Part shown: positions 1 to 64,000 of the stretch, piece by piece | Numbering within the stretch: the stretch's first letter is position 1 | How the letters are laid out: each line of letters begins with the position of its first letter | DNA from: Geosiphon pyriformis uo1 | Lineage: Eukaryota > Fungi > Glomeromycota | Assembly: GCA_016748015.1 (NCBI GenBank) | Contig: JAAOMT010000226.1 | Location: 1,098,604 to 1,162,603 of the forward strand | Length of the DNA stretch: 64,000 nucleotides | Reading direction: 5' to 3' | Translations under genes and position numbers: made by a program | The notes under the pieces: generated by a model | Told to the model about the DNA's origin: nothing | What the model saw: only the letters and a program-made list of their open reading frames with translations | Database searches by the model: none

Positions 1-241
1 AGGAGCTTACCAGCAACAGCCCATGATAGCCAACCTGAATTGGTGTTCCAAGACCCAAAATCAGCCTATGTGGAACCAGAACACGTTGGTCTAGAGGAAT
101 CCAAACTGCACCAGAACCAATCAGCAAACCAATCCAAACTACCAAAATTATCAACAAACTTACCTTAATATACCAGAAAATCTAATCATTAGAAACAATG
201 ATGGTAGAAACATAAACAGAACCAAAAATTTTTCCAACAAA

Positions 242-3200
242 TTGAGCCAGACAATATCACCAGCAGTTGCCACTAAAGATAGCAGCCTCGCAGCTATTTT
301 TTCTTTTGAATTAGAGGAAAATGAGGCTATGTTCAGTGGAGCAGCATTGGACGAAAAATGCCCAATCATTGCTATGTATACGGAAGCCACTGTAAACAAT
401 ACCCCAATTAAACTTATCTTAGACAGTAGATCCACTGGAAGCATTGTAACGCTTCAACTAGTAAACCAACTGGGTTTCAAAGTTGATCATGCTGCAATGT
501 CCCAAATCATAACAGCCAATAGAAGTACAAAGCTGCCTTATAGCGAAATTGACTTATTTCCTTTCAAAATTAATGACATAGTAATACCTATAAAAGTATT
601 AGTAATGGATGCTACACAATATCAAGTGTTAGTAGGGAATGACTGGCTAACAAAAGCCAACACCACCTTAGACTGGACCACCCAAAAGCTTCTGATCAAT
701 TATAATGGCCACCAGGCCAAAATTTCAGCCACCTGTGGCCACTTCCAAAAACCCAGCGCCAACCAAAGACCTACCTTCGAATTTGAGAAAAATCCAGCAC
801 TACCAGCCATCAAAACCTATCAGCTTTCTTGGGCTGATGACCAAAGAACAGGACTACCAATCATACCAATATGGACCAGTGAAGAAAGATTTGAATGAAA
901 CCAGGTAAGTTCATGAAAAAACTACCAGCAATGCAGACCAAAGCTAGAATGCTCAGTTTGCAAGAAAAAACTCTTGTCTATGACTACATGCAGTGCACCA
1001 GACGAAGACCCAAAAAACCCCACCCACTACTATTGTAACTGTTGTAACAAAAAAAAATATGGTTACTCAGAAAGACACAGAAAATGGGATAAGGAATCGT
1101 GCCTCGCTTGTAAAAAACCATTACCAAGAGAGTGCGATTGGAACAACATACCAGGCAGAGGAGGAACGTGTGATGCAACTTGCCAATACACAATCCTCAT
1201 CTGTAACTGGGTAAGAGGAGGAACGCCGTTCGAAGCAGCGTTCAACAGAGCATTAAAAAGACTACAGCACTACTCACACAACGAGAACAAGTTGTACAAC
1301 ACCACACAAGCCAAAGTAAGAGGAGAAACTGCTGAAGAAATACGATGTTGGAAAGAGTCAGCTGAAGTAGCCGACGAAGTCGCCAGCTACAACATATTTG
1401 ACCCAGTGGACAAATTTCAGAACTACTACCAACAACTATGCCTCACTCGACAAGAGCAAGAACAATATCTCGCCCAAATCAACACTTACTTCTGTGAAAA
1501 CTGTCTCATCCTGTGCCAAAATCAGTGCTGTAAAAAGTGTCAAGACAAAAGGGACTTAGAAAGAAAAATGGAAATTGAGAATCAGCAGTCTCAAAATCAA
1601 TCAATAAATCAACAAGACTTACCTGATGGTCCTGATTCAGAAAAATTTGTAGCCTATACCGACCTAGAACAGGTGACCAATATCTGATACTTCGACAATA
1701 AACACTTAGGAATAATACCCAAAAGAGCCCATCCAACCGACACCGGATTCGATCTACATTATCTGGAAGACCAATTCACAACGTTACCACCCAGAAGCAT
1801 CACCAAAATTGACCTAAAAATAGCAGTTAAAATTCCGCCAGGAATAATGATTCAAATAGTGTCGCAATCAAGCCTTGCAAAAAAAAGAATAAGCATTCAA
1901 GGAGGAGTAATTGACTCCAGATACACTGAAAATTTGATGGTTTTGCTACAGAACAATTCAGAAAAGCCTTATATCATTGAATCTAAAAAAAAGATTGCAC
2001 AAGCAATTTTTCTACTATTGGTAAAAATTGGGAAATTCGTGCCAGTGAAAAATTGTGAGGAATTGTCACAAACAACGAGAGGAACTTTTGGTTTCGGATC
2101 GACAGGAAAAGAAATTAAAGCAAATTTTACTGAAACAATAGAGGAAAAAGGTGAAGTAATTAAAAATGAGCGGTCTATTATGCTTTTACTATATGAAAAA
2201 TCAGAAATAAGAATAAAAAAGACAATTAAAAAAAAAACCTAATATTTGAGCCCTACCCAGAAACTTGCCAACAGTTTCTCATAGAACTTACTAACCTTTT
2301 TATTCCAGCTGATAAAGCTCAATGGATAAAAATTCCTATCGCAAACACCACAGAAGAACTCATCTACATTCTGGAAGATACTATCATTGGATACCTCAGA
2401 ATGGAGCTAGAAAACGCATCAACACCACAAGAAATTCTAAATTTTCCAGAAATTGCCCTTTACTGTAAACTCACTTCAATAAATTGGCAACAACCATTAG
2501 AATGTTATCAATTTACACCAGAAGAATTGGCCAAATTAAACATTGGAACAATGGATCCTAACCAACAGCGACAATTAAAAGCATTAATTTTAAAATACTC
2601 TGATATATTTTCACAAAATAGCAAATTTGGAAGAACCAACTTGGTTCAAAACCAAATTCCCACTGGAGACGCCAGACCTGAAAAACAACACGCTTACCAT
2701 GTTCCACCAATAGAGCATAATTTTATCAGAGAAGAAGTTCAAAACATGTTAAAAAAAGGAATAATATAATTATCAATGAGCCCATGGTCCTTACCAGTTG
2801 TTTTAGTAAAGAAAAAGAATGGAAAAATTAGATTTTGCATCAACTATCACAAACTAAACAGCAAAACAACCAAAGACTCATACTCAATACTGTTAATTGA
2901 TGAAATCTTTGACATTTTTGAAGGAGCAAAATGGTTTTCTACACTGGACTTGACCAGTGGGTACTGACAAGTAGAAATAGACCCAAAGGACAGGCATAAA
3001 ACAGCATTCACAACACAAAATGGCAATTATGAGTTCAATGTAATGCTATTTGGATTAACAAATGCTCCCACGACATTCCAAAAACTAATGGATGTAATTT
3101 ACTCCAGAATCTTGTGACAATTCGTTGTTGTCTACTTGGATAATACAAATGTTTTCTTGTCAAAATTCACAGATCATCTTCAATATTTACAACAAGTTTT

Positions 3201-3939
3201 TGAGAGATTGAGACACGCTGGACTTAAACTAAATCTAGAAAAATGTTTCTTTGGGAAAAATGAGCTAGCATTTTTAAGACACGTAGTTGGAAAAGATGGA
3301 ATAAAACCAGATCCATCAAAAATAGACAAAGTGAAAAATTTTCCAGTACCTCGAAACATTTCAGAAGTTAGAAGCTTTTTAGGACTTGCATCTTACTACT
3401 GCCACTTTGTAGAAAACTTTTCAAACATCGTCAAATCCTTTAATTACCTACTATCCAAAAATGTGAAGTTTGAATGGACTAAAGCACAACAAAAAGCTTT
3501 TGAGTACCTTAGACAAAAGCTTATTGAATTACCAATAATGATCTATTTGAATTTCAACAAGAAATTCATTTTGGCTACAGATGCCTCTGGAACTGGACTT
3601 GGAGCCATTCTGTCACAAAAAAATGATAATAGAAGAGAACGTGTAATCGCTTATGCCAGCAGAAGTCTCAGTACAGCAGAACAAAACTATGCAGTATATG
3701 AACTTGAATGCTTAGTAGTAGTCTGGAGTTGTGTTCACTTTAACACATATTTACGGTACTAGCCCTTTGAGATTACCACAAATCATAGAGGTCTGGTCTG
3801 GTTAAATAACAAGAAAATGCTAAAAGGAAAATATGCCAGATGGTCACAAATGTTAGCACTATACGATTATATTATCAAATACAAAGAAGGTACCAAAAAT
3901 GCTAATGCTGACTGTTTGTCAAGAATGAGACATACATAA
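242..3939 (+). pseudogene. Copy A PR-Cys-rich-dUTPase-RT-RNase H polyprotein, broken by stops and one frameshift
   Basis: ORFs 242, 974 and 1847 share a frame; frame shifts at the poly-A run near 2230; ORFs 2401, 2776 and 3136 share a frame; ends ...SRMRHT* at 3937-3939. Confidence 0.9.
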
Positions 3940-3968
3940 AAATCACCAACCCATCTGCCACAACAACA

Positions 3969-5348
3969 ATGAACAACCACCTTTATAAAAACCTCAGCCA
4001 ATACTTGGAAACACTACAAATAGACAAAGAAATACCAGTAAAAGAACTAATTAAACTCCAAAACTTAGCAAAACACTATTTCATCTAAAATCACATACTT
4101 TATTACTGGAATCAACAAAATCCAGATAATCTATTAAGAGTTATAACCACAGATGAAAAAGAAACTATCTTATTTAACATGCACTCAGATATTTATTCAG
4201 ACCACTTTGGAAAAACAGCAACCATCCAATGTGCAACTAGCCATTACTATTGGCCAAAAATGAGTTCAGTCATAATCCAATACATAAGAAATTGTGACCT
4301 ATACCAACAAAAAGGAGGAGCAAAAACAACGGAATTATTAAGACCAATAAAAGTTGGATAGCTATTTGACAGAATTGGAATTGATTTAGTTGGACCCTTA
4401 CCAATAACAACAAAAAACAACCATTATATTGCAGTAGCCATAGACTATCTCACCAAATAGTCAGAAACTAGAACTATTAAAACAGCTGATGCTATTTCTG
4501 TAGCTCAATTCGTACATGAAGACTTAATTTGCTGGCATAGATGTCCACAAGAATTGCTATCAGATCAAAGCACACACTTCGTAAACAGCACTTTAAAAGA
4601 ACTTAGCCAAAAATTTGGAATTAAGCGACTACTGTCATCACCATACTACCCTCAAACAAATGGATTAGTTGAAAAATTTAATTGCACATTATGCAAATCA
4701 CTGATGAAAATTAGTAATAAACATGAAAAAAAATGAGATTTGTTCATACCAGCAGTACTACTAGTATATAGAACAGTAAAACAAGATACTACACAATTCA
4801 CACCATTTGAACTAGTTTATGGAAAAAAAGCCACATTACCAGTTGAACTTACTATCCCAACTTATCCAAGTGACACTATCACAGAAGCAACATTCCAGGA
4901 AACACTACTTAGAAGAACATACAAATTAATGGGAACTTTAGAAAACAAAAAATGAAAAGCAGCACAAAATATTGAACAATCACAAAAACAACAAAAAATG
5001 AGACATAATAACCAGTTACCAGATAATATAATTAGCTACAAAATTGGAGATAAAGTATTGTTGCATCGTACAAAAATGGAAAAACAATGGAGTGGAAAAT
5101 TTGATCACAAGTGAGATGGATCATTTTATATTCATAAAATACTTGGAAATGGAGCATACAAGCTAAGACTAGATGATAAAATATTAAGAAAAGCAGCACA
5201 TGGTAACCGGCTGAAATTCTATTACAGTAAACCAGTAATAACAACAAAAACACCCAGAATTGGAACACAATTACCTTTAATTCTACCAGAACAAATTCCA
5301 CAAGATTTAGAACCAATAGTTTTAATTGAACATTATTCAAAAAGATAA
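3969..5348 (+). pseudogene. Copy A integrase ORF (own ATG, different frame from RT-RH)
   Basis: ATG at 3969 is in frame with ORFs 4179, 4554 and 4740; motifs MHSD..HFG..C..YQ and GIDLVGPLP; DDE core; stop at 5346-5348. Confidence 0.85.
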
Positions 5349-6101
5349 TTAATCTTAGATCACAACAAAAATGATTTAACAACCATAAAAACACATGCAA
5401 AAGATTCCAAAATAGCAGTCAAAATTAAAACAATAATACTTATTCCAGAAAACATCAACAATATAACTCAACAATTAGTTGAAAGCTTACAACAATTAAA
5501 ATCCGATCTGAAAATCACAGTTAATAGCTCCAAAATAACATACATAAAAAAAACAATAGAAAATCCAAAAACAAGAAAAGAACATAATTTTGAACCATAT
5601 AATATTGCCAAATATAACAACAAATTTATCAGCAAAGTTATTGAAAAATTAGAGATAGCATTGGGCAATACATTAATAATAGAAGAAATAAAAATAAGTG
5701 AATTAACACCAGACACATTTAGCAACTTGAAAACAAAATTTCCAATTAATTACTATTATTATCAACTAGGAAAGCACTTAAACATACAAACATTATACTT
5801 AAAAGACTCAACTAGAGTGTTTGACAAAACAACTATCCAACTATTAGAATCTTTCATTGGAAAAACCAACACTACATTCCATTCAAAAACAGTTTACAGA
5901 ATTTTCAAAGCATTTGAAAACTGTCACAAATTATTGTTGGACCCAACCATAAACATAATAATAACCAACAGTATTGGACGACTTACCAATTTGCAATTTC
6001 AAGAATTACAACAATAAATTAATAACACAGTATTAAACCGCTATAGTAACTTAGAATTTAATGAAGAAATTAACTTCGATTTCAATGGAGCTCAATCTTG
6101 A
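5349..6101 (+). pseudogene. Copy A ORF3 of unknown function, between integrase and PPT
   Basis: Frame is open except for one TAA (6015); ends DFNGAQS*; homologous ORFs in copies B and C. Confidence 0.7.
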
Positions 6102-6114
6102 AAGGAGGGGATAA

Positions 6115-6891
6115 TGTTACAGTTTAAGAATTTAGCAAAAGAATCATAAAAATAATATAAACTATTCAATCATAATATAACACAGTAATAATCTTAGAAA
6201 GATAATGATTAACATAGTAGCAAACACCATTTCGCAATAGTGGCAAGCACCAGTTTACAATAGCAGCCAACACCAACTGGTAATAGCAGCAAACACCAGG
6301 TTGAAATATCAAAAAGAAAATATTACAATGTGTTTTCTCGTAAAACTACAAACATGTATATATACAGTAGCTTTAATATTGGGAAAAAACAATCAAGTAA
6401 TAAAAATCATAACTTATCAAGCAATAGATCCAATTTTATCCAACAAACTTCACTTTAAATCATATTTTCAATTTAAATATCCCAAGAAACCTTTAAATCA
6501 AAAAGAAATGAAAAAGAATATTTAAAACTGAATTATCACAACCCAAAGTATTAAGAAACTTACTTGTATTATTTATTGAATGAAACTATCATTCATCAAC
6601 TGAATTCCTTGGAAGAATAATCCTTGATCAAGATTATTCATATTGTTATTAATTGATAAAAGCTTTATTGTAAGAATTAGAAAAAGTGCTAAAAGCCATT
6701 AACATTCTGTGTTTCTAGATTAAAGAAACACATCAGGCAATTGCAAGGATAGCCTCAAAAAAGACTCCAGACAGTGAGTAGATTTCAGTTCAGCCTCTAA
6801 GAAGAAGTACATAAACACACACAACAATCAGAAATTGAAGAATAACTTACATTGCAACATTAAAAAGAAAGCCTTCAGTATAACAGTAACA
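6115..6891 (+). repeat. 3' LTR of copy A (~777 bp)
   Basis: Starts TGTTAC just after the PPT and ends GTAACA; ~20-bp AGCAAACACCA repeats in U3. Confidence 0.8.
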
Positions 6892-9800
6892 TTATCACAC
6901 AAATAGAATTAAGGAACTCACAAAAGACTAATTGCAATTAAAACGGAATATCAGCAATTAAATATAACAAAAAAACCATCCCATAACATCATGTTCAATA
7001 AAAAATAGAACTTTCACCATTTAAATATATCATACACTACAAAAAAGAAAATAGAAATGGAAATGCTAATGGTTTATTACAAATAAGACAAATTTAAGAA
7101 CACTTTAACCCAAAAATATAACAAAAAATGAATAAACAAAAATATCAACAACTTCAACATTTTATAAATACCCAATGGTTCAAGAAGAAATTATCTCAAA
7201 AGGAACAAAACCATATCAAACAACAGTCCAAATATTTTATTACTTACCAAAATATATTTTATTAGAAAAACATAAAGAATTCAGATCAACCAACTAGAGT
7301 AATCATGAAATCAGAAAAAGAAACAATATTATTTAACATGTACTCTGATCCAACAGCAGGACATTTTCACAAAGAAGCAATCATAAAAAGAACCAAAAAT
7401 AGATACTATTAGCCATTTATGTACCCAAATATCATCTAATACATGCAAAATTGTGATGCTTGTCAGAGAAGAGAAGAAACAAGACCTAACAAGCCATTAA
7501 GACCAATTAAAGTAAGACAACCATTAGAGCAGATTGAAATTAACTTAGTCAGATCATTAACAATAATTAGCAGAAGGAACAAATACATTGCAGTAGCCAT
7601 GGATTATCTCATTAAATGGCCAGAAGCAAAAGCAATTCAAAAAGCAGATGCAGAATCCATTGCTGAATTCATCCATCAAGATCTGATTTGTCGACATGGA
7701 TGTCTAAAAGAATTATTATCCGACCAAGAAACTCACTTTGTGAATAGAACATTAACAAAACTGAGTCAAAGATTCAGAATGAAAAGACCATTATTATCGC
7801 CATATTACCCACAAACCAATGGATTAATCGAAAGATTCAATAGAATATTGTGTGAAGTGATAGCCAAGATCAGCCAAAAAAACCAGAATGAATGGGACTT
7901 ATTCATACCATCAATACTATTTGCTTATCAGACAATGAAGCAAGATACTACACAAGCAATACCATTTGAATTAGTATACAGTAGAACAGCAACACTACTA
8001 GTTAAGATAGAAGTTAATACATATCCAATAGAACCAATAACAGAAGACAATTTTTAAGAAACATTGCTAAAAAGAACATATGATATAATGGAAACACTAG
8101 AAAACAAATGGCAAAGAGCAGCTGATAACATTAAAAAATCACAAGAAAAACAAAAAGAAAGACATGATAACCAACTACTAGATAAACTAGTCAAATTCAG
8201 AATTGGAAACAAAGTACTATTATATCATACCAAAGTGGAAAAACAGTGGAATGGAAAGTTTGATCTAAAATGGAACGGACTATTTCACATACATGAAATT
8301 TTAGGAAACAGATCTTACAAGTTATGATTAGAAAACAGAATTCTGAAAAGGACAGCACATGAAAATTATTTAAAAATTTATCAAACACAAGGATTGACAT
8401 CAGTAGAACTACAACTAGGAACACAAATTCCATTAATCAGACCAGAAGATATACCATGAAATATAGAACCAATGATAATTATCAAGACATAGCTACACAC
8501 ATGCCAAAATTCAGATATTACACACATATAAGCCTCAAGACTACAAAAAAGGGAATGATAGAAATTTCAAACATGGATTTTTCAGACAAAATTTTAAAAT
8601 TATTTAAACAATTATTTAACAAAATTCAAAAATCTACATCTCAAATAAAAATTATAATCAATAAAAAAGAGATAAAATATAGAGATAAAGAGAAGAGAAG
8701 GATGGGCAAGAGTTCAATTAAAACTAACTATTTCTATCCCTACACTTCACTCAGGAAGAAAATTTTACAAAAAAGAATTAAATATACTTCTCGGGCAGAA
8801 CATGGAGAAAAAAAAGGAAAGGAAGAAAAAGAAGTGGAAAAATTAGATAGAAGACAAAAACAATTATATACAACATACTTGGCTCTCAAGTTAAAGAAAA
8901 TTAAAAAATCTTTAGCTCGTGGGACTGAACTCTCCAAAACAGGGAAGTAGATACCAGATAATGTCCAGAAGTGGAAAGAAAGACTCCCTCCAATATATTG
9001 GTTTTACAAAATCAGAGAACAACTAGACTTAGAAAACCTATACAGAGACTACAACCAGAAAACTTTCAACAAAAAAGCAATGTGACAAGTAGAAGAATTC
9101 ATAAGAAAAAACAACCTGATACTATACTACAAGACAACATGTTAATTATACATTACTTTTCAACATTGTCCAAACGTACTATTGGATAGATCTTTGAAAA
9201 AAATAATAGTCAACAACATAAGACAAATAACCAATCAACAGTTTGAAGATCTACAAAAAGCCATAGTTAATATAACCATCAAACATTACACGAATGAAAT
9301 TTTATCAACAGACATAACTGATTTCACAGAAGCTCAATATTAAAAAAGGAGGAAATAATGTTATTTGAAGAAAGAAAGCCTATCAAAGAAAGAAGAAAAA
9401 ATGTAACTTAAAGAAAAACATGATGAAACATGAAGGAACACAAAATAGTACACAATAACATTGGATAATATGTTATAATGTTGAATAACGCATTATAATG
9501 TAGGATAATGCATTATAATATAGAATAATGTGTTATAATACGGGATAACATAGAATAACATATAATAACGTCAGATAACATGTTATAACATAAGATAATT
9601 AGTTATAACATAAGAAAAATAAAGCAATAGCTAACAAGAACAGACAATCCAAAACAATCTTGTAAAACTAGAAAATACATATATATAGCAGTAGCATTAA
9701 AAGCAGAAGGAAGGGCAGAGAGAAAAATAAAATTCTTTAGTTACCATTCTCTAGTTAGAAACCATAGCATTCCAAAATATTAATAAATATACTTATTTAG

Positions 9801-10302
9801 TATCTCAAATCCAGTTGTTTGCTATCAATCTTAAATGATGATAATAATTAATACTTAAAACACATGAGAACAATAGCTCTTGATCATGACTATTGATGGG
9901 ATACTAATTTACATTGCCTTGGCTTATTGTCTTTATTTTCTTTATCTTTTTTATTTTTTTGTCTTTATTTTGTTGGGTATACTAATTGATTGAGAATTAA
10001 AGTAGTAAGTATTGATGTTAAAAATTGCCTGGTAAAAAACTTCTGCAAGTGGGTAGAATGTATAAAAATTACAGATTGCTTACTAGAGGATTATTGGCCA
10101 CTACACTAAGAAAAAAATTGATGGAATTGTGATTCCGGAAAGCTATAAAAAAAAATAATATGGGAATCTCTGTCTATTATACAAAGAACTTCAATCAAAA
10201 TCTTCTGATCGAAACACCTTTAGATATTATTAATGTTATCAATTAAACACCAAGTTACAGGTTTGTTATTTGCTTTAAGACTCCAAATAATCATCTGTAA
10301 TA
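6892..10302 (+). mobile_element. Ty3/Gypsy copy B, 3' part (RNase H tail, integrase, ORF3, PPT, LTR); interrupted by copy A
   Basis: RNase H tail NANGLLQIRQI* at 7062-7097; integrase ATG 7128 with CDACQR and PQTNGLIERFN; ORF3 8501-9343; PPT aaaaaggagg. Confidence 0.9.
9359..10302 (+). repeat. 3' LTR of copy B
   Basis: TGTTAT...TCTGTAATA (decayed TGTTAC/GTAACA); shares R/U5 blocks (aacaatagctcttgatcatga; caccaagttacaggtttgttatttg) with the other LTRs. Confidence 0.8.
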
Positions 10303-10569
10303 ATATCATAAAAATATTTAAGACTTTTTGTTAAATTATACAATACAAATTTGACTTTATTTAATAAAATTAGAAATTTATTAAAAATCATATATTAATT
10401 GTTAGTAGTACAATAACTTTACAAATCTTTAATCTTCTTTTTACAAAAACTGTAAACAAAAAAAACATATAATTTATAGAACAATATTTAAATTTAATTT
10501 ATTGTGTATTTGTATTAAAAATTTTATTTAGTTAATGTGTATTTATACTAATATGTAATGTGTATTGTT

Positions 10570-11092
10570 TTATATACAATATATAAATAATATTACATAA
10601 GATTTTTTTGTTAATTACTTGATATAAATATATTAATTACTTTTATATTATTAACAATCCATGTTAATAAAATCCAATACTTAATCATACTAGACTAATA
10701 ACTCTTAATTACAATTATTAACAAGATACTAATTTCTTATTTTTATTTTATTTTATTTTATTTTTATTTTTTATTATTTTTTTATTGTTTACTAATTAAT
10801 CAAAGAATTAAGTACTAAGTAATTAATATTAAGGATAGCCTGATAAAAAACTCATAAAAAAACTTAAGAATAGCTTACCAAAAGAGCATAACTACCAAAA
10901 TAAACCAGTCATCATGCTAAAAAAAAAAATTTATGGAAAAAACCATCAATTAAATTTCTGTTTATTATACAAAAAACTTAACCAAAACTTTTAAACTTTA
11001 AAACCTTCAGAAATCACCATTATCAACAGCTATTGAGCACCAAGTTACAGATTTGTTATTTGCTTTAACATCCTAAATAATTATCTGTAACA
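10570..11092 (+). repeat. Partial decayed LTR, same family (5' boundary approximate)
   Basis: Same R/U5 blocks; ends aataattatctgtaaca. Confidence 0.7.
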
Positions 11093-11883
11093 GTATTTTG
11101 ACTTGTATATAGTTATTGGTTTTATTAATAAAACATTTACTGGTTTGTATTTGTACTTTATAAAGGCTTTGTATTGCTATTTGCCTGTTACTATTTGTAA
11201 ACACTTGTACAATAAAAAATATTCTAACATTTTGTGTCTTTATTATAAGAAAATAAAATTTTTTGATCATTTTTTCACATGTAAATCAAATTTTGCTGTT
11301 TGTAAGAAGTTGATCAAATTACATATAGCTCTGTGGAATTTTATTTCAAATTTGAATCTGTTATCTTCTTATGTTTCACAGTTGCTCTCTTTATGTGCAT
11401 CTGATAATGCTGTTTATACTGCTTTGTGCAAGAATGTTGTGTTTAAAAAATGGTATTTAAAGGCTCTATCTGTTTTTGGTTGCTCCCAGGTTGCCATTAA
11501 AAAAATTGTTGGTTTTGTGTGTGGTTTGAGTGTGGCTTACCATGAAGAAATATGGTTGGTGGTCTAAATATAGAGAAAAATGGTTTGGTTTTTGTGATGG
11601 CGCTATGTCCCCGATGGTACATGGTTTTGGTGTCTTTGCTTTCTGATGGTGTTATCAAGTTGCTTGGGATTACGGAGGCGCATGGTGTTAGTTTTGGTAC
11701 GCGCAAGTTTTGTGCTCTTTTTTCTGGGATCGGTTGTGATGTTTCCGTTAAGATAGATCTGTAGTGTTGCTCTGATCGGCTCGAGTGGCTGGTCACGTGT
11801 AGAAAGTGCATGATTCGCGCCTAGTTTAGATCACCTAGTTTGATGTATTGTGCTAGATGGCACTCGTTAAAAAAATAAAAAAA
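11093..11883 (+). mobile_element. 3' fragment of LINE (ORF2 C-terminus, 3' UTR, poly-A)
   Basis: Aligns by eye to 49610-50430 and to the minus strand at 21800-22620; shared 3' UTR gtggctggtcacgtgtagaaagtgcatgattc; A-tail at ~11869-11884. Confidence 0.9.
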
Positions 11884-11960
11884 ATGCTTTTTGAATGTTT
11901 TTTTACAGTTAATACATTTCCCATCATTTACGAAATAAATTATTTTCTGCGTTACTTGTC

Positions 11961-13627
11961 CTAAGGCAACAAATCAATATTCAAACTTCGTAAGGCATTA
12001 ACGGCCCATTCTGGATAATTATCTCGACCTCTAAATAAATCCTTAAAAAATTTTTGAACGAAAAGAGGATAACTGTCTTCTATTATAGCTTGACGTATAC
12101 TTTCCATTAAGCGTAGTTGATAAGAAAGATTATGTAGAGTGATCAGATGACAACCAACTGTTTCACGTGTGGCTAAGGTGTGAATATAAGCACGAGTGTA
12201 AGATTTGCAGGTAACGCAGTTGCAATTCTCTTCGATTGGGCTAAAGTCCATCGCGAATTTTGTTGATTTCAATTTGAGAGTACCTTTTGCTGTAAGAGCG
12301 TGTCCAAATCGCTATTGTAACCAAAATTTTCAATGATTGATGATGAAATTAGATAGACAAAGTCAAAATATTAATTCTTACGGCGGTTCTAGTAGGAAAC
12401 ACACAGTCAAACATATCAACTCCAAGAGCTACGCAAACAACCAGATCTTCAGCATATCCCACTCCCATACAATATATTGGCTTATTTTTTGGCAATAAAT
12501 CAGTTGAAAGAGTAACCCTGTATTATGCAAAAAGATAATATATTTTTGATAATGATTGTGAGCTTTTTTGGGCGGGTTGAACAAATTATAGAAATAAGAT
12601 CTTTTTTCAACAATAACTTGCATTTTCCAAAAAGTATCCTTCTCTTCGCCTCCACTTAAGCCACCAATTGCATATCCGGGAGTATCTCTTTTTATCATCT
12701 CTTAAATATATTGAATATCTGATTAGAATTAGTTATATGGATTTATATTGCTAAATTTCTAACCTCTTATACATTTTCTTCGTAATTCTGGATTTAAGCC
12801 TCCTTGCACGATGGCAAATAAATTTTGTTTATCGGGATATTTATGTGCCTCTATGCATCGATCAAGCCATCTTATCGATCTAAGCATGGCTTCTTCAACT
12901 CGTGGTCCAGTGGTTAAAGAAGATACAACATCGTCCAATTGCATGATAATGTCAGCACCAATAGAATTTTGTAGAGACATTGAGTGTTCTGGTGTCAGAA
13001 GCATTAACGATCCATCATGAGGTGATTGAAATTGTACGCCTTGTTCAGTTATTTCAGCAAGTTTCAAAAGTGAAACCATTTGGAAGCCTCCACTATCCTG
13101 AAATAAATAAAAAATACTGAGGAGCTAATCCAAAAAATTACAAATTATCGACTTTTGATTTTAAAGCTTACCGTCAACAAATTTCGATCCCAGCCTTGAA
13201 ATTTATGTGAACCCCCAATATCATCAAGTAAATCCTGACCAGGGCGTAAACCCTAAGAGTAACATGTCATCCATCATTCATCATCTTCATTACATTCAAA
13301 AATTTGCCATTATGATGTATAATTTAAAGCTTTTTATTCCATCAAGGTTTAATAAAAAGTAAATTATCAAAAATGTAAAGATCTATCTTATGATGTTTTG
13401 CTCTTCTTTACCAGGTGATAAGTGTTGTTGAGTATTATTTGACACCCCATATCCTCAAGCTGTTTAGGGGTCAAACCTTTCAGGGAACCTTGAGTTGCCA
13501 CTGGCATGAAAACTGGTGTGTCAACAGGAAAATGTGGTAGAGTCAACTTTCCAACCCTGGCCTTTGTTTTAGAGCATCTCGCTATAATTTCCCAATGTAA
13601 AGCGGATTTCATACCAATAAAGTTCAT
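11961..13627 (-). CDS. QTRT1: Queuine tRNA-ribosyltransferase catalytic subunit (6 exons; start at 13627 or 13612)
   Basis: [67 protein letters not shown], Zn site C-x-C-x2-C...H; GC-AG intron 12518-12621. Confidence 0.96.
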
Positions 13628-13817
13628 TGGAAAATCGAGTTTTTTTTACCTCGGATAGATATTTGTTTCTGTTGACATCATCGGATCCTAAAATTGATCA
13701 TTTTTTTCCACAGATAATCGATTCGGATTGAACCATTTCTCCGCTCTGCTGAAAGGATTCCCTTTATTCTTTTTAATATTCGAGGGAAATTTGGTCCCTT
13801 GTCGTAAGGGTTTAGAA

Positions 13818-15919
<2,102 letters not shown>

Positions 15920-16385
15920 TAGGCAGTGGTGGGATTTTATAATTAAATAGAATTGACTAGTTTTCCTTATCGAAAACCTCCAACTAAAGCGATCAACGAC
16001 TGGATATTTCTCCCTAAAACAAAAAAAGTCATAAGAGGGCAAAGTTCGAAAAAAACAGAGGGTAAAATTTCTGGTTCAAAATTACTTTTTGTTGAATCTG
16101 CTTATGATTTTGGAAATCAGCTATAAAACAAAATGAAAGGCTACCGTTATTAAATGACAATTACTGTGGCTAAATCTGAAGTGATGTTCTGCAATTTTAC
16201 AAACGAACTAGTGTAAATCCTTTACATAATATTGAGCATGTGATATGCCACATTTTAGTTGAATTTCAAGTGCAATTAGAAAATCAAAAAACTTTTTTAA
16301 TAGTTTCGACCTATAAATTATTGGACGCGTCCTCATTAATTTCTTGGAAGTTGCTTTTTTATCTCACCGCGCAATTTGAAACAAA

Positions 16386-20424
<4,039 letters not shown>

Positions 20425-21792
20425 CCGAAGTCAGGAATTGAGTCTTCTGATTGAAAATTTATTGTCGGAGTTTTAAAAAGCTTGTATTACTTAAAAGATT
20501 ATCAATGGTATTAATAGGTTGGAAAAAAATTCTAACCCCCCTAGGTTTTTCAACGGCTTGCTTTTATAATGTTTATTATTTTTCTGATCAATTTTCATAT
20601 TTTAATTAAATAAAATAATAAGAAATTTTATTATAAATTTGTTAATAAATTTTATTTTATTTTTTATTTGTAATTTTTTAACAAAAGTGTGGTTTAATTA
20701 TTAACAACATATACATGTTTAAACATAAATGTGGTTCATGTTGTTTTGATTATATTATATTATTAATTAATATAATACTATTTTTTTTAATGATTTTTAT
20801 TTAATTATTAAAAACCATATTTTTTTAATGTAAGCAAAAACAAAATCTGAAAATTTTACCAAATTATATTATAAACATATATGTTATATTTACAAAAAAA
20901 TTATTTTATTATTAATATTATAATATTTAAAAACTCTTTTTTAAAATTAGTATTATCAATTAATATTTAAATTATAATTATTGTTAACAATAAGTAAAAT
21001 AAACCAAAATTATTTTAAAAATTATCAAAATTATTATGATTATCAATTAAAAATTGTTATTAATATATTGTTTTGATTTTTATATTAATATAATATAATT
21101 ATTTATAATTTACAAATATAATAAAATACTATAATTGAATTATATAAAACTTTAAACTTAATACAAAAACAATTTTAAACAGTTTAAGTAATTTAAATAA
21201 TTTTTTTTATTAAATATTTAATAAGTACAACTTAATCATTATTTAATATACATAGACAAATTAAGTATTTATAATTAAATATAACTTATATTTTTACATA
21301 TAATTAATTATTTAAGCTAAGATATAAAACTATTTTGATAAGTTTAAATAAACAAAAAAAACAGCTAAATATATAGTCTAAAATATATATATAAATTATT
21401 TTTTTGTAAAATTACAAATACTATTAAACTTTTATAATACTATTTAAAAATTTCTTACTAAATATTATAAAAATTACAGATTAATTAAAAAAATATTTTA
21501 ACAAATAAAATTATTATTATTTTTTAATTAATTTAATTAAAAAACTGCTTTAGTTTTTGTAATAACTATTATTAATATAATTATTATTTGGTTTATTAAT
21601 TATTAATAATTATTTATTATAATAAAAAATTTTAAAATAATTAAAATAATTAAATATTTGAATTTTATTTATATTTATAATATAATATATATATTTAGAT
21701 ATTATCAAGTTTAAAATTTTTATATATTAGATCTTTAAACATTTTTCAATAATAAAATTTTTATTTTTATTATTACTTATTATATTAATAAA

Positions 21793-24700
21793 TTTTTTTT
21801 TATCAACATTTAATAAGCAAGATCCAAATACTGTCTAGTACAATACATTAAATAATAATTCTAAACTAAGTATAAATCATGTATTTTCTATATATGACCA
21901 ACCACTCAAGCTGATTAGGACAATACTATACACCTATATAAACAGAAATAGAATTTCCAATATCTGAAAAAAACAAGCAGGACTTACAAAACCCAAAGCT
22001 AGTATCAAATGCTTCAATAATACTGAGCAACCTAACCACATCAGCAGAAAGCACTGAGAGGAATCCAAAGACTGAAACCAAAGCCAAATCATCATGTGAT
22101 ATTAGTCCATTCTTTTCCATAAATGCACAATGTTTAACACAGACAGCCCAAACCTCATCTCTGAAAGCAAAGCAGAAATTATGCACAAAGTCCACAATCT
22201 TCTAATTTGCAATCTTTGAATTCCCAAAAACAAACACAGTCTTTTGTAGCCAATCATTAAAAACAAAACCTTTGCAAAAAGCCATATACACTATTATATT
22301 TAAAGCACAGAAAGACAGCAACTGAGACACATATAAAGAGAAGTGAGAAAGACCAAAAAGCACACCTCAAGCAACTATATAGGCATCCAACAATCAATGG
22401 TAAACAGAATCATTAATTACACAAGAAAAAACATGATCTGAGATCTCAATATTACCACAATACAGACACAATACACTGGAGTAACATTTGTCATATAGGC
22501 ATTTTCAAACAGCAACTGGCAGCTGATGGTGTAAAGCCTTTATAAAATATGTATGAACACCAGCAGTTGACCTACTAGTAAAACCAGCAGTTATGTACAA
22601 ATCGAGATACCATACCAAAGATGAGCTAAACCAATTAACATTTAACAACAAATTACTATCCAGAACTCTAGAACCAGAACCAACTTTCCAATATGCATAA
22701 TGAACAGACTAAAAGATTTTACAAACAAAATGTTTAAAATTGTTAGAAACAACATTACTATTAGCCATAATGTAACATTCATCTAACTGAGACAGAAAAC
22801 ACTAAGAAGAATAAGAAGCCATATTAGCAAGCACATCTATATGCATATTATCCAACACATCTAAATGCTTTTTCACCTTTTGCCAACTAATGTTTAAGCT
22901 TTTTTTCCAAACAATATTTACTATGTACTAATACTCAACCCAATATCAATTCCAAAAATCCGGATGCATAAGACCCAAATTCAATCTACATGTATTCAAA
23001 ACAGCCTAACTGTCTGTAAAAAGACAAACTGAGCTAAAAAAGGGAACATACTTAAGAGCCAGCACAATAGCCTACAATTCTGCCAGAGTGAAAAAAATCA
23101 ACCCAAAACTCTAATCCTCAAACCCAGGTTAATATTCTCAAAATAAACTGCTGTACCAGCCCTAATCTCTACACTCTCTAAGTTCTTTAGAGATCCATCA
23201 GTATAGACAGAAAGACTGTTAACCATGACATCCAACAAATGATCACATACAAGTCTAAATTTACCAGTCTCCAAAACATTCAAAGGTCTAGAAACACCCA
23301 AAAAAGCCAAGCAAGTGAGAAAAAAAGCCACATCATTAAAAAAGCTAACAGAATACTCAAACCAATTAAGAACAAGACCATGTAGATTCAACTTTTTCTA
23401 ATACTTGAAAGTTTTCTAATTAAAAACAGAACCATCCTTATAGCAAAGCTGCTCCACAAAAACAATATTATAGTGCTAAAGGAATGAGAAAAACTTAAAA
23501 AATTCAGATTTGTCAAGAACTGATGACATAGAAGTTCTATCATAAAAATGGAAAGAATTGTTCATATAACCACCCAAAAACAACCTACATCCAAGAAAAA
23601 TATAAACCACATCTGCCAAAAAGTTATTAGAAGCATTAACTTTAATATGAGTAGGAGAGACCAAAGGGTAAAATGGACTCCAAGACAGAATCTGCAAATC
23701 ATGAAACTGGTGCAAAAACAAATAACCTAAAATCCTGACAGAGTTTGCAAAACATACTACAGAAGCCACTTTGTTCTCAGTCTGTACTTGCTCAAAAGTT
23801 TTCAAATTATACAATAAAAGATAACAGAACACATTATTGGAAAAATCAAGAAGCAGACCAAATTTTAACTTTAAGCCCTTATAGATCAAAGCATCCTACT
23901 TATTGCACATATTAATAGGAACAAAGCTGAACTGCATTTTGTAGCTAACAATGGGATAAAGAATTGTTAACACTAAATACAAAAATTGTTTATCAAAAAC
24001 AGTTTTCTTCAGAACAAGATTAGCAAAAAAACAGACATCAGAATATGCTTTGGTCAAGCTAGGCTTTGACAAGCTTTTAGTTAACAAAAAATACCCAAGT
24101 AGCAATAAGATTTGTCCCTCTTGGTGATGGAAATAAGTGAACCACCAATTGACAAATTAGAAGAATCAACTTTGCAATTAATAAGAATGACTATCATCTT
24201 GTTATTATTGATAAAAATGTTATTAATCCAAAAAAATTCACTAGCAATGTTCAAAATGTGTTGGGTTGCAGATTGACTGCTACTAATTCAGATTGTGTTA
24301 TTGACAAAAACACCAGCAGTGAGAAAAAATGTCAATCTAGCTTGAGATTCTAAGCGACCTATTCTGGCAACATAATGAAAGTTCAGCCTGTATTCACATA
24401 CACTTTTCTGTCTCTTAATCTTACATAGAAGGAAATCATAAAATATGTACTAAAGAAACAGCAAGAACATCTTTCTTTAATCTAAACTGTTATGCACCCG
24501 ATATCTATCTGTTAACCCAAAATTTGTCATAATCTTATTAACATGATTATTGTAAATGCTACCAAAAAACCTAATAAACTTGTCACACATTTTTATCCTA
24601 ACTAAGCTTTTTTTAAGATGTTCCCATTTAACAGAGTCATAGGTCTTTCTCATGTCTTGTAAGACCAACCAGAGTTTACAATTTTTTTCCAAAGCATCCT

Positions 24701-27700
24701 CAATGACTAAATTAACAGCAAAAATAGAAGATTACATCATTATGCTCTTTAAAACTAAAAAGTTGTCTTCACACAAAACATCAAAAGTGCTATACGCCAA
24801 TGAAATTCTGTCTAAAAAAATTTTGGAAAGAATTTTACAGGCTGTCTCAATCAAAACAATTGGCTGAATATTAGTGAAAATGCACTTCTACTTATAAAGT
24901 TTAGGAATTATTAAGATCCAAGCTTCCTTTCAAACATGGAGTACCAATTCACAAGACAAACAAGAATTCAAAAGTGCTAAAAACATATCTAAAACTGTCC
25001 TATCACAATGTTTCCAGAGCTCATTTGAGATTTCAGAAAGATCTGCAGCCTTACCATTAAACAAATTAGAGACCATACAAAACAACTCATCAAAGCCAAC
25101 CAAACCCATCACTTTCGAGAAAGCATCATTAAAAATGTACTCCAAAGACTAATATTGATAAAGCTACTTATCAAAAAAATTAGCCTCCACCCTGCACTTT
25201 CTAATCCAGCTCTCCATTATCAAATTCACTTTAGTCTTAACCAGTTTGAGTTTTAGAATCAGTTCATTCTCAATAACCAGATAGTCTAAAACTATTTTTC
25301 AAAAAGGACACTCCAATGTACTCTTAATTGTATAACCCTTATTAACTGCAAAATTTTCTATTCTTTTATCAATAACTGACCTGATTTCCGACTTCTTAGC
25401 TTGCAAAGACTTGGCAAGTTTAGAGGCATGATATAATTTTCTCATACTGAAAAGAGCTGAATACACATGATCAAAATTCACATTAAAGTCCATAAGATCT
25501 TGAATATTTAAAGCCTTAATACTGTTCAAAGAATTCCAGCACTTCATAAAAGACACAAATCTGTTAGGACTCTCTTCATAAGAAGCCTTGACAATTCTTG
25601 AAACTAAAAGCTCCAGTTTATAAAACTTAGAAGAATTTCTGGTAAAAACATTATTATAGTCCTTGAATCATTTTTTTTTGAATATCTTATTAGCTGAAAG
25701 AGTCATTATTTTGCAAACAATATTCTATATTGCACTCAAATTTGAAAACTCCATAGAGATTGCAAACTTATTAGAGAATATTGCTGTATTGGCAGCTGTG
25801 GTGTCTTTGAAATCGTTCTATTTCATATTATTAGCACTCTTAAAATCAAACTTTCATTGGTCTCTATTAGCCTGTTTGTGAATAGAGTTTAATTGCACAT
25901 CCAGAAGCCCACCTAAACTCACAGACATAAAAACTGCTTGGTAATTAGTGTCAAAATATTCACTAACATCCATAACATTGTGATTTACTATTGTATTAAC
26001 CAAATTTGAAAAAATAAATATGTAATCAATTGTTTTTTCTACATCTCTTGAGTTTTTCCATGTTGGATCCTTTGCGATTAGATTCTTTAACAAAGAATTG
26101 ACCAGCCCCAAATCAAAGCATTTCTTGAAACTCACACATCTACAAAAACTATTCTCATTGAAATTTTTACCTAATACAACAAAAAAAGACTTATTCATAA
26201 TCTTAGCTATCAAAAAATTAATATTACCAGCCTGAAAAAAATGAACAGCCAAGAAAGCACCAATATAAAACTCCAGAATCAAAACAGAAGATTTGTTCTT
26301 AAAAAACAACTTAACAGAAAGAAGCTGGCCAAGCATTTCAAAAACTTTATACACATGATGAGCCAGAGAAGTGTTCATAATGATTGCCACCTTAGCACCA
26401 AGAAACTCTTTGTCTAATCCAGATGAAAAATCCTAATCCTACTAAACTTATCCTTAATCTATGGTCTACAGCTAAACCTTAATTTCATTTTCATAACTAT
26501 TGAAACCAAATTTCCAGAATCTTTATGCCAATGAATAATATCCTCTTGTTTAACAAAGACATTAATACTGCGAACATTACACATAACAATTTTTTACACA
26601 AAATCACTTATTGAGAAATAAGAGGAGCTAATAAACCCAAACCAGAGCACAAGCAATCCAATCTTTCCAAAACTAATTCAATTGACACTTCCAAAGCCAC
26701 CATCTTAGATTCCAATCCACTTATCTTCATGGTCAAAACCTTAGAACTATTTGAACTAAAGTCAATAACTGTATTTGCAACAACCAAAAAAGAGGGGGCA
26801 GGAGACATCAATGTGTTATCCAAGACCATATCTGAATTCAAATTAGAAGCCAAAGACACTTGAACAACCAAAGAGGATACATAAGATGCATTTGCTAAGG
26901 GCATTAATTTTACAAAGCTTAGTTTTTTCATGATAATAGAAACCTAATCTAACAAAAGCTCTAAAGAACATTCCAAAGAAGCCAAACAATTAACCAAACA
27001 GAGATCACTAAAAGTATCAGAAACCATTAAAATGGGTTTTACATCTGAAGCCAAACCAGCACCAAAAAAGTCCAATGAGATTACATGAAGGGAAAAACCA
27101 TCAGCAATTTGGGCCCAAGTTTTGCCACTAAAAAAAACTGGATGAGCAATAGATGTCTGCTTCTTCTTATAAATATTAGCCAAGCAGACACAATCTTGAG
27201 AATTTACTACCTGTTTATCATGACCATCAAGATTTTTACCTACAGCACAATCAACAGATATATAACCAAATTGTATATACTAAGCACAACAGACCAAAAA
27301 GAGACCAGCTCAGTGCAAATTCACACCCTTAAACACCAAAATAAAGCCAATAGCAGCCAATAAGGATGTCTCATTTTCAAAACACACTATAGCACACCTA
27401 TTACACACATATAAATTTGGATTATGGCCAATGAAGCAAGTTTTTCTACCATAAGAAACTAATAAATTAGATATGTCATGAACACTAATGCCAACTAAAA
27501 GCATATACAACAAAGCTCAATACTGGTCTCTAAACACCTATGTTTATTTATCACCAATTGCCTTTGCCATACAAACAGAATTTTTTTCATAAAAACAGAC
27601 CATTTAATTGCAACCAAATTAGTTATTTCAGATAATTCATATTTCACCAAAGTTTTTTGTCATAAACCAATTAATTGCATTTTAATTGATACAATCTTAT

Positions 27701-29093
27701 CAAACTTAGAAAAAACTAACTTCATAGCCGATTTGAGAAGATCAACTGGAATTTTCTTGACAATTATTTTTCAATCCAAATAGCTGTTTACCTTCTTTAG
27801 ATCATCATTAACCAGAATTTTTTCACAGATTGCCAATTTCTTTGTTTTATTCAAACCAAATTCAGATGTAAAAGATGACCTAATAATACCAAAAAATTTT
27901 AAGAAAGTGAAAGCCTCTCCAAAACCATCAATTTAATAAAAAAATTTTTTGATCGCAATTAGTTTATCATTATTAGTCTTTCCAAGTATTGCCAACAGTT
28001 CAATATCTAATGTGAATGATTTAACAGAATTAAAATTCCTAACTTCCATATTATGTAATTCAGCCAATAATAGCTTATAAAATTTAGAAAACTTAAACAC
28101 CAGAAGCATTAATTCAGCACCATCATTACTCAAGCTATTGAAAAAAAGCACATTTGGTAACTGTCCCAATACATATGTTCTCATATGTATTTTCCTTAAA
28201 ATAGCATTATTTATCATGTTATCTGTCTCAAAAGCATTAGAGTCAATGTAGCTTGTTTTTTCAGTAATTGTGTTCTTTATGTTTTTCACATCTAACACTT
28301 TACTAACACTGTTTTTTTTACTATCTATTTTACTGTCCCAAGATTTAGCATGCTTAATACTGGTAGTTAACAACATGTTAGCAAACAAAAGTTCAGCCAA
28401 CAAATCTACCATAACATCAGGAGTCTCAGGCTTTTTCGGTTTTTTGAATAAGAGATCACAAGAGTAGACACTTTCAATACACACTTTTTTTTTACTATTC
28501 CAACCCAGCTGAAACCAAACCAGAACCACTAGCAGACAAACTTACCTGTTTTATTATAACAAAAAAGGGTGTATTAGAAGAAATAACTTAAGAAAACAAA
28601 GGGAAAAAAGAAAAAAAAAAGCAATTTTTTCAAAAAACTTTTACTCTCATCGTGGTCAGGAGATTGACAAAAGAAAAAAAAATTTGTGCCACAGAATTTC
28701 ATTAATANNNNNNNNNNNNNNNNNNNNGTCCCAAGATTTAGCATGCTTAATACTGGTAGTTAACAACATGTTAGCAAACAAAAGTTCAGCCAACAAATCT
28801 ACCATAACATCAGGAGTCTCAGGCTTTTTCGGTTTTTTGAATAAGAGATCACAAGAGTAGACACTTTCAATACACACTTTTTTTTTACTATTCCAACCCA
28901 GCTGAAACCAAACCAGAACCACTAGCAGACAAACTTACCTGTTTTATTATAACAAAAAAGGGTGTATTAGAAGAAATAACTTAAGAAAACAAAGGGAAAA
29001 AAGAAAAAAAAAAGCAATTTTTTCAAAAAACTTTTACTCTCATCGTGGTCAGGAGATTGACAAAAGAAAAAAAAATTTGTGCCACAGAATTTC
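21793..29093 (-). mobile_element. Full-length decayed L1-like LINE: ORF1 (CCHC), ORF2 APE endonuclease-RT-RNase H-CCHC, poly-A
   Basis: EN: CNVRSIN, GKNFNE, TIDYIF; RT: QDMRKTYDSV, IVLIETACKILSK; RNase H: VYTDGS..AGTAVYF; C-terminal CLYCG..DHVFSC; T-run at 21793-21801; TSD attaataa at 21784-21791 and 29094-29101. Confidence 0.9.
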
Positions 29094-29100
29094 ATTAATA
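28335..29100. other. Assembly gap (20 N, 28708-28727) flanked by an identical 373-bp duplication
   Basis: 28335-28707 is identical to 28728-29100. Confidence 0.95.
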
Positions 29101-29298
29101 ATAATTAAAATCTTTAATAAACAATAATTAATTTTGGTGTAATAAGTAAATAATATAATAAAATAAATATTACAAATAGATTTTTTAAAGTATTAAAAGA
29201 TTATATAATTATCAAAAAATATGTATATATATTTTTTACATAAATTTGGGTTAATTAATAGCCAATAATAAGATTAGCATATTATATAGCAAATTAAT

Positions 29299-29740
29299 AT
29301 TATCTAAAACTTAAAAATATTATAATATTCATATTATCAAAAATTATATTTTCTTAATATTAACTTAAATTAGTTTTGATTATTACTTTAAAACCAATTT
29401 TTAGCATTATTTAAGACTCAAAGTTATCATAATATGTATATTATTAAAAATTGTATTTTTTTAATATTAAATTAAGTTGGTTTTTATTGTTGTTTTAAAA
29501 CCAAATTTTTAATACTAATATTATTTAAACTTAGAGTTACTATAGTATTTATATTATTAAAAATTGCATTTTTTTAATATTAATTTAAGTTAGTTTTTAT
29601 TATTGTTCTAAATTCAAATTTTTAATATTAGTATTATTTAAAAGTTAAAATTACTACAATATTTATATTATTAAAAATTATGTTTTTTTAATATTAATTT
29701 AAGTAGTTTTATTATTATTTAAGACAAATTTTAAGCTAAA
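29299..29740. repeat. Tandem repeat, ~4 x 110 bp
   Basis: Unit attat(c/t)taaaactta...tattatcaaaaattg(c/t)atttt(c/t)ttaatattaa(c/t)ttaagtt repeats four times; only two units at ~41615-41830. Confidence 0.75.
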
Positions 29741-30699
29741 AAAATTAAAATAGCAATTTAAAAAAAGTTACACTTATTTTTTTTATATAATTTTATTAAT
29801 TTTATTAATTATTAAACTAATTTTTTTAACAGTTTTTTGCTATTATTTTAAATAATTTTATAAATAATAATACTTTTATAAGGAAATTAAAAAAAATTAA
29901 AAAAATTTATTGTAATTTTTATATAGTGTTTTATTATTTTACAATAATACACAAGTAAATTATAGTTTTATTATTTTTAATTATAAAATAGTTATTAAAA
30001 TTAATTAAAACATAATTTATATTTAGGTTTTTAAAATTATTAAAATTATTAATTATTTTTATTAATAATTTTAATAATTAAACAAAATTAATAATAAATT
30101 TATTAATCAACTATTTATTGGGTTTTGAATTTAAATAACAAAAAAAATAACAATTATTTAAGAAACTAAAACAAAAATAAAAACAAAAACAAAAAGTATA
30201 AAATAAGTTAGTTTTTATATTTTTGTAAAAAAATAAACTTTTTGTTTTTTTGTTTAATTTTTTTATAATTTATATATTTGATTGATTTTTTATATTTAAT
30301 TATAAAATTATTAAAATTTAAAATTTTTTTAATTTTATTTGTTATTTAAAAATCAAAATCAAAATTCTAAACTTTTGTTTAAATTAAATAATAAAAAACT
30401 TTTTTTTTTAATATTTTTAAGTATTGTTATTTATAAAATATAAAAAAATAATTAATAAAATATAACATAAATTAGTTAATTATATAAAAAAATAGTCAAA
30501 TAACATAGAAATTTTAATAATAATTTAGAAAAAATATAAAATAGTTAAAGATTTAAAATATTTATATTATAAAAGTTATGTAAATATAATAATAATAATA
30601 ATAATAATAGAAAAAAACATTTAATTTAGAAATTAAAAATTTAATAATTAAAGCAAATTTTTTTATAAAATTATATTTAATTATTTATAATAAATTTAT

Positions 30700-31170
30700 T
30701 AATTAAATTTATTTAACTACATAAATTATTATTTATTTTATTAAAATCACTTATTTTTAATATTTTTTTATTAAAATAATAAATACTAATAGCTTATATT
30801 TAAAAAAGTTATAATATTAAAATAACAATTTTTAATTATAACTATTAATAAAATACTAATTTTTTTATTTATTTTAGTTTATTTTATTTTATTTTTTGTT
30901 ATTGTTTTTATTAAATTAATTGATTAAAAAATAAGTATTAAGATTATAATATTACATATTACTTGGCAAAAAGCACAAAAATAAGCATAATATTAATTAT
31001 TTAATAATTAAATAACTTATTAAAAAGTAAAAAACATCAAAATAAACTGATTATTATATTAAAAAATAAAATACTAAATATTGTCAATTATTATTAAAAA
31101 TTTCAATTATTAAAACTATTAAATTTACCAAAACTTTTAAATTATTACAAATTATTAAATCATATATTTA
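30700..31170 (+). repeat. Extremely decayed LTR remnant
   Basis: Residual LTR R/U5 blocks (atactaatttt...attaattgattaaaaaataagtattaag). Confidence 0.4.
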
Positions 31171-31878
31171 TTTTTAATAACATTCTAAAATGCTAAAATA
31201 TATTGTAAAAAAAACAAAGTTATTAAACAAGTAGTTTTTTAAACATATTCTTATATATAAAAAAAGCTTAAGAGTTTTTAAATAACTTTAAAAATTATTC
31301 TTAAAATAAAATAATTTTAAATTATTTTCTAATAAATTATATAAACTTATAATGTGTTTTATTTACACATAATTTATTATATAGTAATCATGTAATTTAT
31401 TATTTTATTAATAAAATAATTATTTTTATATCTTTTTTATATATTATATGAAAATTTTAATAATGACACAATATTTAATGTTTTTAAAATATTCGCATCA
31501 TAATAACAAAATAATACAATTTAATTAACAACTTAATTAAATATAAATTTTTTGACAATTAAAAAACATTAATTAAAATTAATAATTAACACATATAAAT
31601 ATGTTTTAAAATTATTATATGCTTTTATTAATAGCTTAATTGACTTAAATAGCCAATTATTTATAAACAACACATAAATTACATTTATTATGAAACATTT
31701 ACATATCATATTTAAGTAAATAACAATTAATAAAACATTAAAAAAATTATATTATTTTTATTAAAATAAAAAGCTTCAAAATATAATTTTTGATTGTAAA
31801 AAAGATCAGAAACAAGCCTACATCTGATATTACGCAGTATGTTGTCAAAAAAAAATCACCATAGTTTGTTAATAAAGC

Positions 31879-34303
31879 TCAGGTTTCCATCCATTTGAAT
31901 GAACCCATCAATAAATATTGATTGGGAAGGCGACCTGGACAGGGGGAAAGAATAGTCATCTTGTGTTTGATACTATCCACTTCAGATCTGAAAGGCGACA
32001 TAGAGATCTTAGTGTATTCCACATAATGGAAACTAGGTGCAAAATATTAAACATACACATAGACGAAGCCAGCAATATTTGCTTCAAGTAGACCAGATTC
32101 TTCCGGACTATTTGCCGTGCTAAGGGCAAGAATCGAGTGAGGTAATGTATCGTCTGGTTCAACTTTTACTAATTGAGTTTCGCTGACTTTTCGATCAATT
32201 CCAATAGGCAAAGCAGAAGAAGGAGCCAGTGATCCTAATCAATATGAAAGGAATTGACCAGTTAGAATTTCTTTAAAACTGTGGCAGAGTAAAAGACTTA
32301 CCGACGCCTACTCGGTAAATGGTTATGTCATGAAAATTGATCAATGATGAATAAGGTGAAAGTTCACATTTTATTGATCCATAAAAATATTCACGTATCT
32401 TTCTCATCTGAATTTGCCGGCGAAATGCTTTGTCTCTATTGACCACCTTTTTAAAGAAAAGTGAATTTAGTCTAGAAGTCGACTATTTAATTGTAAATTC
32501 ATCTTTATACTCACTCCTCCTGATTTGGATAACTTTAATACGTTAAGATCATCACGATCTTTGTATAACCGAGCCATGTCACTAAATAACCGCTCATGAC
32601 CAAGAACGATAATGATATTGACTAAAATTGCTTGAACATTGCCTTTTGAAAAGTAAACTAAGAAAACATTAGGAGTTTTAAAAGACCCACCTGAAAAAAC
32701 TTCGATACAATGCTGTATTATTTCATACCCAATATTGTCAATAAGACCACCGGTATCAATCACTAAACCAGAAATTCTGGCTAAAAAGGGAAATTTGTTC
32801 AAATTCTGTATAATAAGATTCCTTTAAATTTTACAAAATAAACTCACCGTCCTCATCTTGTTGTAATCGGTTTTCAATTGCCCGACCAAGTCTTGCAGAA
32901 AGAACTTTGTAAAGTTTTACATTTTCACTAGGCTCTGCATATCCATAATAGTATACAATGGGCATAGTAGATGATCCCATCGATGGTGCTGTTGTCGCCG
33001 AAGATCCAAAACCTTCTTCAACATCTAATATTTGATTTATGGGGGTTGCTGTGAGTGATCCAGGCATTGTAATAGTTCCCTAATTGATATTACAACGTTT
33101 TCCGGAGTGAGACTTTAGTAAAGAAAGAAATTATTATGCAATAGTTTAATACTTCGTTTGTGTCCAAATCAACAAATATAGGTTGTCGACCTTGACGTAA
33201 GGCGTAGCTAAGTAAAATCTTGGCTAGAGATGTTTTCCCTACATCTTCGGGCCCAACAATCAAAACCTGTTTTTGCAAGAATTTATTTGAAATATGCAAA
33301 ATTTATTAATTAGATTATTGACATTGATAAATTTACTTGCCCTTGGGCCATGCTCTCTCTTTGATTTTGCAGATTCTCGGCATTGTTCAAGAGCTAAATG
33401 CATATTGAGATAGCTGACCATTGGAGTTTCATTGGCAATGTATTCGACGCTACATGTTCCTCGTATGTGATGGTTGATTTTTTGTTAAGGCTGTAAAATA
33501 TACAATAAATTGATTTGTTGGATTTAAAAGCAGAAACAGAATAAATTATTTTTGAGGATATTTCAAGAGTACAACCATGCCAGGTGAAAACAGCCACCTT
33601 ACGTCCTATAAATTCGTACTCTGGCCCTATCCCGATCTCGGTGCCGAAAATCTCTGCTGTACCAGAAATCAACTAGAATCAAGAAGCAATGATTTTAAAA
33701 TATCGTGAAAAGATGTGAAAAAAATGGGGCTGATAATTCACATATGAACCGAATTTTGATGCATTTTTTATTAATGTAGTATGGATGAAATTTTTCAAAA
33801 AACAAAGAAATAAAAATGGGAAGAGGATATACAGAGTGTTTAACTTGCACTGTTACAAAAGAAATTGAACAGAGCTAATCTTAAAATTAAATAATATTTT
33901 TTAAGCTTTCAAAAAGTGCATCAAATAGTCACTCAAATTAATTTTTCCAAACCTACAATCTAAATATTGTAAGGAGCATAAGCTTTTTGTTTTGAGAGGA
34001 ACTGGAAACCTAGATACTGCAACTGGAGGAAACCTGAGCCTGACAAAGTCAATTTTGTATGACGGAGAACTAAAACTGCAGAAAGTTGTTCGGCCTTAAT
34101 ACCTTGAGTTTTACTGTTACGCCAAAATCAACCTCAAAACGAAACTCATGTTCGGGCTCGAGTTTCCACTCTTTGGGTGCCTCCTCTTCCTTCAAAGGAA
34201 AACTTGTTGAAAATTTTCAACCTTAGCGCTAAGTGAACATCATTTTTCTTAGAATAAATACCTTTTTCCCAGGTTTCGTTGTTCCTTTCACGGCAGCTTT
34301 CAT
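31879..34303 (-). CDS. CLP1: mRNA cleavage/polyadenylation factor and polynucleotide 5'-kinase Clp1 (10 exons)
   Basis: [80 protein letters not shown], ends [10 protein letters not shown]. Confidence 0.95.
33467..33561 (-). other. U12-type (minor spliceosome) AT-AC intron in CLP1
   Basis: 5' ATATCCTC, branch GCCTTAAC (33484-33491), 3' CAC; removal gives in-frame GCTLE|[16 protein letters not shown]. Confidence 0.9.
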
Positions 34304-34433
34304 AGCTAAGTAATGAATGCCGGAAACTTGAATTCAAGAAAAAATCGAGGAATATCTGATATCTGATGAGATAAAGACAATCATATAAATATCTCAAATC
34401 TTCAAACTTTCCGTTTACTAACATAAAAGACAA

Positions 34434-37400
34434 ATGTCCGAAAATACCAGAATAGCTTCCTCTGTTGAAAATGAACCAACTAAAAAGTGTCCGCCGAACT
34501 TTCCATGCAATACTTCCGATAACGTAAAAGTTATCAAAGAGCGAATCATCAAAACCAACCAGTTAATGAAGCTTTTCGAAGCCAAAAATCAAGGTAATAG
34601 GTTAAGAACAATGTTAAATCTCTTTTGCCCTTCAAACTTAAATGGTCACTTATTTCTACTCGCTTAATAAGAGCTCATTAAGAGTAAAGAAAATTTTTTG
34701 GATCTTCAGGAGCACTTTTCCCAAACTCAAACTGCCAAGGATGCAGGCATGTTTTTTATTTCCAAAAATCCAAACTTTTCATTAATCATTTGCTTACATG
34801 GATTCTATCATTAGAACTGACACAGAGCAAGCAAGAAATCGCTTCCTTACAAACTTTTTTAGCAAAACTCCAAGAAGAAATAAGGATTCCCTCAAAAGAA
34901 AACGAGGTTTTGCGATTAGCTGCACAACAGCAACACGCGGAAGTAATGAAATTGAAGGAACAACTGAAACAACAAGATGCTCAACTAAAAGATCAACAGT
35001 ATTCTTCAACACAACTGGAAAAACTTCGTAATGAAAATGAAAGATTAGGGCAAAGAATAAAATCTTTAGAGGTGGGATTTTTTTATTGACTTTAATCTAT
35101 GGACAAATATCATATCGTTTCTTTGACACTCCATTCCTATTATTTTCAAAGATTTTAAAGGGTCAGCTGGAATTCAAAGTTCAAGAAGGCGAACAAATTA
35201 TAACCACTCATGAACAGCAAAAAAAAGAAATAATCAAGATAAAAAAGGAGTTGCAGAAGAGGTAGGCAATCAAACATAAAATTTCTTTTCAGACTCAGAT
35301 GCATTGGAATTAGGGGATATTTGTTTATGAAGCTCTTTCGCATGTCTAGCACTATCCTATCATCAATCTTAATTACTTCTTGTGGGATCTTTCTTATTGC
35401 TGCTGATTATTAGCATTTCTCACCACGGGCCCATGTATTCCAAATCCACTATGCCATTACAGATGTCCCTAGCATTGCACCTCTGCTAGGAGACGCTAGA
35501 ATGCATGATAAAGTGTTATTTTTGAAAGCTTTGTTTGACTTCAAACGGTGTTTTTTTAACCCATGAGAATTTCTAATTATTTAATCAATTAATCGCTATA
35601 TAGAGATGAACAGGCCAGAAAAAATCAATTTGAAAAGACAAAACTCACCGAACAATTAAAAAAACTGCAGACAGAAAAATGCAAAATCGAAGAGAAAGTC
35701 ATGATCATGGAAGAGAATTCCGAAACGCTTCAAGACAAAGAACTAGAGCGAGAACTAGAAATTAGTATATTGAAGAATTCTCTTTCCGAACGAGACAAGC
35801 AGATCACTCAATTACATCGACAGATAGAGGATTTAATTTCTAAAGCCAAAGAATGTGAAGAAATAGATAAAGATCTGGATAGGCGAAAACATGATTCCGA
35901 AATGATTCTTTTGAAAAAGGAAATTGAACAATACCAAAAAAAGTTACAAATTGTTGAATCAGAATCCCTGAAAGCTCGGGAAGAACTTACCAAGTTAAAA
36001 AATGAGGCCATTGGAATAAGTGTTTTGGAACACAACAATAGCAAGCTTCAAGGACAATTACAAACTGCACATGAAGCATTTGAAATCCAACAAAAGGAAG
36101 TAGTTAGGCTTAAAACTGAGATTGATAAGATGAATGAAATGAGGCAACAAAATATTGAACTCTTGAGAAAATCAAAAGCTGCTAATGACCAAATTGCTAG
36201 ATTGGGGGACTCTTTACAGGAAAAATCAAACACCAGTGCGCTCACCCAAAATAGCATTCAACAGCCTTTTTTAGCATTAATCCAACAACTGAATACTTGG
36301 AAAAAAAATACAGAAAATTTGGAAAAAATCAAAGTATGTGATATTTGATTTGAGTCTTAAATGATAAGTCTAACGATGAAATATTTATGCAGAGTGCCTT
36401 ACAAGATTTAGTAACAACGCAGCAAGTAGAAATTATGGAATTGCGGAAGCATCAAAGGGAGACGGATCCTAAATTGGTACTTCTTTTGCCAAATTCATAG
36501 TAAACTGCTTAGCGAAAACATTTATTTATTTGCTAAAAGAGGCATTCAATAATGGTCATCTTCGATTCAGAACGTCGATGTGTTCTACAGTCAATCTCTC
36601 GAAACCAACCAAGAAACTATACAATTTCCTTTAACCCCCATAGATATTTCTCCAAAATCTATAACTATTCCTGCTATTAACGAGGAAGAAATTAATGAAT
36701 GGGAATCGAACAGTACCCAACCTAAACTATCGGCAAACTATTCCTTAGACGTTGGCATAGATCATTCATCAGATTCTTCTACAAATTTTGGAAATACTTC
36801 ATATGCTATTCATACACCGATCGATTGTCGCGAGGACTCATTGAGCTCAAAATCTGAACTTTTTCCCCCTGATGCTCTTCGATCTACATTAGATGAGATA
36901 AATTTTCTTAACCCTCTTAATTCTCCAACAAATATCACAATTCCAAGCAAAATCGATGAAACATCAGAAAAAAATAGGACAAGCTCTGAAAAATCTATGC
37001 CTTCAAAAACGCCAATTGTTATGGCTTCGAGACCCGATCATCCATTACCTGTTGTCACCTCTCCATATCAGGATCAAAGCAAGAAAAGACGAAAAAATGA
37101 AAATGCTACTAAAACGAGCAAGAGTATAAACGATCAAAATTATGGAAGTAAACGGAGGAGATTATCCAGCAAAATGCCAGCGCCAATATCCCAAGAATCG
37201 TCATCCACTGTTGCACTTGATGACTTGATGTGTATGTATCGGTTATGCCTAGTATTTTTAATCGATTTTTGTGAATTCTGATTTGTTATTCATACTAGTT
37301 ATAAGTAAGAAGTTGGATGATCTCGCGGTGCAATCCCAAGCTATATTCAAGTCCATAAATTCCCTAAGAAATTTTGCCTTTGAAAACGCTGCCGTTCTTT

Positions 37401-38977
37401 TGAAAGCAGTTGATCAGCATATTCGTGGAATGCGTACCCCCATATTTTTGCAAGTATATTTGAACGGGGAGCAATTTAAAAAATTCTCGCGAGCGACGGG
37501 CTCAAGTATAAAGTTGCCATCAATCATTCCAAAAAAAGAAACTGATGTAATTTTATTTCTTTGGTACCTTTATATGGAGTTTCCGGAGGTAGGAGGACAA
37601 AATTTGCTCATTCATTGGTATATCTTAGCCATTATTAAGATACTTGTATTTCTTTCTAGAGTGATTTTTTGGAAATTTTCTTGCAGAATGCTAGCGAGCA
37701 AATTGTTTTGTCAAAAAACAAATCTGCAGAATTGGGATTTTCAAGGTTTAGGTTCTTTAAGTCACGACATTTCCGCTACCATGTAAAACTTCTCAAAAAT
37801 CTTACTTTTTTAATATAGCCGTTTATGTCGAATTTTTATAGCTATTTGTCGCCTCTCAAATAATTTACAACGGGCCCGTGTATTATGTTATGATCTTTTA
37901 AGGGAAATCAAAAAACCGGATTATATATTTAAGGTGCTGGAGAACATTGCGAAAGTATGGCCTCAAGTTCTCCGATACTCGATCCTCCTACAAACCAAAA
38001 TGAATGAAGGTTGGTATTCTTCAATACTGAAGCTACTTGACGCTGTTTGCTTGAACACGACATGCTACCATAAATAAAATCTATATATCAATTGCCTCGA
38101 AATTTAAGGCGGTTTATGTCCCTTGCGTATTATTGTGGCTATCGTTGCCATCATTGCCGTCAAAATTCTCGAGAGTTCAAAAGAGATTCAGGTACGGTTT
38201 TCTATCGCTATAATGCTACAAGTTAAAAAATTTTTCTTCACAAATAATTTCATCCAGGTCAAAGAGATGTATAATACATTTGTACAGAATTGCCTTTGGG
38301 AAAAACTTGATGATGCTCCGTCAATATCTGATACTCTTCGAGACTTGATAGTTATTCTGCAGTCACCGAGTTTCCAGCAAAGATATAACAAAGAGGCGCT
38401 TCAAGGTGTGATTCTTTAAAAAGATAACGCCTCTTCGTCTGATAAACAAGTGATATTTAACTCATTTTGACAATCATAGGTGATTTTCAAGAGTATCGCT
38501 TCAACCTGCTTAAATCTTATGAATTAGCTGCCGTTTGGTGTTCTTGGGATGACATATTTGAAAGTCTGGTATGCCAAACATTATGGCCTATGATCAAGGA
38601 TGAGAAAGCAGGTGATATTCCTCTGGAGATAATTGGTACCATCTGCCGTAAAGGATTGTTTGAAGTGAAAAGGAAGAAGCAAATTGAACAACTTGTTTCT
38701 CGGCTTTCTGCGTCTATCGCTCCTCAGAGCAACGGTAGGTAAATGATTATTCCTCTGTTTAGAAATGCTCTAAAGAACTCAGCATTATCTATATCTGCCT
38801 GTAGCTTCTTTTACCCTTCAAAAGCGTGCCGCTGACGTTATACTTCTTCTCGCCAATGGTGATTTAAATCAACTTGATCTTGTATTTCGCTGGTATTCAT
38901 CAATTGATTCCGAGAAACGAGGACTTTTATCAGATTCCTTTGAGATGCAACTTCAAACTTTACAGTCCTTTAATTAG
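34434..38977 (+). CDS. Coiled-coil protein with ICE1-like (little elongation complex subunit 1) C-terminal domain, ~14 exons
   Basis: The spliced reading frame is consistent through to TAG at 38975-38977. Long N-terminal coiled coil, S/P-rich middle with KKRRK, C-terminal RLCRIFIAICRLSNNLQRARVLCYDLLRE...W, LAAVWCSWDDIFESLVCQTLWPMI, LEIIGTICRKGL. The gene is solid; the ICE1 assignment is from remembered sequence. Confidence 0.8.
35464..35495 (+). promoter_or_regulatory. Intronic RNA hairpin with AUUGCAC loop (U1 snRNA stem-loop II / U1A-site mimic)
   Basis: tgtc-CCTAGC-attgcacctct-GCTAGG-a-gacg within intron 35262-35603. Confidence 0.6.
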
Positions 38978-41900
38978 AGATACGTATTATTCAGAGTTTT
39001 TCTTTAATAATGTACTTTGAAAGCCTTAACTGGATTTCTTATTTGAATCAGTTGCTATTCACGCTAATAGTTGGAGAAAAACACTGGAAATTCGAATTAA
39101 TTTCAAGAAATGATGATTAGAGGCAAATTTTCCTTATGCAATGTTCTTTTGTCAGGGTTTTCCAAGTTATACGAATTGAGTATATAATGGTTTAGAAGAT
39201 TGTGGGCGATTTGACATTCAGTTGTTTATACAAAATACTAGAAATATTAATATATTTTATAAAATATAAATTTATTCACAATATAATATTTCTTGAAATT
39301 ATATTGCTATGGTTTAATTAATAATTTTATTTTATTGACTTAATTATTAATTAAACCAGTCAAGTTAACTTAAGTAAAACACAGAATTTTAATAGTGTTA
39401 TATTTTTTGAAATCAAAAATACAGTTGCAACTAAAAACCAATTTAGTTATACAACTTTATCAGCTGTAATTTTTGAAAATAAAATATTAATTGCTATTTT
39501 TCTATTTAAGCTAAAAAAAAACCAGTTATTATTTAATAAAATTATTATTATTAGAGGTTTTTTTGTTTTTTTTAATGTTATTATAAATAGTTTTTCTGAA
39601 GAAATTTTTATATTTTGATGCTATTTTATAACAGATGTATTTGAAAATTTATAGATTAAAGAGTTTTTATTTAAGTTTTTTGTATAAAAAACAAAAATTC
39701 AAAAGTATAATAACTTTTAATAATATTTTATTTAACTTTTTTTTACTTTTTAACAAATTTACTTTGATGTTTTTTATTTTTGTTATAAAAAGATTTGTTG
39801 AATTATGTTTTGTAATTTAGTGTTCTTTTTTTTAATTATTATTTAAAATTTTTAATTAATTTAAAAATTTAAAAATTTAATAGTTTTTAATATTTTGTGT
39901 TTAATTTTGTTTTTTAACAAACTTATTTTGGTGTTTATTATTTTTTGATAAGTTATTTAACTTTTTATAAGTTTTAATTTTATGTTTTTTTTTGTGTTTT
40001 TTATTAAACAAAATTTGTATTCTGTTAATAGTTATAATTAAGAACTATTTTTTAGTATTTAATAATTATGTTTTTTGTATTTTTGTTTTGAAAACAATTT
40101 TAATAAAAATAATCAATAATAATAGTATTTGTAATTTATAGATTTTTTTTATAATATAATTTTTATTAGAATAATTAATAATAAATTTTTAGGTTTTATA
40201 ATTAATTAATTTTTTTAATAAATCGCTTAATGTTTTTATTTTATTTTTATTGTTATATAATATAAAACCAAAAAACTTATACTTTAAAATTACATAATTA
40301 TAAATAAATAACTATATTAAATTAATTAAGATTTCAATCAAATTGAACTAAACCAAACTTTGAATATTGTTTAAATTTGGTTTAAATTATGAACTGAACT
40401 TGAATTAAACCAATTTTTTAAAATAAATTCAGTTTAAGTTTAGTATTAAATTTTTTTGACAAGTCTAAGTTTGGTTCAAGTCTGGTTTAAAGCTCATAAA
40501 CTTGTTTAAAGTTTGATAAAATTAAAAAAAGATATAATTTGTACTATTTGTTTATTAATTATTACTTTGTTTAATTACTATTATTAGTTAAAAAAATATA
40601 TAAAACTATGTATGTATAACAACTCTACTCTTCAACTTATTAAAAATAAAATAGTTATTAGTATTATTCAATATTATTAAAGATTCAAAATTCAAAATAA
40701 TAGAATTTGATAATCCAAATAATCCAAATATTAATATATTTGGTAAATATAGTTTTTAGAATAAAATATGTGACTATTTTGATAAGTTTAAGTGGATAAA
40801 AAAAAACAGCTAAATATACAGTCTCAAAATGTAAACATAAATCATTTTTTTGTAAAATTATAAATACTACCAAATTTTTATGGTACTATTTAGAAACTTC
40901 TTACTAAACAATATATGTTATAATAAAAAAATATCATAAGAAAAAACAAAATGTTCAAAAAAATTGCAAGTTAATTAAAAAAATATTTCAACAAGTGAGA
41001 TTGCTATTTTTTTTATAATTTTTGGCCAATTTAACTAAAAAACTGTTCTAGTCTTCTGTAGTAACTGCTATTGACATTAGTAATAAAAAACTTTATGACA
41101 TAATTACTATTTGGCTTATCAACTGCCAGTAACTACTTTTTATAATAAAAACCCTAAATTAATTAAAATATTTCAATATTTTAACTCTATTTCTCAACTT
41201 GTTTGTACTGATACAATTAAAAATAAAATTATAAAACTCTATGTTTTGGGTAAACAAAAATTAAGAATAAGTACTACTTTTATTATGAAATGTTTTTTTT
41301 CTTTTATTTATACTTATAACATGATAGACATACTTAAGTACTATTATGTCCAAAATTTTTTTTACATTAGATCTCTAGACATTTTTTAATAACAAAGTTT
41401 TTGTTTCTATTACTGTTTATTATATCAATAACAATTGGAACCTTTAACAAACAATAATTAATTTTAGATTAATAAATAGATAACATGATAGAATAAATAT
41501 TGCAAATAAATTTTTTAAAGTATTAAAAAATTATAGAATTACATCAAAAGTATGTATGTATATTCTTGCATAAATTTAGATTAGTTAATGACCAATAATA
41601 AAATATAACATATTAGTATTATTTGAAACTTAAAATTATTACAGTACTTATATTATCAAAAATTGCATTTTCTTAATATTAACTTAAGTTGGTTTTTATT
41701 ATTGCCCAAAGCTAAATTTTTGGTATTAATATTATCTAAGGCTTAAAGTTATTACAGTGCCCATATTATTGAAAACCACATTTTTTTAATATTAGCTTAA
41801 ATAGTTTTTATTATTGCTTTAAGCTAAATTTTTAGCCAAAAAGTTTAAAAAAGAAGTTTAAAAAAAAGTTATATTTACTTTTTTTTTATACAAGTTTATT

Positions 41901-42327
41901 ATTAATTTTATTAATTATAACTTAATTTTTTTTGACAGTTTTTTGCTATTATTTTTAATAATGTCACAAATAATAATATTTTTATAAAAGAGTTAGTAAG
42001 AAAATTAAGAGAGAAAAACATTAAATAGAATTTAGAAAACTTTTAATTTTAATGTTTTGATTATATTTTAAACTTGGCAGATAACTTTAAATAAAATAAA
42101 AAATGATGTTTTCAAAATATTTGTTAAAAATCCAAACAGAATATATTTACCTGAAAATTTTTTAATGTAAATTTTATATAAATCAAAGATTAAAGAACTT
42201 AACTTTGCAATCTGTACTTTTTTCTAATGTTTTAAGCTCCTTAAACATATCTGTAATACATATTAAATTAAATACTGTAAACTTATTCTGAATTATCTTA
42301 CCTAATAAAATTTTACTTACAATATGA

Positions 42328-42883
42328 TGTTACTTATAAAAAAAGAATACAAGAAAAATAGTAGAAAAAATGAATAGAAAAAATAGACCAATAAAAAAAT
42401 AATATTTAGCATATGAGCATATTGCTCAGCAATGTGAAGCATTGTTAGAAAATTATAGCATATTGCTTAGCAATAAGCACATTGTCAAAAATTACAGACA
42501 TATTGTTCAGCAATATAAGTATTGCTTAAAAAATTATGGCACATTGTTTATGAATATGTAGAATCTTATATAATATAAATTATATATATATAGTAGTAGT
42601 ATCAAAAGCTAGAAAATTAGTTAAGTAAACTTCCAGAGTCAATTAGACTTGCAAATCATAATTAAAAAAATCCCAGTTAGAATCAATACCAAGATCTCTC
42701 TATTAGAAAAAATAACATCTTAGTTAAAATTATTAATATTAATAAATAATTATTTACTATCTAAATTACTTTTTTCTTTATCAACACTTTATGTTGATAG
42801 TATCTAATACTTAATCATACTGGAACAATAGCTCTTGATTATAGCTATTAACAAGAAATTAATTTTTTATTATCTTGGCTTAA

Positions 42884-42919
<36 letters not shown>

Positions 42920-43237
42920 GTTGTTGTTGTATACTAATTAATTGAAGATTAAGTACTGAATTACTGATGTCAGAGATTGTTTAGTAAAAGACTCCAAGCA
43001 AGAGGATACAACACTTGAAACTAAGAATTACTTACCAGAGAATTGCCAACCATTAAGCTGAAAAAAAAATTGATGGAATTGCAATTCCAGGAGACTACTA
43101 AAAATAACTATTGAATCCCTGTTCATTATACAAAGAACTTAAACCAAAACCTTTAAATTATATCAATTGTATCAGCTATTAGTACCAAGTTACAGGTTTG
43201 TTATTTGATTTGAGATTCCAAATAATTACTTGTAACA
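42328..43237 (+). repeat. Solo LTR (copy C family)
   Basis: TGTTAC...GTAACA; homologous to 54968-55781. Confidence 0.9.
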
Positions 43238-43245
43238 ATAGTTAA

Positions 43246-44208
43246 TGTTACTCATAGAAAAAAGTACAAGAAAAATAGTAGAAAAAACAGATAGAAAAAA
43301 TAAACCAATAAAAAAATAGTATTGAGCATGTGAGCATATTCCTGGTGAATTAAGACATATTGTTTAGCAATATAAGCAATGTTAGTAGATTAGAACACAT
43401 TGTTTAGCAATGTAAGCAATATTAGTAGATTAAGGCACATTGCTCAGCAATATGAGTATTGCTCAAGAAATTATAGCACATTGCTTACAAATATGTAAGA
43501 TCTTATAAAACATTAATTATGTATATATAGCAAGAATATTAAAACAAAAAAGACAGAACTTACAGCTAGAAAACACACAGTTAAAATCTTCAGTTAAAAA
43601 AACAGTTAGAATCAGTTCAAAATTTTATTATATATTAATAAATTATTAATTACTACTTGAATTCATGTTATCATTACTTGATTAAAAAATATTAATCATC
43701 TCTATTCTATCAACACTTAACCATACTGAAACAATAGCTCTTGATCATAACTATTAATAAGATACTAATTTTTTCTTTTATTTTCTTTTATTTTCTTTAT
43801 TTTTTTTTATTTTTTTTGTTGTTTGTTGTTGACTAACTGATTTAAGAGATTAAGCATTAATTAATTGACATCAAAAATAGTTTAGTAAAAGACTCAGAAA
43901 TAAGGATATAGAATTTATAAATTAATAAATAGCTTACCAAAAAGACATAACTGCCAGAATAAACTGGCTATAATACTAAAGAAAAAAATTTGATAGAATT
44001 ATTATTTTGGAAGACTATAAACACTAAAACATACCAACTTAAAAGTTAAAATTAGAAACATTACAAAAGAAAATTACTTTTGAATTTCTGTTCATTATAC
44101 AAAAGATTCCAACCTAAAACCTTCAAATACTACCAACCATATCACTTATTAAGCACCAAGTTATAAGTTTGTTATTTGTATCAACATTCTAAATAATTAT
44201 CAGTAACA
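43246..44208 (+). repeat. Solo LTR with TTAA target-site duplication
   Basis: TGTTAC...GTAACA; TTAA at 43242-43245 and 44209-44212. Confidence 0.9.
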
Positions 44209-47200
44209 TTAAGATTAAATTATTTCTTAAATTGGCAAATTATTTATTTTTAATTCTGTATATTTTGAATACAAAAATTCTAATTGTAAATTTATAGAAT
44301 TAAATACTCTTATTAGCACTTATATTGACTTTTATTAATATGCTATTTTACACAATTAATGGACTGTCTTAAATAAAATTGTTAAATTCCTTGAACTATT
44401 TAAGAATATTATGGTCAGAATATCAGTCAGATTAAATAATACTGTCTTTTTGATTATTCCTTTTTTTAATATTATTTTTAATTACATTAAAAACATGATT
44501 GATAATAATAAATCTAGTAAAACATTATAATCTTTATTGTATTTATTTAGTTATTTATTTAACATATTTAATATTAGATTTATTACTTGTTGCAATAACT
44601 AAAACAGCAAAAAGAAAGTTGATTAAATATTATTCTAAAACAAATACAACTATAATACTTTGTACTGTATTGAATTCAAGAAAAAAATTTTATTATTTTA
44701 CAAAAAGAGAATTTTTAGATGATAATATTAATAAAACAAAAGAATTATAAATTATTATTTATTTAAACAGTTTTATTTTCTGATTCTTACATAATAAATA
44801 AACCTTTAAAATATATACTCTTTTTAAAATAAAATATATATTAGAGATTATACCAACATTAAATAACAGTTTTTTGTTAAATAACAATTTTAATAATACT
44901 ATAGTATTAGTCACATAATCTATATTAGAAACTAACTTTAATAATAATAATAATAATAAACTTGACAAAATTAATTATTATATCTTTGAAAAAATAGCCA
45001 ATAAGAAAATAAATATAATGACATAATAGAAAGTATATTACAAAAAATATTTATCTAAATTAACATTTATTAATAATTCAATATTTAGGTACATTATATG
45101 CAATTTCTTTTTCTTACATATATGGTTTATAATTATTTAACAATGCAAAAATTATTTGTTGTTTTTAAATGCATTTTTTCTGCAGATAAAAATATAATTA
45201 CAGATATAAGGTCTTACTTATGCCTAAAATTATAAAAGCAATACAGTGTCTTCAATTATGAATACAAAAACCATTAAAAAAAAATTAAATAATAAGATAA
45301 TATAATATAATGTTTTTAATAATCAAACTTGAATATGTTTATGAACTTTGAATTAAATTTAAACCAAACTTGTTACATGTGTTTGGATTTGGTTTAAGTT
45401 TAGTAATTTTAAGTTTAATTTGAGTACAAATTCGAAATTTTGCCAAATCTTTTGTTTGAGTTTGGTTTAGTTTGGTGGTTTAATTAAACTTAAATCAAAC
45501 CAGACTAAATATTAGAACTCTAAAATTAATATTATGAATAAATTTATATTAGATATTTTATTATTATTTTGTATAATTAATTTACAGTATTATTTTATTA
45601 AATTTACTAGATTAATTAAATATATATAAAAATTTTATTTTATTTATCTATTATATATTGCTTTAATTTATTCAAAGTTTTAAGTATTTTAATTTTATAT
45701 TTTTTTTAATAATATTCTATAAATTTTTAATTAAATTTAAATTTAAATTGCTAAACAACCAAACCAAAACTTTAAAAATATATTTTTTAAAAAAAGTTTA
45801 AGTAAAACAATTTGTGTATTTTAGATTATTATTTTATTATAATTATAATTATTATTTATTAAGTATTTTTTTAATTTTTAAAAGATATTAATATAAAATT
45901 TTAATATAAAATTTAGCATTTATTGTTTTTTAAAAACAAAATAAACTCGTTTAAATTAACTTATATTGAATTTAAAAATAAAAATTTACTTTAAAAAAAA
46001 TTTTATGGAAAATTACAATTAAATTATTATTTATAATAATTTTATTTAACTATTTAATAGTTTTATTTAACACTAACTGGTTGATATTTTCAAAAAATAA
46101 TTAATTTAATATAAAGTCAAAAAAAATATTTAACAAAAAAGTAATCAAAACAACCAAAAAATTAATTAGCTTAATAAAAAATTTAATTAAAGTTGTCAAA
46201 TCTAAAATCTAAAATTCCAGAAAATTTAACTTGGATTTAATTACAAAATTAATAACAAAAGTAATTAAAAAGGCAGCAAAAAAAACCAAGAAAAAAAACA
46301 TTAATATATAACTTTATATTAACAAAAAATGATTTAACAAACTTAAAATTATTAATAAACTTAAAAAAAAACTTAAAAATAAAAAATAAAAAAACCATAT
46401 AATTTAAAGCTAAATAATTTAAACTTTGATATTTAAAGTGATATTAATATTTAAAAATTTTTATTAAATACAATATTTGTATAAAATATTAGTTTTTAAA
46501 ATACTTAAAGTTTTTAAAAATTAAAAATTATAATAATAAAGTGTTAATAATAATAAAAATCAAAAAAGCAAAAAATAAAATATGTATAATTATCAACTTA
46601 AAAAATCAAATCATTAATTTTAAAAACAGTAAAATCAAAAAAATTGATTAATTTGGCTTTAAAAGTATTTTTTAAAATAATAATTTTTTTTAATACAAAT
46701 TAATAAATAAAAGTAACAATAATAGAAAAAAAAGTTTTAAAATAAATAAAAGCATATTGCTACAAATTAATAGACTTTAATTTAACTAAAATAACAATAC
46801 TAAAAACACTAAAAGTATTTTTAATATTATTAACAGATATATTAAAAAAAATATTATAAAATACAATAATAAATAAAAAAAACAAAAATTACTACAAAAA
46901 ATTTTCATATATTTAACATAAACAAAAAAATTTTAACAATAGCAACTAGAAAAATATCAGAAGCAAAATTTACATAAAACAACTTTATATTGTTATTTAA
47001 AATTAATTTAAGTCTAACATAACTAAACAATAAATAAAACAAAAAATTAATTAAAACCAATTTGATCCTAAAAATAATATTAAATATTAAAATAAAAGTT
47101 ATCTATTCAAAAAACTTTTAACAATTGAAAATTGTTTTTTTAGATATTACTAAAAACAATACCAAAAAACAAAAAAGAAAAAGTTAATTTAGTTTTTATT

Positions 47201-48165
47201 TTATCAGTTTAATTCTTAAAATTAAGTAATTTAATAAGTTAATTTGCTTTTAAAATTAATAATAATTTGTTAAAAAACATTATATTTAATAATATAACTA
47301 ATAATTAATTTCGATTTATTTTAAAATATATTATTAATATTATTTTTTATATTAAAAAAAAGAACTAAATATTGTTAAAAAAATTTTTAGTATAATAATA
47401 GTAAATATAAGTAATTGTTACTGTTTTTTAGAGTTTTTAGTCTTTTTGATTATTTATAAAATAATAAAAAAAATAAAAAAAACCAGTTTGTTTACTAATT
47501 TATTATTAAAAACCTTAAAGCTTTTAAAGAAAACAAAAACAATATTAAAATTAATTTTAATATATCTCTTGAAAAAAACTTTGAATAAAAAAATTATTAT
47601 TCAAAAATAAAAAAAGCTTTAAAAGCTATTAAAAATAGTTTTTTATTATTAATATTTAAAAAAAACATTATTAAGATATTTTGTACAAATATTATACAGT
47701 TGAAATTGGTGTCAAAGTTCAAATAAACCTGAATACTTAAAGCTTTATTACTGTTTAAAAACATCTGACAGTTCATTAAGAAAACAAATTTATTATTAAG
47801 TTTTATATATAAAAACTTAAAAATTTTAGACACCAAAATTTCTAACTTATGAAACCTAAAAGATTCTTTGATAAAAACACCATTAAAATTTTTGAACCAT
47901 ATTTTTTTAAACATCTTATTGGCTAACAAACACATCATTTTATGGATTACATCTCACATAACATTTAGATCTGAGAATTTTTTAAATACAATAAACTTAT
48001 CAGAAAACATTACAATATTAGTCAACATAGTATCTTTAAACTTGATCTATTTAATATTATTAGCATCTCTAAAATCAAAATTTTAACAATTTTTATTTGT
48101 CTATTTACAAAAAAAATTCAAATGCATATCTAATAAATCACTTAAATTTACAGAAATAAAGATAG

Positions 48166-50482
48166 TATTATTTATAAAAAAGAACACAAAAAAAAGATAG
48201 AAAAACCAAATTATAAAATAGATTAATAAAAAAATAATAATTAATAAATAAGCATATTTTCAGAAAGTAACATAGAAAAAAAATAGAAATTTGTAAGATC
48301 TTATATAATATAAATTATGTATATATAGTAAAAATATTAAAAATAGAAAAAACAGAATAATAGTTAAAGACAAGTAATTATCAAATACTTTTCCCTTTAA
48401 AAGATAGTTTTTTATAACTTAAAGTAAAATCATATTTATATTAATAAAAATATTCATTATTATTCAATTTATATTGTTATTTTTTGATTAAAAAATATTA
48501 ACTATTTTTATACTATTAACAATTCATGTTAATAAAATCTGATACTTAATCACACTAGAATAATAGCTCTTAATTATGGCTATTGACAGAATACTAATTT
48601 TTTATTTTTTTTTATTTTTTATTTTATTTTGGTTTTTTTGTTGTTTATTAATTAATTAAAAAAATTAAGCACTAAGTAATTGATATTAAAAATAGTTTGG
48701 TAAAAAACCTGTAAAACAAGAATAAAAAACTTAAAAATAATTTACCAAAAAGACATGACTATTAAATTAAATTGGCCACTATACTAAAAAAAAAATTCAT
48801 AGAAAAAACATTAATTAAATTTCTGTTTATTATACAAAAGATTCAACCAAAATTTTCAGATCTTAAAATTTTCAAATATTATTAGCATTAATAGTTATTG
48901 AATACCAAATTCCCTCTTTTGTAGAGGATTGTGCTGGTTCTGATGTTTATCTGTCTCATGGTTTTGGTGTGGTTTGTGACACTCTGCTGACTGTTGATAC
49001 CGCTTGCCTATCTGTGTATACAGATGGGTCTCTAAGTGGTCTGGGCACTGTTGATGTGAAAGCAGGTGCTGCCGCTTTCTTTGAGGACATTAACTTGGGT
49101 TTGGATGTTGGGGTGTCTGGTTTGGTTTCTTCTACTCTGACAGAATTACAGGCAATTGCTTTGGCTCTTGAGTGTGTTTCCTCTTTTCAGTCAGTTGACT
49201 TGTTTTCGGACAGCCAAGCTATTGTGGATGCATACAAGTCAGAGTCTTTGTTGGTTTATCTAGATTTTAGAAACCGTTGTTGTATTGAGCACCATCATAT
49301 AGTTGATATTATTTATTGTAAGAATTTGGAAGTGAATTGAATTAAAGTTAGGGGTTATTCAGGCATCCCAGACAATGAACGTGCTGATGCATTTGCTAAG
49401 GAAGCCACTTTTTCTGCTTGGCACCTGCTTTATTTGGTCGGTGAACATTTTCTGAAGGTGGGTGGTATCATGGTTTCTGGTAATTCTAGACACTTTGTTC
49501 GTGATGTTTTCTGTTCAGTTCATTGTATTTGCTGGGAGGTTGGGTCTAACTCTTGGGTTGTGGTAAATGATTTGCATACTAATATTAATTGGTCCAAGTC
49601 TTCTCTGGTGTGGCACTCTGATTCTCACTTGGCTGCTGGTTTTACTAGTGCGTATATGGCTGGCTTTCAGACCTACTTTATGAAGGCCCTTTATCATTGG
49701 CTCCCAGTTGCTGTGCATAAGCATTTGTATGATAGGGAGTAATCCAGTATAGTGTGTTTGTATTGTGGTAATGTTGAGATCTCAGATCATGTCTTTTCTT
49801 GTTCTCATAATGCTACTGGTTGTGCCCAATTGTTGGACATTCATGCTTTGGCTTGGGCGGCTTTTTCTGGTCTGTCTCAGTCTTCTTCATGTGTCTCACA
49901 GCTGTTGGATTCCTGTGTTTCCAAGGTTGGAGTTGGTGCTACTCTGTATAAGGGCCTTGTTTTTAACGATTAGTATTGTGAATCTGTCTCGGTTTTCAAG
50001 AATTCTGAGGTTGGGGCTAGTAAAATTGTGGATTTTGTACATGGATTCTGTCTTGCATTTTGGGATGACATTTGGTTGGTCTGTGCCAGGCACTGGACAT
50101 TTATGGAAAAGCATGGTTTGATTTCATGTGATGGCTCCGCTCCCACTTTGGTTTCTGGTTTGTTTATGGTTTTTTCAACTGGTGTAGTTAGATTGCTAGA
50201 TGTGGCTGAGGCTTTTGAAGTTGGTTTTGGGTTTTGTAAGTTTTGTCCATTTTTTTCAGGTATTGGGGATTTGGTTTCTGTGCATATAGGTATATAGTGT
50301 AGTCCTGACTGGCCTAAGTGGCTGGTCACGTGTAGAAAGTGCATGATTCACTCTTAGTTTAGATTATTTGTATGATGTAAGGCACTAGGTCGCGTTTGGA
50401 CCTTACTCGTTAAAAAAAAAAAAAAAAAAATACCAAATTACAAATTTGTTATTTATCTTAACACAAATAATTATCTGTAACA
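48166..50482 (+). repeat. Decayed solo LTR split by a younger LINE
   Basis: Starts tattatttata (decayed tgttactcata), ends ctgtaaca; flanks ATAG/ATAA. Confidence 0.8.
48912..50428 (+). mobile_element. Young 5'-truncated LINE (RNase H, CCHC, 3' UTR, poly-A) with ~11-bp TSD
   Basis: VYTDGS..AGAAAFF..SSTLTELQAIALALE..FSDSQA..NERADAFAK; CLYCGNVEISDHVFSC; A-run at 50412-50430; TSD aataccaaatt. Confidence 0.92.
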
Positions 50483-53400
50483 ATAATCTAATAATTAATA
50501 TTAAAGTATTTGCTAACTTCTAAAACTTCATGATTTACTACTGTATTAATCAAATTTAAAGAACAAATATATAATCAATTGTTTTTTTAGCATTTTTAGA
50601 ATTTTTTTATATGAATATTTTATTATTGAGCTTTTTATTAAAGAATTAATCAGTTTTAAATCAAGATATTTTTTGAAGTTAACACATCTATAAGAATTAT
50701 TTTTATTAAAATCACCACCCAAAATTACAAAAAAAGATTTATTTACAGCTTTTGTAATCAAGAAATTAACTTTTTCTGCTTAAACCAAGTGTATTATTAA
50801 AGCAACACCAACATATAGTCCCAAAATTAAAACAAAAAATTTATTTTTAAAAAGCAGTTTAACAAACAAAAACTGGTTAGCAATCTCAAAAATTTTGTAT
50901 ATATGTTTGACCAGTACAATATTTATAATAACTATAATACCAGAATCTAAGTAGCCAAAATTCATATCTAAAATAAATATTTAAACATCATTAAACTTGT
51001 TAAAAATTTATAAATGTGTTCTACTTTACAATTTTATTTTAGTAACAATAAAAATTAAACTGTTTATATTTCTATGTCAATAAATAATATTCTTTTGTTT
51101 AACAAGATTGTTTATATTTTTAATATTATATATAGCAATTTTTTAGACAAACTCAATTATTAAGAAGAAAAATTTTCTGGTCTTAAACTAACATTTTTTT
51201 ATTTTGGCCAAAAGATTTATTATTACTTTTAATAAATTATTTATATTATTTTCTAATTTAAAAATAACTAAAGGATCAAAAAATACTATTCTTATAACAG
51301 TTTTATTATTAGTAAATACATTCAAACTTCTATTTATTACTACATATATCTTTTAATTCTATAATAAAAAAATCATTAATAATTAATATCTAGATATAAA
51401 CTAAAAAATTATTGGTTTAAATATATTTAATCTCTTAACCAGCTTGTTTACTTGCTCTACAAGACTAATAAAACTGTATTTAAAAGTAGTAAATCTATTA
51501 CTAATATTCAAAACAACTAGCAAAAAAGGTTTAACATCCAAAGATAAACCAATATCAAAAAAAACTAAAAGCATTACATAAAAAAAAGTTATCAACAATC
51601 TGAACTTATGTTTTATTATTAAATAAGACTAAATAAGCAATTAGTATCTGTTTTTTCATATATATATTTGTTAACTGAACTTAATTTTAAGAATTAACCA
51701 CTTTTTTTTATCACAATTATTCAAGTTTTTATTAATTAAATACACACTAGAAACATGACCAAATTGTTTATACTAAGTACAACAGATTAAAAAAGACCAG
51801 TTTAGTATAAATTCACATTCTTAAAAACTAGAACAGAACTAATAATAGTTTTTTTTGAATTCTTATTTCCAAAACAAACAACAACACATTTGTTACAAAC
51901 ATATGTATTTAGATTATAATTAATGATACAAGTTTTTTTATCATAGAAAGCCAACAATTTAAAAAACTTATGTGTACTTGTGCTAACTGGCAAAGTATAT
52001 AATAAAGCCTGATAAAAATTTTTATATATTTATGTCTGTATATTATTTATAGTCTTAATCATACAAACAATTTTTTTCATAAGCATAAACTATTTAGAAG
52101 CAATTAAATTAGTAATATTTAATGATTTAAACTTTATTAAAGCCTTTTGCCAAAAACCAATAAGCTATATTTTAATTGATACAACTTTGCCAAATTTAAA
52201 AAAAACTAATCCTACAGCTAATTTGAAAAGATTAACTGGAATTTTTTTAACAATTATTTTCTAATCTGTATAATTGTTTAATTTTTTAATATTATTATTA
52301 ACAAAATTTTTTCACAGATTGTTATATTTTTAGCTTTTTTAAATTTAGTTCAGATATAAAAGTTTGATTTAATAATACCAAAAAATTTTAAGAGAATTAA
52401 AACTTTCTCAAAACTATTAACACAATAAAAATTTTTTTTACAGCTATTAACTTATTATCAAAAGTTTTTATAAATACAACAGATATCTTAATATTTAGAG
52501 TAAAAAATTTTATTGAATTAAAACTTTGTTTTTTTAAAGCATGTAATTTAATAAGTGACAAATGTTTAGAACTAAAAAACTTAGAATCTGGAAGTGTCAA
52601 AATATTTTTATTGTTATTACTTATATTGTCAAAAAATTTTTTTTTTAGTTAACTGCTCAAAACATATGTTCTGATATATGTTTTTTTAGATATAATATTA
52701 TTTATTTTATCTTTTATCTTTGAAATATTTAAATCTACATATCTAGTTTTTTTTGCAATTGTATTTTTTATGTTTTTTATATTTAAAATTCCACTAATAC
52801 TACTCATTTTGCTCACAACTTTACTGTTCCAAAATTTAGTAAGCTTAATATTATCTATTTTCAAATCAACAAAATTAAGAGAACTAATAAATAATTTAAC
52901 CAAACTAGTTTTAATAACAAATTTCTTTAGTTTTTTTGTAAAAAACATTATAAGAATAAATATTTTTTACTCATTTTTTTTTTGTATTAGAACTGATTTT
53001 CAACTTAATAAAATCAGAATTTGACTTATTAGTAAAAAAGCTTGCCAGTTTTATAGTTACAAACAAAAGTGTATTAAAAAAATAACTATAAAACTAAAAG
53101 AAAGAAGGAATAAAGAAAAATATTTTTTTAGTATATCTTAACTTTTATTGTAATTAGAAAATTAACAAAATTTTTGTTTTTTTTAGAATTATAATTTAAT
53201 TTAATTTTTTTTATTTTATTTTGTCTTAATTAATTTTTTGTTTGTTTATTCTATTTTTTAATTAAAAAGCTATAGTATAAATATATATTTCAAGTTATAT
53301 ATAATTGTGTTTATTCTAATTAATTAGTAAATAATTACTAAGTTATTGAGTTTTCTATTTGACTATAAATGTCTTTTGGCTTATTTGTTTGTAATTATGT

Positions 53401-53559
53401 TAAATTGGATATGTTTGTATACATTTTACATATTATTGTATATATGTTATATATATATTTTATTTATTGTTTTGTGCTATTTATATTGTTATTTAATAAT
53501 TAGTTAATATATTATAATATTATTATTTTGGATTTTTGTTAATTTTTATTGAATAAAAC

Positions 53560-54060
53560 TACTTTACAAAATAAAAAAAAATAAAAAAAATAAAAAAAAA
53601 ATAAAAAAAATTAGTATTTTGTCAATTATTATAATTAAAAGCAATTATTCTAGTTATTATAGTTCTAAAAACATTTATGTTAATTGTATCTAATTTGAAA
53701 TAAAAATAAAAAACAATAATTAATTAGATTCTATAAATAATAAGTTATTAAAGCCGAATATTTTTGGTTTGATTTAATAATACTTTTATTAAAAAAATAA
53801 ATAATAGATAATATAAAAAATTTTCTGAAAAAATAATAAAAGAAAGTTGATTTTTTATTTGCTAAAATTACATATTTTTATATATATTTTAATTTTACAA
53901 AATAGCTTTTAATTATTTGTTATTATTAACTATTATTTATTATTTTTATTATTGTTTTTTTTTTACTATAACTAGTTATTTTATATTATTATATATTACC
54001 TTATATTATTTTATATTATTTTGTATTATTTTATATTATTATTATGTGTTAATTATGTTT
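53560..54060 (-). repeat. Highly decayed LTR remnant
   Basis: Reverse-complement LTR block aaattagtattttgtcaattattataattaaaagcaattattc. Confidence 0.35.
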
Positions 54061-54069
54061 TTTTAATAG

Positions 54070-54967
54070 TTTTAAATTGATTTTTTACTCAGATAACAGC
54101 ATATAATTCTGTAAATTAGGAATATTTAAAAAATAGTTTAAATAAAATTAAAATATATAACAAATTTATTAAATTTTTTAATAATATTTATAATAATTAG
54201 ATTAATTGAATTATAACTAATAATGGCTTAATAAATAAATATTATTTTTATAATAAACTAAATTAAGGTTTTTTATTTTTTTTAACACTTTTTTTATAAT
54301 TTTTTTTTGTGTAAAGTTAAAAAAAATATGTATAATTATAAAATTAATTCTAAGTTTGTTGTTAAGACTAATTAAATTAAAATCTAAGCTAGTTTAATAT
54401 TATTTTTTGTTATTAATAGCTTTGTTAATAATACAATTTAAGTAAATTGTAATCAAATAACAACCCAGTATATTTTAAATATTATAAATAAATTTTTTTA
54501 AATCTATAATATTTTAATTAATAATAATAAGATAGTAATCATTCCAATTAACTACAAAGCAATAAATTTTTTTTTGTCAATTAATGAGCTGCCAATTTCT
54601 ATTGCAAAAAAATATTACAAATATTTAAACATTTTTTTGTTAATAAAAAATTTGTTAAAACTTAATTTGATAAAAACTTATTTAAATATTAAATTTTTTG
54701 CTAATATTATATTAAAAAAAACCATTTCTAATAAACAATTTTTGTGTTTGATCTTAATAATGTTTTATTTTATTATTTGTTATAAGACTCAGTTTAATTT
54801 TGTTTTCAATAATATGTATAATAAATAAAATACTATAATTTATAAAAACTTACAATTTAAATTTTGTTTATTTTTAAACTTTTTGAATAATATTATTTAT
54901 TATTTTTTTTTATATGGTTTTAAAACTTTTAAACAGATATAAGCTTAAAGCAAATTAGTTTTTATGC
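54070..54967 (+). mobile_element. Decayed LINE RT fragment, cut by the copy C LTR
   Basis: ORF 54574 SINELPISIAKK..YLNIFL..FFANIILKKTISNKQF matches 23896-24150 on the minus strand. Confidence 0.7.
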
Positions 54968-55781
54968 TGTTACAGATGATTATTTGGGGTTTCAAACAAA
55001 TAACAAATCTATAACTTGGTGCTCAATTGATATAGTAGTATTGATGATGTTAGTTTCTAAAAGTTTTGGATTGGAATTCTTTGTATAATGAACAGAGATT
55101 TGGCAGTAATGATAATAGTTTTCTGGAATTGTAGTTTTTGCTCAATTTTTTTCTTAGCTTGGTAGTCAGATTTATTTTGGCAATTATGCCCTTCTGGTAA
55201 GCTATCCATTAATATATATGTAATTTTACCCTTATTTCTGAGTCTTTTACCAGACTATCCTTGACATTAATAATTTAGCACTTAATCTTTAATCAATTAG
55301 TAAAACCCAAAGAAATAACAAGAGAAAATAAAAGAGAAAATAAAAAAAGATAAAGAAATAAGCTAAGACAATTGCAAGTTAATATTCTATTAATAGCTGT
55401 AATCAAAAGCTATTGTTCCAGTATAGTTAAATATCAATTACTATCAACATGAAGTATTGATAGTAGAGAGTAGATTAAGATAGTGAATAATTATTTATTA
55501 ATATTTGTGATGCAGAAGATTGCTTAGATCAAATTTAAATTGAAAGATCTGTCCTTTTCTTCTTCTAATACTACCACTATATATACATAATTAATGTTCT
55601 ACAAGATTTCTCACATTCTTAAGCAATATGCTATAATTTCTTGAGCAATGCTCACATTGTTGAGCAATGTGCTCTAATTTTCTAACATTGCTCCATATTG
55701 CTAAGCAATATGCTTATGTGCTAACTACTATTCCCTTATTGGTCTACTATTTTCTATATCTGGTTTCTTTTATGAGTAACA
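54968..55781 (-). repeat. 3' LTR of copy C (814 bp)
   Basis: PPT aaaaaagaggaaataa followed by TGTTAC at 55781; ends GTAACA at 54968. Confidence 0.9.
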
Positions 55782-58700
55782 TTATTTCCTCTTTTTTTAA
55801 TATTGAGCTCTATCAAAATCTTCAGTTTAAATTATGTCAAATACTTTTTTTTCAAGTAGCACCTGTTTCATCCCACTCTTTATTTCTTCAATTTGTGAGT
55901 TGTTCATTCTTCCTCATTAGTTGATGGTTATTGTTTCTATGTCAGAGTGTAACAATACTTCTAGGTAGTTTTAAAATATAGTGTGTATTTAATAAATGGT
56001 CTTAATATGTAATGTCAAGTTTGTTTTCTTTTTGATAATGTCTTTAATGTTCCAGATTATCTCTTGATTGAAGATTCTTTTGGGTTTGTCAAGATATAAC
56101 TTCTGAATATCCACTTTTTGTTCCAATTAATAGTAGCAGTATGGTATTAGAAGTTGGTCTATTCATTGATTCCAATTTTCTTTTATTAGTTCTTCTGTTA
56201 AAACAATAATGATTGTCTTTCCAAAAGTGTTCTTTACTTTCTCAACTATTTTATCTGACCAGTTTATTGATTGTTTCTGTAATCACTAGTATGGTGTACT
56301 TTTCTCTTTTTGTTTGGTATTTTGATAACAGATTGTTTGGTTATTGATTATAATTTCCATATTTACTTGCTGTTGACTTAAAGCCTGAAACAATTGTTGA
56401 GCTAAAGTGTAAATATAATCTGGTATTTCCATTTTTTTTTGTTGCTTTTGTTGTGTATATCATGTCTTTATATATTTTTTTAGTTGTTCAATTTGACATG
56501 TTTGGTTCAATAATTATAATTGGTTCCAGATCTTGTGGAATTTCATCTGGTTGAACTAGTATTCTCTGTGCTCCCAGTTGTAAAATATTACTGGTGGATG
56601 CTAATATTATGTTTTGATATGATTTTAGTCGATCTCCATGTGCTGCTTTGGTTAAGATTTTGTTGTTCAACCTTAATTTATAAGCTCCATTTCCTAGAAT
56701 TTCTTCTATGTAAAACAGTTTGTCCCATTTGGGGTCAAATTTTCCACTCCATTGTTTTTCTGCTTTGGTACGATGTAAAAGTACTTTGTCTTCAATTCTG
56801 AATTTAATTGGTTTATCCAGTAGTTGGTTATCATGTCTTTCTTTTTGTTTCTCTTGTGACTTTTGGATGTTATTAGCTGCTTTTTACCATTTGTTTTTTA
56901 GTGTTTCTATTAAGTCATATGTTTTTTTCAACAATGTTTTTTGAAAATTCTCTTCTGTTATTAGTTCTGTTGAATATATTTTGACTTCTATTTTGACTGG
57001 TAATGTTGCTGTTCTACTATATACTAATTCAAATAGTGTTGCTTGTGTAGTGTTTTGCTTCATTGTTTGATAAGCAAATAAGACTAATGGTATAAACAAA
57101 TTCTATTCATTCTGGTTTTCTTGGCTGATCTTGGCTATTGCTTCACACAGTGTTCTGTTGAATTTTTCAACTAACCCATTTGTTTGTGGATGATATAGTG
57201 ATAATAATGGTCTTTTATTCCAAATTTTTGACTCAATTCTGTAAATGTTCTATTCACAAAGTAAGTTTCTTGATCAAATAACAATTCTCTTAGACATCCA
57301 TGTTGACAAATCAAATCTTGATAAATAAATTTAGCAATGAATTCTGCATCTGCTCTTTGAATGACTTTTGCTTTTGACTATTTTGTGAGATAATTCATGA
57401 CTACTGCAATATATTTGTTTTCTTTGCTGGTTATTATTAATAGTTCAACTAAGTCAATTCTGATATAATTAAATAGTTGTCTAACTTTGATTGGTTTCAA
57501 TGGTTTACTGAGTTTTATTCCTTTTTTTTTCTGACAAGTATCACAATTTTGAATATATTGGATGATGTCTGGATATATTGATGGCCAATAGTATCTTTTT
57601 CTGATTCTTTCCATGATTGCTTCTTTGTGAAAATGTTCTGCTGTTAGATCTGAATGCATGTTGAATAATATTGTCTCTTTCTTTGATTCTGTGATTACTT
57701 TGGTTGGTTAATCTGGATTTTTTTATTCTTCTGGTAAAGTATATTTTGATGGTTAATAAAATATTTTGATTGTTGTTTTATGTTATTTTGTTCTTTTTGA
57801 GATAATTTCTCCTTGAACAATTGGGTATTTATATAATATTGAAGTTGTTGGTATTTTTGTATATTTATCTTTTTGTTATATTTTTGGGTTGAAATGTTTT
57901 TAGATTTGTCTCATTTGCAACAAACTGTCAGCATTTCCTTTTTCTTTTTCTTTTTTGTAATGTACTGTATAATTAAATAATGAAAGTTTTATTTTTGATC
58001 TGACATAGCAATCATTTCCAAATTCTTGCTTCTGGATTGAAATCAATCCTTTATAATCTGTGTACACCTCAAACTTTTGACTCAGGTATTCTTTCTATTT
58101 GATAACAGTCCAATAAATAGCTAAATATTCTAGTACTTGAGTTCTATAGTTCTTTTCAGCTGGACTTAAGCTTCTACTAACATAAGCTACTGGGTGTTTT
58201 TATCCATCTGGTCTTTTCTGAGATAATACTGCTCCTAATGCTTGACCAGATGCATCAGTAATAATAATAAATGGTTTGTTGTGGTCTAAATAGATTAATA
58301 TTAGGACTTGAATAAGTTTTCTTTTCAGTGTATTGAAGGCTTTTTGTTGGATTTCCATCCATTTGTATTTGGTGTTCTTTGTTTGAAGTTGATGTAGTGG
58401 TTGGGCTATTTTGGAAAAATCTTTAATAAATTGGTGGTAATATCTGGCAAATTCCAAGAATGCTCTTAATTCTGTGAAATTATTTGGTACTAGAAAGTTT
58501 TTAACAATCTCAATCTTGTCTGGATCTGTTTTGATACCATTTTTGCTTATAACATGTCCCAAAAACTTGAGTTCTGTTTTTCCAAAGAAGCATTTGTTGG
58601 CATTTAATTTCAATTCTGTTTGTTTGAGTCTTTCAAATACTTGTTGGAGATGATACAGATAATCATTAAATGTTTTGAAGAATACATTGGTGTCATCCAA

Positions 58701-61700
58701 ATATACAACTACTAATTTCTATAGCAGTCCAGTATAGACAATTTTCATAAGTTGTTGAAATGTGGCAGGGGCATTCATTAAGCCAAATAGCATCACTTCA
58801 AATTTGAAATTTTTTTTTCGTGTTATAAAAGCTGTTTTTTTTTATTTTCTGGTTTTATGGCTACTTGTCAGTAACTATTGTTTAAGTCCAATGTTGAGAA
58901 TCATTTCTTTCCTCCAAAAGCATCAAACAGTTCTTGGATCTTTAGAATTGGGTAGCTATCTTCTTTTGTTACTTTATTCAGTTTCCAGTAATCTACACAA
59001 AAGCAGATTTTTCCATTTTTTTTATGGACTAGTACCACTGGTGATGACTATAGGCTCATTAATGATTGAATTAATCTGCTGTTAAGCATCCAATTGATTT
59101 CTTGACAAATGATCTCATGACTGGCTGGTGGTACTCTGTATGCTCTTTGTTTGATTGGCATTGTATCTCTAGTCTTAATCTGATGCTGGATGATATCAGT
59201 ATGGCCAAATTTGTTTTCACTGGCAAAGATGTCATTAAAGTTGTTAAGTAATATCTTAAGCTGCATACATTGAAGTGGATCTAAGTTTCTTAAATTCATC
59301 TGTTCTAATTGTTCTGGTTGGAGCAGATAACATTTTTCTCATCTGTATATGGTTTGAAATGTGATATCTACATATTTATACAATTGTGAAAAGTTTGAAA
59401 TGGTGTTTGGCAGTTGGTCTTCAATTTCTGTGGTTAAGTATTCAATAGTGGTTTCTTTCAGTATCTTGATAATATCTTTTGTGTTGTTATAAATGGGAAT
59501 TTTGATATGTCTGTGGTTTTTTGCTGGTATGTATAGATTGACTAATCCAATCTTTCCTGATTCACAAAGTGTTGCTTTTGTCTCAAAAATCTGAATTTAA
59601 TCCTTTATCTTTCTTTTTATGACTACTATGTACTGATCATATAATAGAATAGAAATTGATTGATAAATGGAGATAATTTCTCCCTTTTCAATAGTTTTTT
59701 CTTCTACCATATTAACAGGTATGTCTATTCTACCCATGAATTCGAAACCCTGTATTCCTCTAGTTGTAATCCCTAATTCTTTTCTGTTTCTTACTGATAC
59801 TAATTCAGCTATTTTGACCAGAGACAGGAATATTGCCTGTGCTATCTTTTTGTTTGGCTCTATAATACAGGCCTTTTCTGAGTTATTTTGTAGTATTGCA
59901 ATAATATTTTCTACATATTCTGCATCAATTATTTCTTCTCTGATGTTGATTCCTTTTTTCACTAAACTATTTCTAAATGCTAATTGAACTATTGTTGTTG
60001 TTAGAATTTCCAGTGCTATTTTAAGATCAATGCAGATGCATAAGTGTGGTTCTAATTTGATGACATCTTTTCCCGAAAATCTTAAATCAAACCTTGCATT
60101 AGTATCATGTATATGTTCTGGCATAATATCCTCATTATTGTTATTAAACTATTTTAGTTTCTGCTCTTTGGAGAGGTCAGGAAATGCAATGTATTATTCA
60201 GGATTTGAATTGGAATTTGAATCATCATAATTTTCATTGCCATTTTGAACAGAACTGAAACTGTTATTTTTATTATCATCATTGTTAGAGTTTGAATTGG
60301 GATTGAAAGTTGATTCCAATTTTGATGTGCAGCTGCTAATTGGTTCCTTTTCCTCTGGGATCATGTAGATCATGCAGATTGGTGAATTGTAAATGAGATT
60401 ACACTCATTACAATATTAGAAGTCACAGAGAATTAAGCAATATTGACATAATTGAGTATTCAATTGCTCTAAACACTGTTCTTGTTTTTCTCTAGTGGAT
60501 GCTAATTCTTGGTAGTGTATATAAATCCAGGAGATTTATAACTGGTTCTGGGTTTCAGTCAAGTTCTATGAGTTTTAGAGGATTATTTTTTATTATTCTG
60601 ATTTCCTTTAGTGATGTACTTTTGATTTTGGCAAGTGCCATTTGCCATATTTTGTCATCATTATGTGGACAACTGTCCAGATGTTTTACTGTTCTTCTTT
60701 AGGCAGTTTTTATTGGTGTCTCTTTTTTAATTCAGTTGCTTATTAGAATTGTGTATTAACATGATTTGTTACATGTTTCTCCTCGCCCAAAAATGTCATT
60801 CCACATTTTTTTGTCTAAAAGAGTGTCTTCACAAGCCAAGCATGGTTTATTATCCCATTTTTTAATTTGTTTTGGTCTTCCAAAGCATTCAAAGATGTAT
60901 GGACAGCAATAAAATTTGGTTGCCATTGTGTATTCCTCATTATTGCTACAGTATGTGCCCATTAATAACAATTTCTTGCCACAATCAATGCATATGAGCT
61001 TTGGTCAATGATAGGTAGATTGTTATAGTGTAGTATAAGTGTAGGAGTTATAAGTGGTGGTGTTAATGGGTGTTATTTCTTTCTCCTTTTTTTTTTTTTT
61101 TCTCTTATTGCTTTTTTTCTCTTCTTAAGTTATTAGCTCTTTTTGGTTATTGTCAGTTCTTTAGGCTTGATCAGAATTTCAGATAAGTTCTTCTTTTTGC
61201 TTTCCTTTTTTATTGTCATTTCAAGAGAGTATTGGTGATAGTTCATTGTGGTTTTCATCAGCCCATAAAACTTGGTAAGCTTCCCAGGTAAGTTTTTTTT
61301 TGTCATTGTCGAACTCAATAAGAGATGCTGATGGCATAGTGATAGACTTGAAGTGGCTGCACATGGTGGGTACTCATGTGTATTGACCATTCTGGCTAAA
61401 TTAGAGCTCTTATGTGTTCTAATCAAGCATAGCATTGGTTTTGACTAGCCAGTCATTACCAATTAGTGCTTGATACTATGTAGCTTCTATCACTAAAACT
61501 TTGATTGGAGTAATAATACTGTTTACTTCAAAGAGAAAATTATCAATCTCGCCAATAGGAGTTTTGGTTGCTCTATTAGCCATTATTATTCTGGTGCTGG
61601 TAGTGTGATCAACTTGGCAACTTAATTGGTTTATGAGTTGTTGTGTGATGATGCTGCCTGTTGATCTGTTATCTAGAATTAGTTTAATAGTCTGTTTATT

Positions 61701-64000
61701 GATTTTGGCATCAGTGTACATTGCAGTAATAGGTTTGGTATTGAATACAGCTCCACTAAATAGTAAGACTGGTGTCATTTCTTTAAATTTGAAGGGAAAA
61801 ATTGCTGCTAGAGTTTTATCATTAGTGATGGTAGCTGACAGTATGTTGTTGGTGAGTGATTGTTTTTGGGTGGCTTCTGGGTTATTGGATGAGGTGTCTT
61901 TTGGGGTAACCAAAAGGCTTAAATAGTATTGGAAATTTGGGTTTTGGGCATGCCCAGTTCCCAAATTCTGAAAACATAATCCTGTTGCTTGGTAGAAAGA
62001 GCTGGAGATTGGCTAATAAACAACTATTGCTGATTTCCAGTTTTGAGTGACTCTCAATTTGGGATTTTCTGATGTCATTTGAGCTGGATTTAGTGGCGGT
62101 GTTTAAAGTTGCTGTGGTTGATAATTTACTGGTGGCTGTGATTGATATATGACTTGCAGCTGCAGTTAATAAATTGACAGTTAATATACAGGTGGTTAAT
62201 ACATTGGCTGTTGCATCAGTAACAGGTAAGTTGGTTGATATGAAGCTGAGTTTGATTGATAGTTTGGAGTTTAAAACCAGTAATCAGGATTTTGATATTG
62301 ATTTCCCAATTGTTAGTTATTTAAACATTGGCAGCAGTCAATTTGCAAGTGTTCTTGTTTACCACAATAATGGCAAGTGTGCATTTTTTGTTGTCACTAT
62401 TGATTGGTTGATAATGCTAGATGTGGTTAATTTTGGAAACAATTGAAGTTTCTTTGGTTGCTGCATCATTGTGGTGGTTGATAGATTGCCTGATTGTTGT
62501 TAGCTAAGTATTTTTTTAATTTTTGATTGATCAAATCATTGAATTGCTTCAATTTGGAATCCAAGTCAGATGATCTATTTATTACTAGATTTACTGCTTG
62601 GATGTGGTTAGCTTTAAGCTCAGCTGTTTCAAAATCTCTGGCATTTGTAATGGTGGCTTGAAGATCTGTTGGATGCATTGGACATATGTGTTAGAAAATG
62701 CTACTGCACAGATCTCTAATAAATTGGTTTAAGGTTTGTGGTCCCATAAAATAATCAGCCTGTATTGCCTGGATTTGGTGCAAATTTCTGTGGAAGCATT
62801 CCAAGTAAGTAGTGACTGCTTTTGTGTCTCCTTGTTTAATAGTGGTAAAGGTATTTGTTAGCTAATTAATACTATTATTATTGTTAAACTATTGTAGGAA
62901 TGCAAGTTTGAATGCATTGAAATTCTGAAGTTTGTTGGCTAAGCTTTGATATCATGAGTCAGTGGTATTCTAGAAAAAATATGGAATGGCTTGCATGACT
63001 CTGGTGTTATTCCATCTATTGGCTTTGATGGCTTTTTCAACATTATTTAGCCACACTTGGGTGTCATTTTCTTTGTCGGTGAATTTTTTAATCTTGGCTA
63101 TTGGTGCTTATGCCATTTGTTGTTATAGTTGTGGTGGTTGTTGGAGTGATTGCTGCAATTGTTGTTGAGGTAGTAATTGTGGCTGTTGCTGTTGTTGTTT
63201 GTCAATTGGTGGAACTAGTAATGGATTGATCATGATTTTCGGAAGTAAGTTTTTTTAAGTAATAATATCAGGGTTTTGATTATTCTGATTTTTCGGAGTT
63301 TGATTAACCAGAGTTTCAATTTCTAAATTTTCTAGAATCAGGTTTTGTTTGCTAATTTCCTGATTACTACCTTTTTTTTCTTCAGAGTCAGTTATTTTTT
63401 AAGAATTAATGGCTCCAAAATCTGGTTGTGGTGGAGGTAATTAAATTCCTGATGGTGTTGGGAATTGCGATTTGAATTCTTCAAAGTAATCACTGTATGT
63501 TCCTAATAATTCTGTTTTTTTTTGTTTGCTTTAAAATGGAATTCTGTTTAGTGGTGCTATTTTGCTTGCTGTAGCTGTGTTTATTATATTGATAGTACTT
63601 CTGGGTATGTAGTGGTATGATGGATTAGCAAGTAAATCAAATCTTTGTTTTTTCCAAGTGGGTAATTGGATTTGCTTTGGTGTTCTTGCTAGTGTTTGTA
63701 ACCTTCCTTTTCTTTTATTGGCAAAAGTGATAGGAAATCTCTGCTTGGTGTATTTTTCAATTTTCTTGTTTATTTCTGTGATTAAGAGTGCAAATAAGTA
63801 GTTTTGTAGAAGGGTGGTGCTTTGGAGTAGTTTACTGAAGAAATTGTTAAAAGTAGATTCTGGATCTTTTTAGTCTTCTAAGTGATATACTATTCTTTCA
63901 TTGACATAGTAATTGAAAGCTGATTCTGTTGGCCAACTATTATTTGTTAATCCAAGATAAGTGTAATAGTGTTAGAATAAAGATTTTGCAAATCCCAAAT
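54968..64000 (-). mobile_element. Ty3/Gypsy copy C (5' LTR beyond window): gag, CCHC, PR, Cys-rich region, dUTPase, RT, RNase H, integrase, ORF3, 3' LTR
   Basis: Gag core 62470-63100; CHYCGKQEHLQIDC at ~62336-62377; PR 61476-61964; dUTPase 59730-60125; YLDD at ~58692-58703; ITDASGQALGAVL; integrase 56488-57868; ORF3 55797-56463. Confidence 0.95.

Follow-up and report, generated by a model that had tools for sequence, protein, structure and literature searches.

U2 snRNA stem-loop IV-like hairpins in a poison-exon cassette of an ICE1-like gene of Glomeromycotina: a candidate feedback on snRNA supply

The matching of snRNA output to the supply of snRNP proteins is largely an open question. The closest described system is P5SM of plants, in which binding of L5 to a 5S mimic causes the suicide exon of TFIIIA to be skipped (PMC3378873). 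In P5SM, the host gene encodes the factor that transcribes the mimicked RNA, the partner protein of that RNA acts as the sensor, and the mimic of the product RNA is found in a conserved cassette exon carrying a premature stop (PMC3378873). A second related system is the U1A polyadenylation inhibition element (PIE, Rfam RF00460), in which AUUGCAC sites in an mRNA, often two of them, are read by free U1A-family protein. The PIE has an internal-loop form. Among the snRNA hairpins bound by this family, stem-loop (SL) IV of U2 is closed by U-U and carries U8 in a loop of 11 nt, SL II of U1 is closed by C-G and has a loop of 10 nt, and a change of the closing pair from U-U to C-G raised the affinity of the ancestral single protein and of the U1A branch (PMC4114683). 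ICE1 acts in snRNA transcription (PMC6321306), and one survey reports it as missing from yeasts and Basidiomycota and regards it as lost early in fungi (PMC6351623).

We analysed a 64,000-nt stretch of the Geosiphon pyriformis genome (the window), which contains an ICE1-like gene. An earlier note, made from the letters of the window, had described a 342-nt intron in this gene and, within it, a hairpin at 35468-35490 extended across one bulge. The interval has GT-AG ends and does measure 342 nt, the other introns with joints in RNA contigs measuring 59-99 nt, and the hairpin was found as described. The features of the locus are as follows.

34434-38977, plus strand: ICE1-like gene G9A89_012657 of Geosiphon pyriformis, encoding P0001 (KAG9301274.1, 1100 aa)
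35152-35261, plus strand: upstream constitutive exon, ending in phase 2, with a strong donor
35262-35603, plus strand: alternatively spliced interval, whose full removal (35261^35604) restores the reading frame, as in the annotated protein P0001
35350-35512, plus strand: poison cassette exon, long form, 163 nt, seen in a contig of run X2
35414-35603, plus strand: second poison form, with the acceptor at 35414 and part of the downstream intron retained, seen in contigs of run X3
35424-35460, plus strand: upstream hairpin (hairpin A), from alignments and folds; its loop starts AUUCCAA and is degenerate in Geosiphon
35464-35495, plus strand: U2 stem-loop IV-like hairpin (hairpin B), a putative U1A/U2B''-family consensus site
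35513-35518, plus strand: weak donor site at the end of the poison exon, used in run X2
35604-36333, plus strand: downstream constitutive exon, encoding coiled coil, present in RNA contigs

The core of hairpin B (35468-35490) has a 6-bp stem with a C-G closing pair and a loop that starts with AUUGCAC at 35474, and the stem is lengthened by 4 bp (35464-35467 with 35492-35495) past a single bulged residue, A35491. The full stem therefore reads as 4 bp, a 3' bulge and 5 bp, followed by the C-G closing pair and an 11-nt AUUGCAC loop. This agrees with the published description of a binding site as AUUGCA(C/G) in the 5' part of a loop that has 10-11 nt and a closing pair of C-G or U-U (PMC4114683). 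The segment 35462-35497 folded with -13.8 kcal/mol (z -3.2), and the interval as a whole folded no better than its shuffles (z 0.76), indicating that structure is confined to the local hairpin. The heptamer AUUGCAC alone occurs in the window at chance level (9 seen, 8.95 expected). When placed in a loop closed by at least six Watson-Crick pairs it was seen once per 64 kb against an expectation of 0.04, and the hairpin is present as a single copy within the window.

We next turn to splicing of the interval, for which contigs from two sequencing runs were available, run X2 from the same sample as the genome and run X3 from another sample and study. Although both are labelled as probably DNA, their contigs lack the GT-AG introns throughout the gene and were read as RNA; the exon joints of the ICE1-like gene are present in them. 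A spliced contig of run X2 carries the joints 35261^35350 and 35512^35604, and thereby includes the 163-nt cassette exon, which holds the hairpins, shifts the frame and introduces a stop at 35411-35413. In run X3, 35261 is joined to 35414 and the RNA then continues unspliced through 35603; its reading frame ends at a stop codon (35487-35489) that lies within the 3' arm of hairpin B. Reading frames were checked by joining short stretches around the alternative region. Since the acceptors at 35350 and 35414 and the donor after 35512 are used, 35262-35603 is an intron-exon-intron unit rather than a plain intron.

Alternative and unproductive splicing around the hairpin, which the earlier note had suspected, is thus present in the RNA contigs, both as the cassette of run X2 and as the retention of run X3. 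Its proposed poison acceptor fared less well: an AG ending at 35462 exists, with a stop two codons on, but the corresponding junction, 35261^35463, was not seen in the RNA contigs, and the acceptors at 35350 and 35414 were used instead. The in-frame joint 35261^35604 was also not among the joints in the contigs of runs X2 and X3. Contigs drop variants, and they therefore establish that the poison forms exist and are not vanishingly rare, but carry no isoform ratio. In Gigaspora, an RNA contig (L008) begins 73 nt inside the orthologous intron and so retains its 3' part, with nine later introns spliced.

The donor of the poison exon is located 17 nt 3' of hairpin B. It is weak: scored with a matrix built from 87 constitutive introns, it ranks below at least five other GT sites in the interval. 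Candidate donors predicted in five other species (Gigasporaceae, Acaulospora and Diversispora) align with the column of the 35512 donor; the splice sites of the poison exon were observed in RNA of Geosiphon only. In seven species (L003, L007 and others) the 3' arm of hairpin B contains CUAG followed by GUG, which scores as an acceptor as well as a donor. Splice sites may lie inside the stem of hairpin B in these species. The GU of CUAG-GUG is absent from the Geosiphon arm.

Combining the acceptor of run X3 with the donor of run X2 (35414-35512) would give a 99-nt in-frame exon whose only stop falls within the 3' arm of hairpin B; this form was not seen in the RNA contigs. Read-through or editing of that stop was considered and rejected, given the absence of this form from the contigs and of any listed letter change at the site. 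We also set aside a functional hydrophobic tail encoded by the long poison exon, a region that fails to align in other species.

Orthologues were compared in eight species, namely Geosiphon, two Ambispora, Dentiscutata, Gigaspora, two Acaulospora and Diversispora, which represent two orders, with Glomerales and Paraglomerales outside the set. The orthologous phase-2 intron measured 254-378 nt in 8/8 (the other 87 introns had a median length of 76 nt) and contained one or two exact AUUGCAC hairpin sites in 8/8 Glomeromycotina and in 0/3 outgroup fungi. In these outgroups (Calcarisporiella, Umbelopsis and Spizellomyces) only short introns were found, none with the hairpin. AUUGCAC occurred 14 times in 2573 nt of orthologous introns and once in 6787 nt of other introns. 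The usual form of the element is a tandem pair of hairpins. In the five Diversisporales the AUUGCAC site of hairpin A is intact, in a loop of 10-11 nt whose closing pair is U-A. Every species, including Geosiphon and Diversispora epigaea, retains at least one site.

Some variation on this arrangement was seen. In D. epigaea (L006 2295-2368) the stem of hairpin B is kept and its motif lost while hairpin A is intact, which is the reverse of Geosiphon. Both Ambispora loci (L001 2980-3131; L002 3006-3150) have an extra upstream copy of the U2 SL IV type. In A. leptoticha there are three hairpins, one of which has a stem of 8 bp and AUUCCAC in its loop and is deleted in A. gerdemannii.

Between species the hairpins can be aligned, but hardly any of the intron sequence around them. 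In the hairpin alignment the inner five pairs are unbroken in all 8 distinct rows, and 84% of cells pair. Three pairs are changed on both sides, one outer pair goes from U-A to A-U in Acaulospora, and the closing pair occurs as U-U, U-A, U-G and C-G. The earlier note had looked to the orthologues for an invariant loop with covariation in the stem; AUUGCAC hairpins are indeed present in 8/8 with the inner stem always paired, but single hairpins have lost the motif and covariation is modest. In an alignment that includes U2, 25/500 shuffles reach the covariation score, which taken alone is weak evidence. Local scores of the Geosiphon intron against single distant introns were close to the shuffle maximum; what speaks for conservation is the recurrence of the motif at one and the same position, not pairwise similarity.

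The pattern of the conserved hairpin was also used to scan metagenomes and returned three matches. One, L010 (WNGF01299103.1, 1392-1584, minus strand), is a complete U2 snRNA gene (165.6 bits); it lies beside a kinase gene that looks like the expanded kinases of Glomeromycotina. The other two, L011 and L012, seem to be fortuitous matches to prokaryotic sequence. The SL IV 38-mer of this U2 matched 29/38 positions at 35461, with the next best site in the window at 23, and 27/28 positions of the Gigasporaceae hairpin, including outer-stem letters outside the search pattern; the likeness is partly selected, as the gene was picked by an intron-derived pattern, and this U2 may not be that of Geosiphon. 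In the opposite direction, a covariance model built from introns only recovered the L010 U2 (37 bits, E 7e-6) as its sole significant match outside the training set. The rest of U2 (5' end, branch-point region, Sm site and SL III) had no match in the intron. Unlike in the snRNAs, SL IV- and SL II-type structures occur here as isolated hairpins in a pre-mRNA. To judge from this comparison of sequences, the main hairpin appears to have been copied from, or to have converged on, stem-loop IV of U2 snRNA.

The near-identity of the stem to U2 SL IV would also be expected of a neutral U2 pseudogene fragment, or the interval could encode a snoRNA or Sm-class RNA, with cryptic sites giving noisy splicing. 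An Sm-like U run at about 35518-35524 and weak Rfam C/D matches could be read in the same way. However, SL IV alone has been kept, in one to three copies and in two fungal orders, while its flanks diverged; neither the Sm-like run nor the C/D boxes are conserved; and there is no match at the Rfam gathering score and a single copy in the window. We regard such an origin as very improbable.

Known RNA classes were examined in the window and at seven orthologous loci, where no Rfam family matched the intron at its gathering score. Matches to C/D snoRNA, U6 and PIE models in the intron were weak and at chance level, a tRNA scan was empty, and the pattern of hairpin A had no match in viral contigs. 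These scans, together with the lack of conserved boxes, speak against the caveat of the earlier note that the segment might belong to a known ncRNA such as a snoRNA. An intronic snoRNA of the C/D or H/ACA class was rejected on these grounds, and an Sm-class RNA composed of the hairpin, the U run and a 3' hairpin because this arrangement is not conserved. Membership of a U2 gene or pseudogene was dismissed, as homology does not extend beyond SL IV, and so was membership of the P5SM family, for which there was no Rfam match and a host other than TFIIIA. Assignment to the U1A PIE family was likewise rejected, given the score below the gathering threshold and the internal rather than 3' UTR position.

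The tandem sites could nevertheless work like the vertebrate PIE, blocking cleavage or polyadenylation within the AU-rich intron, so that a high level of free protein would give full-length ICE1 mRNA. The paired sites of Gigasporaceae and Acaulospora, spaced by about 34 nt, would suit this arrangement, as would the weak match to U1A_PIE (RF00460; 15.9 bits against a gathering score of 50) and the inhibition of poly(A) sites by free U1A (PMC6321306). On the other hand, Geosiphon and D. epigaea have a single intact site, the stem copies U2 SL IV and not the internal-loop form of the PIE, and all contigs cross the region or splice it out, though contigs cannot show 3' ends. We consider such a mode of action quite unlikely. 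The context also differs: the PIE represses U1A's own mRNA from its 3' UTR, whereas the sites described here are hairpin loops in the poison exon of another gene.

In loop size, C7, U8 and closing pairs, the hairpins fit the determinants of SL II and SL IV (PMC4114683). Most orthologous B hairpins are of the SL IV type: they share its stem sequence and 3' bulge, the U-U pair that closes the stem, the loop length of 11 nt, and U8. In Geosiphon the stem is that of SL IV and the closing pair is C-G, as in SL II, and among the Ambispora copies one has a loop of the textbook SL II kind. Given the near-copy of SL IV and the U-U closing pair and U8 in most orthologues, U2B''/U2A', or a single ancestral U1A/U2B'' protein, would be at least as likely a ligand as U1A.

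We then considered the identity of the host protein. Searches from the window were carried out exon by exon, and full-length searches with the NCBI record P0001. The exon-level search returned P0001 and relatives from other Glomeromycotina, Calcarisporiella, Umbelopsis, Dispira and chytrids. Around the exon used for this search, a motif resembles animal ICE1, which was taken as a lead only. The protein has an N-terminal coiled coil, a low-complexity middle and a C-terminal helical-repeat domain, a layout that matches that of animal ICE1 (KIAA0947, little elongation complex subunit 1), with its coiled coil, low-complexity middle and helical C-terminal domain. The structure model of P0001 is an all-helical repeat (pLDDT 82), which fits the putative MIF4G domain of human ICE1 (PMC5896957). 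Pfam ICE1_C (PF25817) matched at consistent C-terminal positions in 8/14 fungal fragments, which are related sequences and not independent tests; scores were 12-20 bits, below the cut-off of 27, with a best E of 0.00049. The ICE1-like assignment of the earlier note is supported by these matching positions and weakened by the sub-threshold scores. In size, the fungal proteins (about 850-1130 aa) are well short of the 2266 aa given for human ICE1 in the survey (PMC6351623).

Fold searches of the PDB and the Atlas with the host protein gave generic helical repeats only, and sequence searches of the PDB gave no match. In both Atlas searches the ICE1_C cluster (0.87-0.88) had the most shared features, with INTS2 ranked higher. 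Instead of an snRNA transcription factor, the host could be some other coiled-coil/helical-repeat protein, the hairpin being a real U1A/U2B''-family site that serves another purpose. The sub-threshold ICE1_C scores, the INTS2 match at the top of the Atlas list, the lack of a specific fold match and the survey without ICE1 in yeasts or Basidiomycota (PMC6351623) would agree with this. Yet the accessible text of that survey did not show absence from early-diverging fungi, orthologue after orthologue matches ICE1_C where it is expected, in the C-terminal part, and the architecture is like that of animal ICE1. We judge such a host to be improbable. On present sequence evidence the protein is likely homologous to ICE1 and, given that homology, would probably have kept a role in snRNA transcription.

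A Logan fragment, P0012 (L015 340-639), matched the fungal family with an hhalign probability of 98.7. It may come from an invertebrate or a protist and could provide a link to animal ICE1, although an attempt to join the fungal family to animal ICE1 through it was unsuccessful.

Geosiphon shows three hallmarks of an RNA-mimic suicide exon, with an RNA mimic in the exon, alternative inclusion with a premature stop, and conservation in the lineage. We lean, by a small measure, towards reading the interval as a suicide (poison) exon cassette with U1A/U2B''-site mimics that feeds an ICE1/snRNA feedback loop. The host would be a fungal ICE1, the scaffold of a little elongation complex for U1/U2-class snRNA genes. 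When snRNA is plentiful, U2B''/U1A-type protein, with U2A', would be tied up in snRNPs and the mimic would be empty; the exon would then be included, or part of the intron retained, and the message truncated or decayed. When snRNA is scarce, free protein of this type would bind the mimic, which lies 17 nt from a weak donor and has CUAG splice-site-like sequences of its own, and binding would block exon definition and favour the in-frame skip. More full-length ICE1 would raise snRNA output and close a negative feedback loop. That binding of free protein would cause skipping, and hence the direction of the switch, follows from homeostatic logic and from the analogy with P5SM. The chances seem to us evenly balanced that stem-loop mimics in an ICE1 poison exon report free U2B''/U2A' and U1A and so set snRNA supply.

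The mimic could instead act as an enhancer of inclusion or retention, or the gene could be tied to nonsense-mediated decay (NMD) in an NMD feedback loop. Such schemes draw on the C-terminal domain of human ICE1, which links the exon junction complex to NMD (PMC5896957), and on the unproductive forms being those assembled in all three RNA data sets. They are unlikely, in our view, because free protein that cut ICE1 would deepen an snRNA shortage, and a pure NMD loop needs no mimic of U2 SL IV.

The proposed feedback loop resembles P5SM in placing a mimic of the product RNA in a premature-stop cassette exon of similar length (163 nt in Geosiphon and 175 nt in P5SM). The two differ in their parts: 5S and TFIIIA in plants, and in the fungus U2/U1 hairpins, U2B''/U1A as the presumed ligand and an ICE1-like Pol II factor, with no sequence relation. 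Regulation is proven for P5SM, whereas we infer it for Geosiphon. We found no comparable mimic exon described for animal ICE1, and no published description of an ICE1 circuit with snRNA mimics in the literature searched, from which subscription papers were largely absent. If the proposal is right, this would be a second, independently evolved case, after plant 5S/TFIIIA, of a product-RNA mimic controlling its transcription factor, and the little elongation complex, with ICE1-type snRNA machinery, would be at work in early-diverging fungi. The element, which combines a hairpin of 32 nt with a weak donor and a poison exon, would be a small candidate sensor for the matching of snRNA to snRNP protein. 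Mimics of snRNA stem-loops are worth seeking in introns of SNAPc, Integrator, ELL and ICE1 genes of other eukaryotes.

In Geosiphon, CLP1 is arranged head to head with the ICE1-like gene, a neighbourhood that was not seen beside the orthologue in the other species fetched. The segment 34363-34447 is absent from an RNA contig and has CT..AC ends, which mark it as an intron of the minus strand; it probably belongs to the 5' UTR of CLP1, which is transcribed divergently. Since it covers the start codon of the ICE1-like gene at 34434, the CLP1 and ICE1-like transcripts overlap head to head. The second intron of the ICE1-like gene (34747-34814) is seemingly GC-AG, in agreement with a loose end in run X2 and with the annotated protein. 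Run X3 differed from the window at three letters (37475, 37913 and 38554), which are probably strain differences.
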